The notes beneath the pieces were generated by a model that was not told the origin of the DNA, did no database searches, and saw nothing but the letters and a program-made list of their open reading frames with translations. Made by a program: the position numbers and the translations under genes. Shown piece by piece: positions 1 to 64,000 of a DNA stretch of 64,000 bases; the first letter of the stretch is position 1, and every line of letters starts with the position of its first letter. Origin of the DNA: an uncultured Pseudomonadota bacterium (GTDB lineage: Bacteria; Myxococcota_A; Polyangia; Fen-1088); contig CAWFVU010000002.1 of NCBI GenBank assembly GCA_963819375.1, positions 430,156 through 494,155 on the forward strand. The letters are read 5' to 3'.

Positions 1-957
1 GCGGTTCTGCTCGTGATTCCAGAACTGCGGCCGCCCGAGGTTGTAGAAGGCCAGAAAAGCGACGATCGCGCTGGTGGCGAGCGCCGCCGTGACGACCCAG
101 CGGTGCGCCGGCCAGCGCCGCCCCGGGATGGCGGCCCGCGCCGCCGCGAGGAGCGCGATGGCAGCGGCGGTTGCGCGGACGAACGCCACCTCGCGGTTGA
201 CGAGCGGCCACCCGGCGGAGATGGCGTCGACGACGAAGCCGATCGCGAAGAGCGGGAGGAGCGCCGCGAGAGCCAGCACCCATCGCCGCGACCGGACCTG
301 CGTGACCGCCAAGAACAGACCGAACGCTGCAATCAGGTAGAGGAGCGAAGATCGGACGGCGGCCGCCTGGTTCTGGCCAGCCAGGCGGTGCAGCACAGGC
401 GGCATCACGGACGGAGAGTGCTCGAAGAGCTGCAGCTCCGCGACCGAATAGGCCGAGTCGCCGCCGCGAACGGTGAGGCGGACCCAGCGCCCCTGCCCGG
501 AGAGCTGGCTGGCCCAGCGCTGGCGAATCCCCGGTTCGGGGCGCGGCTCAGCGGTCCAAAGTGGAACGAAATTGGAGTGGTCGTCCGAGATCGACACCAC
601 GTACTCGTCATTGTTGTCCCCCTGAAGGTAGGTGGCGGTGATGGGGACGCTGCGGCCAAGGTCGTACTCCACGTAGGCCTTCTCCGAGGTGAACAGCGCG
701 GCGACCGAACTGTTCCATTCATCCCCCTCGAAAGCGCCGACGCCGTCGGTGATCGCGCGGGCGTTGGAGACGCCCGACGAGGACGAGGGGCGGCGGCCCG
801 CGAGGAGGTTGTCGTCGGCCTCCGCGGCGCGTGCGGCGCTCGTCGCCAAAAGCGCGGCGGAGAGAAAGACGAGAGGAAGCAGCAGGGGGGCGATCCGCTT
901 CCGTGGGAGCGGCCAGCGCCGTCGGGGCGAATGTACGAGAATGTGGGTGATCGTCAT
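1..957 (-). CDS. membrane protein with N-terminal signal/anchor, discoidin (F5/8 type C)-like domain and polytopic C-terminal part; 3' end lies beyond base 1
   Basis: Absent from the ORF track because it has no stop inside the window. The reverse strand from ATG 957-955 is open for all 319 codons, with GC-rich third positions. It reads MTITHILVHSPRRRWPLPRKRIAPLLLPLVFLSAALLATSAARA, then AYVEYDLGRSVPITATYLQGDNNDEYVVSISDDHSNFVPLW...RWVRLTVRGGDSAYSVAELQLFE, then hydrophobic helices. The listed + ORF 13..978 is its Arg-rich shadow. Confidence 0.6.
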   Translation of the reverse strand, partial: MTITHILVHSPRRRWPLPRKRIAPLLLPLVFLSAALLATSAARAAEADDNLLAGRRPSSSSGVSNARAITDGVGAFEGDEWNSSVAALFTSEKAYVEYDLGRSVPITATYLQGDNNDEYVVSISDDHSNFVPLWTAEPRPEPGIRQRWASQLSGQGRWVRLTVRGGDSAYSVAELQLFEHSPSVMPPVLHRLAGQNQAAAVRSSLLYLIAAFGLFLAVTQVRSRRWVLALAALLPLFAIGFVVDAISAGWPLVNREVAFVRATAAAIALLAAARAAIPGRRWPAHRWVVTAALATSAIVAFLAFYNLGRPQFWNHEQNR

Positions 958-1137
958 CGGGGGCGGTCCTCGTTGTGACGCCGACTGGCTCGGCGCGCGC
1001 GGCGCCACTCTACCCCAGAGCGCCGTCGAGGTTGCGTCCCCTCAAAGGGGAGGCGGACAGGGCCTTGGCGGGCCGTGTGGTGGCCCACGGCAGAGGCCCA
1101 AAGAGCCAAGCCGCAGCCAAGCCGGCGCCAAGAAAAT

Positions 1138-1166
1138 TTGCAGCAGCGCGCGAGAGGCGTGCTAAT
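1138..1166 (+). promoter_or_regulatory. candidate sigma-70-type promoter of the RRM gene
   Basis: TTGCAG (1138-1143), 17-nt spacer, GCTAAT (1161-1166), inside a locally AT-richer patch (aaaatttg...ctaattttt). It would give a leader of about 130 nt before ATG 1301. Confidence 0.3.
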
Positions 1167-1300
1167 TTTTCGGATGACTCCTTCGTCTCCGTCCTCGTGG
1201 ACGCCGCCGGCAACTGGGCCGGGACGGCCTTCGGTGACCGGAATGTTAGAGGGTTCTGCAGACGGCAGCTCCGTCGGTCACTGAAGCAAACGAGGAAGAA

Positions 1301-1711
1301 ATGGGAACGAGACTCTACGTTGGAAATCTGTCCTACAGCATCACCGAGCTGGATCTGCGCGAGCTGTTCGCGGGTCTCGGCACCGTCACGGACGCCAAGA
1401 TCATCACCGATCGTGAGACGGGGCGCCCGCGCGGCTTCGGCTTCATCGAGATGGCGACCGAGGAAGAGGCGCGCAAGGCCATCGACGAGCTGAACGGCCG
1501 CGACGTCCAGGGACGCCAGGTCGCCGTCAAGGAAGCCGAGGATCGCCGCGGTGGCGGTGGCGGCGGCGGTGGCGGTGGATACGGCGGCGGCGGCGGTGGG
1601 GGCCGTGGCGGCGGCGGCGGTGGATACGGCGGCGGTGGTGGCGGCGGTGGTCGTGGCGGCGGCGGTGGCGGGCGTGGCGGCGGCGGTGGCGGCGGACGTC
1701 AACGCTGGTAG
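1301..1711 (+). CDS. RNA-binding protein: RRM domain plus about 50-aa Gly-rich RGG/GYGG tail
   Basis: RNP2 LYVGNL and RNP1 RGFGFIEM motifs. GAGGAAG lies 4 nt before the ATG. The tail reads DRRGGGGGGGGGGYGGGGGGGRGGGGGGYGGGGGGGGRGG... Confidence 0.9.
   Translation: MGTRLYVGNLSYSITELDLRELFAGLGTVTDAKIITDRETGRPRGFGFIEMATEEEARKAIDELNGRDVQGRQVAVKEAEDRRGGGGGGGGGGYGGGGGGGRGGGGGGYGGGGGGGGRGGGGGGRGGGGGGGRQRW
1547..1698 (+). repeat. imperfect (GGC GGY GGY)n coding microsatellite for the Gly-rich tail
   Basis: Runs of ggtggcggtggcggcggcggtggcggtggatacggcggcggc, repeated with small variations. Confidence 0.8.
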
Positions 1712-1771
1712 CCCAAACGTAGCGCCGCGCGACGTTCGCGCGGGCTGCAGGTTTCCAAGGTTCCAAAAGAG

Positions 1772-1802
1772 AGCCCGCCCCCAAAGGCGGGCTTTCTCTT
1801 TA
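1772..1802 (+). terminator. rho-independent terminator of the RRM gene
   Basis: Perfect 8-bp stem AGCCCGCC / GGCGGGCT (1772-1779 / 1786-1793), 6-nt loop, then TTCTCTTTAT. Confidence 0.75.
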
Positions 1803-1835
1803 TCTGAGGCATGACTTCTGGAGGCACGACCGCCG

Positions 1836-2447
1836 ATGCCGGAGACGCTGCTCCTTTATACCGACTTCGTTTGCCCGTTCTGCTTCATCGCCGAGCAGAG
1901 CACGGTGCCGCGGCTGCTCGCCGCGTTCGATCTGACCCTCGACTGGCACGGGTTCGAGCTGCACCCGAACACGCCGCGCGGCGGGCTGTCGCTCTCGCGG
2001 TTGTTCCCCGGCGTGCCGCTCCCGGCGCTGCACGAGCGGACCCGTCAGTTCGCGTCGCGGTTCGGGGTGAGGGACTTCAATCCACCGGACGACCTGCACA
2101 ACACGCGGCGTGCCCTGGCGATCGCGGAGCTCGCGCGCGATCGAGGATGTCTGGAGCCGTTCCGTGCCGCTGCCTTCGAAGCGCACTGGCGGCTGGGGAA
2201 GAACCTCGAGGACGACGGGGACCTCGCCGCGATCGCCGCCGCGGCGGGGCTGCCGCGCGACGAGGCGCTCCGCGCCGCCGACGATCCGGCGATCCTGGCG
2301 CGGATCGACCAGAAGCAGGCCCAGGCCAGGGAGCGCGGCATCGCCGGAATTCCCACGTTCATCATCGCCGGCGAAGAGCTCGTCGGCTGCCAGCCTTACG
2401 AGGTCCTGGCCGCGGCCGCCGAACGCGCGGGCGTCCGCCGCCGCTGA
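1836..2447 (+). CDS. DsbA-family thiol:disulfide oxidoreductase (FrnE/HCCA-isomerase-like)
   Basis: CPFC active site near the N-terminus (LYTDFVCPFCF). C-terminal GIAGIPTFIIAGEELVGCQPYEVL is typical of the DsbA fold. Confidence 0.85.
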   Translation: MPETLLLYTDFVCPFCFIAEQSTVPRLLAAFDLTLDWHGFELHPNTPRGGLSLSRLFPGVPLPALHERTRQFASRFGVRDFNPPDDLHNTRRALAIAELARDRGCLEPFRAAAFEAHWRLGKNLEDDGDLAAIAAAAGLPRDEALRAADDPAILARIDQKQAQARERGIAGIPTFIIAGEELVGCQPYEVLAAAAERAGVRRR

Positions 2448-2473
2448 TTCGCCCGGTCTTCCTTAGGGCCGCC

Positions 2474-2890
2474 TCAGGGCGGCGTGCTCTCAGGCGGGAC
2501 CGCGTCGCAGCTCGGCGGCTCCGCCGGAGGGACTTCTTCGATGAAGTCGCTCGGCGGAGGGACCGGTGGCGCTGGCGCGGCGGTTTGTTGGCCACCCGCG
2601 AAGGCGCCCGAAGCTGGCGAGGCCGTGCTGCGCGCCGAGTAGAAGTTCGGCACACCGACCAGCTGATCCTGCGACGACATTCCCTGTTCAGGCACGACGA
2701 TGCGCTCCACCCGGGCGGTCCGGTACCCCGGCGCCGCCGTGGCACATCCGGCGCCCAGGAGCCCGACCGTCAGTCCGAGGCCACCAAGGGCGCGGATCAG
2801 CCCACCAACCCTCGACCCACAAACGCCGGTGCGCGAGAGAAACTTCAACGCGCTGCCCTCCTTCCCCGCTCCAATGTTCAAGGTTCTCAT
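2474..2890 (-). CDS. hypothetical lipoprotein, Pro-rich C-terminus
   Basis: I prefer the internal ATG 2890 (MRTLNIG...). Lipobox LLGAGC follows a hydrophobic stretch. No recognisable domain. Confidence 0.55.
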   Translation of the reverse strand: MRTLNIGAGKEGSALKFLSRTGVCGSRVGGLIRALGGLGLTVGLLGAGCATAAPGYRTARVERIVVPEQGMSSQDQLVGVPNFYSARSTASPASGAFAGGQQTAAPAPPVPPPSDFIEEVPPAEPPSCDAVPPESTPP

Positions 2891-3062
2891 GAGGTCCGGA
2901 AATGCAACCTCTGGCGCGGGACCCGGCAAAAAGCTGCCGCTGCGGATGGGGTCTTGCTTTCACCCCCCGTGCGGCGGATTCTCAAAACCTTCGAGCCTGG
3001 CGGGTGCCTCGTGCCTGCCCCAGGTCGTCCCGGCTACCGTCCAGTTGCCCGAGGAGATCGTC

Positions 3063-4076
3063 ATGAAGCCTCACTCGCGTTCGTCCCTCTTGCTGCGGGG
3101 CCTCGGCGCCTGCCTGACCCTGGTGGGCGCGCTCGTCGCAGCGCCGAGCGTCGCGCGGGCCCACATCAAGATGTCGTTGCCGCTGGACTGGATCACGACC
3201 AACTCCGAAGGCGATCCACAAAAGATCACGCCCTGCGGCGTCGATCCAACGATGCCGTCGACGTTCACGGTCACGAACGCCGTCACCACCCTCCACGTCG
3301 GCGACAAGGTGACGTTCAATTGGACGGAGACCGTTCCCCACGATGGCCACTTTCGGATCGCGCTGGCGATCAACTCGCGCGACGAGCTGACGGATCCCGT
3401 CGTCACGCAGATGAACTCGGACGGGACGGCGGCCGCGGTCGCGATCTCGACGGCCCTCCCGGTGCTGGCCGACAACCTGTTCCCCCACACGGCCGCCTCC
3501 GTTTCGCCCGGCAAGGCCTACACCACCTCGATCATCATCCCCAACACCCCCTGCACGAAGTGCACGCTGCAGCTTCTGCAGTTCATGGCCAATCACCCGC
3601 TCGACCCGTCGTACTTTTATCATCAGTGCGCTGACGTGACGATCTTGGCGGCCAGCGGCAGCGGCGGCACGAGCGGCGCGACCGGCGGCAGCAGCGGAGC
3701 CGCTGGCAAGACTGGCGGGACCGGCGGAGCCGGTGGCAAGACTGGTGGGACCGGCGGCGTGATCACGGGCACCGGCGGCAGCAACAACGGCAGCGGCGGC
3801 GCGGCGAGCGGCACCGGCGGCGCGACGAGCGGCAGCGGCGGCGCGACGAGTGGCACCGGCGGGGCGGTGGCGACCGGCACCGGTGGCAGTGCGGTAGGCA
3901 GCGGGGGCACCGCGGCGACCGGCAGCGGCGGCAGCGGCACCGGCGGCAGCGCCGAGGGCGGCGGGTCGAGCGGCGGCTGCGCCTGTCAGCTCGGCGCGGC
4001 GAACGGGAGCCTGACCGGACTCGGTCTCCTGGGCGTCGCTCTCCTCTGCGTCCGCCGGCGCCGGCGCACTCGCTGA
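3063..4076 (+). CDS. secreted polysaccharide-monooxygenase-like protein (mature N-terminal His) with Gly/Thr/Ser linker and MYXO-CTERM sorting tag
   Basis: ATG 3063 is preceded by GAGGAG. The signal peptide ends ...APSVARA|HIKMS, so His would be residue 1 of the mature protein. A second His cluster is TETVPHDGHF. The C-terminus GGCACQLG...LLGVALLCVRRRRRTR is Cys motif + TM + Arg cluster. The listed ORF start 2700 is an upstream extension. Confidence 0.7.
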   Translation: MKPHSRSSLLLRGLGACLTLVGALVAAPSVARAHIKMSLPLDWITTNSEGDPQKITPCGVDPTMPSTFTVTNAVTTLHVGDKVTFNWTETVPHDGHFRIALAINSRDELTDPVVTQMNSDGTAAAVAISTALPVLADNLFPHTAASVSPGKAYTTSIIIPNTPCTKCTLQLLQFMANHPLDPSYFYHQCADVTILAASGSGGTSGATGGSSGAAGKTGGTGGAGGKTGGTGGVITGTGGSNNGSGGAASGTGGATSGSGGATSGTGGAVATGTGGSAVGSGGTAATGSGGSGTGGSAEGGGSSGGCACQLGAANGSLTGLGLLGVALLCVRRRRRTR

Positions 4077-4546
4077 TGACGGGCGACTGGTCCGAGACAC
4101 TCGTTCGGATGACGGTGGCCGTCCTGGCCTCGGGCCTGATCGGCTGGGATCGGCAGCGGAGCGGCCAGCCGGCGGGTCTGCGGACGCACATGCTGGTCGG
4201 GCTCGGCGCGGCGCTGATGGTGTCGATTCCCCTCGGCAGCGGCATGGCGGACGCCAGCCGCGCGGTTCAAGGGGTGGCGACCGGCATCGGGTTTCTTTGC
4301 GCGGGCGACATCCTTCACCACGTCCGCGACGGAAACGAACGGGTCAAGGGGTTGACCTCGGCGGCCTCACTCTGGGTCACCGCCGCGATCGGGATGGTGG
4401 CGGCGGTCGGACAATGGCGGTACGTCGTCATCGGCACGATCGGGACGCTGTTGATCTTGATCGTGATGCACCCGCTGGAGCGGTTCCTGGTCCGGACTCA
4501 CGTCCCCACGCCCGAGCCCGTTCCCGCGCCCGACGACGAACGATAA
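4076..4546 (+). CDS. mgtC: MgtC/SapB family membrane protein
   Basis: LASGLIGWDRQRSGQPAGLRTHMLVGLGAAL is the family signature. The start overlaps the upstream stop (TGATG). Confidence 0.85.
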   Translation: MTGDWSETLVRMTVAVLASGLIGWDRQRSGQPAGLRTHMLVGLGAALMVSIPLGSGMADASRAVQGVATGIGFLCAGDILHHVRDGNERVKGLTSAASLWVTAAIGMVAAVGQWRYVVIGTIGTLLILIVMHPLERFLVRTHVPTPEPVPAPDDER

Positions 4547-4565
4547 AACGGTATGCTGGGCGGAC

Positions 4566-5162
4566 ATGTCGCCCACGCCGATCAAACGCTGCTTCTGGGC
4601 CGGTGACGACCCCCAGATGATCGCCTACCACGACGAGGAGTGGGGCGTCCCGATCCACGACGATCGGCGCTGGTACGAAAAGCTTCTGCTCGACGGGGCG
4701 CAGGCCGGCCTCTCCTGGTCGACGATCTTGCGCAAACGCGAGGGGTACCGCAAAGCCTTCGCCGGGTTCGACCCCGCCAAGATCGCGCGCTTCACCGACA
4801 AGGACGTCACACGCCTCATGGCGGACGCCGGGATCGTCCGCAACCGGCTCAAGATCCGCTCGGCCATCGGCAACGCGCGCGCCTTCCTGGCGCTGCAAGA
4901 CGAGCACGGCTCGTTCGACGCCTGGATCTGGCGCTTCGTCGGCGGCAAGCCGATCCGAGGGAACGTCCGGGGGCGGGGTGACATCCTCGCGCGCACGCCG
5001 CTGTCAGATGCGCTCTCGCGCGAGCTCCGCAGCCGCGGCTTCAACTTCGTCGGCTCGACGATCATCTACGCCTTCATGCAGGCGGGCGGCCTCGTCAACG
5101 ATCACACGGTCCGCTGCTTCCGCCGGGCGCAAGTGGCGACGCTCGCCGCCAGGAGACGGTGA
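4566..5162 (+). CDS. tag: DNA-3-methyladenine glycosylase I
   Basis: KRCFWAGDDPQMIAYHDEEWGVP, LLLDGAQAGLSWSTIL, IVRNRLKI, and C-terminal VNDH..C. Confidence 0.92.
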   Translation: MSPTPIKRCFWAGDDPQMIAYHDEEWGVPIHDDRRWYEKLLLDGAQAGLSWSTILRKREGYRKAFAGFDPAKIARFTDKDVTRLMADAGIVRNRLKIRSAIGNARAFLALQDEHGSFDAWIWRFVGGKPIRGNVRGRGDILARTPLSDALSRELRSRGFNFVGSTIIYAFMQAGGLVNDHTVRCFRRAQVATLAARRR

Positions 5163-5199
5163 CGGCGAGACGCCGAAGTCGATCGCCCTGGCGCGCGGC

Positions 5200-6960
5200 C
5201 TAGTGCATCAGCTTGGTCGCCGAGCAGACACCGGCGGAGCAGACGGCCGCCTGGCAGCTCGGCACGGGGGCCGCGCAGACGCTGGTCGGGGCGGCGGGGC
5301 AGGACCCGGCGTAGAGCTGGATCAGGTCGAAGTCAGCTGACCCTGTGTTGAAGTTCTCGTCGTCGATGAAGACGTCGGGGGCGCCGGCGTCCATGGTGAA
5401 CGACTTCGTGTACCAATGCCAGTTGCCGTCGGGGGTGACCGTCGTGACGAGGTCGTTGTTGGGGTAGCCGGTGGTGAAGCCGTCGAGGCCCATCAGCCAG
5501 TGCTCCAGCCCCGTGATATTGCCGGCGGCGTCGGAGACCTGAATCCCCAGGAAGGGGACCGCGTCCGGGGTGCCGCGGATCCAGGCGGTCAGGCAATAGG
5601 ACGCGCCGCTGTTCACGGAGATGCCCACTGGGGTGAAGACGCGGCCGCCCGCGGAGGGGATCGACTCGCGCTGGAACATGTCGCAAGCCGAGGCCTCGCT
5701 GACGAGCGTGATCGGGTTGAGGTCCTTCGGCTGCCAGGCGCCGCTGCCGGACTCCCAGCTCTCGCTGAAGACGATGGCCGAGTCGCACGAGCTGCCGCAG
5801 ACGTTCCCGCAGGCACCGCAGTTGCCGACGCTGCCGGTCAGGTCCTGTTCGCAGCCGTTGGCGGCGTTGCCGTCGCAATCCGCGAACCCGCTCGCGCACT
5901 TGGGCGAGCCACAGACGCCGCCCGTGCACATCCCTGCGGCGTTGGCCAGGGCGCAAGAGGTCCCGTCCGGCGCGGCCGTCGTCTGGCAGCCGTTGAGGGG
6001 ATCGCAGATGCCGACCGAGCAGGGCCCGGTGCCGCCACACGCTGGCGCAGCGCCGGGGGTGCAGACACCCGCCTGGCAGGTCTCCGCACCGTTGCAAGCG
6101 TTGCCGTCCGAGCAGGAGGCGCCGTCCGGGGCCGCGGTCACTCCGCACGCACCTGTCGACGGATCGCACATGCTGGCGACGTGGCAGGCATCGGGTGCCG
6201 CGCAGCTGGCGCCGTTGCCCGGGCAGGAGCAAACATCCGGCTGCTGCAGCGTCACGTGCCCGTGGCAGTCGAACTCCTGCGGATCGCAGTCGCTGAGCTT
6301 GTAGTTGCAGTGCGGCGGCGTCGGGCCCGTAGGCTTCGCGACGACCGGCACCGGGACCGGCGGGTTGTAGATGGTGGGACAGTTGTCTTTCCAGTCGGGG
6401 ACGCCGTCGCCGTCCTGATCGGCCGCCGAGCGTTCGATGCGAAAGATGATCGGGAGGATCTCGCCCTCCACGACCGGCGTGAAGTGCTTGAGGTCGACGC
6501 CCTTCAGATCGGAGACCTTCTTCACGACGGCGACATCAGCGGCGCCGAGCTCGTTGTCGTCCACCAGCACGCGCACCCGGTAGTGGTTGGCCGGGTCGAG
6601 GGCGCTGGTGTTGTAGCGGGCGATGTAGAACTCTCGCCAGGGGTGGCGCCGGACGCCGTGGGCGTCGCCGGTCAAGGTCGCGACGTTGGCGAGCGTGGAG
6701 CCGCTCGTCGGATCGACCTGATCGATGCGAACCGTCGGCGAGAGATCGGGATCGAACACCCCTCCGAAGTGAGCCGGGACGCTCCAGGAGATCGGAGGCA
6801 GGAAGTAGAAACCGAGCTTCGCGCCGCTCGTCTGCGAACGGTTGAGGACCAGCGGCTCCGACGCGGTCTGGGTGACGTCCGTCGACGGGTTCATGCAGCC
6901 CGTCCAGACCACCGCTCCGATCGCAACTGCCAGGAGGGAACGAGAAGAAACACGCTTCAT
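5200..6960 (-). CDS. Cys-rich lipoprotein: TSP type-3 Ca-binding repeat, myxobacterial Cys-rich repeats, C-terminal CBM-like jelly-roll
   Basis: Lipobox VWTGC. DQDGDGVPDWKDNCPTIYNP (TSP3). Repeated C..PDAC.....CDP.TG.C units. C-terminal part FSESWESGSGAWQP...CLTAWIRG...DFDLIQLY. Strong RBS AAGGAGAAGG. Confidence 0.7.
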   Translation of the reverse strand: MKRVSSRSLLAVAIGAVVWTGCMNPSTDVTQTASEPLVLNRSQTSGAKLGFYFLPPISWSVPAHFGGVFDPDLSPTVRIDQVDPTSGSTLANVATLTGDAHGVRRHPWREFYIARYNTSALDPANHYRVRVLVDDNELGAADVAVVKKVSDLKGVDLKHFTPVVEGEILPIIFRIERSAADQDGDGVPDWKDNCPTIYNPPVPVPVVAKPTGPTPPHCNYKLSDCDPQEFDCHGHVTLQQPDVCSCPGNGASCAAPDACHVASMCDPSTGACGVTAAPDGASCSDGNACNGAETCQAGVCTPGAAPACGGTGPCSVGICDPLNGCQTTAAPDGTSCALANAAGMCTGGVCGSPKCASGFADCDGNAANGCEQDLTGSVGNCGACGNVCGSSCDSAIVFSESWESGSGAWQPKDLNPITLVSEASACDMFQRESIPSAGGRVFTPVGISVNSGASYCLTAWIRGTPDAVPFLGIQVSDAAGNITGLEHWLMGLDGFTTGYPNNDLVTTVTPDGNWHWYTKSFTMDAGAPDVFIDDENFNTGSADFDLIQLYAGSCPAAPTSVCAAPVPSCQAAVCSAGVCSATKLMH

Positions 6961-7158
6961 GGGGCCTTCTCCTTGCTAGTTCCGCGGCTTCAACAACGTT
7001 TGGCATCATACGTCTGAAGCACAGCAGTGAGAAGGGAAATGTAATAAAACTTACGTCTTACTAAGGCATACAAGTTCCGACATGAGCGCTCAATTAACCA
7101 CAGAACGGTGACAGTGCTCGCAGGTGCGCGTGCAAATTGTTGATAATATTGGAATTAC

Positions 7159-7734
7159 TTAGGATCCTGGGCGGGTCTCGCCGCCGAGCTTGGCAAGGAG
7201 CTCTGGAATGGGGATGCCGGCGGCATGACGAGCGGCGTTACGGCCGGTAGAAAATGTCCGGGACCTCATCCGGTCGATGTAGAGCGTTCCGCCGAGGTGG
7301 TCGATCTCGTGCTGGAGGATCCGGGCGTACCAGCCGTGCGCCGCGATGGTGATCGCTTCGCCGCGATGGTCGAGCGCCGCCACCTGGACCGTACGGGCGC
7401 GGGGAACGACCGCCTGGAAGCCTTCGACGCTGAGGCATCCCTCGAAGAAATCGATCATCTCCCCGCCGAGCGTGAGCCGCGGGTTGGCGATGACGTGGAA
7501 GGGAACCGGCGCGCGCTCGGTCGCCTCGATCTCGGCGACATCTTCGATCACCGCGAGCTGGAGTGGCAGCCCGATCTGCGGCGCCGCCAGTCCCACGCCG
7601 GGCGCGTCGCGCATCGTCTCGCGCATCAGCTCGATGAGCTGCTGAATCTCGGCGCTGGCGATCTCGGTGGCGGTGAGCGGGCGCGCCGCCTGCCGCAGGA
7701 CGGGCTCCCCAGCCTGGACGATCTTGAGGTTCAT
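7159..7734 (-). CDS. def: peptide deformylase
   Basis: All three PDF motifs are present: [26 protein letters not shown]. Confidence 0.95.
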
Positions 7735-7791
7735 CCGGCCAGTGTAGAGGATCGAGCCTCAGCGGGGGACCCTCGGACGGTCGCGCTCTCT

Positions 7792-9171
7792 CTACTTGCC
7801 GCAGACCATCGAGAGCGACGGCGCGAGTGAGCCGACGGCGGAGGAATAGTTCGAGGGGACGGTGGTGACGTTGGCGGCGATGACCCCGTCGGCGATCCGC
7901 GCGGTGATGGTCGCGGCCGTCGTGTTCGACCAGCTGTCGCCCATGGCCGACGCGCCGAAGCTGGTGTCGACGAGGATCGTCTTGCCCGTCAGCGTGTGCA
8001 CGTACTGATAGGTGGCGGTTTTTCCGTTGTAGCTGCTGGCGGTCGTGCCGGTGCTGAAGAACCCGTTCGCCGTCGCGACGCCGGTCGTCCAGACCATGTC
8101 GTAGTTGACGCTCTTCATGGCGCCCCAGTAGCTGTTGGTGACGTCATCGGCGTTCCAGGTCGAGTGGTCGATGGCCACCACGGCGTTCGGCATGTTCGAC
8201 TTGATCGCGCAGGTGATGTCGGCGGCCAGCTGGCCGAGCTCCGCGTAGGAGAGGGCGTCGACGGTGGAGCTGGCCGCCCCGGGGCTGCTGCCGGAGGCGT
8301 TCGGGTAGTTGACCTGCGTGCTGTCGGTGTACTGGACGAAGTCGCCTTCCAGCAGCCAGACGAGCGGCTTGGTCGGCCAGGCGGTGTGCACCTGCTTGGC
8401 GTAGCTGGCGTAGGCGGCGACGATCTGGGAGCGGTACTTCCGGATGGTGTAGGCGCCGCCCGTCGCGAGGCTGGCGCCGCCGGTGGTGTTCTGGTCGGGG
8501 AACCCGTTGGCGTGGCCCAGGTAGCCGATGAGATAGGCGTAGAAGACCGGGACCAGATTGGTCGGCGCGACGTTGTTGGTGAGCCAGCTGCACCCGTTGC
8601 AGCCGGTGATGTTGCCGCTCTGCTGGATCTCCGAGCCGACCCAGTTCGAGATGAACTGCAGGTAGCTGTACGAGGCGAGCGAGCCGCCCGAGCTGTTGGT
8701 CCCCCAGGCGAAGGCACACCCGAACGGCTGTTCGTTCAGCGCCGTGGAGCCGCAGCTCCCGGTCGTGCCGCCAGTGGCGGTGGTGCCGCCCGTGCCCGTC
8801 GTTCCACCCGTTGCCTTGGTGCCGCCTGTTCCTGTCGTGCCGCCGGTCGCGGGCGTTCCTCCGCTGCCCGTCGCGCCGCCCGTGGCCTTGGTGCCGCCTG
8901 TTCCGGTCGTGCCGCCGGCCGCGGGGGTGCCGCCGGTGGCTGTCGCGCCGCCCGCGGCCTTGGTGCCGCCTGTTCCTGTCGTACCGCCGGTCGTGGCCGT
9001 ACCGCCGGTGCTGGTGGCGCCGCCGGTGGCGCTCCCGCCGGAACCACCGGTTCCCTGCTCCGTTTCGCCACCGCTACAACCCTGGGCAACCAGGGAGACG
9101 ACTCCCACGAGCAGGATGAGCAGAGGGAAATATCCGAACGCGGCCACGCGAGGCGAGGGGGGGCGATTCAT
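7792..9171 (-). CDS. secreted lipoprotein, putative glycoside hydrolase of unassigned (possibly GH6-like) fold
   Basis: I prefer ATG 9171 (MNRPPSPRVAAFGYFPLLILLVGVVSLVAQGC, lipobox). An approximately 100-aa GT-rich linker follows. The approximately 310-aa domain has PLVWLLEGDFVQY, AVVAIDHSTWN and ILVDTSFGAS. Confidence 0.6.
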   Translation of the reverse strand: MNRPPSPRVAAFGYFPLLILLVGVVSLVAQGCSGGETEQGTGGSGGSATGGATSTGGTATTGGTTGTGGTKAAGGATATGGTPAAGGTTGTGGTKATGGATGSGGTPATGGTTGTGGTKATGGTTGTGGTTATGGTTGSCGSTALNEQPFGCAFAWGTNSSGGSLASYSYLQFISNWVGSEIQQSGNITGCNGCSWLTNNVAPTNLVPVFYAYLIGYLGHANGFPDQNTTGGASLATGGAYTIRKYRSQIVAAYASYAKQVHTAWPTKPLVWLLEGDFVQYTDSTQVNYPNASGSSPGAASSTVDALSYAELGQLAADITCAIKSNMPNAVVAIDHSTWNADDVTNSYWGAMKSVNYDMVWTTGVATANGFFSTGTTASSYNGKTATYQYVHTLTGKTILVDTSFGASAMGDSWSNTTAATITARIADGVIAANVTTVPSNYSSAVGSLAPSLSMVCGK

Positions 9172-9324
9172 GGCTATTCGATAGGTGTCGCGAGCCCCCC
9201 GCATCGATCCAAAAATCGGCAGCTCGCGTGCCGACGGTGGCATCGCACACCTCCGCACATCGAGGCGCCGCGGCGGTTGCCGTCGCGACCAAGGGCGCTC
9301 GCCGGTGGGTCGCCGCGCGGCGCC

Positions 9325-10767
9325 TCAACCGGCGGCGGCGAGCTTGGGCGGCGGGGCCTGCCGGGCGATCAGCTGGGCGAGATCGCCGCGGCAGGAGCCG
9401 CACCCGGTGCCGGCCTTGGTCACCTCGCCCAGCGCCTCGACGGTGCAGGCGCCGGCGCCAATCGCGTCGCAGAGGCGCGATTCGTTCACCTTGTGACAGG
9501 TGCAGACCAGGCGATCGGCCGGGGCGCCGGTGCCGAACGCGGCGTTCGGACAGAGCGCCTCGAGCGGATCGTCGGGGAGCGTGTCGCCGCGATCGAAGAT
9601 CTGCACCAGGCTGGCGGCCGCCTCGGTGTTGCCGACGAAGAGGGCGCCGACCAGCTTCCCCTCGCGGACGATCATCTTTCGGTAGGCGCCGCGGCGGGTC
9701 TCGACGATCTGGATGACCTCGTCGCTCTCCAGCTCCGGCTCGACCCGTCCCATCGAGGCCACGTCGATCCCCGCCACCTTGAGCCGGGTGTAGAGCTTCG
9801 AGCCGCGGTAGCGCGCCTGCGGATTCGAGCCCGAGAGGATGTCGCCGAGGACGGCCGCTTGCTCCCAGGCGGGGGTCACGATGCCGTAGGTCTTGGCGGC
9901 GTGCTCGGCGCACTCGCCGATGGCGTAAACGCCGGGCGCCTCGGTGGCCATCGCGTCGTTGACGATGATCCCCCGGTTGATGGGGATGCCGGAGGCGCGC
10001 GCGACCTCGATCCGGGGGCGGACGCCGCAGGCGAGCACCACCATGTCGGCGGCGAGCGTCTTGCCGTCGTCGAGCCGGACGCCCTCGACGGCGACGTCAC
10101 CGACGACCGCTTCGATGGTGCGCGCGGTGCGCACGAAGATCCCGCAGCGTTCGATCTCGCGCTCGAGCATCTCGCCGCCCAGCTCGTCGAGCTGCGCGTT
10201 CATCAGGGTCTTGCTGGCGTGAATGACGGTGACGTGCAGGCCGCGGTCGGCCAGCACCTTGGCGGCCTCGAGGCCGAGGAGGCCGCCACCGAGGACGACG
10301 GCGGTGTCTCCGGCGCGGGCGTGCGCGCGCATGCGGGCGCAATCGTCCATCGTCCGGTAGACGAAGACGCCGGGCCGCAGCTCTCCGCCGGCGATGGTCA
10401 TCCCGTCGAGCGGCGGCACCAGCGGCTGGCTTCCGGTGGCGAGCACGGCGGCGTCGTAGCGGTGGAGCGCGCCGTCGGCGGTCTCGAGCTGTTTGGCGGA
10501 GGTGTCGAGCCGCTTGACGATCGCGCCGTCGTGGAGGCGGATGCCGTGCGCCTCGTACCAGGCGCGCGGCTTGGTGACGATCGACTCGGGCGCGGCGCCG
10601 CCCAGTACCTTGCTGAGCAGGATCCGGTTGTAGGCGCCGCCCTTCTCCTCGCCGTAGACGACGACGTCGTAGCGCTGGAGCGCCTTTCGCTCGACGAGCT
10701 CGTCGAGCAGACGGCAGGTCGCCATCCCGTTGCCGATGATGGCCAGGATCTTCTTGCGCAGGCTCAA
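9325..10767 (-). CDS. NAD(P)H/FAD-dependent electron-transfer subunit of assimilatory nitrate reductase (NirB N-terminal-like, BFD-type 2Fe-2S)
   Basis: TTG 10767 overlaps the nasA stop (TTGA). Rossmann motifs ILAIIGNGMA and VVLGGGLLGLEAA. C-terminal CTCHKV...C...GTGCGSC. The upstream part of the listed 1173-aa ORF is a shadow of nasA. Confidence 0.8.
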   Translation of the reverse strand: MSLRKKILAIIGNGMATCRLLDELVERKALQRYDVVVYGEEKGGAYNRILLSKVLGGAAPESIVTKPRAWYEAHGIRLHDGAIVKRLDTSAKQLETADGALHRYDAAVLATGSQPLVPPLDGMTIAGGELRPGVFVYRTMDDCARMRAHARAGDTAVVLGGGLLGLEAAKVLADRGLHVTVIHASKTLMNAQLDELGGEMLEREIERCGIFVRTARTIEAVVGDVAVEGVRLDDGKTLAADMVVLACGVRPRIEVARASGIPINRGIIVNDAMATEAPGVYAIGECAEHAAKTYGIVTPAWEQAAVLGDILSGSNPQARYRGSKLYTRLKVAGIDVASMGRVEPELESDEVIQIVETRRGAYRKMIVREGKLVGALFVGNTEAAASLVQIFDRGDTLPDDPLEALCPNAAFGTGAPADRLVCTCHKVNESRLCDAIGAGACTVEALGEVTKAGTGCGSCRGDLAQLIARQAPPPKLAAAG

Positions 10768-12902
10768 GCGGCTCCTCGCGCGGCCGCCGTCGCGGAGCGG
10801 GGCGCTGCCTTTGTGGCTGGCGCGACCGTGGCGCGCACCGCGCAGATCTTGAACTCCGGCATGCGGCTCACCGGGTCGAGCGCCGGCACGGTCAGGGCGT
10901 TGGCGGCGCTCTTGCCGCCCCAGTGAAAGGGCGCGAACACGGTGTCGGGCCGGATGTCGGGGCTGACGGCGACGGAGAAGACGACCTCGCCTCGGCGGCT
11001 CGCGACGAGGAGGTTGCCGCCGTCGGCGACACCGAGCTGGGCGGCGAGGCGCGGGTGGATCTGCAGCCGCGGCTCCGGCCGGACGTCGCGCAGCGCGGCC
11101 ACGCGGCGGGTCTGCGCGCCCGAGTTGTAGTGCTCCTTGTAGCGGCCGGTCGTGAAGTAGAGCGGGTAGGCGGCGTCGGGGAGCTCGGCCGCGGGACGGT
11201 GGCGCACGGCGATGAAGCGCGCCTTTCCGTCTGGAAAGGCGAAGCTCTCGGCGAACAGACGCGGCGTGCCGGGATGGTCCTCGGCGGGGCAGGGCCAGAA
11301 GATCCCGTCGGCGGCGCGGATCTTGTCGTAGCTGATGCCGCTGTAGTCGGCGCGGGCGCCCGCCGTGGCCCGGCGGAGCTCGGCGAAGACCTCTTCGCTC
11401 GAGGAGAACCGGAAGCGCGGGCCCTCGCCCAGGCGCTCGGCCAGCGCGGCGAGGATCTCGAGATCGGTCTTCACGCCGGGAGGGGGAAGGCGGACGCGGC
11501 GCCGCAGGATCACGCGCCCTTCGAGGTTGGTCATCGTGCCGTCCTCCTCCGCCCACTCGGTGACCGGCAGGATGACGTGCGCGGCGGCGGCGGTCTCGTT
11601 GACGAACGCGTCGCAGACGACCAGCAGCTCCAGCGAGGCGAGCCGCTTGTCGATGTGGCGCGCGTTGGGCGAGGCGACGGCGACGTTCGACCCGAACACC
11701 AGCAGCGCGCGGATGCCGCCCTCGGGCCCGAGCGCGTCGAGGAGCTCGTAGGCGCTCTTCCCCTTGCCGGGCAGCGCCGCGGGGTCGACGCCCCAGACGC
11801 GGGCGATCGCCGCCCGGTCGTCGGCATTTTCGATCAGCCGGTAGCCGGGGAGCTGGTCGGCCTTCTGGCCGTGCTCGCGTCCCCCCTGACCGTTCCCCTG
11901 GCCGGTCAGGCAGCCGTAGCCGCTGTGCGGCTTGCCGACCTTGCCGAGCGCGAGCATGAGGTTGGTGAACGCGACGACCGTGTCGGCCCCTTTCGACTGC
12001 TGCTCGGGGCCGCGCCCGGAGAGCAGCATGCTGCTCTCGACCTCCGCCAGCAGGTGGACGGTGCGCCGTTGCTTTTCGATCGACACGCCGGTCATCCGTT
12101 CGACGTGCGCCGGGTGGACGCCGAGCACGGCCCGTCGGACCTCGTCGAATCCAACAGTGCGGCGGGCGACGTAGTCGAGATCGATGAGGCCATCTTCGAT
12201 GGCGAGGTGCAGAAGACCGTTGGCCAGGAGGAGGTCGGTCCCCGGCGTGAGCTGGAGGTGCAGCTCCGCGGCCTTCGCCGTGTCGGTGCGGCGGGGATCG
12301 ACGACGATCAGCGCCCCCTGAGCGCGCTGCGCGGAGATCCACTGCATGAGCGGCGGCATCGTATCGGCGACGTTCGAGCCCCAGAGCAGCAGCGTCTTGG
12401 TCTCCGCGATGTCGCTGACCGGAAACGGCAGCCCGCGATCGATCCCGAAGGCGCGGTTCTGGCCGGCGGCCGCCGAGGCCATGCAGTAGCGGCCGTTGTA
12501 GTCGATGTGCGGCGTGCGGAGCGCCAGGCGGGCGAACTTGCCCAAGAGGTAGGCCTTCTCGTTGGTGAGCGCGCCGCTGCCGAACGCCGCCAGCGCCTCG
12601 GGGCCGTGGGCGGCGCGAATCGCCAGCAGCCGCTCGGCGATGAAATCGAGCGCGGTCTCCCAGCTGGCCGGCGCGAAGCGGCCGTCGGCGCCCCGCAGGA
12701 GCGGCGTCGTCACCCGCTCGGCGTGGTCGAGCAGACTCGCCGAGGTGAACCCCTTGGTGCACATCTGGCCGCGGTTGACGGGGAACGCGTCGTCCGGGCG
12801 GACCTCCAGCGCCTGCGAGACGGTCATCCCGCACTGGAACGCGCAATACGGGCAGTGTGTGCGGGTGGGGAGCGTGGCGAGTGTGGGACGAGAGGCGGAC
12901 AT
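10764..12902 (-). CDS. nasA: assimilatory nitrate reductase catalytic subunit (molybdopterin oxidoreductase)
   Basis: N-terminal Fe-S cluster motif HCPYCAFQCG...MCTKG, MopB body, C-terminal barrel (SPDIRPDTVFAPFHWG). 712 aa, intact. Confidence 0.9.
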   Translation of the reverse strand: MSASRPTLATLPTRTHCPYCAFQCGMTVSQALEVRPDDAFPVNRGQMCTKGFTSASLLDHAERVTTPLLRGADGRFAPASWETALDFIAERLLAIRAAHGPEALAAFGSGALTNEKAYLLGKFARLALRTPHIDYNGRYCMASAAAGQNRAFGIDRGLPFPVSDIAETKTLLLWGSNVADTMPPLMQWISAQRAQGALIVVDPRRTDTAKAAELHLQLTPGTDLLLANGLLHLAIEDGLIDLDYVARRTVGFDEVRRAVLGVHPAHVERMTGVSIEKQRRTVHLLAEVESSMLLSGRGPEQQSKGADTVVAFTNLMLALGKVGKPHSGYGCLTGQGNGQGGREHGQKADQLPGYRLIENADDRAAIARVWGVDPAALPGKGKSAYELLDALGPEGGIRALLVFGSNVAVASPNARHIDKRLASLELLVVCDAFVNETAAAAHVILPVTEWAEEDGTMTNLEGRVILRRRVRLPPPGVKTDLEILAALAERLGEGPRFRFSSSEEVFAELRRATAGARADYSGISYDKIRAADGIFWPCPAEDHPGTPRLFAESFAFPDGKARFIAVRHRPAAELPDAAYPLYFTTGRYKEHYNSGAQTRRVAALRDVRPEPRLQIHPRLAAQLGVADGGNLLVASRRGEVVFSVAVSPDIRPDTVFAPFHWGGKSAANALTVPALDPVSRMPEFKICAVRATVAPATKAAPRSATAAARGAA

Positions 12903-12974
12903 CGAAGCGCCGGGAGGCGCCTCTTATTGATTAGACGGTCTCTCGTTTCGGCGACGTTTCGTGGTGCCCGTTGT

Positions 12975-15055
<2,081 letters not shown>

Positions 15056-15361
15056 TCAGCCGAAGCGGCGGAGCTCCCGTTGCCGGCGGGCCGCCGTCGC
15101 CAACGCCCATCCGAAGAGCGCCGACAGGACGTCGCCGACCGAGTTCGCCAGCGTGTCCTGCGTCGGATAGGCGAACACGGAGGGGACGAGGTTTTTGAAC
15201 ACGTGCTCGACGATCTCCCACGCGACGGCGATCCCGAACGTCGGCCAGAACCCGAGCCCGATCAGACCGGCAGCGACGCCCACCAGCCCGTGCAGGGGCG
15301 AGTAACGGTCGAACGGGGGATAGTTGATCTCCCCCGGTCGGGCCGTTCGCTCCGCGAACAT
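15056..15361 (-). CDS. small membrane protein (101 aa, 2-3 TM)
   Basis: ATG 15361. MFAERTARPGEINYPPFDRYSPLHGLVGVAAGLIGLGFWPTFGIAVAWEIVEH... GC3-rich. It forms the tail of the composite listed ORF 15056..16513. Confidence 0.6.
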   Translation of the reverse strand: MFAERTARPGEINYPPFDRYSPLHGLVGVAAGLIGLGFWPTFGIAVAWEIVEHVFKNLVPSVFAYPTQDTLANSVGDVLSALFGWALATAARRQRELRRFG

Positions 15362-15399
15362 GCCCTCAATCTGGGGCCGATCCGGCGCCGGGCCTAGGC

Positions 15400-16378
15400 C
15401 TAGCGGCTGAAGTGCAGATGGACGATGGTGACGGCCAGCGCCAGGGCCACGGGCACGGCGACCCACCAGGCCCTCGAGGACCGGGCGGCCATCTGCAAGG
15501 TGGTCAGCCGCTCGGTGGGGATGGCCGAGGCGAGCGGGTTGACGGTCGCCATGACCACCGCCGGACGCCAAGCCCAGGCCGTCAGATCCGGGCGCCGCAT
15601 GATCTCGGCGGTGCCGTGCACCCGCCGCCGGGGCGGCCGCGCCTCGACCGCCCGCGCGTCGCGGGAGAGCCCCGCCGCGACCACCACCGAGGGCAAGCGG
15701 GTGCCCGCAGGGGGGTGGAAGGTTGGTGGGTGGCAGCCGGGGGGAGACCGGCGCCGTCTCGAGGTCTTCGACTCTCGGCGTTCCGTAGCGCTTGGTGCGG
15801 GTGCGTTTCTCGTCGTCGAGGGTGACGTCGAGGGCCAGCCGCGGGAAACCGTCGGTCGTCGAGGGATCGACGGAGATCCTGCGGATGGTCCCGGCGGCCG
15901 CGACGGCCCCTTGCTCGCCCAGCAGGACGTCGACGCCGCCGTCGAGCCGCAGGAACGGCAGCGTCGCGGTCAACCGCACCATCTGCTCGTCGACCTGTGC
16001 CTCGCAGCGGAGCGGCTTGTCGACGCCGTCGATCCGCAGCTTGGCGGGGAGCGCCTGCTTGGTGCGCGCGGCGATCAGATTCTCGATCACGGCCGCCACC
16101 GCCGGCTTGATCTCGCCGAAAGTGACCGCCAGCTCGAAGCCGCCCGGCGCGGCGGTGACGCGCACGATCTTTCCGGTCACCGAGCGAGGTCCGTGCGGCA
16201 GCAGGACGTCGCACTTGATCTCGGTCCCGATCGGACAGGACTCCGTCGAGACCAGCGAGAGACCACTGGCGCTCAGATCGACCCCGCGCCCGTAGACGCG
16301 TCCTTTTCCGTCGATGCGCGCCAGGCAGATCGCTTCGTCGTAAGGGATCCGGGGTGAGTCTCGCCGGGCTTGGGTCAT
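15400..16378 (-). CDS. PilZ-domain protein with C-terminal TM anchor (one frame break)
   Basis: ATG 16378 behind GAAGGGGG. N-terminal RRDSPRIPY...DLSASGLSL is PilZ-like. The reading frame continues in ORF 15400..15696 (...[19 protein letters not shown]) after a +1 error in the G6 run 15710-15715. Confidence 0.65.
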
Positions 16379-16556
16379 GCGGCCCCCTTCGCCTCGAATT
16401 GTGGCACGTGCGGCGCGCGAGAGAAGACCGCATGCGCGATCGTCACCGCATTTTGGGCGGAGGTCCCGCGACACCGACGGACGAGTCGCCTGATCGGGGC
16501 GCAAGTGTGGCAAGTGTGGAAAGGAGGGACAGTGTCGAAAGAAAGGACCGTGAGCC

Positions 16557-17206
16557 CTAGCTCTCGAGCTGCGGCGGGACGTCCGGCCATGGTGGAAGCG
16601 GAGGGAGTCCCAGCGCCTCGCGGACCAGCGCGAACGATCGCCGGTGGACCGGACAGGCGCCCAGCTTCACGAGGGCGCTCGCGTGCGCCTGCACCGGATA
16701 GCCCTTGTGCTGCGCGAAGCCGTAACCAGGAAACTGGGCGTCGAGCTGCGCGCATCTTCGCGTCGCGCGCGGTCTTGGCGAGGATCGAGGCCGCGGCGAT
16801 CGACAGACTCTTGGCGTCGCCGCCGACGATCCGCTGTTGCGGCAGCGCGACCTCGCGCAGCTTGCGGCCGTCGATCAACAGATGCTCGGCGGCGGGGGCC
16901 AGCGCCGCGATGGCGCGCCGCATGGCCGCCAGGCCCGCCCAGTAGATGTTGATGCGATCGATCTCCTCGACCTCGGCGAACGCCACCGCCCAGGCGACGG
17001 CCCTGCTTCTTGATGATCGGCGCCAGGCGCTCGCGGGTCTCGACGTCGAGCCGCTTGGAGTCGTCCACCTCGGCAATCCGCGTCCCCGGCGCGAGAATGA
17101 CCGCGGCGGCCGCCACCGGTCCGGCCAGCGGGCTCATGCCGGCCTCGTCGACCCCGGCGATTCGGGTGACGCCGTTGCCCCACAGGGCGGTCTCGAAGCG
17201 CAGCAT
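16557..17206 (-). pseudogene. rnhB: ribonuclease HII, two single-base insertions in this sequence
   Basis: [14 protein letters not shown] (17206 frame), [27 protein letters not shown]...[22 protein letters not shown] (17076 frame), then [21 protein letters not shown]...CPVHRRSF (third frame, TAG 16559-16557). Breaks are at CCC 17001-17003 and about 16748. A coding-like in-frame extension runs up to 17425. Confidence 0.85.
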
Positions 17207-17425
17207 GGTCCGCAGCCGTTGTCCCTCGGCGCGGTTGTCCCGTCGCCGCCTGGCGACAGCCTCGAGGATGGCGCGCGCCCCCGCGCGCGGGTCGGCCTCG
17301 AGCGCTGCCTCGATGCTCGCGGGCAGCGGGCGGCCGCCGTCGACATAACGCGCACGCAGCTCGAGCAGCGAGGCCGGTTGCGGCGAAGCCAGTCGGGCGC
17401 GAAGCCAGTGGGATCGTTCGGCGGG

Positions 17426-18170
17426 TCACGGCGGCAGGGTGGCCAGCGCGGCGCGCGCCTCTGCCGCGTGCGTGCCGAGCGGGGCCAGCTCGAGATACTT
17501 GCGGAACGCGTCGCGCGACTCCGGGAGCCGTCCGGTGTCGCGCTGGACCTTCCCGACGACGATGTACGCGTCGGCGGATCCGGGATCGGAGCCGAGCGCC
17601 AGGTTCGCCAGATCGAGCGCCTCGCCCGCGCGTCCCTGCGCGAGCGCGGCCTCCGCGCGCTGGGTCAGCACAGCCGCGGGCTCTGCGCTCGCGGCGGCAG
17701 GCGTGTTGGCGTCGGCCCGATTGCGGGCCGCCTGACCATGCAGCGCAACGGCCACCACGAACGCCACGATGGCGGCGCCGCCGATCACGACGACGGTGCG
17801 CTTGCGGCCCGCCACCGGCGCGCGGGGATCGTAGTGGGGCGCGGTGCCGGGATCGTTCGCGACCGGCTCGACCGCCTGCTCGCCGTCGACCAACCAGTGC
17901 AGCGTCGACTCCGAGAGACCCATCTCCTGCTTGGGCTCGGCTGCGCGACAGCGCTCGTCGACCCTTGGCGGGCGGCGGCTCGTCGGGCTTGGTCAGGACT
18001 GGCTCGTCCGTGGCCGCGCCGCCGCGTCGGGCGGGCTCGGCGGATGCGGGAGCCGCCTCTTCGGGACGCGCCTCTGCCGGGGGCCAGGCCGGCTCGTCCG
18101 ATCTGGCGGGCGCCGCGGCCGGCGCCTCCGGTGCAGGCCGGGTTTCGTCCTCGGACTCCGGGCTCGGCAT
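17426..18170 (-). CDS. membrane-anchored TPR protein (one frame break near 17963)
   Basis: ORF 17426..17923 has a TM helix (VVVIGGAAIVAFVVAVAL) and TPR-like ALDLANLAL..DAYIVVGKV. An acidic/Pro-rich N-terminus from ATG 18170 (MPSPESEDETRP...) joins it if one G of AAGGG (CCC 17962-17964 on +) is removed. Confidence 0.55.
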
Positions 18171-18256
18171 GTTCGTGACCAGGAAGACTAGTGCATTTTT
18201 ATTCAGGGCGCGTCCGGAAAATCGCCCGACGCGCCCGTCGGTTTCCATCTGTTAAC

Positions 18257-19163
18257 ATGGTCGTCGAGATGGCGAAGCCCGTCGACGACACCACGCTCGA
18301 GCGTCAGCCAACCATGGAGCCGCCCGCAGCGCCGCGCGGCCCGAGCGCCTACCTGCTGGTGATTGCGGGGCCGAGCTTCGGCGAGATGCACCGGCTGCAG
18401 GGGAACCGATCGGTGATCGGCCGCGCCGACACCGCGGCCATTCGCGTGCTCGACGACGGCATCTCGCGCGAGCACGCCGCGGTCGAGCGCGACGGCGGCA
18501 AGAACGTGCTCGTCAATCTCGGGTCGACCAACGGGACGTTCTGCAACGGAACGAAGGATCGAACGCCACGAGCTGACCGACGGCGACAAGATCTCCGTCG
18601 GCGCGTCGACGATCTTGAAGTTCACCTACCAGGACCAGGTCGACGAGCGCTATCAGAAGCGCCTCTTCGAGTCGTCGCTCCGGGACGGGCTGACGTCGAC
18701 GTTCAACCGGCGCTACTTCGTCGATCGGCTGAACACCGAGATGCGGTTCGCCTCGCGGCACGACAAGTCGCTGGCGTTGCTGTTCATCGACATCGATCAC
18801 TTCAAGAAGATCAACGACGGCTTCGGGCACCAGGCGGGGGACTACGTCCTGGCGGCGGTGGCGCGCGAGATGATCGCCACCATCCGGGCCGAGGACGTGC
18901 TGGCCCGTTACGGCGGCGAGGAGTTCGCCGTCATCTGCCGCGAGATCGAGAGGGAGGGCGCGCTGGCGCTGGGCGAGCGGCTGCGGGCCGCGGTCGCGCG
19001 CGCCCGGTTCGAGCACGAGGGCCGGGTCATCCCGGTCACCATCAGCGTGGGCGCGGCGGTCGCGCGCAAGCCGCAGCAAGCCCAGCCGTTGATCGCGGCC
19101 GCCGACGCCGCGATGTACGAGGCCAAGCGGGCCGGCCGCAACCGCGTCTCATTTCATGAATAA
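18257..19163 (+). CDS. FHA-domain diguanylate cyclase (FHA + GGDEF), one frame break
   Basis: FHA: SVIGRADTAAIRVLDDGISREHAAV...GSTNGTFCNG. GGDEF: FIDIDHFKKINDGFGHQAGD, RYGGEEFAV. Removing one G at 18556-18557 gives NGTKIERHELTDGDKISVG. Confidence 0.85.
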
Positions 19164-19203
19164 ATAGAGACAGCGGCGGGGTCGTTGGTATGGTGGGGGC
19201 CGG

Positions 19204-21346
19204 ATGAGGGGACGTCGCACGTCGCGGGCTCGCGATCGCGAGCCTGGTCGCGGTGCTGAGCTGCCGCGAATCGGCCGGTCTGCACGGCGAAGGTGCGCCT
19301 GCGAGCAACGCCGGGGCTCCGCCTGCCGGCGGCCGGCGCCAGTCCCGGCGCCAAGACCGCCAGGCCACACCTCGCGCGCGGCTCGGTCTCCGAGGCCGAG
19401 GCGTTGAAGCCTCGACCGGATCTCCTGCCCGTCGAGCGGGCGCTGGTGGTGATCGGCGCCGCGCCCGGCGCAGCCGGGGCAAGCGGGCAGCTGGGCAGTC
19501 GGGGCAGCCGGCGCAGCCGGGGCAGCCCGCGCAGCAGTGGAAGAGCGCTGGATCGACGCCGAGGCGGCCGAGGCGGCCGGCTACACGCTGGTCGATCTCT
19601 CCGACGACGTGGACGCCGTACATCTTCGCCGAGCAGACCGGGCCCGACGGGCAGCCGCTCCCCAACCGCTACCGGCGGATCTTCATCGGCCTGGCCAACG
19701 ATCAGCTCGACGAGGACGGCGAGCCGCTGCCGCCGGGGTCGAAGAATTACCTCGAGCTCTACGGGATCTTCCCCTCGCTGTCGGTGCTGCGCGCGCGGTT
19801 CCTCGACGACGATCAGCACCCCTGCCAGGATCAGGAGAGCGCCGACGCGCTCGACGCCGTCGAGACGGTCACCTACGTCGCGCCGGCCGATCTCAAGAAG
19901 GACGAGCGCCACCTCTCGCGCATCCGCCAGGAGCTGGAAGAGGCGCGCAAGAAGGCGCACGCCGCGACGCTGGACGAGCTGGCGACGAAGCAGCCGGCCT
20001 ACGCCGCCAAGGTGAAGCTGATCGAGAAGCGCGCCGCGGAGAAGCCGGCCATGACCGCGGTCGAAAAGCGCCTCACCTGCGAGGGGCTCCTCGGCACCAG
20101 CGCCCGGACCTCGCACCACCAGGCCGGGATCTACGACGACGCCATGCGGATCGCCGTCCGGCGCTTCCAGCAGAAGCACATGATCTACGAGGCGAACTTC
20201 CTGCGCCGCAAGACGGTGGAGGCGCTGTCGCGCTCGCTCATCGACAACGACTACGACGCGTTGGTGCGCGCGCTGCGCGAGCGGGTGGTGTCGGCCGCGG
20301 AGATCGTCGAGGACGGCTCGACCTCCAAGGTGCGCAACCTGGTCGACGAGTACACCAAGGTGACGCTCGACCAGCTCGGCCTGACGGACGGCGCCGCGGC
20401 GCTGGCCTTCTTCAAGCGCCACGACAAGGAACGAGCTCAAGACGCTGCGGGTGGCGGTCAAGTTGCCGCCGCGTCCCGACTACTACGCGCCCGACATGGA
20501 CCTCTCGATCGTCGTCGATCGCGGCGACGTCTGGTACGACGTGCCGTTCGACGACAAGGGGCACTACAAGCCGCAGGCGCGCAAGAAGTACCCCTCGCTC
20601 ACGCTCTACAGCAAGGTGGGGGGCAAGCAGGTGGCGCTGGCGCGCTGGCGCACGACGATCGGCGGCTGGCGCGCCGATCAGGCCAGCAACGGCTACGAAT
20701 ACTTTCGCTACAAGGGCTCGGACATCGGCCCGCGCGTGATCCGCCACATCGTGTCGGGGCCGGTCTGGATCGCCCCGACGTCGACGCCGATACGCAGCTT
20801 GGTCAAAGGGAAGCTGGTCAACAGCAAGTGGATGAGCGTCGTCAACTACGACGAGCTCGGCCCCGGGTATCTCTCCGCCTACGGCCTCATCGCCGGCTAC
20901 TTCGTGGTGCCGGGGCAGAACGGCCACAACGACTTCGACAACGGCGTGCGCGCGCACGGCTCGTCGGACTACCTGTCGATCTACAGCGCCAACGGCTACT
21001 CGCACGGCTGCCACCGGCTGCCCAACCACCTGGCGATCCGCCTCTACTCCTTCATCCTGCAAGCACCGGCACATGAAGGTGGCCGGCGACCAGCCGATGG
21101 GCTTCACGCGGCAGTTCCTCTGGAAGAACACCGTCTACGAGATGCGGATCCCGTCGCGCGGCTACCTCTATGAGATGGATCCGCCCGTGCCGGTCAACGT
21201 GCTCGAGGGGAACATCATGGGCGACCAGAAGAAGCCGATCCTCGACTACGTCCCCGAGCCCTGGAACAAGTACCCGCCCGGGCCGCCGCCCCGCGGCGCC
21301 GACGACCGGCGACAAGGCCGGAGGAGGCAGCTGTTGCGGCGAGTAG
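19204..21346 (+). pseudogene. large lipoprotein L,D-transpeptidase (YkuD domain); seven +1 frame steps in this sequence
   Basis: MRGRRTSR / LAIASLVAVLSC (lipobox). Peptidoglycan-binding-like IYDDAMRIAVRRFQQKH. YkuD catalytic VRAHGSSDYLSIYSANGYSHGCHRL. The successive pieces sit in frames 1,2,0,1,2,0,1,2. The natural end ...PPPAAPTTGDKAGGGSCCGE* appears after removing one C of the run 21289-21292. Confidence 0.65.
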
Positions 21347-21804
21347 TCGCGAGGAGCGCGGGCGCGGCGATCATCGTCGGGCTGGTGATGTTCGCCTGGC
21401 GCCGTTTGCCCTCCACGCGGCCCGACGGCGGCGCCGCGCCCCCGGTCGGCGTGGCGGCTCCGGCGCCGCCGGCCGAGCCTTCGCCGAACGTGCGCATCGT
21501 CTTCACCATCGTTCCCTCCACCAAGAAGGCGATGGTCTTCTGGGGGAAGAAGCGCCTCGGCATCATCGCGCCGCACGCGCCGCTGATCATCACCCGCCCG
21601 CGCGACTCCGGCCCGCTCGACGTCGTCGTGAAGTCTGACGGCTACGTGACCGTCCAGACCCGCGCCTACACCTTCGCCGACAACAAGGTCGCCGTGAAGC
21701 TGACCGCGCTCGACGAGAAGAACACGCTGCTCGGCTACCGCGAGGAGCTCCCCCCCGACGGCGGCATGCCACCCGGCGGCGGTCCCGACGGCGGGATGCC
21801 GTAA
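21334..21804 (+). CDS. membrane-anchored PEGA-domain protein
   Basis: TTG 21334 lies 6 nt after GGAGGAGG. TM helix AGAAIIVGLVMFAW. PEGA-like VRIVFTIVPSTKKAMVFWGKKRLG...VVVKSDGYVTVQT. Pro/Gly tail. Confidence 0.5.
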   Translation: MRRVVARSAGAAIIVGLVMFAWRRLPSTRPDGGAAPPVGVAAPAPPAEPSPNVRIVFTIVPSTKKAMVFWGKKRLGIIAPHAPLIITRPRDSGPLDVVVKSDGYVTVQTRAYTFADNKVAVKLTALDEKNTLLGYREELPPDGGMPPGGGPDGGMP

Positions 21805-21812
21805 GCGAAGCT

Positions 21813-24125
21813 TCAGCGACCGCTGCAGACGAACAGCGTCGCGGAGAGCGGCGGCAAACGATAGGCGAGCTGATTGTCTTTGACGTCGGCATCCGGCAGC
21901 GACCGGATCTTGGGAGACGTGGCGTCGAAACCGAACACCTTCGCCTTGGCGTAGGCGCCCCCCTTGATGGCGATCTTCGCGTTGAAGATCGCGTGCTGCG
22001 CCTTGTTGATCACGAGGACGGTCAACGTACCCGGGTGCTTGGAGTCGACCGCGGCGAAGACGGAGGCCTTCTCGAGGTCGCCGGGCGCGGCGGCGACGGC
22101 GGTGTCGCCGTAGGCGCCCCCCTTGCCGTCGTAGTTCCGGTAGAGCTGAAAAGCCGCCTTGATGTAGCTCGGCAGGTGGTTGTTGCCGGCGCTGTCGCCC
22201 CAGTAGTTGGCCAGGTTGAGCCCCTCGCGCCCGAACACGCCGAGCGCGTCGGCCTGCGCGAGGCCGCCCGAGATGTGGTCGCCGGCGCCGAAGTTGTACT
22301 CGGTCATGGCCAGCTTGGTGCCGGGGTAGTGGGCGGCGATCTTCTCCTGCAGCCAGGGGATGAGGCGGATCGGCTTGCCGCCAAGGTCGCGGCGATCCAG
22401 CTCTTTTCGACGTAGCTCGGATCCCACAGGCTGCGCGGCGCCTGCACGCGCGCCTCGACGGTCTTGGGCGTGACGTCCTTCTCGGTGATTCGCTTGGCGC
22501 CGCGCGCCTCGGGGTACCAGTGGACGTCGAGCGCGTGAACCAGCCGCTGGTGGTGCTTGGCTTCGAGCTTCTTCATCGCGGCCAGGAAGAAGTCGAGGTA
22601 GGTCCCGTAGGTGGCGTTGTTCTCCTTGGCGTCGGGCGCGTCCTGCAGCGTCTTGTACTCGCTCCAGCCGTACGCGACCGCGCCGAGCACGAGGGCGCTC
22701 GGGTCGACCTTGAGCAGTCCGCTGGCGGTCGCCTCGGTGCGGGTCACCATCTCGGCGTAGGTCGGCTGGTCGGGGTGGACGCGCGGGTGCGTGCTCGGCC
22801 AGAGCGCCGGCTCGTTGTCGAGCGAGTAGAACCGGATCCCGCCGCCGGACGCCTTCCCGAGCTTGGTGACCAGCGCGTTCACGAACTCGTCCTCATAGAC
22901 GACGCCGTCGCCGAGATCGGGCGAGGCGGCGAAGGGGCCCGGCTTCTGCGCCATCGATTTGTCCCAACGCTTGCTGGGCGCCTTGTCGGCCTCGTGGACG
23001 GCGCCGCGCTTGTCGGCGGTGACGTAGTCGACCATCGGCACGGTGGCCACCGTCTCCATCCCCGCCTCGCGGTTCGCCCGCGCGAAGTCGAGGAACTGGG
23101 CGCCGGGGACGTCGCAGTCGTGGTAGCCGAGCACCGTGCAGGCCCACCCGTCGCTCGAGTGGTTGTAGTCGCTGCCGGCGTTGGAGGCGTTGAGCTCCCA
23201 GTTGTAGGCGGTCTGCCGGTTGCCGCCCATGCGCCGCACCGTCGCGCCGGCGCCCTCGGCCGGCTGCGAGTTGATGCCGTAGACGTAGGGGCTGATGTGG
23301 CGGAGCACCTCGCCGGTCTTGATGGCGATCGGCAGGTCGCCGCCCTCGGCGGGGGGAAGCGCGGCCTGCGCGGCGGCGGTCGCCTTGGCGGTGGTGGCGG
23401 CGTCGCGCTCGCGCTTGCGATCGGCGTTCTGCGTGCTCGGCAGCGACCAGAACGCGATCTGCTTGCCGAAGCTCTCCACCTTGACGCCGCCGAGCTCGAT
23501 CGTCTGCGGGTCGTAGCCGAGGCGGAAGATGACGTGCGCCTCGCCGGCCGCGTAGGCGCGCGCCGCCTTGAAGCGGACCTGCGACCTTCGATCCAGACGG
23601 CGGCCGCCTGCACCGGGTACTGGACCGACTTCGGGAAGGGGGAGCCGTTCAGCTCGAACACGAACTCCGTCTCGCCGACGCCCCCCTCCTGCGGCGTCTC
23701 GCGTGCGCAGGAAGAACGTCGCCAGGATCGCGTCGCCGCGCTCGATGGGCGCGGCGTTCTCCGCCACCAGCTGCACCGCCCACTCGTGCCCCGAGCCCTC
23801 CTTGATCGACGCGCGGACGGCGTCGGTGAACGGCTGGCCGGTCACGGCGATCGGCGCGACGTCGACCTTCTGCACCTCGCCCTCGAGCTTGAACGCGGCG
23901 ACGCCGGCGCCACCGAGCAGGTCGACGCGCGGCAGGCCGGCGATGCGCTCGTCGTCGGCGACGGTGGGCGGGGCAGGGGACGAGGCAGCGGACGGGGCTG
24001 CGGTTGCCGGGCGACGGCGGCGCGGCGGGCGCGCCCGCGGGCGACGTCGCGGCGGGAATGACGCACGCACCGACGGAGAAGCCGAGGCCCAGGAGCGCGA
24101 TCTGCCCGGCGACGTTTCTTCGCAT
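21813..24125 (-). pseudogene. GH44 endoglucanase/xyloglucanase lipoprotein with N-terminal CBM-like domain; four frame breaks
   Basis: Lipoprotein signal MRRNVAGQIALLGLGFSVGAC (24125). GH44 motifs RRMGGNRQTAYNWE, FYSLDNEPALW, LAMTEYNFG. Breaks at about 24010 (+), 23703 (+), 23580 (-) and 22390 (-). Confidence 0.8.
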
Positions 24126-24208
24126 GGGCGCGGCAGGTTAGCCAATTCGCACTTTCCGGCAAAGCTGCGCGGCGGCCTTCGAGCGGGGCTGAGGTATGGT
24201 CCGCGCTC

Positions 24209-26586
24209 ATGAGCCGCCGCCCCAACGTGCACGCGAGGGTGCTTGCGAAGGTGGTGCTTGCCGCGAGCCTGGCGCTGCTGGTCTGGTTCGAGACAGGCGG
24301 TTACCAGGCCAAGGCGACGTCGACCGGCCGCCGGCTTACCGCGATCCGAAGCTCCCGGTCGACAAGCGGGTCGCCGATCTGCTCAAGCGGATGACGCTGG
24401 CCGAGAAGGTCGCGCAGCTCGGCGCGGTCAACTGGGACAAGAACCAGCTCGACGATCCCAAGACGCACGAGCTGTCGCCGGCGTCGGCCGAGAAGCTGCT
24501 GCGCGAAGGCATCGGCGAGATCACGCGGCCGGGCGATCGCCACGACGCCCGCGGCGCGGTCGCCTTCGCCAACGCCATCCAGAAGTTCCTGGTCGAAAAG
24601 ACGCGCCTGGGGATCCCGGCGCTCTTGCATGAAGAGGCGCTGCACGGCCTCGTCGCGCCCGGCGGTACCAGCTTCCCGCAGGCGATCGGCCTGGCGGCGA
24701 CGTTCGATCCGGAGCTGGTCGAGCAGATCTTCACGGTGGCGGCGCGCCAGGCGCGGGCGCGCGGCGTGCAGCACGTGCTGGCCCCCGTCATCGACGTCGC
24801 GCGCGATCCGCGCTGGGGGCGCATCGAGGAGACCTACGGCGAGGACCCCTACCTGGTCACCCGGCATGGGCGTCGCGGCCATCCATGGATTTCAGGGGCG
24901 CCAGGCGGCCGGCGCGCCGATCGACGCGCAGCACGTGCTGGCGACCGCCAAGCACTTCACCGCGCACGGAACGCCCGAAGGGGGGCGCAACACCGCGCCG
25001 GGGAACTACTCGGCGCACGTCATCCGCGAGGTCTTCCTGCCGCCGTTCGAGGCGGCCGTGCGCGAGGCGAACGTGGCGACGGTGATGGCGAGCTACAACG
25101 AGCTCGACGGGATCCCGTCGCACGCGAACCACTGGCTGTTGACGGAGCTCCTGCGCGGCGAATGGAAGTTCCCCGGCCTGGTCGTCTCCGACTACTTCGG
25201 CATCGCCGAGCTCGAGCGCAAGCACCACGTGGTCGCGACGCTCCCCGAGGCGGGGCGCGCGGCGCTGGAGGCGGGCGTCGATCTCGAGGTGCCGCAGATC
25301 GAAGGGTTCGCCACGCTGGCCGCGGACGTGAAGGCGGGGACGCCTGCCGATCGCCGCCATCGACCAGGCGGTGGCGCGCGTCCTGCGCGCGAAGTTCCTG
25401 CTCGGCCTGTTCGAACATCCCTACGTCGACGCGAACCCCGAAGCTGGAGCGTCCCGCCGATCGCGCGCTGGCGCGCCGCGCCGCCGACGAGGCGATCGTG
25501 CTCCTGAAGAACGAGCGCAACTTGCTGCCGCTCGATCCCGACGCGGCTCAAGTCGATCGCCGTCATCGGCCCCAACGCGGCGGTCACGCGGCTCGGCGGC
25601 TACAGCGGCGCCGCCGACGCGTCCGGTCAGCGTCGTCGAGGGCCTGCGCGCGCGGCTCGGCGACAAGGTCAAGGTGACCACCGCGCCCGGCTGCGGCCTC
25701 ACCGTCGGCAACCGCGGCTGGGCCGACGACGTCGTCGAGCTGCTCGAGCCGGCCGACGACGCGCGGCTCACCGCCGAGGCGGCCAAGGTCGCCGCGGCCG
25801 CCGACGTCGTGCTGCTGGTGCTCGGCCAGAACGAGCAGCTCTCGCGCGAGGGGTGGGCCGACAACCACCAGGGCGATCGAACGTCGCTGGATCTCCCCGG
25901 CAAGCAGATGGAGCTGGCGCGCGCGGTGCTGGCCACCGGCCGCCCGACGGTGCTGTTGTTGATCCACGGCAGCCCGCTGACGATCCCCGAGCTGGCGCAG
26001 ACTGTGCCGGCGATCCTCGACGGCTTCTATCTGGGCGAAGAGACCGGCACGGCGGTCGCCGACGTGCTGTTCGGCGACGTCAGCCCGGCCGGGCGCCTGC
26101 CGGTCAGCGTGCCGCGCGCGATCGGGACGATCCCCGCCTACTACGACTACAAGCCGTCGGCGCGGCGGCTCTACCTCTTCGAGCAGCCGGGGCCGCAATG
26201 GCCGTTCGGTTACGGTCTGTCGTACACGACGTTCAAATACGACAACCTGGCGGTGAAGCCGGAGAAGATCGCCCCCGACGGCAAGACGACCGTCGCGGTG
26301 ACGGTCACCAACAGCGGCAAGCGCGCCTCCGACGAGGTCGTGCAGCTCTACATCCACGACGTCGTCAGCTCGGTCACCCGGCCGGTGCAAGAGCTGAAGG
26401 GCTTCCGGCGGATCCACCTCGCCCCGGGCGAGTCGAAGCAGGTCGACGTTCCCGCTCGGCTTCGACGAGCTGTCCTTCTACGACGTGAAGATGAAGCGCG
26501 TCGTCGAGCCTGGGCGCTTCGAGGTGATGGTCGGCGGCAGCTCCGACAACGTGAAGAAGGTGACCCTCGACGTCACTGCCCGCTGA
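24209..26586 (+). pseudogene. GH3 beta-glucosidase, seven frame breaks
   Basis: Signal MSRRPNVHARVLAKVVLAASLALLV. GH3 motifs MTLAEKVAQL, LHEEALHG, VIDVARDPRWGRIEETYGEDP, KHFTAHG, LVVSDYFGI (nucleophile Asp), VLLLIHGSPL, FPFGYGLSYTTF, and a fibronectin-like end ...FEVMVGGSSDNVKKVTLDVTAR*. The pieces sit in frames 2,1,2,0,1,2,0,1. Confidence 0.85.
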
Positions 26587-26588
26587 CG

Positions 26589-27938
26589 CTACGGCCCGCC
26601 CGAGACCGGCCAGCCGTTCGCGTCCCAGGCGATCTCGGAGATGCGCAGCGTGGCGGCGCCGCTCGAGCTCCCCTTGAGCGCGTGGTAAATGTTGTAGGTC
26701 TTGTTGTTGTAGGTGATGACCGCGTTGTGGCCGGGGGCGACCCAGCTGGTGTTGCCCGTCACCAGCAGCGTGCCGCCGCCTTTCATGAGGTCCGTGCCCG
26801 CCTGGTCGACGTAGGGTCCGGTCACCGTCGTCGAACGGCCGACGCGGATGTTGTAGTCGTAGGCGCCGCTGCAGCAGGAGCCCCACGAGGAGAACAGGTA
26901 GTAGTAGCCGCAGCGCTTGAACACCCAGCCGCCCTCGAGGCTCCCCTTGGAGTTCGCCCCGTTCGCGACGGAGTAGAGCATCGTGTCGGCGCGGAGGCCG
27001 GTCGAGGCGTCCAGCTTGACCATCTTGAGCCCGCTCCAGAAGCTCCCGAACTCGAGCCAGGGGGTTCCGGCGTCGTCGACGACGACGTTCGGGTCGATGG
27101 CGTTCCAGTTGTCGGTCTCGCCCATGTTCGAGCAGAGCACCTGCCCCTGGTCGGCCCAGCTGCCGCTGTCGAGCGCAGCACGGGTCGCCTGCCCGATGCA
27201 CGACTTGTTGCTGCCGAACGTCGAGGCCGCGTAATAGAGGTGATAGACGCCGCCGAAGAACGAGATGTCCGGCGCCCAGAGGTTGGTCGCCCCCGTGGCC
27301 GTCGCGGCCCAGGAGGGCAGCGCGAGCGGCGTGGCGGCGTTGTTCCAGGTCGTCAGGTTGGTGGACGTCTTGCCGATGAGGCCTGTCGCCGCGAGGTAGA
27401 TCGTGCTGCCGAGGACGTACGCCGCCGGATCGTGCGCGCCCAGGCTGCCCGACAGCGTGAGCGGCTGCGGTGGATTGCTGGCGTCGTACGCAGCGCCGGG
27501 GCAGGACATCGCGCCGCCGCTGCCGCCCGTGCCGGTCGTCCCCCCCGTGCCGGTCGCGCCTGAGGAGCCACCTTGGCCCTTGCCCCCGGTGCCGCCGGTG
27601 CCCGTCGCGCCGCCCGTCGCACGCGCGCCGCCCGCGCCGCCCGTTCCGCGGGCGCCGGCCGAACCGCCCGTGCCGGTCGCGCCGCCGGTCGTGGTCGTGC
27701 CGCCAGTTCCGCTGACGCCGCCCGTGCTCGTGGCGCCGCCCGTTCCCACGACGCCGCCCGTGCCGACCGCACCGCCGGTGCTCGTGGCCCCGCCGGCTCC
27801 AGTCTCACCGCCGGTGCTCGTGGCGCCGCCGGTGCCCGTCGTGGCGCCGCCGGTTCCGCTCTCGCCGCCGGTCCCCGATTGCCCGCAGCCGAGGAGCGCA
27901 CTCATTGCCAGCAAGGCGATCGTCCTGCGAGTTTTCAT
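26589..27938 (-). CDS. GH43 endo-1,5-alpha-L-arabinanase lipoprotein
   Basis: MKTRRTIALLAMSALLGC lipobox, GT-rich linker. AHDPAAY, NLWAPDISFF, NAIDPNVVVD, LEGGWVFKRCGYYYLFSSWGSCC. The start overlaps the upstream stop (ATGA). Confidence 0.9.
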   Translation of the reverse strand: MKTRRTIALLAMSALLGCGQSGTGGESGTGGATTGTGGATSTGGETGAGGATSTGGAVGTGGVVGTGGATSTGGVSGTGGTTTTGGATGTGGSAGARGTGGAGGARATGGATGTGGTGGKGQGGSSGATGTGGTTGTGGSGGAMSCPGAAYDASNPPQPLTLSGSLGAHDPAAYVLGSTIYLAATGLIGKTSTNLTTWNNAATPLALPSWAATATGATNLWAPDISFFGGVYHLYYAASTFGSNKSCIGQATRAALDSGSWADQGQVLCSNMGETDNWNAIDPNVVVDDAGTPWLEFGSFWSGLKMVKLDASTGLRADTMLYSVANGANSKGSLEGGWVFKRCGYYYLFSSWGSCCSGAYDYNIRVGRSTTVTGPYVDQAGTDLMKGGGTLLVTGNTSWVAPGHNAVITYNNKTYNIYHALKGSSSGAATLRISEIAWDANGWPVSGGP

Positions 27939-29857
27939 GATCCCGTCCTCACGAAGGTAAAGTCGTCGAGCGTGACCGACTGGTTTGCGGCGGCCGTGGT
28001 GGTGACGCCGATCTGGCAGGTCCCGTTCGTCACGGCGATGCCGGTGATCGACACCTGGGTGAACCCCGTCATCGCCTTGGTCAGCGACGCGTCCTTCTCG
28101 CTGCCGCCGTATCCCTTGGCGTAGAGGTTGGCGGTCGTCTGGCCGCCCGAGCTCTTGGCCCAGACCGACAGCGTGTACGTCCCGTTCGGCAGGCTCGCCA
28201 CCGCCTGGTTCAGCGTCGCCTGGTAGGCGGCGGTGTCGGTCAGCTGCCAGCTCCAGTTTCCGGTGTGGCCGCCGGAGACGTTGGTGTAGGGGGTGCCGCT
28301 GCCCGTCGTGGTGGTGGTCCAGCCGGCCGGCTGGGTCATCGCCACGCGGTCGGCCTCGAAGCTGGGGTTGAGCGCGTAGTTGTTGTCGGGCCCGACGGTC
28401 CAGGTGCCGGCCGCGGCGTTCGGCGACCACTCGGAGACCGACTGCATCGTCGGCGTCGTGCCGCTGAACGACAGCGGGCACCACTCGTTGTAGCCGATTC
28501 CGTTGCCGGCGAAGTCGCTCCAGCGATCGCCGGCGAAGATGACCGTCGTGCCGGTGGTCCCTTTGACAGTGATGAAGAAGCCCGTCTGCGAGACGTGGCT
28601 GAAGTCGTTGTCGGTGTTGCCGATGACCCCCTCGGCGCCGTAGGGGCCCATGATGTTGGTCGCCGCGATGTAGTAGCTGTGCGAGGCGTTCCAGCCGTGC
28701 AGATCCGACGAGCAGAAGTAGTAGCTGCCGTTGTACTTGAACATCGTGTTTCCTTCGCGCCCCGCGCCGCCGAAGATGCGCGTGGCCGCGTCGATGCTCA
28801 GCGAATCGGAGGCGTGCACAGGCGCGACGTAGAGGTTGCTGCGGCCGCTGCTCGAGGAGCAGATGAGGTAGGACTTGCCGTCGTCGTCGGTGAAGATCGT
28901 CTGGTCGCCGGTGGTCATGTTGGCGACGTTGGTGACCACGGCCTGAATGTGATCGAAGGCGAACGTCCCGGTCGGCGTGTCGCTGGTGGCGAACAGCTCG
29001 CCGGTCCCCGCCGGACCACCCTGGTACTGCGAGATGAGAACGTACTTCTTGGTGTTGGCGTTGTAGACGACGCCCAGGCGGCCGATCCAGGTCCCCGAAT
29101 CGACGTTGCTGCCGAGGCTGGCGGTGGTGAGGACGTCGTTCTCGTGCTTCCAGGTGACGAGATCCGTCGACGAGTAGCAGGTGATCGCGGCGAAGCTGGT
29201 GTCGCTGTTCTTCTTGGTGTTGGCGGCGTAGCTGACGGCGCCGTTGTACTTCACGCCGTACCAGTAGTACGTGCCGTTGAACATGAAGACGCCGCCGCCC
29301 TGCGAGTAGATCGGCGTGCCGGAGGTGTCCTTCCAGAAGGTGTCGTTGTGAATGAGCGCGCCGGCGCTGGAGGTCCCGCCGGTGCCGGGCGTTCCGCCAG
29401 TCCCAGGCGTGCCGCCGGTCGCGGAGGCCCCGCCGCTCCCGGGCGTACCGCCGGTTCCTGGGGTCCCGCCGGTTCCCGAGGCGCCTGCGTGGCCTGCGGC
29501 GCCCCCGCTGCCGCTCGCGCCGGCGCGTCCGCCGCCCGCGCCGCCGCCCGTGGCGCTGCTGCCGCCCGTGCTGCCTCCCGCTCCGATGCCGCTGCCGCCA
29601 GACCCGCCGCTGGCGGTCGCACCGCCGGTTCCCGTCGTGCCACCCGAGCCGGTCACCCCACCGCTCCCCGGCGATCCACCCGTCGCGCTGGCTCCGCCCG
29701 ACCCGCCGCCTTCGCCGGTTTGCCCGCCGGTGCCCCCGGTCGAGCTGGACCCGGAGCTGCCGCAACCGACCGAGAGGAGCGCCAGGCCGACCGCGAGCAA
29801 CGCCACCGACGGGGGCCACGAAGCGAGTCGATGCCAGGGGTAGGGGCGGGTGTGCAT
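27935..29857 (-). CDS. GH43-family hydrolase lipoprotein with C-terminal carbohydrate-binding module
   Basis: Lipobox LLSVGC, linker. Five-bladed-propeller motifs GGGVFMFNGTYYWYG, TGDQTIFTDDDGKSYL, REGNTMFKYNGSYYFCSS. C-terminal jelly-roll NPSFEADR...GTYTLSVWAKSS...VTLDDFTF. Confidence 0.85.
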   Translation of the reverse strand: MHTRPYPWHRLASWPPSVALLAVGLALLSVGCGSSGSSSTGGTGGQTGEGGGSGGASATGGSPGSGGVTGSGGTTGTGGATASGGSGGSGIGAGGSTGGSSATGGGAGGGRAGASGSGGAAGHAGASGTGGTPGTGGTPGSGGASATGGTPGTGGTPGTGGTSSAGALIHNDTFWKDTSGTPIYSQGGGVFMFNGTYYWYGVKYNGAVSYAANTKKNSDTSFAAITCYSSTDLVTWKHENDVLTTASLGSNVDSGTWIGRLGVVYNANTKKYVLISQYQGGPAGTGELFATSDTPTGTFAFDHIQAVVTNVANMTTGDQTIFTDDDGKSYLICSSSSGRSNLYVAPVHASDSLSIDAATRIFGGAGREGNTMFKYNGSYYFCSSDLHGWNASHSYYIAATNIMGPYGAEGVIGNTDNDFSHVSQTGFFITVKGTTGTTVIFAGDRWSDFAGNGIGYNEWCPLSFSGTTPTMQSVSEWSPNAAAGTWTVGPDNNYALNPSFEADRVAMTQPAGWTTTTTGSGTPYTNVSGGHTGNWSWQLTDTAAYQATLNQAVASLPNGTYTLSVWAKSSGGQTTANLYAKGYGGSEKDASLTKAMTGFTQVSITGIAVTNGTCQIGVTTTAAANQSVTLDDFTFVRTGS

Positions 29858-30042
29858 GGATGGTCCCTTCAGTGAAGCAAAGGGGCCGGGAGGCAGAATC
29901 TGTGCGTCCTGGTTTCCGGAGCGAGCACTATTGCTTCGGCCGCCGATCCCGCAAAGAGCCCGTCTCGTAGGCGCTTTTGTACAGCAGGGGTGGTACTATT
30001 TCCGGACTATCTTATGTGGACTGCTTTAGGCGGACAGGACGA

Positions 30043-30753
30043 ATGAGAGCGGGTCGGATTGTCCTCTACGGCCTCCTGGGCAGCTTGGCGACCTTCTGGG
30101 CCGCCTCCTGCCAGGGGCCCCAGGAGTTTTTCCGCGACAACGCGATCAGCACGGGGACGGGCGGCGCGCCAGGCACAGGCGGCCTCACCGGCTCCGGCGG
30201 AGCGGGAACGGGCGGCGTGACCGCGACCGGCGGAGCGCCGGCGACGGGCGGCGTGCCGGGAACCGGCGGCCACGCCACGGGCGGCGTGCCGGGGACGGGC
30301 GGCATCGTGGCGACGGGCGGCGTGCCGGGAACGGGCGGCCACGCCACGGGCGGCGTGCCGGGGACGGGCGGCATCGTGGCGACGGGCGGCGTGCCGGGAA
30401 CGGGCGGCATCGTGGCCACGGGCGGCGTGCCGGGGACGGGCGGCATCGTCGGCACGGGCGGCGTGCCGGGGACCGGCGGCGCGGCCGGAGCGTCCGGCGC
30501 GAAGAACTGCGTCGACGCGATCAAGCTGGCCGGCTACGCGGCCGGGACGGCGGCTCCCTGCAGCGCCTGCAAGGAAAACGGCGCCGACAAGTCGATGAGC
30601 TGTACGAAGGTGATCGACTGCCTCGACACCAACTATCCCTGCGGCTCGGCGATGAATTGCGCGCTCGGGTGCAACAACATGGGCAGCGCCGACAGCGTCG
30701 TGACTGTCTGCGTGAACGCTCTCCTGACCGCCGGCAGCTGCGTTCAACCGTAG
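30043..30753 (+). CDS. lipoprotein with tandem TGGVPGTGG(H/IV)A repeats and a 10-Cys C-terminal domain
   Basis: ATG 30043 (MRAGRIVLYGLLGSLATFWAASC lipobox). Repeats, then KNCVDAIK...CSACKENG...CTKVIDCLDTNYPCGSAMNCALGCNN...VCVNALLTAGSC. Confidence 0.65.
   Translation: MRAGRIVLYGLLGSLATFWAASCQGPQEFFRDNAISTGTGGAPGTGGLTGSGGAGTGGVTATGGAPATGGVPGTGGHATGGVPGTGGIVATGGVPGTGGHATGGVPGTGGIVATGGVPGTGGIVATGGVPGTGGIVGTGGVPGTGGAAGASGAKNCVDAIKLAGYAAGTAAPCSACKENGADKSMSCTKVIDCLDTNYPCGSAMNCALGCNNMGSADSVVTVCVNALLTAGSCVQP
30241..30480 (+). repeat. in-frame tandem DNA repeat (33/36-nt units, 69-nt super-unit)
   Basis: gcgacgggcggcgtgccgggaacSggcggccacgccacgggcggcgtgccggggacgggcggcatcgtg occurs twice almost identically. 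Three further 36-nt units follow. Confidence 0.85.
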
Positions 30754-30849
30754 CGGGTCTGTGGTGAGCCACAGCGCGCGACCGCGCTCACGCGATCGCT
30801 CATCGTGGAACCTTGCGCGCCGACAGCGGTGCTCGTAACTTTCCGCGCC

Positions 30850-31701
30850 ATGACAAAGATCCTTGCTCTGTTTGGTGCCGCCGCGATCGCGCTCTGTCTC
30901 GGCGGTGTGGCGCGCGCCGATCTCGATCTGCCGCGGCCGAGCCCGTTCGCCAAGGTGGTGCAGACGGTCGGGTTGACCGACATCACCGTCGACTACAGCA
31001 GCCCGGGGGTGAAGGGGCGGAAGATCTGGGGCGTCGTCGTCCCCTACGACCAGCTGTGGCGCGCGGGGGCGAACAACCCTACGAAGATCACCTTCAGCCG
31101 CGACGTCAGCGTCGCCGACAGGCCGGTGGCGGCCGGGACGTACGCCTTCTTCGTCATTCCGACCAAGGGGGCCTGGACCGTCATCCTCAACAAGAAGGCC
31201 GACCAGGCGGGGACCGGGCGCGACTACAAGCAGGCGGACGATCTGCTGCGCGTGCAGGTGACGCCGAAGGCGGCGCCGTTCCGCGAGCGGCTCGCCTACC
31301 TCGTCACCGACTTCACCGACGACAAGGCGTCGCTGGATCTCGAGTGGGAGAAGCTGCGCCTGACGATCCCGATTGTCGTTCAGACCTCCGCCCAGGCGCT
31401 GGCGAACATCAACAGCGCCGTCGACGGCACCTGGCGCACCTACGCGAACGCGGCGCGCTACATGCTGGAGAGCAAGAAGGACTACGACACCGGCATGAAG
31501 TACGTCGACCAGTCGCTGGCGCTCAAGGAGGACTGGTACAACGTCTGGATCAAGGCGGAGCTGCAGGCGGCGAAGGGGAACACCAAGGAGGCGCGCGCCA
31601 CCGGCGAGCACGCCTATGAGCTCGGCAAGAAGAGCGACGGGTTCTTCCTCGAGGGAGAGATTAAGAAGACCCTCGGAGAGTGGAACAAGAAGAAGGCCTA
31701 G
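30850..31701 (+). CDS. DUF2911-family secreted protein with C-terminal TPR-like helices
   Basis: ATG 30850 (MTKILALFGAAAIALCLGGVARA). VDYSSPGVKGRKIWG.LVPYDQLWRAGAN.PTKITF and GAWTVILNK are typical of the family. Confidence 0.75.
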   Translation: MTKILALFGAAAIALCLGGVARADLDLPRPSPFAKVVQTVGLTDITVDYSSPGVKGRKIWGVVVPYDQLWRAGANNPTKITFSRDVSVADRPVAAGTYAFFVIPTKGAWTVILNKKADQAGTGRDYKQADDLLRVQVTPKAAPFRERLAYLVTDFTDDKASLDLEWEKLRLTIPIVVQTSAQALANINSAVDGTWRTYANAARYMLESKKDYDTGMKYVDQSLALKEDWYNVWIKAELQAAKGNTKEARATGEHAYELGKKSDGFFLEGEIKKTLGEWNKKKA

Positions 31702-31780
31702 CTCGGCCGCCTCCGGGCGGCACGTCGTCGGGCCACGTTGTCGTTCGCTGCGCTCACCGTTGCCTTGCGGCGACGCCCTC

Positions 31781-32986
31781 CTAGCGACGCGGGTTGTCGC
31801 CGAGCACCCGGCGGTAAACGGCGACGTAGCGATCGACCGCCGGCTCGACCCGGTAGCGCGTCTCGGCCAGGTGTCGGGCGGCGAGCGAGAGGCGCCGGTG
31901 CAGGTCGGCGTCGCCGAGCAGCCGGCGCGCGGCGGCGGCCATCGCCTCCACGTCGCCGAGCGGACAGAGAAAACCGACCTCGCCCTCGGGGATCACCTCC
32001 GGGAGACCGCCGACCGCCGAGGCGATGACCGGGACGCCGCAGGCCATCGCCTCGAGCGCGGCCAGGCCGAAGCTTTCGGTCTCGCTCGGGAGCAGGAAGA
32101 GAGCGGCGTCGCGCAAGACGCTCGGTAGGTCGACGCGCTCGCCGAGGAACTCGACGTCGGCGCCGAGGCCGAGCGCGTCGACCTGGGCGGCGATGCGTCC
32201 CCGCTCTGGGCCGTCGCCCACCAGGCGAAGGTGGGCCGGGCGGGCGGCGCGCAGGCGCGCGAAGATCTCGACGACGTCGTGAACCCGTTTGACGGGACGG
32301 AAGTTCGAGACGTGAACGACCACCGGCCGTTTCGGCAACGGTTGCCCGTCGGGGCCGGCCGGCCGAAAGCGCTCGGCGTCGACGAAGTTGGGGATGATGT
32401 CGATCGACACGGTGTCGGGGACGCCGAGCGACTCATGCGTGGCGCGCGCCAGCCAGGCCGACGGCGTGGTCACGGCGTCGCTGGCAGCGATCGAGAACCG
32501 GGTGAGCGGCAAGAAGCTCGGATCGCTGCCGACCAGCGTGATGTCGGTGCCGTGCAGCGTGGTGACCAGCTTGGGGGCGGCGGCCCGGCCGCCCGCGTCG
32601 GCGGCCAGCACCTCGCGCGCCAGGTGGGCGCTCACCGCGTGGGGAATCGCGTAGTGGGCGTGCACGACGTCGAGCCGTTCGCGGCGCGAGACCTCGACGA
32701 TCTTCGAGGTGAGCGCCAGCGTGTAGGGCGAGTGTTTGAGCTGCGGGTAGGCGGGGGGCGCCACGGGGTGGAACGTGACGTTGGCGCGCGCCGGGTCGAG
32801 GCGGCCTGGAACCTCGTCGCTGAAGACGTGAACGGAGTGCCCGCGGCGCGCGAGCGAGGTCGCGACCTCCGCCGCCACCACGCCGCTGCCGCCGAAGGTC
32901 GAGAAGCAGACGATGCCGATCCGGAGCGGCGCGCGGGTCCTGCCGGGCGTGCCACTGTCGCCTGTCTTGCCGGTCGTGCCCGTCAT
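31781..32986 (-). CDS. bshA: N-acetyl-alpha-D-glucosaminyl L-malate synthase (GT4), bacillithiol biosynthesis
   Basis: RIGIVCFSTFGGSGVVAAEVATSLARRGH, VHAHYAIPHAV, TTLHGTDITLVG, E-x7-E region PSETESFGLAALEAMACG. ATGA overlap with bshC. Confidence 0.8.
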   Translation of the reverse strand: MTGTTGKTGDSGTPGRTRAPLRIGIVCFSTFGGSGVVAAEVATSLARRGHSVHVFSDEVPGRLDPARANVTFHPVAPPAYPQLKHSPYTLALTSKIVEVSRRERLDVVHAHYAIPHAVSAHLAREVLAADAGGRAAAPKLVTTLHGTDITLVGSDPSFLPLTRFSIAASDAVTTPSAWLARATHESLGVPDTVSIDIIPNFVDAERFRPAGPDGQPLPKRPVVVHVSNFRPVKRVHDVVEIFARLRAARPAHLRLVGDGPERGRIAAQVDALGLGADVEFLGERVDLPSVLRDAALFLLPSETESFGLAALEAMACGVPVIASAVGGLPEVIPEGEVGFLCPLGDVEAMAAAARRLLGDADLHRRLSLAARHLAETRYRVEPAVDRYVAVYRRVLGDNPRR

Positions 32987-34650
32987 GGCTCGAGATCCTG
33001 CAGCGCCGTCGTGAACGGGCCGGCCGCGGCGAGGCGCTCGAACACCAGCGTCTTCAGCACCGCGGGGCCGAGCCGACCGGCGAGCGACGGCCAGGCGTAG
33101 GCCCGCTCCTGCGGGACGCCTCCGGGGGCGAGCGCGTTCTGCACGCGCGCGAGCCGGCCGAGGGCCACCCCCTCGCGCTCGGCCAGCTTGCGCGCGTACC
33201 GTCCGGTGAGGCGGGCGAGCGCGCGGGTGACGTGCGCCCGCGTGCGCTCCGCCGCGCGGCCGAGGTTTCGATCCTGGGGATCGAGCGCGGTCGCGGCCGT
33301 GGCGATCTGCTCGAGGACGGGCGCGATCTCGGAGGCCACGCGCGCCGTCAGCTCGGCGGCGCTCGGAGTCCCCTGCGGCGCGGTGTGGGGCAGCCGCGCG
33401 AAGAGCTCGGCTTGCGGGCGCGCGACGTCATCCGCGCCGAGTCCGAGCGCCGCCAGACGGCGCCGCGTGTGCGGATCGAGACAGCGAAAGCGCCCGCGCG
33501 GGACGATGAGCGGCATCGCCAGCTCATAGTGTTCGTAGAGCGGCCCCGCCTGGGCGAAGTAGCTCACCTCCGCGGGGCCTCCGACGTAGGCCGCCGTCGG
33601 CAGCAGCATGTCCTGCACGATCGGCCGCAAGAGGGCGGAGGTCGAGAAACGGAGCGGATCGTGAGCCAGGGCGTCGGCGATTCCTTGGTCGGAGAAGACC
33701 CCGTCGGCTCCGGCCCGCCAGGTGGCGGACCGGGTGGAAGACCCCGAGGCCCCGGGGGGCCGTTCCAGCCGATACCGAGGGCCGTCCGCTGCGCCGACGT
33801 GACCGAACACCAGCGCGGAGGCCGGCCGCACGGGGATCTGCTGCTCGAAGCCCGCCGCCGCGAGCGCGGCGCACCGCTCGTCGAGGCGCTGTCCGATCGT
33901 CGTACAGGCGTCGAGCGCTTCGCGATAGATGGGCGCCGCGAGCTTGGCGACGCGCGCCTCGCGCGGGTCGAGGATGAGGAGACCCGCGTCGGCGAAGAGC
34001 TCGCCGAGGACGCCGGCGAAGGCCTGCGCGAGCGGGCGTCCGACGGTGTAGTGGGCGCGCAGGAGGGCCAGCGTCTCCTTCGCGGCCGGCCCGGCGCCCA
34101 GCAACTCGGCGAGCGTGTCGAGCAGCGCGCTGACCTCCGACGGGAGCCGGCGGTGGGCGATCGAGACGCGCGCCTCCGCCGGCGGCTCTTCGGGGAGCGA
34201 CAGCCTGACCGGCTCGCCACCGCCACCCGCGACCGTCGCCGAGGCGATCTCGGCGAAGTCGTGGTCCTCGGTCTGCAGCCAGAAGAGCGGCACGCAACGG
34301 ACGCCCGACTCCGCCTCCAGCGCCCGCGCCACGGCGATCGCGGACGCGGCCTTGTAGAAGCCGTAGAGCGGGCCCAAAAAAAGACCGACCTGCTGGCCGG
34401 TCGCCACCACGGCGGTGCCTCCAGCGGCGAGCGCCTCCAGGGTGTGGGCCCGCGCACGGCTGGCGGGCAGGGTGGCCTGCTGATCGCGCAGCACGGCGAC
34501 CAGCTCGGGGGAGGCGCGACGCTCGGCTGCGGCGCGGGTCCGTGTGATCCGGTCGGCGGCCGATCGGAAGTCGAGCGCGATGAACCTCCGCGCGATCTCC
34601 TCGCCGGCGAAATAGGAGCTGGAGAATGGCCGAGGCACCGAGAGCATCAA
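32983..34650 (-). CDS. bshC: bacillithiol biosynthesis cysteine-adding enzyme
   Basis: ATGQQVGLFLGPLYGFYKAASAI and PLFWLQTEDHDFAEI are the BshC hallmarks. 555 aa. Confidence 0.8.
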   Translation of the reverse strand: MMLSVPRPFSSSYFAGEEIARRFIALDFRSAADRITRTRAAAERRASPELVAVLRDQQATLPASRARAHTLEALAAGGTAVVATGQQVGLFLGPLYGFYKAASAIAVARALEAESGVRCVPLFWLQTEDHDFAEIASATVAGGGGEPVRLSLPEEPPAEARVSIAHRRLPSEVSALLDTLAELLGAGPAAKETLALLRAHYTVGRPLAQAFAGVLGELFADAGLLILDPREARVAKLAAPIYREALDACTTIGQRLDERCAALAAAGFEQQIPVRPASALVFGHVGAADGPRYRLERPPGASGSSTRSATWRAGADGVFSDQGIADALAHDPLRFSTSALLRPIVQDMLLPTAAYVGGPAEVSYFAQAGPLYEHYELAMPLIVPRGRFRCLDPHTRRRLAALGLGADDVARPQAELFARLPHTAPQGTPSAAELTARVASEIAPVLEQIATAATALDPQDRNLGRAAERTRAHVTRALARLTGRYARKLAEREGVALGRLARVQNALAPGGVPQERAYAWPSLAGRLGPAVLKTLVFERLAAAGPFTTALQDLEP

Positions 34651-34705
34651 CTATACTCGGTCGCGTCGCTGCCGCCCGTCCCGCCCGCTTGTTTGCGATC
34701 CCTCC

Positions 34706-37288
34706 ATGCAACACCGCGCTCCTCGCTCTATTCTTCTGGCTCTCCTCTCGCTGCTCATGTTTCGCCACGCAGTCCTCGCGGCTGGTCCTCCGCCGCAACC
34801 GAACGCCGCGCAGATCGCCCTCGGTCTGCGCAAGCTGGGCGTCGCCGGCAGCGTCCTCTACGTCGCGGCTCACCCCGACGACGAGAACACGGCGCTGCTC
34901 GCCTACCTGGCCAACGGCGCGCTCTTGCGCACAGCTTATCTGTCGATCACGCGCGGAGACGGCGGGCAAAACCTGATCGGCTCCGAGCAGGGGCCGGCGC
35001 TGGGCCTCATCCGGACGCAGGAGCTGCTGGCGGCGCGGCGGATCGACGGCGCGGAGCAGTTCTTCACCCGCGCGCGCGACTTCGGTTTTTCGAAGAGCCC
35101 CGACGAGACGCTGCGGATCTGGGGCAAGGACGCCGTTCTGGCCGACGTCGTGGCGGTCATCCGGAAGTTCCGCCCCGACGTGATCGTCACGCGCTTTTCG
35201 CCCGAGCCGGCGGAGACGCACGGGCACCACACCGCCTCGGCCATCCTGGCGCTGGAGGCCTTTCACGCCGCCGCCGATCCCAAGTTTCACCCCGAGCAAC
35301 TGGTGGGAGGCGTGGGCGTCTGGCAGGCCCGGCGGATCTTCTGGAACCGCTCCTCCTTCTTCATCAAGCCGACCGACGACGTGAGCGGCGACGTGAAGCT
35401 GGACGTCGACGGCTACAACCCGCTCCTCGGCGAGTCGTACGGCGAGATGGCCGCCGACAGCCGCAGCATGCACAAGAGCCAGGGGTTCGGCGTGGCGCGC
35501 ACGCGCACGCCGATCGTCGAGTACTTCAAGCTGCTGGCGTCGTCCGACCCGAAGGAGGCCGCGCGCGAAAAACCGTTGACGGAAATTCTCGACGGCATCG
35601 ACGTCACGCTCAAGCGGTTCGCCGGCGCGACGCGGCTGCACGGTCTCGTCGACAGGGCGCTCGCCAAGTTCGAGCCCGCCGCGCCGTACGCCGCGGTGCC
35701 GGCGCTGGTCGCCGTCGACGGCGCGCTGTCGGAGATCGCCGACGCCGGCTGGCGGGCGGAGAAGCAGCGCGAGGTCAGCCATCTGGTCGTCGCGGCCGCC
35801 GGTCTGTTCCTCGACGCGACGGCGGCCGACTATCGCGCGGCGCCCGGGACGTCCGTCGAGGTCACGGCCACCGCCGTCGACCGCTCGCCGGTGGCGGTGA
35901 CGCTCGACGAGATCCGGTTCCCCTTCGAGGCGAGCGGTCACGCTGTCGCCCACAAGCTCGAGACACCCAAGCAGGACGGCCAGCGGCTCCCCGGCGCTGC
36001 GCCCCCCTTCGAGGTCAAACAGAGCGTGAAGCTGCCAGCCGAGCTCGCGCCCACGACGCCCTACTGGCTCGAAGCACCACCGGAGGCCGGGCTCTACCGG
36101 GCTGATCCCGCGCTCGTCGGGCTGCCGGAACAGGCGTCGCTCGTCGAGGTGACGTTCGTCCTCACGATCGGCGGTCGCAAGCTCACCGTCGCGCGTCCCG
36201 TCAGCTACAAGTGGACCGATCCGGTGATGGGCGAGCGCTATCGCGCGCTGGAGGTGACGCCGGCGGTGTCCGTTCGCCCGGAGGCCGGTGTCTTGATGTT
36301 CCCCCGGGGGGCGGTCCAGACGCTGTCGGTGCGTCTGGTGGCGGGGGTCGCGTCGGCGACAGGCGTGCTGCGTCCCCAGGCGCCCTCCGGCTGGACCGTC
36401 GAGCCGGCCTCGGCGCCGTTCACGCTCGGCGCCGTCGGGAGTGAAGCGGGCCTGAGCTTCCACGTGCGCCAGAATGCCGGCGCGGGAGCGTCGTCCGGCC
36501 CGGCGCTCTTGCACGTCGTCGCCGAGAGCGCTGGCGCCCGCTTCTCGCGCGGCGTGGTGCGGATCGAGCACGCGCACATTCCGATCCAGACGTACCTCGT
36601 CGGCGCCGACGTTCGGCTCGTTCCGGTCGAGCTCGGCGTTGCCGGAAAGCGGATCGGTTACATCCCGGGGCCGGGCGACGAAGTCCCGGCCAGCCTGCGC
36701 CAGGTGGGATACGAGGTGACGATTCTCGACGAGGAGGCGCTGGCCGCCGGCGCGCCGTCGCTGGCCCGCTTCGACGCGATCGTCGCCGGCGTCCGCGCCT
36801 TCAACACCAACGAGCGCCTTCGCGCGGCGCACGCCGCGCTGATGGCCTACGTCGACGGCGGCGGGACCCTGGTGCTGCAGTACAACACCAACAACCGGCT
36901 GGCGCCGCTCACGGTCCCGCTCGGACCCTGGCCGTTCGACATCGGCCAGAAGCGCGTCACCGACGAGACGGCGGCGGTTGCCGTGACGGCGTCCGGTCAT
37001 CCGGCCGTCGCCACGCCGAACGCCATCGGGCCGGCGGACTTCGAGGGGTGGGTCCAGGAGCGTGGGCTTTATTTTGCCGACAAGTGGGACGGTCACTACC
37101 AGACGCCGCTCTCCATGCACGATCCGGGTGAGCCGCCCCAGGCGGGCAGCTTGCTCTGGGCGCGCTACGGGAAGGGGACCTTCGTCTACACGGGCCTGGC
37201 CTTCTTCCGTCAGCTTCCGGCGGGCGTGCCGGGCGCTTACCGCCTGTTCGCGAATCTGCTCGCCGGCGGGCATCCGCGAGCGCCGTGA
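34706..37288 (+). CDS. large secreted PIG-L/LmbE-family deacetylase (860 aa)
   Basis: Signal-like N-terminus MQHRAPRSILLALLSLLMF..AVLAAG. VLYVAAHPDDENTALLAYL, ITRGDGGQN, ETHGHH. Long beta-rich middle and a glutamine-amidotransferase-like C-terminal part (GYIPGPGDEV...FDAIVAGVRAF). Confidence 0.8.
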   Translation: MQHRAPRSILLALLSLLMFRHAVLAAGPPPQPNAAQIALGLRKLGVAGSVLYVAAHPDDENTALLAYLANGALLRTAYLSITRGDGGQNLIGSEQGPALGLIRTQELLAARRIDGAEQFFTRARDFGFSKSPDETLRIWGKDAVLADVVAVIRKFRPDVIVTRFSPEPAETHGHHTASAILALEAFHAAADPKFHPEQLVGGVGVWQARRIFWNRSSFFIKPTDDVSGDVKLDVDGYNPLLGESYGEMAADSRSMHKSQGFGVARTRTPIVEYFKLLASSDPKEAAREKPLTEILDGIDVTLKRFAGATRLHGLVDRALAKFEPAAPYAAVPALVAVDGALSEIADAGWRAEKQREVSHLVVAAAGLFLDATAADYRAAPGTSVEVTATAVDRSPVAVTLDEIRFPFEASGHAVAHKLETPKQDGQRLPGAAPPFEVKQSVKLPAELAPTTPYWLEAPPEAGLYRADPALVGLPEQASLVEVTFVLTIGGRKLTVARPVSYKWTDPVMGERYRALEVTPAVSVRPEAGVLMFPRGAVQTLSVRLVAGVASATGVLRPQAPSGWTVEPASAPFTLGAVGSEAGLSFHVRQNAGAGASSGPALLHVVAESAGARFSRGVVRIEHAHIPIQTYLVGADVRLVPVELGVAGKRIGYIPGPGDEVPASLRQVGYEVTILDEEALAAGAPSLARFDAIVAGVRAFNTNERLRAAHAALMAYVDGGGTLVLQYNTNNRLAPLTVPLGPWPFDIGQKRVTDETAAVAVTASGHPAVATPNAIGPADFEGWVQERGLYFADKWDGHYQTPLSMHDPGEPPQAGSLLWARYGKGTFVYTGLAFFRQLPAGVPGAYRLFANLLAGGHPRAP

Positions 37289-37438
37289 ATGGGCGCTGAC
37301 GGCAAAGACTCCGACGAACGCGCGGAGCTCGACGACGCGCCGCCGTTTCTCACCTGGCGCGCGATCTATCTCCTCGTCCTCGGCGCGCTGGCCGTCGAGG
37401 TGTTGCTCGGCGCGGCGCTGACCCTGGCCGCGTCGTGA
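37289..37438 (+). CDS. 49-aa single-TM protein coupled to the symporter gene
   Basis: Below the ORF-track size cutoff. The ATG directly follows the upstream TGA. MGADGKDSDERAELDDAPPFLTWRAIYLLVLGALAVEVLLGAALTLAAS. Its TGA overlaps GTG 37435 (GTGA). Confidence 0.5.
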   Translation: MGADGKDSDERAELDDAPPFLTWRAIYLLVLGALAVEVLLGAALTLAAS

Positions 37439-39151
37439 GCACGCTCGACTGGATCGTCCTTTTCGGGACGCTGGCCGCCATCGTCGCCTACGGGCTCTGG
37501 AAGACGCGCGGACCGTCGAGCATGACCGACTACGTGCACGGCGGTTACCGCGACCGCTGGCTGACGATCGGGCTCGGCGTCATGGCGACGCAGGCCTCGG
37601 CCATCACCTTCCTCTCGATGCCGGGCCAGGCCTACGAGGACGGCATGCGCTTCCTGCAGTTCTACTTCGGCCTGCCGATCGCGATGGTGATCCTCTCCGT
37701 CGCCTTCATCCCGCGCTTCTACCGGCTCCGCGTGCTGACCGCGTACGAGTATCTCGAGGGGCGCTTCGATCTCGAAGACGCGGCAGCTGGCGGCGTTCCT
37801 GTTTCTCCTCCAGCGGGGCCTCTCCGCCGGGATCACCATCTACGCGCCGGCGATCGTGCTCTCCAAGGTGCTCGGCTGGCCGCTGAACCTGACCTGCGTG
37901 GTGATCGGTGGCGTCGTCATCCTCTACACGGTGGCGGGCGGGACGCGGGCGGTCAGCCAGACGCAGAAGCAACAGATGGTGGTGATGCTGGGCGGGATGG
38001 TGGTGGCGTTCGTCGTCATCGTCCACAAGCTGCCGGCCGATCTGTCGTTCCGGCACGCGGTGTCGCTGGCCGGGACGCTGGGGAAGATGAACGTGGTCGA
38101 CTTCTCGCCGAGGCTCGGGAATCGCTACACGTTCTGGTCGGGCCTGGCGGGCGGCGGCTTCCTGGCGATGGCCTACTTCGGGACCGACCAGTCGCAGGTG
38201 CAGCGCTATCTCTCGGGGAAGTCGGTGACCGAGAGCCGGCTCGGGCTCCTCTTCAACGGGCTCCTCAAGGTCCCGATGCAGTTCCTGATCCTCTTCGTCG
38301 GGGTGATGGTCTTCGTCTTCTATCAATTCAACCAGCCGCCTCTCTTCTTCAACGAGTCGGAGCTGGCCCGCGTCGCCAACACGCCGCACGCGGCGGAGAT
38401 GCAGGCGTTGGAGGTCGAGCACCGGGTCGCGTTCGCCAGGAAGCGCGTCGAGGTGTCACGCCTGGCGGCGGCGCTCGACGCCGGCGACGCGCGCGCGATC
38501 GCGGACGCCCGCGCGCGCGTGCGGGCTGCGGCCGCCGGGACGGAGGCGATTCGGGAGAAGACGCGAACGCTCATCGCCGCGGCGGTCCCGCGACCCGAGA
38601 TCCACGACGGCGACTATGTCTTCCTGTCGTTCGTGATGGCCAACCTTCCGCGCGGCCTCATCGGACTCCTCCTGGCCGTCATCCTGTGCGCCGCCATGTC
38701 GTCGACGGCCAGCGAGCTGACCGCGCTCGGGGGGTGCACCGTGGTCGACTTTTACCGGCGCAGCTTTCGGAAGGAGGCGACCGACGCGCACTACCTGCGG
38801 GTCGCCAAGATCGCGACCGGCGTCTGGGGCCTGCTGGCGGTGGCGTTCGCCGGGTTCGCCTCGCTGGTCGACAACCTGATCCAGGCGGTCAACATCCTCG
38901 GCTCGCTCTTCTACGGGACGATCCTGGGGATCTTCCTGGCCGCCTTCTTCTTTCGCCGCCTGCGCGCGACGCCCGTGTTCGTCGCCGCGATCGTCTCCGA
39001 AGTCCTGGTGGTCGGACTCTGGCTGGCGACGAAGATCGGATTCCTTTGGTTCAACGTGATCGGCTGCGGCGTCGTGTTGATCTTGTCATCGCTCCTGAGC
39101 GGGTCAGACTTCGGCCGCAACTCAACCCAGACGATGGAGCTCTCCCCATGA
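37435..39151 (+). CDS. sodium:solute symporter (SSS family), one frame break
   Basis: N-terminal fragment ...GVMATQASAITFLSMPGQAY...YEYLEGRFDL joins ORF 37856..39151 when the extra G at about 37774 is removed (RFDLKTRQLAAFLFLLQRGLSAGITIYAPAIVLSKVLGWP). 13-14 predicted TM helices. Confidence 0.85.
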
Positions 39152-39750
39152 AGATCCGATCCCCTCTCCTGATGGCCTCGGTGGCCGCCCTCGGTCTCGC
39201 GACCTTCGTTGGCCGCGCGGAGGCCAAGAAGGCAACTGCGACGGCAGCGGCGCCCGCTGCCGCCAGCAACGGCTTTCAGACCGACTTCCTCGCGCTGCTC
39301 GACGACGTGCAGAAGAAGGTCCTGTCGCTGGAGGACGCCATCCCTCAGGACAAGTTCAAGTGGCGGCCGGCCCCCGGCGTCCGCTCGATCTCCGAGGCCT
39401 TCCTGCACATCGCTTACGGAAACTACGGCTTCACCAAGGGCGCCACCGGCAAGGCGCCGCCAGCCGACGTCGGCTGGGGGACGGACCACGCCAAGTGGGA
39501 CACCAAGACGACCGACAAGGCCGAGATCAAGAAGGTGCTCGAGGCCTCGTTCGATCACGTCCGCGCGGCGATGAAAGAGGTCCAGGACGCCGACCTCGAC
39601 AAGAAGGTCAACGTGTTCGGCCACGACATGACGGAGCGCGCGGTCTGGATGGCGCTCCTCGGCCACCTGAACGAGCACATGGGACAGGAGGTCGCCTACG
39701 CCCGCGCCAACAACGTCGTCCCGCCCTGGAGCATGCCCAAGGGCGGCTAA
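39148..39750 (+). CDS. secreted DinB-family (DinB_2) protein
   Basis: ATGA overlap with the symporter stop. Signal [26 protein letters not shown]. His triad context FLHIAYGNY ... [10 protein letters not shown]. Confidence 0.7.
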
Positions 39751-40553
39751 CGCGCGGTCCAGCCGCCGTCGATGAGCAGCGTCGTGCCGGTGATCATGGC
39801 GGCGGCCGGCGAGCAGAGGAAGACGACCGAGGCGGCGACGTCCGGCGGATCGCCGACGCGTCCGAGCGGGATGCGCGCCAGGAGATCGCGACGGAAGTCG
39901 TCGTCTTCGAGCCACTTCACGGTGCCGGGGGTGCGGATGAAGGTCGGCGCGACGGCGTTGACGTTGATCCCGTGGGCCGCCCATTCGACCGCCAGGCACT
40001 TCGTGAGATGGGCGATGGCCGCCTTGGTCATGCAGTAGACCGACTCGGTCGGCAGCGCGACGAAGCCGGCCTGTGAGCTCAGGTTGACGATCCGCCCGCC
40101 GCGTCCGGCGGCGATCATCGCGCGCCCGACCGCCTGGCTGACGAAGAACGTTCCCTTGAGGTTGACCGCCACCGTCGCATCGAAGTCGGCCTCGGTCACC
40201 GACTCGGCCGGGTTGGGCGGACCGATGCCGGCGTTGTTGACCAGGAGGTCGATGTGGCCGAAGTGCTCGACGGCCCGGGCGACCGCCGCCGAGATCTCCG
40301 CCGGCCGCGCGACGTCCATCTGCAACGGCAGCGCGCGGCGGCCGAGCGCGCAGACGGCATCGGCGACGTCACCCGCAGCGCGCAGATCGCGAAATCCGAG
40401 CGCCAGGTCGGCGCCGGCCCGGGCGAGCGCGATGGCCACGGCGCGACCGATCCCCCGCGCCGCCCCGGTGACGAGCGCGATCCGTCCGGCGACGTCGAAG
40501 GCCGGCGCGGCGTCGGCGTGGGCGGTCTTCCTCGAATTTGGCGTGTCGCTCAT
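39747..40553 (-). CDS. SDR-family oxidoreductase
   Basis: [15 protein letters not shown], catalytic YCMTKAA, PGTV... Confidence 0.9.
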
Positions 40554-40652
40554 TCGGAGAAGTTATCGCGTAACCGCCTGCGGCGGGCGACGTAGCACCG
40601 GTGAACAAGGACCGGGCCGCGGTGGCCCTCGACCAAAACCAGGAGAGAGACA

Positions 40653-40898
40653 ATGAGCATCAAGGGAGCAATGATCGCCGCTTCGGTGGCCGGGCTGTTC
40701 ACGATGGGCGTCGCCGGCATGGCCTCGGCGAAAAAGGGAGACGACGTGCTGTGCAGCGGCGTCAACGCCTGCAAGGGGCAGAGCGCCTGCAAGGGCGGGG
40801 ACAACGCCTGCAAGGGGAAGAACGGGTGCAAGGGGCAGGGGAACATGAAGATGAGCAAGGCCGACTGCGAGGCCAAGGGCGGAAAGGCCGTCAAGTAG
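40653..40898 (+). CDS. Sec-signal-bearing 6-Cys RiPP precursor (bufferin-like, 6/12-Cys type)
   Basis: AGGAG lies 7 nt upstream. MSIKGAMIAASVAGLFTMGVAGMASA|KKGDDVLCSGVNACKGQSACKGGDNACKGKNGCKGQGNMKMSKADCEAKGGKAVK. It sits immediately upstream of DUF692 + DUF2063 genes. Confidence 0.75.
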   Translation: MSIKGAMIAASVAGLFTMGVAGMASAKKGDDVLCSGVNACKGQSACKGGDNACKGKNGCKGQGNMKMSKADCEAKGGKAVK

Positions 40899-40911
40899 CG
40901 CAGGCGACGGG

Positions 40912-40938
40912 CCGGCGGCGCCCTCGCCGCGCCGCCGG
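40912..40938 (+). terminator. GC-rich stem-loop between precursor and enzyme genes (possible intra-operon attenuator/processing site)
   Basis: Perfect 10-bp stem CCGGCGGCGC / GCGCCGCCGG with 7-nt loop CCTCGCC. No T tract. Confidence 0.35.
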
Positions 40939-40959
40939 TCGCACGTCACCCGAGATGCC

Positions 40960-41818
40960 ATGACGACGACATCGAGTCCGCCGTTGTTTCCCGAACCTGG
41001 GTCGCGGCCTGGGGCTGCGCCGGGAGCACTACCAGCACGTCGTCGAGAATCGGCCGGCGGTCGGGTGGTTCGAGGTGATCTCGGAGAACTTCATGGGAGC
41101 GGGGGGCAACCCGCGGCGCGTGCTGGAGGCGGTCCGGCGTGATTATCCGGTCGTCCTGCACGGCGTGTCGCTGTCGATCGGCTCGACCGACCCGCTCGAC
41201 GAGCGCTACCTCGCCGAGCTCGGCGCGCTGGCGGAGGCCGTCGAGCCGGCCTGGATCTCGGACCACCTCTGTTGGGGGACGGCGCACGGGATCAACGCGC
41301 ACGATCTGTTGCCGCTGCCGTACACCGAGGAGGCGCTGGCGCACGTCGCGCGCCGCGTGGAGATCGTCCAGGAGCGCCTGGGACGAAGAATCCTCTTGGA
41401 GAACCCCTCCAGCTACCTGGTGCTCGACGGTGACATGACGGAGCACGCGTTTCTCGCCGAGCTGGCCCGGCGCGCCGATTGCGGCATCCTGCTCGACGTC
41501 AACAACGTCTTCGTGAGCGCGCACAACCATGGCTGGGATCCGCACGCCTACCTGGCGGCGATGCCGGCGGAGCGCGTCGGTCAGATTCACCTGGCCGGTC
41601 ATTCTCGAGACGGCGCGCTCCTCATCGACACGCACGACGGATACGTCGTGGACGGGGTCTGGCGTCTCTACGCCGAGGCGGTCCGGCGGTTCGGGGCGCG
41701 GTCGACCATGATTGAATGGGACGCCGACGTTCCGGCGTTCGAGGAGCTGGAGGCGGAGCTCGTGCGCGCGGCGCGCTGGGAACAGCTGGCGCTCGGGGAG
41801 CGGCGCGATGCGGCCTGA
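40960..41818 (+). CDS. DUF692/UPF0276 multinuclear non-heme iron oxidase (MNIO; MbnB/BufB-like), N-terminus out of frame by one base
   Basis: WFEVISENF, VVLHGVSLSIGS, WISDHLCW, RILLENPSSY, GILLDVNNV, IHLAGH, TMIEWD. The conserved start ...NLGRGLGLRREHYQHVVENRPAVG is in the enzyme frame but has no ATG/GTG/TTG there. ATG 40960 is in the -1 frame. One extra base lies between 40964 and 41005, probably g40993. Confidence 0.85.
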
Positions 41819-42626
41819 GCGCGCGCCCCGGCCGTCGCTGGCGTCGGTCCAGGCGGCGCTGCTGTCGCGGCTCACGGGCCAGGAGCTGGGCCTGCCGGCG
41901 TTCGAGGTGGCGTCGTTGATCCGCGGCGACGCGCGGGCGAGCGCCGAGGACCGGCTCGGGGTCTATTGCTTCATGTATGGCTCGCGCCTGGTGGAGGCGC
42001 TGGAGTCGCAGTTCCCGCGCCTCGCGCGACTGCTGGGCGCCGAGGCCTTCGCCGACCTCACCGCCGGCTACGTGGCCGATCACCCTTCGCGGCACCCGTC
42101 GCTGCGCGAGCTCGGCCGTGCGCTGCCCGGCTGGCTGGGGGCGCGGCGCCCGAACGAACGAGCGCTGGCGCCGTTGGCGGCGCTCGATTGGGCGCGCGCC
42201 GACGTCTACGATCTCGCCGACGAGCCCGCCATGACGCTGGACGCGCCTCGCGCCTTTTCGCCGGAGCGCTTCGGCGAGCTGCCGCTCAAATTGATCGCGG
42301 CGCACCGGTTCGTCGAGGTCGACCGCGGGACCGAGGCGTTGTGGGACCGGCTCGCGCCAACCGCCGCAGACGCGCCGGGCGCGGTCCCCACGCCGCTCGA
42401 GGCCGGTCCGGGTGCCACGCTGCTCGTCTGGCGCCAGGAGATCGCCGTCTATCACCGCGCCGTCGATCCGGAGGAGCGCGCGGCGCTCGCGCTGGTCTCG
42501 GCCGGAAGCCGGTTCGGCGTCATCTGCGACGCGCTCTCGGCGGCGCATGGTGACGAGGCCGCCGCGGCGCGGGCGTTTGCCTGGCTCTCGACCTGGATCG
42601 CCGATGGCCTCCTGACCGAGATCTGA
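41808..42626 (+). CDS. DUF2063-type MNIO partner protein (BufC-like)
   Basis: ATG 41808 overlaps the DUF692 gene by 11 nt. ...RLGVYCFMYGSRLVEALESQFPRLARLLG..FADLTAGYVADHPSRHPSLRELG..LP.WL matches the family N-terminal domain as I recall it. Confidence 0.7.
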   Translation: MRPERAPRPSLASVQAALLSRLTGQELGLPAFEVASLIRGDARASAEDRLGVYCFMYGSRLVEALESQFPRLARLLGAEAFADLTAGYVADHPSRHPSLRELGRALPGWLGARRPNERALAPLAALDWARADVYDLADEPAMTLDAPRAFSPERFGELPLKLIAAHRFVEVDRGTEALWDRLAPTAADAPGAVPTPLEAGPGATLLVWRQEIAVYHRAVDPEERAALALVSAGSRFGVICDALSAAHGDEAAAARAFAWLSTWIADGLLTEI

Positions 42627-42689
42627 CGCCCGAACCCTGGCGTCCCTTGCCCACCCGCACCGCTCGCCCCCGGTGTAAAATGAACTGGC

Positions 42690-44099
42690 GTGGCGAACTG
42701 GCGCATCGGTGTGGCCTGCGCGGCGTTGCTGGTCGTGGCTTGCAGCAGCGGCGACGGCCTCGGCGGAAGCGGCGGCGACGCGACCGGAGCGGGCGGCATC
42801 GCCACGGGTGGCGTCGCGACCGGCGGCCGGAGCGCCGGCGGCGTCTCGGGCACGGCCGGTGCGGGGGCCAGCGGCGCGACGGGGGGCGTCGGGCTTGGAG
42901 GCGTGACCGGCACCGCCGGGTCGCCGGGCACCGGTGGCGGCACGGCAGGCTCGTCAGGCACCGGCGGCGTCGCGCCGTCGGGCCCCTGGGTGATGGGCTA
43001 CTGGGCGGTCTGGCAGACGACGCAGTATCCGCTGGCCCACGTCGCCTGGGGCGAGATGACCCACGCCGCGATCTCCTTCGTCGAGCCGCGGGCGCCAGGC
43101 GCGACCTCGTCCGCCAGTCCGTACGCCACGCTCGATTCGAGCAACGTCGTCGACAACCTCGGCGCGACCGGGATGTCGGACTTCGCCGTCGCCGCGCACA
43201 ACGGCGGCGCGCACCCGATCCTCTCGCTCGGTGGGGCCGGCGCGGGCGCCGGGTTCGCCGCCGCCGCCGCCCCGGCGAACCAGAAGCAGTTCGTCAGCGA
43301 AGTCGTCGCTGCCTGCGCCAAGTGGCACTACGACGGCGTCGACCTCGACTGGGAGGATGGCATCAACCTCGCCGACTTTCAGAGCCTCGTGTTGGCGCTG
43401 CGGGCGGCCGCGCCGCCGGGGTTCCTGATCACCGCGCCGGTCGGCGCCGTCAACAACAACGCCGGCATCGACGCGGGGACTGCCGCCCTGTGGACGGCGG
43501 TCGCGGGCGCCGTCGATCAGATCAACGTCATGACCTACACCGGCTCGGGGAACTATCCCGGCTGGGTGGTCTGGTACCTCGACCCGCTCATGGGCGCGGG
43601 GTCCGATCATCCGTTCGACGTCGCGTCGTCGCTCGCGGCCTGGGCGGCGCTCGGCATCCCCAAGTCGAAGCTGGGGGTCGGGATCGGCTTTTACGGGCGG
43701 GCGGTCAGCGCGCCGGTCACGGCGGCGCTGCAGAGCTACGGCAGCGCCACCGTCTACGAGGACGACACCGAGCTCTCCTACGGCAACATCCAGCACTACT
43801 TCGTCGGTCACGGTGGCGCCGTCTCGCACTGGGACGCCACCGCCATGACCACCTGGCTGTCGTGGACGACGACCTTCCACCCGTCGTGGACGGAGCAGTT
43901 TCCCGGCGACCCGGGACCGGCGACCCAGTTCCTCACCTTTGAAGACGTGCCGACGGTGACGGCCAAGGGGACGTGGCTGAAGGCGAACGGCTACGGCGGC
44001 GTCATCATCTGGACGATCAACGAGGGGACGCAGTATCCGTACGGTGGCGACGGGTACGCCAACCCGCTCCTCGACGCGACCGCCGCCGCATTCCGCTAG
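42690..44099 (+). CDS. GH18 chitinase-like lipoprotein
   Basis: Lipobox LLVVACSS, linker, catalytic DGVDLDWE, MTYTG, GGVIIWTINEG. Confidence 0.88.
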   Translation: MANWRIGVACAALLVVACSSGDGLGGSGGDATGAGGIATGGVATGGRSAGGVSGTAGAGASGATGGVGLGGVTGTAGSPGTGGGTAGSSGTGGVAPSGPWVMGYWAVWQTTQYPLAHVAWGEMTHAAISFVEPRAPGATSSASPYATLDSSNVVDNLGATGMSDFAVAAHNGGAHPILSLGGAGAGAGFAAAAAPANQKQFVSEVVAACAKWHYDGVDLDWEDGINLADFQSLVLALRAAAPPGFLITAPVGAVNNNAGIDAGTAALWTAVAGAVDQINVMTYTGSGNYPGWVVWYLDPLMGAGSDHPFDVASSLAAWAALGIPKSKLGVGIGFYGRAVSAPVTAALQSYGSATVYEDDTELSYGNIQHYFVGHGGAVSHWDATAMTTWLSWTTTFHPSWTEQFPGDPGPATQFLTFEDVPTVTAKGTWLKANGYGGVIIWTINEGTQYPYGGDGYANPLLDATAAAFR

Positions 44100-44112
44100 C
44101 CTTCGACCGAGC

Positions 44113-44754
44113 ATGGCCTTCTTCGCTCCAACGCCCGCTCCCACCGGGGGCCTGCACGCGGCCGCCACCGAGCGGAACCGCGGGCCGATCCTGGAGGTTC
44201 TCCGGCGTGTCCTTCCGCCCGCGGGCCTGGTGCTGGAGATCGCGAGCGGGACGGGGCAGCACGTGGCGTTCTTCGCGCGCGAGCTGCCGGCGCTGCGCTG
44301 GCAGCCTTCGGATCCATCGCCCGTGCACCTCGACAGCATCCGCGCCTGGACCGCGGCGTCCGGCGCGGACAACGTCGCGGCTCCGTTGCAGCTCGACGTC
44401 GAGCTTGCGCCCTGGCCGGTTCCTCAGGCCGACGCGATCTTGAACATCAACATGATCCACATCGCGCCCTGGTCGGCGGCCGAGGCGCTGTTTCGCGGGG
44501 CGGCGCGCCTCTTGCCATCGGCCGGTGTCCTTTTCCTCTACGGTCCTTTCAAGCGCGAGGGTCGCCATACAGCGGAGAGCAACGCGCGCTTCGACGAGCG
44601 GCTGCGCGGCGAGGATGCCCGCTGGGGCGTGCGCGACCTCGGCGACGTTCAGACGCTCGCCGCCGCGGCCGGCTTCGCTGCGCCGGAGGTGATCGCCATG
44701 CCGGCGAACAACCTCTCGCTCGTGTTTCGCCGGAACGGCCCGGCCGGATCTTAA
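44113..44754 (+). CDS. DUF938-family SAM-dependent methyltransferase
   Basis: ATG 44113. ATERNRGPILEVL, VLEIASGTGQH, NINMIHIAPW, FLYGPF. Confidence 0.8.
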   Translation: MAFFAPTPAPTGGLHAAATERNRGPILEVLRRVLPPAGLVLEIASGTGQHVAFFARELPALRWQPSDPSPVHLDSIRAWTAASGADNVAAPLQLDVELAPWPVPQADAILNINMIHIAPWSAAEALFRGAARLLPSAGVLFLYGPFKREGRHTAESNARFDERLRGEDARWGVRDLGDVQTLAAAAGFAAPEVIAMPANNLSLVFRRNGPAGS

Positions 44755-46292
44755 AGCCGGCTGGCGTAGGCCGTCTTCATGGGCGGGTAGAGCGCGAGAT
44801 CGGGCAGGGCCGTGTAGTTGTTCCCCGAGCGCTGCCAGAGCGCATGGGTCGTCTGCGTGGCGTCGGACGGCTGCGCGTTGTTCCAGCTCCCCTGCGAGGT
44901 CGGCTCCCAGTCGAACGTCCCCAGCCCCTGATTGTTGGGCAGACCGAACACCACGTCGTTGATCTGCCGCTCCATCGGGCCGTACTCGGCGGCGAAGAAG
45001 CGAATCTTCGGGTAGGCCGTGACCAGCTGCGAGAACGTCGACTGCCAGGCGGTCTGGGTGTTGGCCTGGCTGTTCACGTCCCCCTGGTACTGCTGGTAGC
45101 AGGACTCGCCGAAGGTGTCGGGGGTGGCGCCCTGCTTGATCGCGTTGTCGAGCCAGTTCTTGGTCGTCGAGTAAGCGTTGCCGCGATCGATGTGGAACGA
45201 GATCAGGATCCCGGTGTCGACGTCCTTGACGCCCTGGACGCCGGCCTTGAGCAGCATGCCCAGGTTCGGCCAGCCCGCCGTCGATGCGGCGCCGGTGACC
45301 TTGGGCGCCGTTCCGGTCGGCTGCCCGCCGGAGTCGCAGATGTGGAGCAGCATGCCGGGTGTCGTCTCGTTGCCGATCTGGACCATGTCGGGCCGCGCGC
45401 CGCCAGCGATGAGGGCGGTGATGGAGCTCTTCACGTAGTCGTGCAGCGCCGTCGAGAGATCGGTGATGTTGGTGTACCCCTGCCAGGCGACCGGCATGCA
45501 CTGCTTGCCCGGGTCGGCCCAGTTGTCGCTCATGTGAAAGTCGACGAGGAGGCCCATCCCGGCGTCCTTGACCAGCTTGCCGAAGGTAACCGTGTGGGTG
45601 ATGTCGTCGTAGCCGTTGGTCCTGTCGTAGCCGTCGGAGGCCTTCGGGTCGACGAAGGTCCGCAGGCGAACGAAGTTGAAGCCGTTGGACTTCATCGACG
45701 TGAGCAGGTTGTTGATGGCGGTCGTGCCAGCCGTCTCCTGATCGGTGACGTCGGCGCCGAAGAAGTAGCTCGGCAGTGTGCTCGTTCCCGAGCCGCCCGT
45801 CCCCGTGACGCCGCCCGTGGCGCTGCCGCCGGTTCCCTTGGCGCCCGCCACGCCGCCGGTGCCGGTCGTTCCGCCGGTTCCCTTGGCGCCCGCCGCGCCG
45901 CCGGTGCCGGTGGTGCCACCGGTTCCCTTGGCACCCGCCGCACCGCCGGTGCCGGTCGTGCCTCCGGTGGCTGTCGTGCCCCCCGTGCCGGTCGCACCAC
46001 CGGTGGCTGTCGCGCCGCCGGTTCCCTTGGCGCCCGCCGCGCCGCCGCCGGTCCCCGTGACGCCGCCCGTGCTGACCGCGCCTCCGGTTCCCGTGCCGCT
46101 GCCGCCGGTGCCCGCTCCGCCCGTGCCGCTGCCGGTTCCGCCCGAGCCGCTTCCCCCTTCGCCGTTGCCGCCGCCGCTCGCGGTCGCCCCGCCCGTGGCG
46201 GAAGCACCGCCCTCACCGGTGTCGGTGCCTTGGCTGTTGGCGCAGCCCCACAGCGTGGCCGCAAACAGAAGGAGATAGGCGCGTTTGTGCAT
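44751..46292 (-). CDS. GH53 arabinogalactan endo-beta-1,4-galactanase lipoprotein
   Basis: I prefer ATG 46292 (MHKRAYLLLFAATLWGC). Long linker. FFGADVT, NGFNFVRLRTFVDP, LLVDFHMSDNWADPGKQ, VQIGNETT (acid/base), FFAAEYG (nucleophile). Confidence 0.88.
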   Translation of the reverse strand: MHKRAYLLLFAATLWGCANSQGTDTGEGGASATGGATASGGGNGEGGSGSGGTGSGTGGAGTGGSGTGTGGAVSTGGVTGTGGGAAGAKGTGGATATGGATGTGGTTATGGTTGTGGAAGAKGTGGTTGTGGAAGAKGTGGTTGTGGVAGAKGTGGSATGGVTGTGGSGTSTLPSYFFGADVTDQETAGTTAINNLLTSMKSNGFNFVRLRTFVDPKASDGYDRTNGYDDITHTVTFGKLVKDAGMGLLVDFHMSDNWADPGKQCMPVAWQGYTNITDLSTALHDYVKSSITALIAGGARPDMVQIGNETTPGMLLHICDSGGQPTGTAPKVTGAASTAGWPNLGMLLKAGVQGVKDVDTGILISFHIDRGNAYSTTKNWLDNAIKQGATPDTFGESCYQQYQGDVNSQANTQTAWQSTFSQLVTAYPKIRFFAAEYGPMERQINDVVFGLPNNQGLGTFDWEPTSQGSWNNAQPSDATQTTHALWQRSGNNYTALPDLALYPPMKTAYASRL

Positions 46293-46388
46293 GGAGCTCC
46301 GCAGGGGGGTAGGAGGTGAACGGACAGTCGTCACCGCTACTTGTTGCGGGAGCCCGGGGGAATCAATCACGGACGAGCTGACTTTTCT

Positions 46389-47384
46389 TTAGCGCACCGC
46401 GTGGGTCTCGTAGATCTCCGCGTTCCCGGAGCGCGTCGAGGAGAACATCATGTAGCTGAGGTCGGGAGAGAGGCTGGAGTCGGAATCGTAGGAGGTCGAG
46501 TCGATGTCGCTCAGCAAGACGGGCGGCTCGAAGGCTTCCGAGACCGACTGGCGCGCCGACCAGTAGATGTCGCCGGCCCCCGACTTCATCGAGGTAAAAA
46601 AGATCACCAGCGTCCCCTGGGCCACGAACGGATCGTATTCGTCGCTCGCGCTGTTCACGCCCGGCACTGGCTGCGGCGCCCCCCAGGGGCTTTCGATGTT
46701 GGGGCGCGAGCTCCAGTAGAGATCATAGCTCGTCCCCTCTGCGGTGCCGGCCAGATTGGCGCGGTCCGAGCTGAAGAACAGGGTCGTCTCGGTGGCGTCG
46801 ACGACCGGCGCGAAATCGACGCTGCTGCTGGCCAGCTCGGCGACCGGTGCCGGCGCGCTCCAGGCGGCGGTGCGCGCGGCGCGCGTCGCCTGCCAGAGTT
46901 GCCCGCGCCCGGCGGCGCGGTCGGTGGCGAACCAGATCGTGAGGCCGTCGAGCGAGATCCCGGGGCACCAGTCATCGCTGCTCGAGCTCAGCTCGGCGAC
47001 GGCGGTCGGCGTTCCCCACGGATCGTCGGCGGAGGCGCGGCGCGCCGTCCAGATGTCCTTCGTCCCGGCGCGCGTCGACATGAAGTAGAGCTCCAGCAGA
47101 TCGCCGGTGAAGGTGGGATCCTCGTCGATCGCGCTGCTGTCGGACAGCGCGGCGACCAGCGTCGGCGTGGCGAAGCGGGGCGGCGTGGCCAGCGGGACGC
47201 CGCCCGTGTCGGCTCCGCCGGCGTCGAGCAGCGTGCCGAGCAGATCGTCGCGACGGTTGCACGCCGCCGCGAATGCCAGCCAGATGAGCGCCAGCCAGAC
47301 CCACGGCGCCGGGAGCGAAGGCCGCGCTGCGCCAATATGCGCGCGGCTGACCGCTGGCTTGACCGCGGCGATCAAGTTCGACAT
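46389..47384 (-). CDS. TolB-like PD40 beta-propeller protein, membrane/lipid anchored
   Basis: ATG 47384. Anchor WVWLALIWLAFAAAC. About six repeats of the type D.DP.F.GD.LELYFMS.R.G..DIW. Confidence 0.7.
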   Translation of the reverse strand: MSNLIAAVKPAVSRAHIGAARPSLPAPWVWLALIWLAFAAACNRRDDLLGTLLDAGGADTGGVPLATPPRFATPTLVAALSDSSAIDEDPTFTGDLLELYFMSTRAGTKDIWTARRASADDPWGTPTAVAELSSSSDDWCPGISLDGLTIWFATDRAAGRGQLWQATRAARTAAWSAPAPVAELASSSVDFAPVVDATETTLFFSSDRANLAGTAEGTSYDLYWSSRPNIESPWGAPQPVPGVNSASDEYDPFVAQGTLVIFFTSMKSGAGDIYWSARQSVSEAFEPPVLLSDIDSTSYDSDSSLSPDLSYMMFSSTRSGNAEIYETHAVR

Positions 47385-47418
47385 CGTTGAGCGTGAAGTG
47401 TCGCGGTTCTCCAAGCAA

Positions 47419-48057
47419 ATGACCAGTGAGGACGCGCAAGCAGCCGGCGGCGCCTGGACATCGTTGCGGCCACCCGACCATCTGCTCGGTGTGGCGCGGG
47501 CGGCCGGGCAGGGCGACGGCGATGCGGCAGCAACGCTGGTCTCGGAGCTGGGCGGGGGGATGCTGCGCGTGGTGCGCAAGGTGATGGGCCACCACCACCC
47601 CGACGTCGACGACGTCACGCAGGACGCGGTGGTCGCGCTTCTGGGATCGCTGGAGACGTTTCGGGGCGCTTGCAGCGTCGAGCACTTCGCTCGGCGGGTC
47701 GCGCTCCTGACCGCGCTCGGCGCGCGACGGCGGGCCAAGGTGCGCCAGCGCGAGGCCGAGGCCGAGGCGGGCGCGATCGACGAGCTCCCGGGCGACGCGC
47801 TGTCGCCGCTGGCGACGACGGTGGCCAGCCGGCGGCGGGCGCTCGTGCGGAAGCTGCTCGACGATCTTCCGGAGGTGATCGCCGAGGCGCTCGCGCTGCA
47901 TTTCATCCTCGACCACACCGTCGAGGAGATCGCCGCGGCGACGGCGGTGCCGGCCAACACCGTCTGGAGCCGTCTGCGCCTCGGCAAGCGGGCGCTGCGC
48001 CGCAAGCTGGAGGGGGACGTCCACCTCGCGGAGATGTTGCGGGGAGGGGTCCGATGA
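47419..48057 (+). CDS. ECF-type RNA polymerase sigma factor
   Basis: Region 2 DVDDVTQDAVVALL, region 4 TVEEIAAATAVPANTVWSRLRLGKRALR. The start is uncertain (ATG 47419 or the upstream GTG). Confidence 0.8.
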   Translation: MTSEDAQAAGGAWTSLRPPDHLLGVARAAGQGDGDAAATLVSELGGGMLRVVRKVMGHHHPDVDDVTQDAVVALLGSLETFRGACSVEHFARRVALLTALGARRRAKVRQREAEAEAGAIDELPGDALSPLATTVASRRRALVRKLLDDLPEVIAEALALHFILDHTVEEIAAATAVPANTVWSRLRLGKRALRRKLEGDVHLAEMLRGGVR

Positions 48058-48968
48058 TCGCGGGCGACGACTGCCGCAGCGAGCTCTTGGTCGCCGCGCG
48101 CCGCGGGCAGCTCTCGGACGGCGGGCGGCTCGCGCTCGACGCGCACCTCGCGGCCTGCGCGTCGTGCCGGATGTCTCACGCCGTGAGCTCCGACTTCGAC
48201 GGCGCCGACGCTTTCGATCTTCACGACGGCGCGCGCATCCGCGCCCTGGCCGATCGCGCGCGGAGCTGCGTGGACGGCGGCGTGCGCGTCGCCGGCCTCG
48301 CCAGTGCGGGTCGCCCGGGCGCGCGCCTTCGGCCAGCGGTCCGTCTGCGCGCCCTGGGAGCCGCCGCGGCGCTGATCGTCTTTTGCGGCTCCGCCAGCGC
48401 GGCCGTCTGGTGGTGGCGCCGCCCAGCCCCGGTGGCCCCGATGGCCGCTCCGCGCCCGCCGGCGTCGGCGTCGGCGTCGGCGCCCGCGCGGCAGGAGGCG
48501 CTCGCCCTCGCGCCCGCGGCGTCGGTCCGCGCGCGCCCGAGGCCAGCGCAGCACGCCGCTTTCGAGCCGCGCACCGGGTCGGTCAAATCAGCCGCCTCGG
48601 CCACCTCGATCTTGCAGCAGGCGACGGAGGCGCGGCAGCGGGGCGATCGGGCAGGGGCGGCCGAGCTCTACCGCCGCCTGCAGCGCCAGTTTCCGGGCTC
48701 GGCCGAGGCGGCGCTGTCGGCGATCCCCCTCGGCGGGCTCTTGCTCGGCGACGGGTTGCCGCGCGCGGCGCTGGGCCAATTTGATGACTACCTCCGGAAG
48801 GTGCAGGGCGGAGCGCTCATCCCCGAGGCGCTCTACGGTCGCGGGCGCGCGCTCGCGCGGCTCGGCGATCGGGCCGAGGAGCGCCGGACCTGGACGCGAC
48901 TCTGCGCCGATTTCCCCGACAGCGCCTACGCGCCGCTGGGACGGCATCGACTCGCCGAGCTCGAGTGA
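48054..48968 (+). CDS. anti-sigma factor (zf-HC2) with TM helix and periplasmic TPR-like domain
   Basis: ATGA overlap with the sigma gene. HLAACASCR. TM helix LGAAAALIVFCGSASAAVWWW. C-terminal YRRLQRQFPGS...ALYGRGRAL. Confidence 0.75.
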   Translation: MIAGDDCRSELLVAARRGQLSDGGRLALDAHLAACASCRMSHAVSSDFDGADAFDLHDGARIRALADRARSCVDGGVRVAGLASAGRPGARLRPAVRLRALGAAAALIVFCGSASAAVWWWRRPAPVAPMAAPRPPASASASAPARQEALALAPAASVRARPRPAQHAAFEPRTGSVKSAASATSILQQATEARQRGDRAGAAELYRRLQRQFPGSAEAALSAIPLGGLLLGDGLPRAALGQFDDYLRKVQGGALIPEALYGRGRALARLGDRAEERRTWTRLCADFPDSAYAPLGRHRLAELE

Positions 48969-50140
48969 GCCTTCGCTCCGCCGGGGCGGCGGTCGTCGTT
49001 GCCATGACGCTGGCGTCCCCGGCCGCGGCGCAGCCGGCCGCCGAGGTGCCGAACGCTGCGTCGTCGGCGCCGGCTCCGATCGAGATCATCGTGGTGGCGA
49101 GCCCGCCTCGCTTCGACCAGCTGCGCTTCGACCGGCTGCGCGCGCTGCTCGAACGCCGGCTGGCGGCGCTGGGGCCGACGAGCTGGTCACGCGCGGAACG
49201 GGTCGACGCGGGCGATGTGCTCGCTGCCTCGCCGGCGCACGCGCTGCGCTGCTGGATCGATCTGCGCGATCATGGACGTGCGCGCCTCTCCTTTGCGGCC
49301 CGGTCGGCCGAGCGATTCTTGCTGCGCGACCTGGAGCTGTCAGGCGACCTCGAGCCCTCCGGTGATCTCAGCGAGATCGATCGCGCGGCGCTGGCGGAGG
49401 TGATCGAGCTTTCGATCGGCGCGCTGCTGGAGGACGAGCGCGCCGGTCTGTCGCGCAGCGAGACGCAGGCGCTGCTCGCGCGCCGCGCCGCGCCCGCGCC
49501 GGCAGGGGCCGCCGCCGCGGGGCCCGTGCCGCGGGCACCCGGGGCGCCGTCGCCGTCGGTCGCCGCGCCCGCGCCTCTGCGGGAAGCCCCGCAGGTCGAA
49601 GCCCTGCGGTTCGAATGGGGCGTGTTCTATGCCGCCCAGGCGGTCGCCGGCGGCCTGCCGATCGACAACGGCCCGGGGCTTTCCCTGGCGCTCTCCGCAG
49701 AGGTGGGCCGGGCGTTCCATCGACCGCGGCTGTTTTCGGCCGCCTGGATCAGCGTCCAGTATCGCCTGCCCGAGACGGTGAGCGGCACGCAGGCGGGCGT
49801 GGGTCTCGAAGCGGTGGTGACCCGACTGGGGCTCGAGCTCGGGCTTTCGCGCTGGCGTCTTCGCCTGGGCGCCGGTTGGGATTTCGTTCACGTGTCACCA
49901 GAGACGACGAACCCCTCCCTGGTGCTGGCCCCTGCCCACTGGACGACGGCCGCGGCGGTGCAGGGCGCCGTTCGCGCGCAGGTCGCCCGGGTGGGGGCGG
50001 CGCACCTCTGGGTCAGCCTCCTGGCCGATCTGCTGCCGACGGCTGTGGACTACGACGTCGCCGTGGTCGGCGGTCTGGTCACCGTATTTTCGCCCTGGCG
50101 CGTCCGGCCAGGAGCCGCCCTCGAGGCGACATTTCCCTGA
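48965..50140 (+). CDS. secreted hypothetical protein, beta-rich C-terminal half (possible outer-membrane barrel)
   Basis: GTGA overlap with the anti-sigma gene. Signal MSLRSAGAAVVVAMTLASPAAA. Alternating-hydrophobic strands. Terminal ...ALEATFP. Confidence 0.5.
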   Translation: MSLRSAGAAVVVAMTLASPAAAQPAAEVPNAASSAPAPIEIIVVASPPRFDQLRFDRLRALLERRLAALGPTSWSRAERVDAGDVLAASPAHALRCWIDLRDHGRARLSFAARSAERFLLRDLELSGDLEPSGDLSEIDRAALAEVIELSIGALLEDERAGLSRSETQALLARRAAPAPAGAAAAGPVPRAPGAPSPSVAAPAPLREAPQVEALRFEWGVFYAAQAVAGGLPIDNGPGLSLALSAEVGRAFHRPRLFSAAWISVQYRLPETVSGTQAGVGLEAVVTRLGLELGLSRWRLRLGAGWDFVHVSPETTNPSLVLAPAHWTTAAAVQGAVRAQVARVGAAHLWVSLLADLLPTAVDYDVAVVGGLVTVFSPWRVRPGAALEATFP

Positions 50141-50352
50141 CCGAGCCAACCCGGCCGACGCTCTCGAACTCGAGTCACGGCCTGTGCGGAATCTTGCTCG
50201 CCGCGTCGGAAATGGAGGCGCAGCAGCTGGCCGAATCTCGTAACTTGCGGAATTCCCAATAAAAATAATTCCCCACCTGTCGTGATTCGTGTTGCCTGGA
50301 CCTACCAGGGGCGTAGATTGGCCCTCGATCGAGGTCGACGGGGGTATTGGAA

Positions 50353-51159
50353 ATGCGCAAGACAATTGTTTCTCTGGTGGCGGTGACGGTGGGTCTCTCG
50401 GCAGCCGGAGCACCGGCGCGCGCGCGCAAGGTGTCCGAGGAGACGCAACGACGCGCGCTGCTCGGTCAGCTGGCGGCGGCGTCCACGGAGGTGGCGCCGG
50501 AGGAGCGCACCGACGCCGACCTGATGTACGAAGCGATGAAGCAGTGGCACGGTGAGCCGCGGGGAAGCGCCGCGGTCGATCGGGCGCTCGCGCAGTCGAA
50601 GAAGGACATCCGGCTCGATCGCAAGCAGATCGAGGAGAAGGTCCGCAAGATGTTCTGGAAGGATCCGTTCTCCAACGAGGTGGTTCCGGTTGCGAAGTCG
50701 GACCGCGACCTGCTGAGGGCGCACGCCGCGCGCGAGTCGCGCGTGCACGACGACGCGCGGGAGGACGAGGTCGCGCGCCTGCGGGCGGAGGTCGCCGCCA
50801 CGCGCGCCGAGAACGCGCGTTTGAGATCGGAGCTCGCCCGGGCCGACGAAGGAGCGGGGAGCAGCGAGAGCGTCGTCGCGCAGACCGAGTGCGCGCTCCC
50901 CAGCCGGCGGCTGCACGCCGGCAGCTCGAGCGGCGGTCATTCCCGTCGCGACGGCGGTCAGCTGGAAGCCTTGAACGCGCCGGCGCACCACCGCCGGTCG
51001 GGGTCGTCGAAGACGCGCTCGCAGTCCGAGGCGCCGGCCGAGCCAGTCGTCGCGGCGGCGCCCGCGGAGACGGTCACCGGACCTCCGGCGGGCTGGCAGA
51101 GCAGCGATCCGCGCGGGATCATCGTCGTGCCGATCACCGCCTCGATCCGCGCGCACTAG
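50353..51159 (+). CDS. secreted hypothetical protein with coiled-coil segment
   Basis: ATG 50353 (MRKTIVSLVAVTVGLSAAGAPARA). EDEVARLRAEVAATRAENARLRSELARA. GC3-rich throughout. Confidence 0.5.
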   Translation: MRKTIVSLVAVTVGLSAAGAPARARKVSEETQRRALLGQLAAASTEVAPEERTDADLMYEAMKQWHGEPRGSAAVDRALAQSKKDIRLDRKQIEEKVRKMFWKDPFSNEVVPVAKSDRDLLRAHAARESRVHDDAREDEVARLRAEVAATRAENARLRSELARADEGAGSSESVVAQTECALPSRRLHAGSSSGGHSRRDGGQLEALNAPAHHRRSGSSKTRSQSEAPAEPVVAAAPAETVTGPPAGWQSSDPRGIIVVPITASIRAH

Positions 51160-51200
51160 CTGCGCCGCGCGCCCTCCGCGCCGGCCACGCTTGGGCGCGG

Positions 51201-51920
51201 CTACTCCTCGGCGCCCGAGACGAGGCGCTTCACGAAAGCGGTGGCCGGGTGCGCCGCCAGCGCGGCGAGCTGCCCGCGCTGCACGACGGCGCCGGCCTCG
51301 AGCACCACGACGTCCCCGGCGAGGGCCTCGGCGTCCGCGCGGTCGTGGGTCACCACCACCGTCGGCAGCGACCAGGCGCGCAGGCGCTCGGCCAGGAAGC
51401 GCCGCATGTCGCGGCGGAGGGAGACATCGAGCGCCGCCAGCGGCTCGTCGAGCAGGAGCGCCCGCGGTCGCGAGGCCAGCGCGCGGGCCAGGGCCACCCG
51501 CTGCGTCTCCCCGCCCGAAAGCTCGGCGGGACGCCGCGTCGCCAGCGCCTCGGCGTCGAGATCGCGCAGCATCTCGCGCGCCAGCCGCAGCCGCTCCGTG
51601 CGGTCGGACGCGGCGATCCCGTAGCCGACGTTGGAGAGGACGTCGAGATGAGGGAAGAGGGCGTAGCGCTGAGGAAGAAACCCAATCCGGCGCTGCTCGA
51701 CCGGGAGGTCGAGGCCGCGCTCGGCGTCGAAGAGCGGCGCGCCGTCGAGCGTGACGCGACCGCCGCTCGGTCGGGTGGCGCCCAGGATCATCATGAGCGT
51801 CTGGGTCTTCCCGGCGCCGTTGGGACCGACGAGCACCAGCGGCACGGCTTCGGCGCGGAAGGCGACATCGATCGACAGCGTGCCGGCCGTCCCCTGCAGC
51901 GCAACGTCGAGCGCGCTCAT
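51201..51920 (-). CDS. modC: molybdate ABC transporter ATP-binding protein (no TOBE domain)
   Basis: Walker A GPNGAGKT, signature LSGGETQR, Walker B LLLDEP. ATGA overlap with modB. Confidence 0.8.
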
Positions 51921-52783
51921 CTTCGCGCTCCGGCGCGGATGGCGACCAGCAGCGCGAAGGCGACCGCCACCAGCAAGATCGACAGGCTCTGCGCGGTGCG
52001 CAGGTCCGATTCGAGCGCCGTGTAGATGGCCAGCGGCAGCGTCTGCGTCCGCCCGCTCATGTTGCCGGCGAACATCAACGTGGCGCCGAACTCGCCGAGC
52101 GCGCGCGCCCAGCTCATCGCCGCCCCGCCCGCCAGGCTGGGCCAGGAGACCGGGATGGCCACCGTGAAGAGGACGCGCGGTGGGGATGCGCCCAGCGTGC
52201 GCGCGACCAGAGTCAGATCGGGATCGAGGCGCCGAAAGGCGGCGATGGCGGCCTGCAGATAGAAGGGCGCGGCCACGAACGTCTGGGCCACGACCACGGC
52301 CCCGCGGGTGAACGGCAAGCCGATCCCCGCCGCCGCCAGCCCTGGGCCGAGGAGGCCCCGGCGCCCGAAGGCGAGCAGCAGCGCCACCCCCGCCACCGCG
52401 GGCGGCAGCACCACCGGCAGCTCGACGAGGGTCTCCACCACGCGCCAGACTCGGCCGGCGCCAGGCGTTCGGTCGACTTGGCCATTTCTGACTGCCAGGC
52501 TGGTCCGGCGCGCGATCACCCAGGCGAGCGGCGTGCCGCAGATCAGGATCACCAGCAGGCTGACCGTCGTGGTGAGGAGCGTCAGACGGAGCGCCGGGAG
52601 GACCAGCGGATCGGAGAGACCGGCGAGGAGCTGGCGCGGTGGCGCGGAGAAGAGCAGACCGGCGAGAGGGAGCGCCACGAGGAGCAGCAACAAGCCCGAC
52701 AGAAGCCCGAGCGCGCCCGGCCAGGCGATCGCCAGGAGCAGACGGCGCCACGCCCGGGGGCCGGCCGGCGGCGCCGCGCTCAC
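51917..52783 (-). CDS. modB: molybdate ABC transporter permease
   Basis: EAA loop ...[18 protein letters not shown]... and [15 protein letters not shown], typical of ModB/CysTW-type permeases. Confidence 0.8.
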
Positions 52784-53592
52784 CGACCGGGACAGGGGAC
52801 GAACCCTGCCTCGCGCAGCACGGTGGCGCCGGCGGGCGAGCGCACGAGGTCGATGAAGGCGCGCGCCAGGCTGGGGCTGGGGGCCGCCTTCAGCAAGGCG
52901 ATCGGATAGACGGCCGTCACGTTGAGATCTTGCGGGATCTCCACCACAGCGACCTTGCCCTTGGCCGCGAGCGCGTCGCTGCGGTAGACGATCCCCGCGT
53001 CGGCCTCGCCGAGCACGACCTTGGCCAGCACCTGGCGAACGTTCAGCTCGCGCGAGACCACCTTGGCCTGGAGGCGCGTCGAGAAGTCGGCCCCCAGCTT
53101 CGCCGCCGCCCTCTGCCAGATCTGTACGGTGTAGGCGCCGATGGGGACCTCGGGCGCGCCGACGACGATCCGTTCGGCGCGTGGCAGGTCGGCGAAGGTC
53201 TTCAGCGAGGCCGCGAGGCCGCTGCGAACGACGACGACCGGCTCGTTGCAGGCGAAGAGGGCAGGCCCGGTGACGAGCCCCTCGGTCGCGAGCGCGTTCA
53301 TGTGGCGCTGGTCGGCCGACGCGAACACGTCCGCGACGGCGCCGTGCTCGAGCTGCGCGCGAAGCTCCTGACTGCCCGCCGTGTTGGTGACGACGTGCGT
53401 GCCGGCGTGATCCTTTTCGAACCGCGCGGCCAGCCTGGCGAACGCCTCCTTGAGCGACGCGGCCTCGAAGACCACCAGCTCACCCGCCGGCGGTTTGGCC
53501 GCGACCGCCACGCCCAGCCCGAAGGCTGTGGTGGCGACAGCTGCAGCGAGAACAGATGCGATCACGACGGAGTTGGGGCGGGCCATGCCCAT
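52780..53592 (-). CDS. modA: molybdate-binding periplasmic protein
   Basis: [53 protein letters not shown]. Start is ATG 53592 or 53586. Confidence 0.8.
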
Positions 53593-53594
53593 TT

Positions 53595-54938
53595 CTACCC
53601 CGAGGCGCCGGTCGGGGGCGCGTCCAGGTCGACCTCCACTGTCGTCCCCGCGCCCGGGGCGGAGGTCAGCTTGAACCGGCCGCCGCGGGCCCTGATTCGC
53701 TCGCGCATTCCGAGCACGCCGAGGTGGCCGCTCGCCGCGGCCTCGTCGAGGATGCCGGGGTCGAAGCCCCGTCCGTCGTCCTCGACCGACAGCGAGATGC
53801 CGGTCGCCGAGCGGACGATGCGCACCTCGAGGCGCCGGGCCGAGGCGTGGCGGAGGGCGTTGGTGATCGACTCTTGCACCACCCGGAAGCAAGCGATCTC
53901 GAGGTCGGACGGCAAGCGTGCCGCCGCTCCGGACCCCGGCTCGTCGGACTGCAGCTCGATCGCCAACCCCGAGATCTGCGCCTGGCTCTCCAGATAGACG
54001 CGCAGCGCGGAGACCAGCCCGACCTCGTCGAGGAGCGGCGGGCGAAGATCGACCGAGATCTTTCGGACGCGGGAGATCAGATCGTCGACCAGCGCGATCG
54101 GCTCGGTGCTCGGGTTGGCGACGGTGCTCGCCGGCGCGGTCGCGCGCTCGCCGAGCTGCAGCCGCAGCTTGAGCGCGGTGAGCGTCTGTCCGAGCTCGTC
54201 GTGCAGCTCGCGTGAGAGGAACCGCCGCTCCTCCTCCTTCGTGGCCTCCAGCTTCTGATGAAGCCGGCCCAGCCTGTCGTAAGCCACGCGCAGGTCTTGC
54301 GCCTGTTTGGCTCGTTCTGCCGCGGCGGCCTGGAGACGAACCAGCGCCTCGGTCACCGCGCGACCGTTGGCTTCGACATGGCGGATGACGAAGTCGATCA
54401 CCGTCATCAGCAGCACGGAGAGCAGCGAGGACGTCGTCCCCATCCGGATCCAGTTGCGCAGGCGATAGGGATCGGTGTCGGCTGCCGTCAGCGTCAAGAC
54501 GTGGTGCGACGCCAGGAAGCCGACGCCGAGGTAGGCGGCCGCCGTGACGCCGATGATCGCGAAGCCGATCCGGCGGCTCGCCGAGATGAGCGCCAGGACC
54601 GAGAACGTCGCCAGCGAGACGCTGAGCCCGGCCGTCAGGCCGATCCGCCCCAGCAGGAAGATGCTGGTGGTGCAGGCGGTGGCGAGCATCAGCAGGGAGC
54701 GGGTCGCCAGCGAGCCGCGCATGAGGCGATAAAACGGGAGCAGAAGGCCGGTCGCCGCCAGCACGGCGTCGTCGAGCCACGAACGCTGGCCCGACCGAAG
54801 AAGGAACGCCGCGGTGACCACCGGCGGCGCGATGAAGGCGGACATGGTCAACATCCCCAGCCGAACGCTCTCCCTCCAGGCGTCGGGCGCCGGCGCGCTC
54901 GGCAAGCTCGCGCTGTTCGCACCCATCTCTGCACCCAT
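53595..54938 (-). CDS. membrane sensor histidine kinase (HisKA_3/NarX-LiaS type)
   Basis: Five or six N-terminal TM helices. ERRFLSRELHDELGQTLTAL (H-box). HATPase N/G boxes ITNALRHA, DDGRGF, GLGVLGMRER. Confidence 0.88.
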   Translation of the reverse strand: MGAEMGANSASLPSAPAPDAWRESVRLGMLTMSAFIAPPVVTAAFLLRSGQRSWLDDAVLAATGLLLPFYRLMRGSLATRSLLMLATACTTSIFLLGRIGLTAGLSVSLATFSVLALISASRRIGFAIIGVTAAAYLGVGFLASHHVLTLTAADTDPYRLRNWIRMGTTSSLLSVLLMTVIDFVIRHVEANGRAVTEALVRLQAAAAERAKQAQDLRVAYDRLGRLHQKLEATKEEERRFLSRELHDELGQTLTALKLRLQLGERATAPASTVANPSTEPIALVDDLISRVRKISVDLRPPLLDEVGLVSALRVYLESQAQISGLAIELQSDEPGSGAAARLPSDLEIACFRVVQESITNALRHASARRLEVRIVRSATGISLSVEDDGRGFDPGILDEAAASGHLGVLGMRERIRARGGRFKLTSAPGAGTTVEVDLDAPPTGASG

Positions 54939-55017
54939 CTCGGCCGCGCCGACTTTATCCGAATCCAGCCCGGCGATAGCCAGCAGGATTTGGGTGTATG
55001 CTGAAACAGGTTTCGGG

Positions 55018-55680
55018 ATGCGGGTGCTGCTGGCGGACGATCACGCGTTGGTGCGGGCGGGGATTCGCGCGCTCTTGGTGGCGCTCCCCGAGGTCGAGAG
55101 CGTGACCGAGGCGGGCGATGGCCAGCAGGCGCTCGCGCTGCTGTTGGAGACGCGGCCCGACGTGGCGCTGATTGACATCGGGATGCCCGGCCTCAACGGT
55201 CTCGAGCTGGCGACGCGCGTCGGGCGCGAGGCGCCGGGGACGCGTCTCGTGATCGTCTCGATGCACGGCACGCCGGGGCACGTCGCGCAGGCCTTGCGGG
55301 CCGGCGTCAGCGGCTACGTGCTCAAGGATGCGGCGGCGGACGAGCTGCCCGTGCTGCTCCGGGCGGTGATGCGGGGCGAGACCTATCTGTCGCCGGCCAT
55401 CTCCAAGCACGTGGTCGAGGGATACCTCGGCCGAACGCCCTCGGCCGGGAGCGCGACGGGGGAGGGGGAGACGCCCGAGGTCTTGACCTCGCGCCAGCGC
55501 GAGATCCTTCAGCTGGTGGCAGAGGGAAAATCGACCAAGGAGATCGCCCAGCTTCTCGACCTCAGCGTGAAGACGGTCGAGACGCACCGGGCGCAAATCA
55601 TGGATCGCTTGGGAATCCGCGAGCTTGCAGGATTGGTTCGCTACGCGATTCGGACCGGGCTCGTCTCCTCGGACCGGTAG
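55018..55680 (+). CDS. NarL/FixJ-family response regulator (REC + LuxR HTH)
   Basis: MRVLLADDH...[49 protein letters not shown]. Divergent from the kinase gene. Confidence 0.92.
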   Translation: [220 protein letters not shown]

Positions 55681-55754
55681 CTCGGCAGGTCGGGGCCGCT
55701 CGCGCCTCGGCCCGGTCTCGGGGTTCATACCCTCGCTTCTAGGGGAGGTCACGG

Positions 55755-56252
55755 ATGGCCCCCCTTGGCCGTCCGGGCCAGTCTCAGGGCGTGACCAGCG
55801 AAAGACCGGACCTGCAGCGCATCGTGGTGGTCGACGACTCGGACGGGTTTCGCTCGCTCCTGCAGTGGTTCTTGGGATCGCTGCCCGAGGTGCAGATCGT
55901 CGCCGAGGCGCGTGACGGCTTCGACGCGATCGAGCAGGTGGAGCGCACCAAGCCTGACCTCGTGTTGATGGACGTCTGCATGCCGAAGCTCGACGGACTG
56001 CAGACCACCCGCAAGCTTCGGACCGGCGGCGAGTCGGCGCGCATCGTCCTCCTCACCGCCTACGGCGACACCATTCCGCGCTGGCTGGCCGAGGAGGTCG
56101 GTGCCGACGACGTGCTCGACAAGTCGAATCTCGGAGAGCGGCTCCGCGAGGCCGTCGTGAGCGGCGGACGCCGGCTCCCCCACAAGACCGAGGAGCCGAA
56201 CGCCGGCACGAAGACCGGCACGAAGACCGGCACGAAGACGGGAGAGAAATGA
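55755..56252 (+). CDS. stand-alone CheY-like receiver with (TKTG)3 tail
   Basis: AGGGGAGG RBS. IVVVDDS, DLVLMDVCMPKLDG, LTAY..., C-terminal [15 protein letters not shown]. Confidence 0.85.
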   Translation: MAPLGRPGQSQGVTSERPDLQRIVVVDDSDGFRSLLQWFLGSLPEVQIVAEARDGFDAIEQVERTKPDLVLMDVCMPKLDGLQTTRKLRTGGESARIVLLTAYGDTIPRWLAEEVGADDVLDKSNLGERLREAVVSGGRRLPHKTEEPNAGTKTGTKTGTKTGEK

Positions 56253-58693
56253 CGCAGGGGGAACGACACGACGCGCTTTCGCGCGTGCTGACGAGCCTGG
56301 CGGGTGTACCGCCGTCGGGCGAGGACATCAGCGACGATCGGGTGGCGGCCATCGTCGCCACGGGTCTGCTGACCCTTCCGACCACCGCCATCGACGAGGT
56401 GATCCGTCAATCGCTGGCGGCAGTCGGTCTTCAGCGCGGCGTCGACCGCGCCTACTACTACCGTCTCGACGAGGCGGCGGGAACGATCGAGCTGACGCAC
56501 GAGTGGCACGCGCCCGAGGTCGGAGCGCTGAGCGACGTCCCGAAGTACGCCCGGATGACGCTCGACCTGCTCCCGCCGGCGTTCCTGGCCAATCTGAAGC
56601 GGGGCGGGATGTTGCGGCTGCCGAGCACCCGCCAGTTTTTGGGCGGGCCGGTCGAGCAGCTGGTCGCGCCCGACGGAGATCGTGCCCTGGCGCTGGTCCC
56701 CGTCCTGGTGGACGGCCTCCTGGTGGGCGTGGCGGGATTCGCCGCCGCGCCTGGCACTCTCTGCGAACCAAAGGACCTGGTGCTCCTGCAGGTGGTCGCG
56801 CAGGGGGTGGCCCGCGCGGTCGAGCGCGGTCGGATCGACCGGGCGCTGGCGGCCAGCGAGGGACGCTTCCGCGCGACCTGTGAGGCGTCACCGTTCGGCA
56901 TCTTCCTGTCGGGTCCGCGCGGCGAGTGCCTGTACGTCAACGCCGCGGGCCAGCGGATTCTCGGGCTCTCCGCGGACGACGCGCAGGGGCGCGGATGGAT
57001 GAGCGCGCTGCACCCCGAGGATCGTGAGCAGATTGCTTCCTATTGGGGGTCCGCGGTCGAATCGGGCGCGGGATACAGGACGCCGATCCACCGCTTCGTC
57101 CATCCGAATGGCGCGGTCAGGTTCGTCGAGGTTCGGGCGGTGCCGGTGACCGGCACGCTTGGTGACCGGAACTTCCTGGGGATCCTCGAGGACGTGACCG
57201 GGCGGGTCGCCGCCGAAGCGGAGCGGCAGGAGCTGCTCGCGCGCGCCGAGGCGGCGCGCTGCGAGGCCGAGACGGCGCGCAAGGAGGCGGAGAGCGCCCG
57301 GGCGGAGGTCGCCAGCGTGCTGTCGCGCATCTCGGACGCCTTCATCGCGCTCGATCTCGAGGGGCGCTACACCTACGCCAACAATCGCGCCATCGCGATG
57401 ATGGGGCTGACCCGCGAGAATCTCCTGGGCCAGGCCGCCTGGTCGCTCTTCCCCCACATCCAGGGGAGCTCCTTTCAAGAGGCGTTCGAGCAGGCCGTGC
57501 GAGAGCAGCGTCCGGTCGCCGTCGAGGGACGCGCCACCAACGACAACCGCTGGTTCGTCGTCCGCGTCTATCCTTCCGCGACCGGTGCGTCAATCTTCTT
57601 CGAGGACGTCTCCGATCGAAAGCGCCACGAGGAGGAGCTGACCGCCGATCGCGACTACCTGCGCCAGGAGCTGGGCGGGCGCGACGCGGAGTCCGAGGTG
57701 GTCGGGCTCGATCCGGGCCTCCGGCGGGTGATGGAGACCGTCGCGCGCGTGGCCGGCACCAACACCAACGTCCTCATCACCGGTGAGACAGGAACCGGCA
57801 AGGAGCTGGTGGCGCGGGCGATTCACGACGCCAGCCCGCGGCGCGAGCGGCTCCTCGTGAAGGTGAACTGCGCGGCGATCTCGGCGGGTCTCGTGGAGAG
57901 CGAGCTGTTCGGTCACGAAAAGGGGGCCTTCACCGGCGCCGTGCAGCGGCGCAAGGGGCGCTTCGAGCTGGCGCACGGCGGAACGCTGTTCCTCGACGAG
58001 GTGGGCGAGCTTCCGCCGGAGACGCAGGTCAAACTGCTGCGCGTTCTGCAGGAGCGCGAGTTCGAGCGAGTCGGCGGCAGCGAAACGGTGCGCATCGACG
58101 TGCGCCTCATCGCCGCGACCAACCGCAACCTGCGCGAGATGGTGGCGCGCGGCCGCTTCCGCGAGGACCTCTATTACCGGCTGGCGGTCTTCCCGGTCGC
58201 GCTCCCACCGCTGCGCGAGCGGGTGGCCGACATCCCGCTCCTGGTGCGTTCGTTCCTGCTGCGGTTCGCGCGCCAGGCCGGCCGGCCGATCCAGGACGTC
58301 ACGTCCGAAGCGATGGACGAGCTCGTGAGCTACCGCTGGCCGGGGAACGTCCGCGAGCTGCAGAACGTGATCGAACGGGCGGTGATCCTGGCGCGCGGTC
58401 CATTGGTGGATCTCGATGCGCTCCCCGATCTCTCCGAGGGCGGTATGCACTCGTTCTCCGACGAGATCTCGAACGCCCACACCCCGCCGGTGATCTCCCT
58501 GCGCCCATCGGCCCCGACCATCGACGAGCTGGAGCGCGGCTACGTGGCGGAGGTCCTCGCGGAGACGAGCTGGGTCATCGAAGGCGAGCGCGGCGCCGCG
58601 CGGCGCCTCGGCCTGCACCCGAACACGCTGCGCTCGCGCCTCAAACGCTGGGGCTTGACCCGGCCGATCGATCAGCTCGGCCGCTCGGCCTAG
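56249..58693 (+). CDS. sigma-54-dependent transcriptional activator (GAF + 2 PAS + AAA+ + Fis HTH)
   Basis: [15 protein letters not shown] (Walker A), [15 protein letters not shown] (GAFTGA), [10 protein letters not shown]-terminal [25 protein letters not shown] overlap with the receiver gene. Confidence 0.92.
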
Positions 58694-58866
58694 GGCAACG
58701 GGCGCTCGGCGGAGGAACCAGGGGCCCGCCGGCCTGCGGCGTCGCCTCGCGGCTCTGCCCACGATCGGTCGTGGCAGGCTCGTGGCTGCTACGGCGGCTC
58801 GTGGCCCACGAAGGTTCGGGGCGATCGTTTCGGGCAGGTTTCCGCGACATTGGGCGATGCCGCGAT

Positions 58867-58882
58867 TGGTATGCGGGTTGCT
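58867..58882 (+). promoter_or_regulatory. sigma-54 (-24/-12) promoter candidate
   Basis: TGGTATG-CGGG-TTGCT, compared with consensus TGGCACG-N4-TTGCW. GG and GC have exact spacing. It lies 58 nt upstream of ATG 58940. Confidence 0.5.
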
Positions 58883-58939
58883 CTTGCGGTTCAGCTCAAT
58901 CACGCCGGTTGGGACGGGAAAATGACGAAGGAGGACGAG

Positions 58940-59767
58940 ATGCCGCTAGCTAGCTCTGCCGCGAAGCAGGATCCCCCGAAGCTGGATCTGGAGAAGACCA
59001 CGGTGGCCGCGCACGAAGCCCTGGTGACCCTGCCGATCGAGACGGTCGCCCGCCTCGATCGCATGGCCACCGCCAGCTTGCTCGCCACGGGGCTCGCTCA
59101 CGAGATCGCCAACCCGCTCAGCTGCTTGATCGCCGCGCTCGACGCGATCGAGGTCCGCGTCGGCTGGCTCCGCGAGCGGCAGGACTCCTCCAAGAAGGAG
59201 CTCGAAGAGCTGGCGGCCGACGTCGAGCTCGCCTCGGTCAGCGGCAACGAGATCTTCGCTCAGGTGCGCGACTTCCAGCAGTACCTGCGCCCGCGCGAGC
59301 TGGAGACGGCGGCCGCCATCGACCTCAAGCCGCCGATCCTGCGGGCTATCCGGATGGCGCGGGCGCGCCTCGGCGCCAAGAGCCCGGTCTCGGTCGTGCT
59401 CGGGGAGGCGCCGCCGGTGCGCGTGCCCGGCAACCGCATCACGCAGATCGTCCTCAACCTGCTCCTCAACGCGGCCGAGGCGCTCGGCGATCGCCCCTGG
59501 AGCGCCAACCAGGTCGAGGTCCGGCTCTGCACCGTCGAGCACTGGGCGGTGATCGAGGTGAAGGACAACGGGCCCGGCATCGACGCCGTGACCCGGCAGC
59601 GCCTGTTCGAGCCGGGCGTCAGCGGCAAGCCCGGCGGGCAGTCGCTCGGCCTCGGGTTGGCAATCTGCCGCGAGCTGGCCCGCGCCGCCGGCGGCGAGAT
59701 CTCCGTGTCGTCGCCGCTCACGGGCTCGACGCTTTTCCGCGTCGCGCTCCCCCCGGCGGGCGCCTAG
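58940..59767 (+). CDS. soluble histidine kinase (HisKA + HATPase_c)
   Basis: AAGGAGG lies 5 nt before ATG 58940 (the track start 58850 is less likely). H-box LATGLAHEIANPLS. N-box LNLLLNAAEAL. DNGPGI. GLGLAICREL. Confidence 0.85.
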   Translation: MPLASSAAKQDPPKLDLEKTTVAAHEALVTLPIETVARLDRMATASLLATGLAHEIANPLSCLIAALDAIEVRVGWLRERQDSSKKELEELAADVELASVSGNEIFAQVRDFQQYLRPRELETAAAIDLKPPILRAIRMARARLGAKSPVSVVLGEAPPVRVPGNRITQIVLNLLLNAAEALGDRPWSANQVEVRLCTVEHWAVIEVKDNGPGIDAVTRQRLFEPGVSGKPGGQSLGLGLAICRELARAAGGEISVSSPLTGSTLFRVALPPAGA

Positions 59768-59780
59768 TCGGGCGGCTTCG

Positions 59781-61952
59781 TCAGCGGCCGGGGAAGACCG
59801 TCGTCGAGCGCGCGGGCTCCGGCAGCACGCGATCGAGCTTCCCCTGCCACCAAGCGTAGGCGCCGTAGAGCAACAGGCCGACGAAGAGCAGCGACTTCCA
59901 GGGGGGAGACTTCTCCGCGTAACGATCGCTGGTGTCGCGGCGCGAGCCGCGCGGCAGCTTGGCGACGCTGCTCAGGGTCGCGCCGAACGGGACGTTGATC
60001 TTCGCGCGCGCGTTCACCGCCCAGCCGTTGGCGTCGAGGATCGGGCCGAGGTTGCGCTTGCGCAGCTTGATGTACGCCAGCACCACCGACGGCATCGAGA
60101 TGAGCAGCATGATTCCCACGAAGGCGGCCAGGGTGGCCAGCGGCCCCATCTTGAACAGCCCCGTCGCGTAGCCGATGAGGGCGGTGGCGAAGGCGCCGAC
60201 GGCGCCGACGGCGACGCCCAGCGCGGCGACCGTGCCGACGTCAATCTTCTTGGCCTCGGGCGGCTTGGCGTTGCCGATGTTGGCGGTCCCGGCGGCCGCG
60301 AAGGCGAGCGTGCCGTGCGACTCGGCGTCGGCGGCGGCGGCGCGTTTGGCCACCTGCTCCTCCAGCAGCCGGACGAACTTCTTGTACGGCGCCCAGAAGG
60401 CCTGGCGAAGGCTGATCGGGTTGTCGACGATCTTGGTGATCGTCGCGTCCCAGTCGCGCCCCTGTCGGTCGTAGAAGACGCCGTTGCGCCCGACCATCAG
60501 GTTGTCGCTCTCGCCGGCGGTGAAGGCGGCGACAATCTGCACCTTCTCGGCGGCGGCGGGGCGGGTGCAATCGAGGTAGGCGAGAAACGCGCCCGCCAGG
60601 CCGGCCATCGTGGCGTGCTTGGCGGCGTCGGTCACCGGCAGGCACAGATGACAAGCGCGCTGATCGAGGTACAGCGTGCCGTACTGAAAGATGGCCGGGC
60701 GGCCGTCGTAGAAGTCCTCGAAGCTGACGAAGTTGGTGCAGAGGCGCGCCAGATCGCGGTGGTAGCGGACCAGCCGCTCGACCTGGTCGATGCTGGCGGC
60801 CTCTGCCTCGAGCGCCTTGTCGCGTGCGATGAGGTCCGCCAGCGCTTCGGCCCCACCCGAGGCGAGAATCTCGCGAACGCGGGCGATGCCGAGCTTCTCC
60901 GCCCGCAGGCCCTCCTTCACCGCGAGCCAGGCGTCGTAGGGGGCGAGCTTGCCGCCGAGCGCGAGCCAGTCGCTCTCGGTGAGCTCGGCGCGCGGGCCGG
61001 CGAGCGGCGTCACGGCGTCGTCGCGGAGCGCCCGGAGCGCTGTCGCGTAGGCCGGGTTGACCGCGCCGGTCAAGGGCAACGGTCGCTCCGCCGCCGCCAG
61101 CGCCAGCGGGAACGCGGCAATCTCCTCCACGGAGAGCGTCAGGTCGGCGGCGGCGATGGGGAGGTACTCCTCCGGGGTGCGGTTCAACGCCGGCAGCGCG
61201 CGCGGGTCGAACGCCGCCAGCCGGCAGCGGCCAAAGTAGTCGTCGACCTTGACCTTGACGGCCGTGACGGCGGCGGCGGCGGCGGCCGTTCGTTCCGGGC
61301 CGAGGGGAAAAACGTTGGCGGGGCTCTCCTCGCCCCGGGCGTACCAGGCGCTGTAGGCCCGGGCCTCGGCGAAGAAGGCGTCGGTCAGCGTGCCGTCGAT
61401 GCCGGGCTTACCGGAGCAATCGGGCACGGTGCCAATCGTCTCGCCAATCTCGCGGATGAGCGCGCGGGTGGCGTCGTCCTCGGCGGACATCTCGATGATG
61501 ACGCCGTCGCCGTTGAAGACGGTGTCGGCGAAGATGCGGGCCGGATCGCCGACGTCTTCGAGGCTGATCGAGGTGAAGTCCTTCTTGCCGATGTCGGCCA
61601 GGATGCGCCGGGCGGAGGCCAGCAGCGTCTTGCCCTCGGGGAGCGCGTCGTTGATCGCGGCCAGCGGCAGGGCGGCCTCGCCCTTGAACAAATCGTCCGG
61701 GCTCTTGAGGTTGTCGCAGGCGAAGGTCGCCGCGGCGATGAGCTCGGGGGCGCGCACCCGGCCATCCTTGTCGGTGTCGATGAGCGCCAGCGTCCGCGCG
61801 TCAATCTCGAGGCCGTTCGTCGGGCAGGCGAGGGCGACCCAGAGCTTCTGGTCGAGCGCGCCGAGATTCGCCAGATCGGAGCCCGACGCCAGCTTGACCT
61901 GATCGAAATCTCCCGCGCGAAAGAACGTCCAGCGGTGCGCGTCGCTGCTCAT
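59781..61952 (-). CDS. 723-aa conserved hypothetical protein with canonical EF-hand loop and C-terminal TM helices
   Basis: DTDKDGRVRAPE fits D-x-D-x-D-G-x-V-x3-E. Large soluble domain. Three hydrophobic helices near the C-terminus (VAALGVAVGAVGAFATALIGY, LAAFVGIMLLISMPSVVLAYI, LLFVGLLLYGAYAWW). Confidence 0.6.
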   Translation of the reverse strand: MSSDAHRWTFFRAGDFDQVKLASGSDLANLGALDQKLWVALACPTNGLEIDARTLALIDTDKDGRVRAPELIAAATFACDNLKSPDDLFKGEAALPLAAINDALPEGKTLLASARRILADIGKKDFTSISLEDVGDPARIFADTVFNGDGVIIEMSAEDDATRALIREIGETIGTVPDCSGKPGIDGTLTDAFFAEARAYSAWYARGEESPANVFPLGPERTAAAAAAVTAVKVKVDDYFGRCRLAAFDPRALPALNRTPEEYLPIAAADLTLSVEEIAAFPLALAAAERPLPLTGAVNPAYATALRALRDDAVTPLAGPRAELTESDWLALGGKLAPYDAWLAVKEGLRAEKLGIARVREILASGGAEALADLIARDKALEAEAASIDQVERLVRYHRDLARLCTNFVSFEDFYDGRPAIFQYGTLYLDQRACHLCLPVTDAAKHATMAGLAGAFLAYLDCTRPAAAEKVQIVAAFTAGESDNLMVGRNGVFYDRQGRDWDATITKIVDNPISLRQAFWAPYKKFVRLLEEQVAKRAAAADAESHGTLAFAAAGTANIGNAKPPEAKKIDVGTVAALGVAVGAVGAFATALIGYATGLFKMGPLATLAAFVGIMLLISMPSVVLAYIKLRKRNLGPILDANGWAVNARAKINVPFGATLSSVAKLPRGSRRDTSDRYAEKSPPWKSLLFVGLLLYGAYAWWQGKLDRVLPEPARSTTVFPGR

Positions 61953-62032
61953 CGCGCGTTTGTAACACGCCAGGACGGCACGTTCCTGGATCGTTGACCG
62001 TGCGGCGGCGGCTGACTACATTCGCGCCGCCC

Positions 62033-63034
62033 ATGAACCAACGCCCCCTCGTGTTCTCGGCCGCGTCACTCCTGCTCGCGGCGACGGCCGTCGCGCAGAC
62101 CACTCCGACCTTCGTCTACGGCAAGCCGGATGATCCGAAGCCGGTTGTGGCGGCCGTCGTGGCGCCAGAGGCTCCGCCGCCTCCCGCCGTCGAGTGGAAG
62201 GCGCAGGTCAAAGGGGGCTTCCTCATGACCTCCGGGAACGCCCAGACGACCGATACCTCCATGGCCGGGAACGTCTCGCGCAAGGAAGGGAACAACAGGT
62301 TCACCTTCGACGCCGGTGCGGCCTACGGGCGGTCGAACGTGGTCGCGCCCGTCATCGTGACGGACATGACGGTCACGCCGGCCACGAACACGATCACCAG
62401 CGTCGGCCGCAAGAACATCGAGACCAACAACAACTGGTTCACCAAGGGGCGCTATGACCGCTTCTTCACGGCCAACAACTCCGGGTACGTCAGCGCGCAG
62501 GCGGCGGGTGACGAGGTCGCGGGCAAGAGCTTCTACGGCGGTGGCCAGATCGGCTACAGCCGCCAGGTCTACAGGAGCAACATGCACCTGCTGGTCGCCG
62601 AGCTCGGCTATGACTTTTCCTACGAGCGGTACGTGCAGAACCCGGGGCCGACGCACGATCCGGTGAGCGTTCACTCGGCGCGCATCTTCGCGGGCGAGAC
62701 CTTGACGCTGACCAAGGCCACCGGAATCACGGCCAGCGTGGAGGCGCTCTTCAACCTGAACAAGGAGGGCTCCGCGCTGCAATATCCAAGCGGAAACCTC
62801 GGCGTCGATTCCTTCGAGGACACCCGCGTGAACGGGAAGCTCGGTCTCACCACCACGCTCTACAAACGGATGAGCATCAGCTTCGGATTTCTGCTCAGGT
62901 ACAATCAGAACCCGGCGCCGCTCCCCATTCCGTCGGGCTCGCCGCCGAACGCGATGTTCATGGCCGGGTTCGTTCCCTTCGCCGACCGCGTCGATACGCA
63001 GACCTCGGCGACGCTGGTCTACACGTTCCTTTAG
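62033..63034 (+). CDS. DUF481-like outer-membrane beta-barrel protein
   Basis: ATG 62033 (MNQRPLVFSAASLLLAATAVAQ). W.A.V..G....SGN. Alternating strands. C-terminal ...TLVYTFL (aromatic terminus). Confidence 0.65.
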   Translation: MNQRPLVFSAASLLLAATAVAQTTPTFVYGKPDDPKPVVAAVVAPEAPPPPAVEWKAQVKGGFLMTSGNAQTTDTSMAGNVSRKEGNNRFTFDAGAAYGRSNVVAPVIVTDMTVTPATNTITSVGRKNIETNNNWFTKGRYDRFFTANNSGYVSAQAAGDEVAGKSFYGGGQIGYSRQVYRSNMHLLVAELGYDFSYERYVQNPGPTHDPVSVHSARIFAGETLTLTKATGITASVEALFNLNKEGSALQYPSGNLGVDSFEDTRVNGKLGLTTTLYKRMSISFGFLLRYNQNPAPLPIPSGSPPNAMFMAGFVPFADRVDTQTSATLVYTFL

Positions 63035-63104
63035 CCAGCAAGGTCCCCAAGGTCCCAAAGTGGTCCGGTGGCGTGACGCGGTCCACTTGCGACGAAGTCG
63101 AGAT

Positions 63105-63134
63105 TTGACGCGAGTGCGACGGCGCGCCTAACAT
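63105..63134 (+). promoter_or_regulatory. candidate sigma-70-type promoter of the PAS sensor gene
   Basis: TTGACG (63105-63110), 18-nt spacer, TAACAT (63129-63134). GGTCC direct repeats lie upstream. Confidence 0.35.
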
Positions 63135-63171
63135 CCGAGCCGGTTTTTCTCTTGGGCGGGAGGGCGCAGCT

Positions 63172-64000
63172 GTGACGATCAAATCGAACGAGCCGGCCGT
63201 ACGTGTGCTGGTCGTCGAGGGAGATGGTCTCGGCCAGGGGACGGTCGAGGGGATCCTGGGCACGACCGGCGCCGGCAAGGTCGTGCGGGCCGCCTCGGTG
63301 ACGCAGGCCCGTGAGCTCTGGCGCGGGGGTGGGTTCGACCTGGTCGTCGCGGCCGAGACGCGGTTTCGCGACGTGCTCGATGGAATCTTCGCCTTCGTGG
63401 GGCTGTTCTCGACGGACGGGATCGTCCTCGACACGAACCAGGCGCCGCTCGCGGCGGGCGGTCTCCTGCGCGGGGACGTCGTCGGCCATCGCTTCGTCGA
63501 CCTGCCCTGGTTCAGCCATTCGGAGAATCGAGCGCGCGCGGGTCAGCGAGGCCATCGCCCGCGCCGCGCGCGGCGAGGCCTCTCGCTTCGAGACGACGGT
63601 CCTGTCCGCCAAGAACGGGATCGTCTACATCGACGCCGCGTTCGCCCCCTTGCCGGGGCCCGACGGCGCGATCAACCGGGTGGTGGGGACGGGCGTCGAC
63701 GTCACCGTTCGCCGCAAGGTCGAGAACGATCTCAGGCGCAGCCAGGCGCTGATCGCGGAGGCGCAGCGCCTCGCGCGGCTCGGGAGCTGGGAGTGGAACG
63801 TCGCAAAGGACCAGGTCACCTGGTCGGAGGAGCTGTTCCGCATCTACGCGCTCGATCCCGCCCGGCACGTCCCCAGCTACGAATCGTTCCTGGCCACCGT
63901 TCACCCCGACGACCGCGAGCACACCTCGACGGTGCTGCGCCTGGCGCGGGAGAACGTTTCGGCCTTCGTCTACGATCACCGGATCGTCCGTCCGGACGGC
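63172..64000 (+). CDS. PAS-domain sensor protein, 3' end beyond the window, one frame break
   Basis: Not in the ORF track (no stop inside the window). GTG 63172 follows GGGCGGGAGGG. ...FRDVLDGIFAFVGLFSTDGIVLDTNQAPL. After removing one A at 63527-63528 it reads ...SHSEIERARVSEAIARAARGEASRFETTV..., then a second PAS: LGSWEWNVAKDQVTWSEELFRIYALDP...HPDDRE. Confidence 0.7.
   Translation, partial: MTIKSNEPAVRVLVVEGDGLGQGTVEGILGTTGAGKVVRAASVTQARELWRGGGFDLVVAAETRFRDVLDGIFAFVGLFSTDGIVLDTNQAPLAAGGLLRGDVVGHRFVDLPWFSHSENRARAGQRGHRPRRARRGLSLRDDGPVRQERDRLHRRRVRPLAGARRRDQPGGGDGRRRHRSPQGRERSQAQPGADRGGAAPRAARELGVERRKGPGHLVGGAVPHLRARSRPARPQLRIVPGHRSPRRPRAHLDGAAPGAGERFGLRLRSPDRPSGR

Follow-up and report, generated by a model that had tools for sequence, protein, structure and literature searches.

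Three co-directional genes at positions 40653-42626 of the window, by which we mean the whole 64-kb stretch of DNA that was analysed, raise the question of whether they direct the biosynthesis of a bufferin-type RiPP and, if so, whether they represent an unusual variant. A sequence-only reading had proposed such a cluster, composed of a signal-peptide-bearing six-Cys precursor, a DUF692/MNIO protein and a DUF2063 partner, and had listed a number of features that seemed to set it apart. The proposal is supported by our analyses, and we regard the triad as very probably a canonical Buf2 bufA2-bufB-bufC operon, i.e. that of a 'Cys-Lys' captophorin, from high-GC soil Polyangia (Myxococcota). It adds one more member to a very large family that has been described before, and is no unusual variant. 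Bufferins (captophorins) are among the largest RiPP families and have recently emerged as a means by which bacteria tolerate copper; the window locus adds an example from uncultured soil Polyangia, and nothing in it challenges the published model.

The locus and its precursor peptide

The three genes lie on the same strand with operon-like spacing, in the order precursor, MNIO and partner. The tightly spaced triad described earlier is therefore present, and all three proteins match curated models. The profile search that had been suggested as a check returned E-values of 8e-21 (BufA2), 1.5e-113 (BufB) and 1.9e-17 (DUF2063), each model being passed, including the DUF692 and DUF2063 models for which a lack of matches was to have spoken against the cluster. 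Of the 80 BufB loci closest to that of the window, which span several phyla, 70 have a BufA2-like gene directly 5' of bufB. The nearest matches come from Polyangia, 'Myxococcales' or delta-proteobacterial MAGs, which makes the myxobacterial host put forward earlier plausible; such a host had been listed as unusual but is not rare, the same operon being present on at least 18 Polyangia-type contigs.

The operon is flanked by an SDR gene on the minus strand (39747-40553) and by a gene for a GH18 protein (42690-44099), as had been noted. Both were considered as cluster members and rejected, the former for its divergent orientation and its conservation only among the closest relatives, the latter as the downstream genes vary by relative (DUF3857/transglutaminase, adenylate cyclase and others). 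Searches with tblastn revealed no doxX, ECF sigma or nrsF homologues in the whole 64-kb window. The reported lack of a doxX gene and of adjacent ECF/anti-sigma genes thus holds, but neither is an oddity: the founding Caulobacter buf2 cluster (CCNA_02999-03001) is a bufA2B2C2 operon that also lacks doxX, DoxX being dispensable for Buf1 (PMC11626156), and sigma/NrsF genes were found in Buf1 clusters and not in Buf2 clusters in a survey (PMC12452194). Copper-resistance genes are likewise absent from the window. No Rfam family matched the operon region or the whole window, and no tRNAs were found.

The precursor gene bufA2 (40653-40898, plus strand) encodes a peptide of 81 aa and is preceded by a Shine-Dalgarno sequence AGGAG (40641-40645, plus strand), which was read directly, lies 7 nt before the ATG and is kept in the upstream-region alignment. 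The peptide matched NCBIfam NF050166 (Cu_RiPP_BufA2; Buf_6/12Cys) with 74 bits (cutoff 60) and E = 8.3e-21 over model positions 2-78 of 79. Residues 1-26 (40653-40730) constitute a predicted Sec signal with cleavage at ASA|KK, as judged by eye from Lys4, a 19-residue hydrophobic stretch and the ASA|KK site, without a lipobox Cys or twin-Arg. The remaining 55-aa core (40731-40895), with a computed monoisotopic mass of 5461.57 Da in its unmodified form, contains six Cys at residues 34, 40, 46, 53, 59 and 72, i.e. with a spacing of 5-5-6-5-12 (C-x5-C-x5-C-x6-C-x5-C-x12-C), and four of the six lie within A/G-C-K-G units. Coordinates, spacing and signal are those of the earlier description. An imperfect 18-nt tandem repeat in the core-coding region (40764-40838, plus strand; Tandem Repeats Finder: period 18, 4 copies, 75% matches) accounts for the CKG units, each repeat unit encoding roughly N-A-C-K-G-Q.

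The view that this core belongs to a little-studied type was not upheld. The 5-5-6-5-12 spacing is the family's dominant pattern, occurring in 56 of 76 domains of genome loci and in 114 of 120 close homologues, and Buf2 is the second-largest bufferin family. In total, 1078 BufA homologues were collected, and none of the six Cys varies across an alignment of 68 sequences. Moreover, all differences in bufA between the window and eight metagenome contigs fall on third codon positions and leave the amino acids unchanged; on these comparisons, bufA is under purifying selection.

Promoter motif and bufA-bufB hairpin

Upstream of bufA, an ECF sigma-F-type promoter-like motif, GTAACC-N15-CGTA (40570-40594, plus strand), ends 58 nt before the ATG. 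The pattern has two matches in the window, versus 0.13 expected. The second, GTAACC-N16-CGTA at 45586-45611, was rejected as a chance match, as it is antisense inside a GH53 gene and is not kept in the 98%-identical contig L089. GTAACC-N15-CGTA precedes bufA in all 18 Polyangia-type loci at 56-87 nt from the ATG, despite diverged flanks, and in relatives the same motif is also observed in front of doxX-ECF sigma-nrsF (contig L010, in which the sigma/nrsF pair includes a Pfam NrsF match of 52 bits) or of doxX (L011 and L069). Compared with the Caulobacter SigF site, GTAACC-N16-CGAA (PMC3511200), the spacer is 15 and not 16, and the -10 element is CGTA and not CGAA. Scans of 40300-42900 for sigma-70 promoters and for intrinsic terminators gave nothing useful, the former yielding one antisense promoter-like match inside bufB and the latter one minus-strand stem in the 5' UTR. 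We infer a sigma-F-like promoter role for the motif at 40570-40594 from its sequence and placement. In Caulobacter, buf2 is copper-induced and controlled by SigF from a distance (PMC11626156).

Between bufA and bufB lies a GC-rich hairpin (40906-40947, plus strand), which consists of a 12-bp stem (GGCCGGCGGCGC / GCGCCGCCGGUC), four additional outer pairs and a 7-nt loop, with no U-tract after it. Its RNA fold was calculated at -41.4 kcal/mol with z = -2.7; the z-scores obtained for the window itself (-1.65 to -2.7) are modest in 70%-GC sequence. A hairpin at the same place was found in all 11 Polyangia relatives tested, with near-perfect core stems of 10-14 bp that differ in sequence, and 67 Buf2 loci from several phyla gave a median z of -2.5 and a median longest stem of 12 bp. 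We surmise that the hairpin acts as an attenuator or a transcript-stabilising element that raises the precursor-to-enzyme ratio.

Taken together, we tentatively propose that a Polyangia sigma-F promoter ties bufABC to separate doxX and doxX-sigF-nrsF units and that the cross-phyla hairpin probably sets the precursor-to-enzyme ratio. A term search of the two main bufferin papers found neither the promoter motif nor the bufA-bufB hairpin described. If true, the SigF/NrsF metal-stress regulon, which was defined in Caulobacter, would extend to another phylum (Myxococcota), and the promoter motif and the family-wide hairpin could guide expression studies and genome-mining rules with regard to operon boundaries and regulon members.

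The promoter also bears on the role of the product. Bufferin chemistry might serve a purpose other than copper buffering, such as the handling of Cd, Cr, Au or Hg, the response to oxidative or sulfur stress, or myxobacterial predation. In line with this, chromium and cadmium stress were the conditions under which the SigF regulon of Caulobacter was originally described (PMC3511200), MerC-Buf2 fusions suggest other metals for some bufferins (PMC12452194), relatives link the same promoter motif to doxX, and the window carries no copper-resistance genes. Nevertheless, we consider such a role unlikely, as the characterised Buf1, Buf2 and related captophorins are copper-linked and the window peptide is indistinct from the copper-linked Buf2 consensus. 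Copper buffering is retained as the preferred reading.

The maturase, its frame break and its partner

The second gene, bufB (40960-41818, plus strand), encodes an MNIO (DUF692) maturase and carries a 1-nt insertion near 40994. BufB matched PF05114 with 366 bits, and the frame-repaired product of 285 aa matched NCBIfam NF050167 (MNIO_BufB) with 378.5 bits (cutoff 310); the closest solved structure is 3BWW (4.8e-43), with the alignment starting from residue 14. All nine MbnB-type iron ligands are kept, the reference residues of the two- or three-iron site in MbnB being H54, H90, E133, D163, N166, H192, D208, H210 and E239. Direct alignment to 7TCR gave H67, H102, E147, D179, N182, H210, D223 and H225 as their counterparts in BufB, and E252 aligns to the Glu of 3BWW and TglH while being 2 residues off in the ungapped MbnB alignment. 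Ala255 (IEWD-A-D) occupies the site at which an Asp, present in most Cys-Lys MNIOs, was proposed to contact the substrate Lys (PMC13097082). The Ala for Asp exchange in BufB of the window's subclade may result in a somewhat different modification pattern.

The earlier assignment of 40960-41818 to a DUF692 gene was correct as to the MNIO identity, but this stretch is not an open frame, and the break had been overlooked. As given, bufB comprises 859 nt, which is no multiple of 3, and the ATG at 40960 is out of frame with the DUF692 body: codons 1-11 (40960-40992) are read in one frame, and from about 40994 onward the sequence continues in the following one. The body frame has a TGA at 40961-40963, and its first ATG/GTG/TTG is a GTG at 41075. 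In comparison with every relative examined, the window contains one extra base within CCCGAACC (about 40994). Intact BufB orthologues of 283-285 aa are encoded in L002, L003, L012 and L089, the last of which shows no more than 4 differences from the window over about 2 kb of bufABC, and the extra base is also absent from L001. The GTG at 41075 was rejected as start codon, as translation from it would lose the GLGLRREH / WFEVISENF N-terminus, which is conserved and aligns to 3BWW; a CTG start at 40997 is possible and unneeded, since relatives begin at the counterpart of the ATG at 40960. The uninterrupted frame of all relatives also led us to reject programmed frameshifting.

The locus could also be a decaying, non-functional remnant, in which the extra base is real, BufB lacks a normal start and N-terminus, and the peptide is unmodified or unmade. 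The frame break does stand in the sequence as given, the extra base lies outside any long homopolymer (AA within CCCGAACC), and a single consensus sequence is compatible with a real, strain-specific frameshift. We judge a remnant quite unlikely, as other defects are absent, with bufA and bufC intact and the BufB iron ligands kept, as the GC3 of bufB amounts to 0.87 across the whole body, and as the two nearest contigs, L001 and L089 (97-98% identical), are free of the insertion. There are, besides, many mutual indels among these two contigs and the window (52 gap positions in the window versus L001 and 69 versus L089), and a single extra base likewise disrupts the frame of a symporter gene at about 37775, the orthologues of which are intact at 571 aa, a picture typical of long-read consensus errors. 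Given the intact frame in near-identical contigs and the second break in the neighbouring symporter gene, the bufB frame break probably represents a long-read assembly/consensus error. A practical warning follows from this: single-base indels in long-read MAGs break biosynthetic genes, and apparent pseudogenes or odd ORF lengths in such MAGs should be checked against related contigs.

Other MNIO product classes were also considered. Oxazolin/fontiphorin (Lys-Cys) peptides, methanobactin-like oxazolone-thioamides and DUF2282-type Buf1 are all made by DUF692 enzymes with partner proteins, and BufB also scores against the HvfB model (258 bits) and weakly against that of MbnB. Membership of one of these classes is nonetheless very improbable: the HvfB score is below its cutoff of 360, the MbnB score is below cutoff too and those of ApyH and ChrH far below theirs, whereas BufB passes its own; the peptide has C-K-G units and no EGKCG repeats, and neither DUF2282 nor any other Pfam family matched it at E <= 0.1; and recent work assigns 5-thiooxazoles, not oxazolone-thioamides, to the enzyme clade.

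The third gene, bufC (41808-42626, plus strand), encodes a DUF2063 partner of the PME1 type with 272 aa and a C-terminal RRE-like domain. As had been claimed, the first 11 nt of the gene overlap the end of bufB, and its identity was confirmed by PF09836 (63.8 bits, cutoff 27.2) and by fold matches. The overlap is kept in L003, L010 and L012 and suggests translational coupling. No NCBIfam BufC equivalog gave a match, the sole NCBIfam match being HvfC with 32.9 bits (cutoff 142), and a PDB sequence search with BufC gave no matches, so that fold comparison alone worked: with the AlphaFold2 model (pLDDT 90.3, pTM 0.85), Foldseek retrieved the MNIO partners TglI (8HI7_A, 3.3e-4) and NGO1945 (3DEE, 3.8e-4) and, more weakly, MbnC and RRE proteins. 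Surveys find sizeable fractions of Buf1/Buf2 precursor genes away from an MNIO gene (PMC12452194), yet it is scarcely credible that the small ORF encodes an unmodified Cys-rich secreted protein beside an MNIO pair with another substrate, in view of the precursor-MNIO-partner order kept in 70 of 80 loci across phyla, the operon-like spacing, the putative shared promoter and the absence of any other candidate MNIO substrate near bufB.

Proposed pathway and comparison with known systems

By analogy with Caulobacter Buf1 and Buf2, the following pathway can be envisaged for the Buf2 operon. Under metal stress, the operon would be transcribed from the ECF sigma-F-like promoter at 40570-40594, with the sigma/anti-sigma pair being encoded elsewhere in the genome, and, owing to the hairpin after bufA, the mRNA of the precursor would stay more abundant than that of the enzyme. 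BufB, an iron-dependent oxidase, would act in the cytoplasm in complex with the RRE-containing BufC, and the two would turn C40, C46, C53 and C59, the four central Cys in the CKG units, into 5-thiooxazoles. The precursor would then be exported by Sec and cleaved by signal peptidase after Ala26, and in the periplasm a C34-C72 disulfide would form in the 55-residue product, which would chelate excess copper. This disulfide is proposed by analogy, the AlphaFold model obtained for the precursor being of low confidence (pLDDT 59).

The product chemistry had been called unknown, while that of Caulobacter Buf2 is in fact partly known: the peptide has an absorbance at 305 nm, its four central Cys have each lost 4 Da, and CysI and CysVI carry no modification and are probably disulfide-linked (PMC11626156). 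BufB and BufC were required and sufficient for Buf1 (PMC11626156), and the 5-thiooxazole assignment was generalised across MNIO-PME1 clusters (PMC13097082).

The window operon resembles Caulobacter vibrioides buf2 in consisting of three genes only, without doxX and without adjacent sigma/anti-sigma genes, and in combining a Sec signal, a six-Cys core, a BufB-type MNIO, a DUF2063/RRE partner and a sigma-F-like motif; for the peptide and the MNIO, this likeness was established via NCBIfam equivalogs named after that system. It differs in its host (Polyangia of the Myxococcota versus Alphaproteobacteria), in its core length (55 versus 61 aa), in its promoter (N15-CGTA versus N16-CGAA), in Ala255 of BufB in place of the Asp of most Cys-Lys MNIOs, and in the frame break of bufB in the assembly. 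With Buf1 (bufA1B1C1D1), the operon has in common the MNIO and DUF2063 pair and, as predicted, Sec export, thiooxazole chemistry and copper buffering, whereas Buf1 precursors contain four Cys and Pfam DUF2282, in contrast to the six Cys of the window peptide and its lack of a DUF2282 match, and doxX usually forms part of Buf1 clusters, as sigF/nrsF often do.

The 'Lys-Cys' captophorins oxazolin (HvfABC), fontiphorin and gonophorin likewise rely on an MNIO and a PME1 (DUF2063) protein, carry 5-thiooxazoles and are linked to copper (PMC13097082, PMC11252979). They differ in having EGKCG repeats in place of C-K-G units, and the HvfB and HvfC models stay below their cutoffs on the window proteins; moreover, FonBC did not process an NACKG substrate (PMC13097082). 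Methanobactin (MbnABC) is set apart by the short leader-core precursor MbnA without a signal peptide, by its oxazolone-thioamide pairs, by MbnC, which is not a DUF2063 protein, and by an MbnB model score of only 70 bits (cutoff 325) on the window BufB, but it shares with the window system the MNIO TIM-barrel with the same iron ligands and, as predicted for the window system, the need for a partner protein and the conversion of Cys into a copper-binding heterocycle.

The bufABC triad and its flanks

Three co-directional genes were again found in the region (40554-42626) that the sequence-only reading had ascribed to a bufferin-type system, and this identification was correct, with the products passing the BufA2 and BufB equivalog models and the DUF2063 model. 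Judged from the family-model scores, the iron ligands and the fold match of BufC, the triad is a Buf2-type bufferin cluster, for which the newer nomenclature would be a 'Cys-Lys' captophorin cluster, comprising MNIO and PME1 partner (PMC13097082).

The precursor gene bufA (40653-40898, + strand) encodes an 81-aa peptide, MSIKGAMIAASVAGLFTMGVAGMASA followed by KKGDDVLCSGVNACKGQSACKGGDNACKGKNGCKGQGNMKMSKADCEAKGGKAVK, with Cys residues at positions 34, 40, 46, 53, 59, and 72 (spacing 5-5-6-5-12), four of which lie in A/G-C-K-G units, as had been read before. It scored 74 bits against the NCBIfam BufA2 equivalog (cutoff 60) and had no match in a Pfam search, and is therefore not a DUF2282/Buf1 precursor. 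The identical peptide is encoded by eight metagenome contigs, in which bufA differs by 1-5 nucleotides per contig, at third codon positions only, and the DNA around it diverges by 3-15%; this comparison places the ORF under purifying selection. Within the core-coding DNA there is an imperfect 18-nt tandem repeat, the units of which encode NACKGQ. The AlphaFold model of the precursor is weak (pLDDT 59), and at this low confidence its layout, with a strand at 31-35 and a helix at 69-74, agrees with the published description. The core has a calculated mass of 5461.57 Da when unmodified, and the mature product is expected at 5443.43 Da.

BufB, translated after removal of one extra base near 40994 (hereafter repaired BufB), reached 378.5 bits against the NCBIfam BufB equivalog (cutoff 310) and 366 bits against PF05114, bearing out its earlier assignment as a DUF692 (MNIO) protein, and fell under the cutoffs for HvfB (258 vs 360), ApyH, MbnB, and ChrH. 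Among solved structures, 3BWW is the nearest (4.8e-43), ahead of TglH and MbnB, and each of the nine iron ligands known from MbnB (PMC9060507) has a counterpart (H67, H102, E147, D179, N182, H210, D223, H225, and E252). The residue after the catalytic Asp, which was proposed to contact a substrate Lys (PMC13097082), is Ala in IEWD-A-D (residues 252-256, window 41713-41727); Asp occupies this position in 55 of the 63 BufA2-linked BufBs having the motif, and the closest Polyangia relatives carry Ala or Met.

The start of bufC (41808-42626, + strand) overlaps the bufB end by the 11 nt originally noted, and the product scored 63.8 bits against Pfam DUF2063, as expected for the proposed partner. 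A PDB sequence search with BufC returned no match. Its confident AlphaFold2 model (pLDDT 90.3) is most similar to TglI, which partners the MNIO TglH, and to 3DEE, a gonococcal DUF2063 protein; MbnC and RRE domains are matched more weakly.

The flanks are, as first described, an SDR gene on the minus strand and a GH18 gene (42690-44099, + strand) whose protein, with the N-terminus MANWRIGVACAALLVVAC, has a plausible lipoprotein signal. Because the gene downstream of bufC varies among relatives, the GH18 gene is placed outside the cluster. The GH53 gene (44751-46370, minus strand) encodes a long Gly/Thr/Ala-rich N-terminal linker, the DNA of which (45824-46179) harbours 45-nt and 15-21-nt tandem repeats.

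The frame break in bufB

The initial placement of bufB at 40960-41818 overlooked a frame break, as this range of 859 nt holds no open frame. The ATG at 40960 starts a 60-codon ORF, but the DUF692 body is read in the next frame, which has a TGA at 40961-40963 and no canonical start before the GTG at 41075. This GTG was rejected as the bufB start, since the conserved N-terminus would be lost. The bufB 5' end was aligned with six related contigs to locate the break, revealing one extra base in the window within TTTCCCGAACC. L089, one of the two nearest contigs, matches the window at all but four positions of the ~2-kb bufABC segment; it reads CCCGACC, and its BufB is intact at 285 aa, with the start MTTTSSPPLFPDLGRGLGLRREHY. 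The gene is likewise intact in the related contigs L002, L003, and L012 (283-285 aa).

A consensus error is very probably the cause, given these intact relatives, the many indels, the long-read MAG records and a second broken gene; a genuine frameshift in this strain is an unlikely alternative. Dozens of single-base indels separate the window, L089, and the other nearest contig, L001, from one another, the window showing 52 gap positions against L001 and 69 against L089 over ~7 kb, and the named records that come closest are 'MFD' MAGs built from long reads. In the second broken gene, a sodium:solute symporter 3 kb upstream (37435-39151, + strand), one extra base near 37775-37779 divides the coding sequence between two frames (ttcgatctCgaagac in the window vs ttcgatctgaagac in L002). 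Its orthologues in L002, L003, and L012 are intact at 571 aa, which points to indel errors of one base dispersed over the window.

Conserved non-coding elements

The bufA ATG is preceded, 58 nt upstream, by a promoter-like motif (GTAACC-N15-CGTA; 40570-40594, + strand) with a chance expectation of 0.13 per window. The motif is found 56-87 nt 5' of bufA in 18/18 Polyangia-type loci, and is kept in divergent ones whose remaining upstream region cannot be aligned. It also precedes a DoxX-ECF sigma-NrsF-family anti-sigma operon (Pfam) in the related locus L010 (8781-10799, minus strand) and doxX alone in L011 (6678-7222, minus strand) and L069 (4882-5389, + strand); in this Polyangia lineage, doxX seems to be transcribed apart from bufABC within one shared putative regulon. 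These separate doxX or doxX-ECF sigma-nrsF units stand a few kb from bufABC in the relatives. In Caulobacter, the SigF site established by experiment is GTAACC-N16-CGAA (PMC3511200), and buf1 and buf2 are members of the SigF regulon (PMC3511200; PMC11626156); two alphaproteobacterial loci of the set compared here carry TGTAACC-N16-CGAAT. No doxX, ECF sigma or nrsF homologue was found within the 64-kb window, and by analogy with Caulobacter a SigF-like ECF sigma factor, with its gene located beyond the window, likely drives the operon. A second match, GTAACC-N16-CGTA at 45586-45611 (+ strand), antisense inside the GH53 gene, is probably due to chance and has no conserved counterpart in L089, a contig of 98% identity. 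In the predicted bufA 5' UTR, a small GC hairpin, GGGCCGCGGTGGCCC (40614-40628), lies between the promoter motif and the Shine-Dalgarno; it was detected in a terminator scan on the minus strand and is conserved in the closest relatives only.

The bufA-bufB intergenic region contains a hairpin at 40906-40947, with a 12-bp GC stem, four outer pairs and no U-tract. In all Polyangia relatives tested, a hairpin with a near-perfect core stem of 10-14 bp, albeit of unrelated sequence, occupies the equivalent position. Among 67 Buf2 loci from several phyla (among L009-L086), the intergenic fold had a median z of -2.5 against shuffles, with 64% of the loci below -1.5 and a median longest stem of 12 bp; a stable hairpin here is common to the family as a whole, including Gammaproteobacteria, Polyangia, Legionella, and others. 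A few loci with precursor-bufB gaps of 33-48 nt, such as the Binatus-type L066 and L070, are without it. Attenuator or stabilising hairpins occur in other RiPP operons, and this hairpin may likewise act as an attenuator or a transcript-stabilising element. Neither the motif nor the hairpin was found in the main bufferin papers when searched for the relevant terms; we regard these putative regulatory observations as modest additions.

Comparison with known bufferins

The novelty of the cluster had been overrated. Lack of doxX, taken as unusual, is shared with the founding Caulobacter buf2 operon, bufA2B2C2, and Buf1 can mature and function without DoxX (PMC11626156). Nor is the absence of sigma/anti-sigma genes exceptional, as in a published survey covering about 14,000 MNIOs such genes (sigma and NrsF) occurred in Buf1 but not Buf2 clusters; the survey ranks Buf2 second in size among precursor families, and 90% of Buf2 members have six Cys (PMC12452194). 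At least 598 relatives of BufB were retrieved from species-representative genomes; of the 80 best, 70 are encoded immediately downstream of a BufA2-like gene. The core, described earlier as of a little-studied type, has a common spacing (56/76 domains in genome loci and 114/120 close homologues), and four CKG units are at the upper end of the range, not rare. The myxobacterial assignment of the host is reasonable (GC content 70.5%; nearest records labelled as Polyangia, Myxococcales or delta-proteobacterium MAGs), but such a host is not unusual, the operon being common among Polyangia-type contigs, of which at least 18 were gathered. Precursors among the relatives vary in three ways. The Legionella tucsonensis precursor at L054 (4588-4914) consists nearly entirely of CKGKNG repeats with 12 Cys, several loci (L032, L056, L064, L065, L067, L073, and L075) carry duplicated 12/13-Cys two-domain precursors, and several others (L040, L047, L062, and L079) carry two precursor genes in tandem.

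Family membership, catalytic ligands, partner fold, operon architecture and the conserved non-coding elements are shown by the present analysis, and the pathway is proposed by analogy with Caulobacter Buf1 and Buf2. BufBC would convert the four central Cys to 5-thiooxazoles in the cytoplasm, the precursor would be exported by Sec and cleaved after Ala26, and a C34-C72 disulfide would form in the periplasm. The mature product would chelate copper, with metals inducing expression via an ECF sigma factor. The cluster is one more member of a known, very large family.
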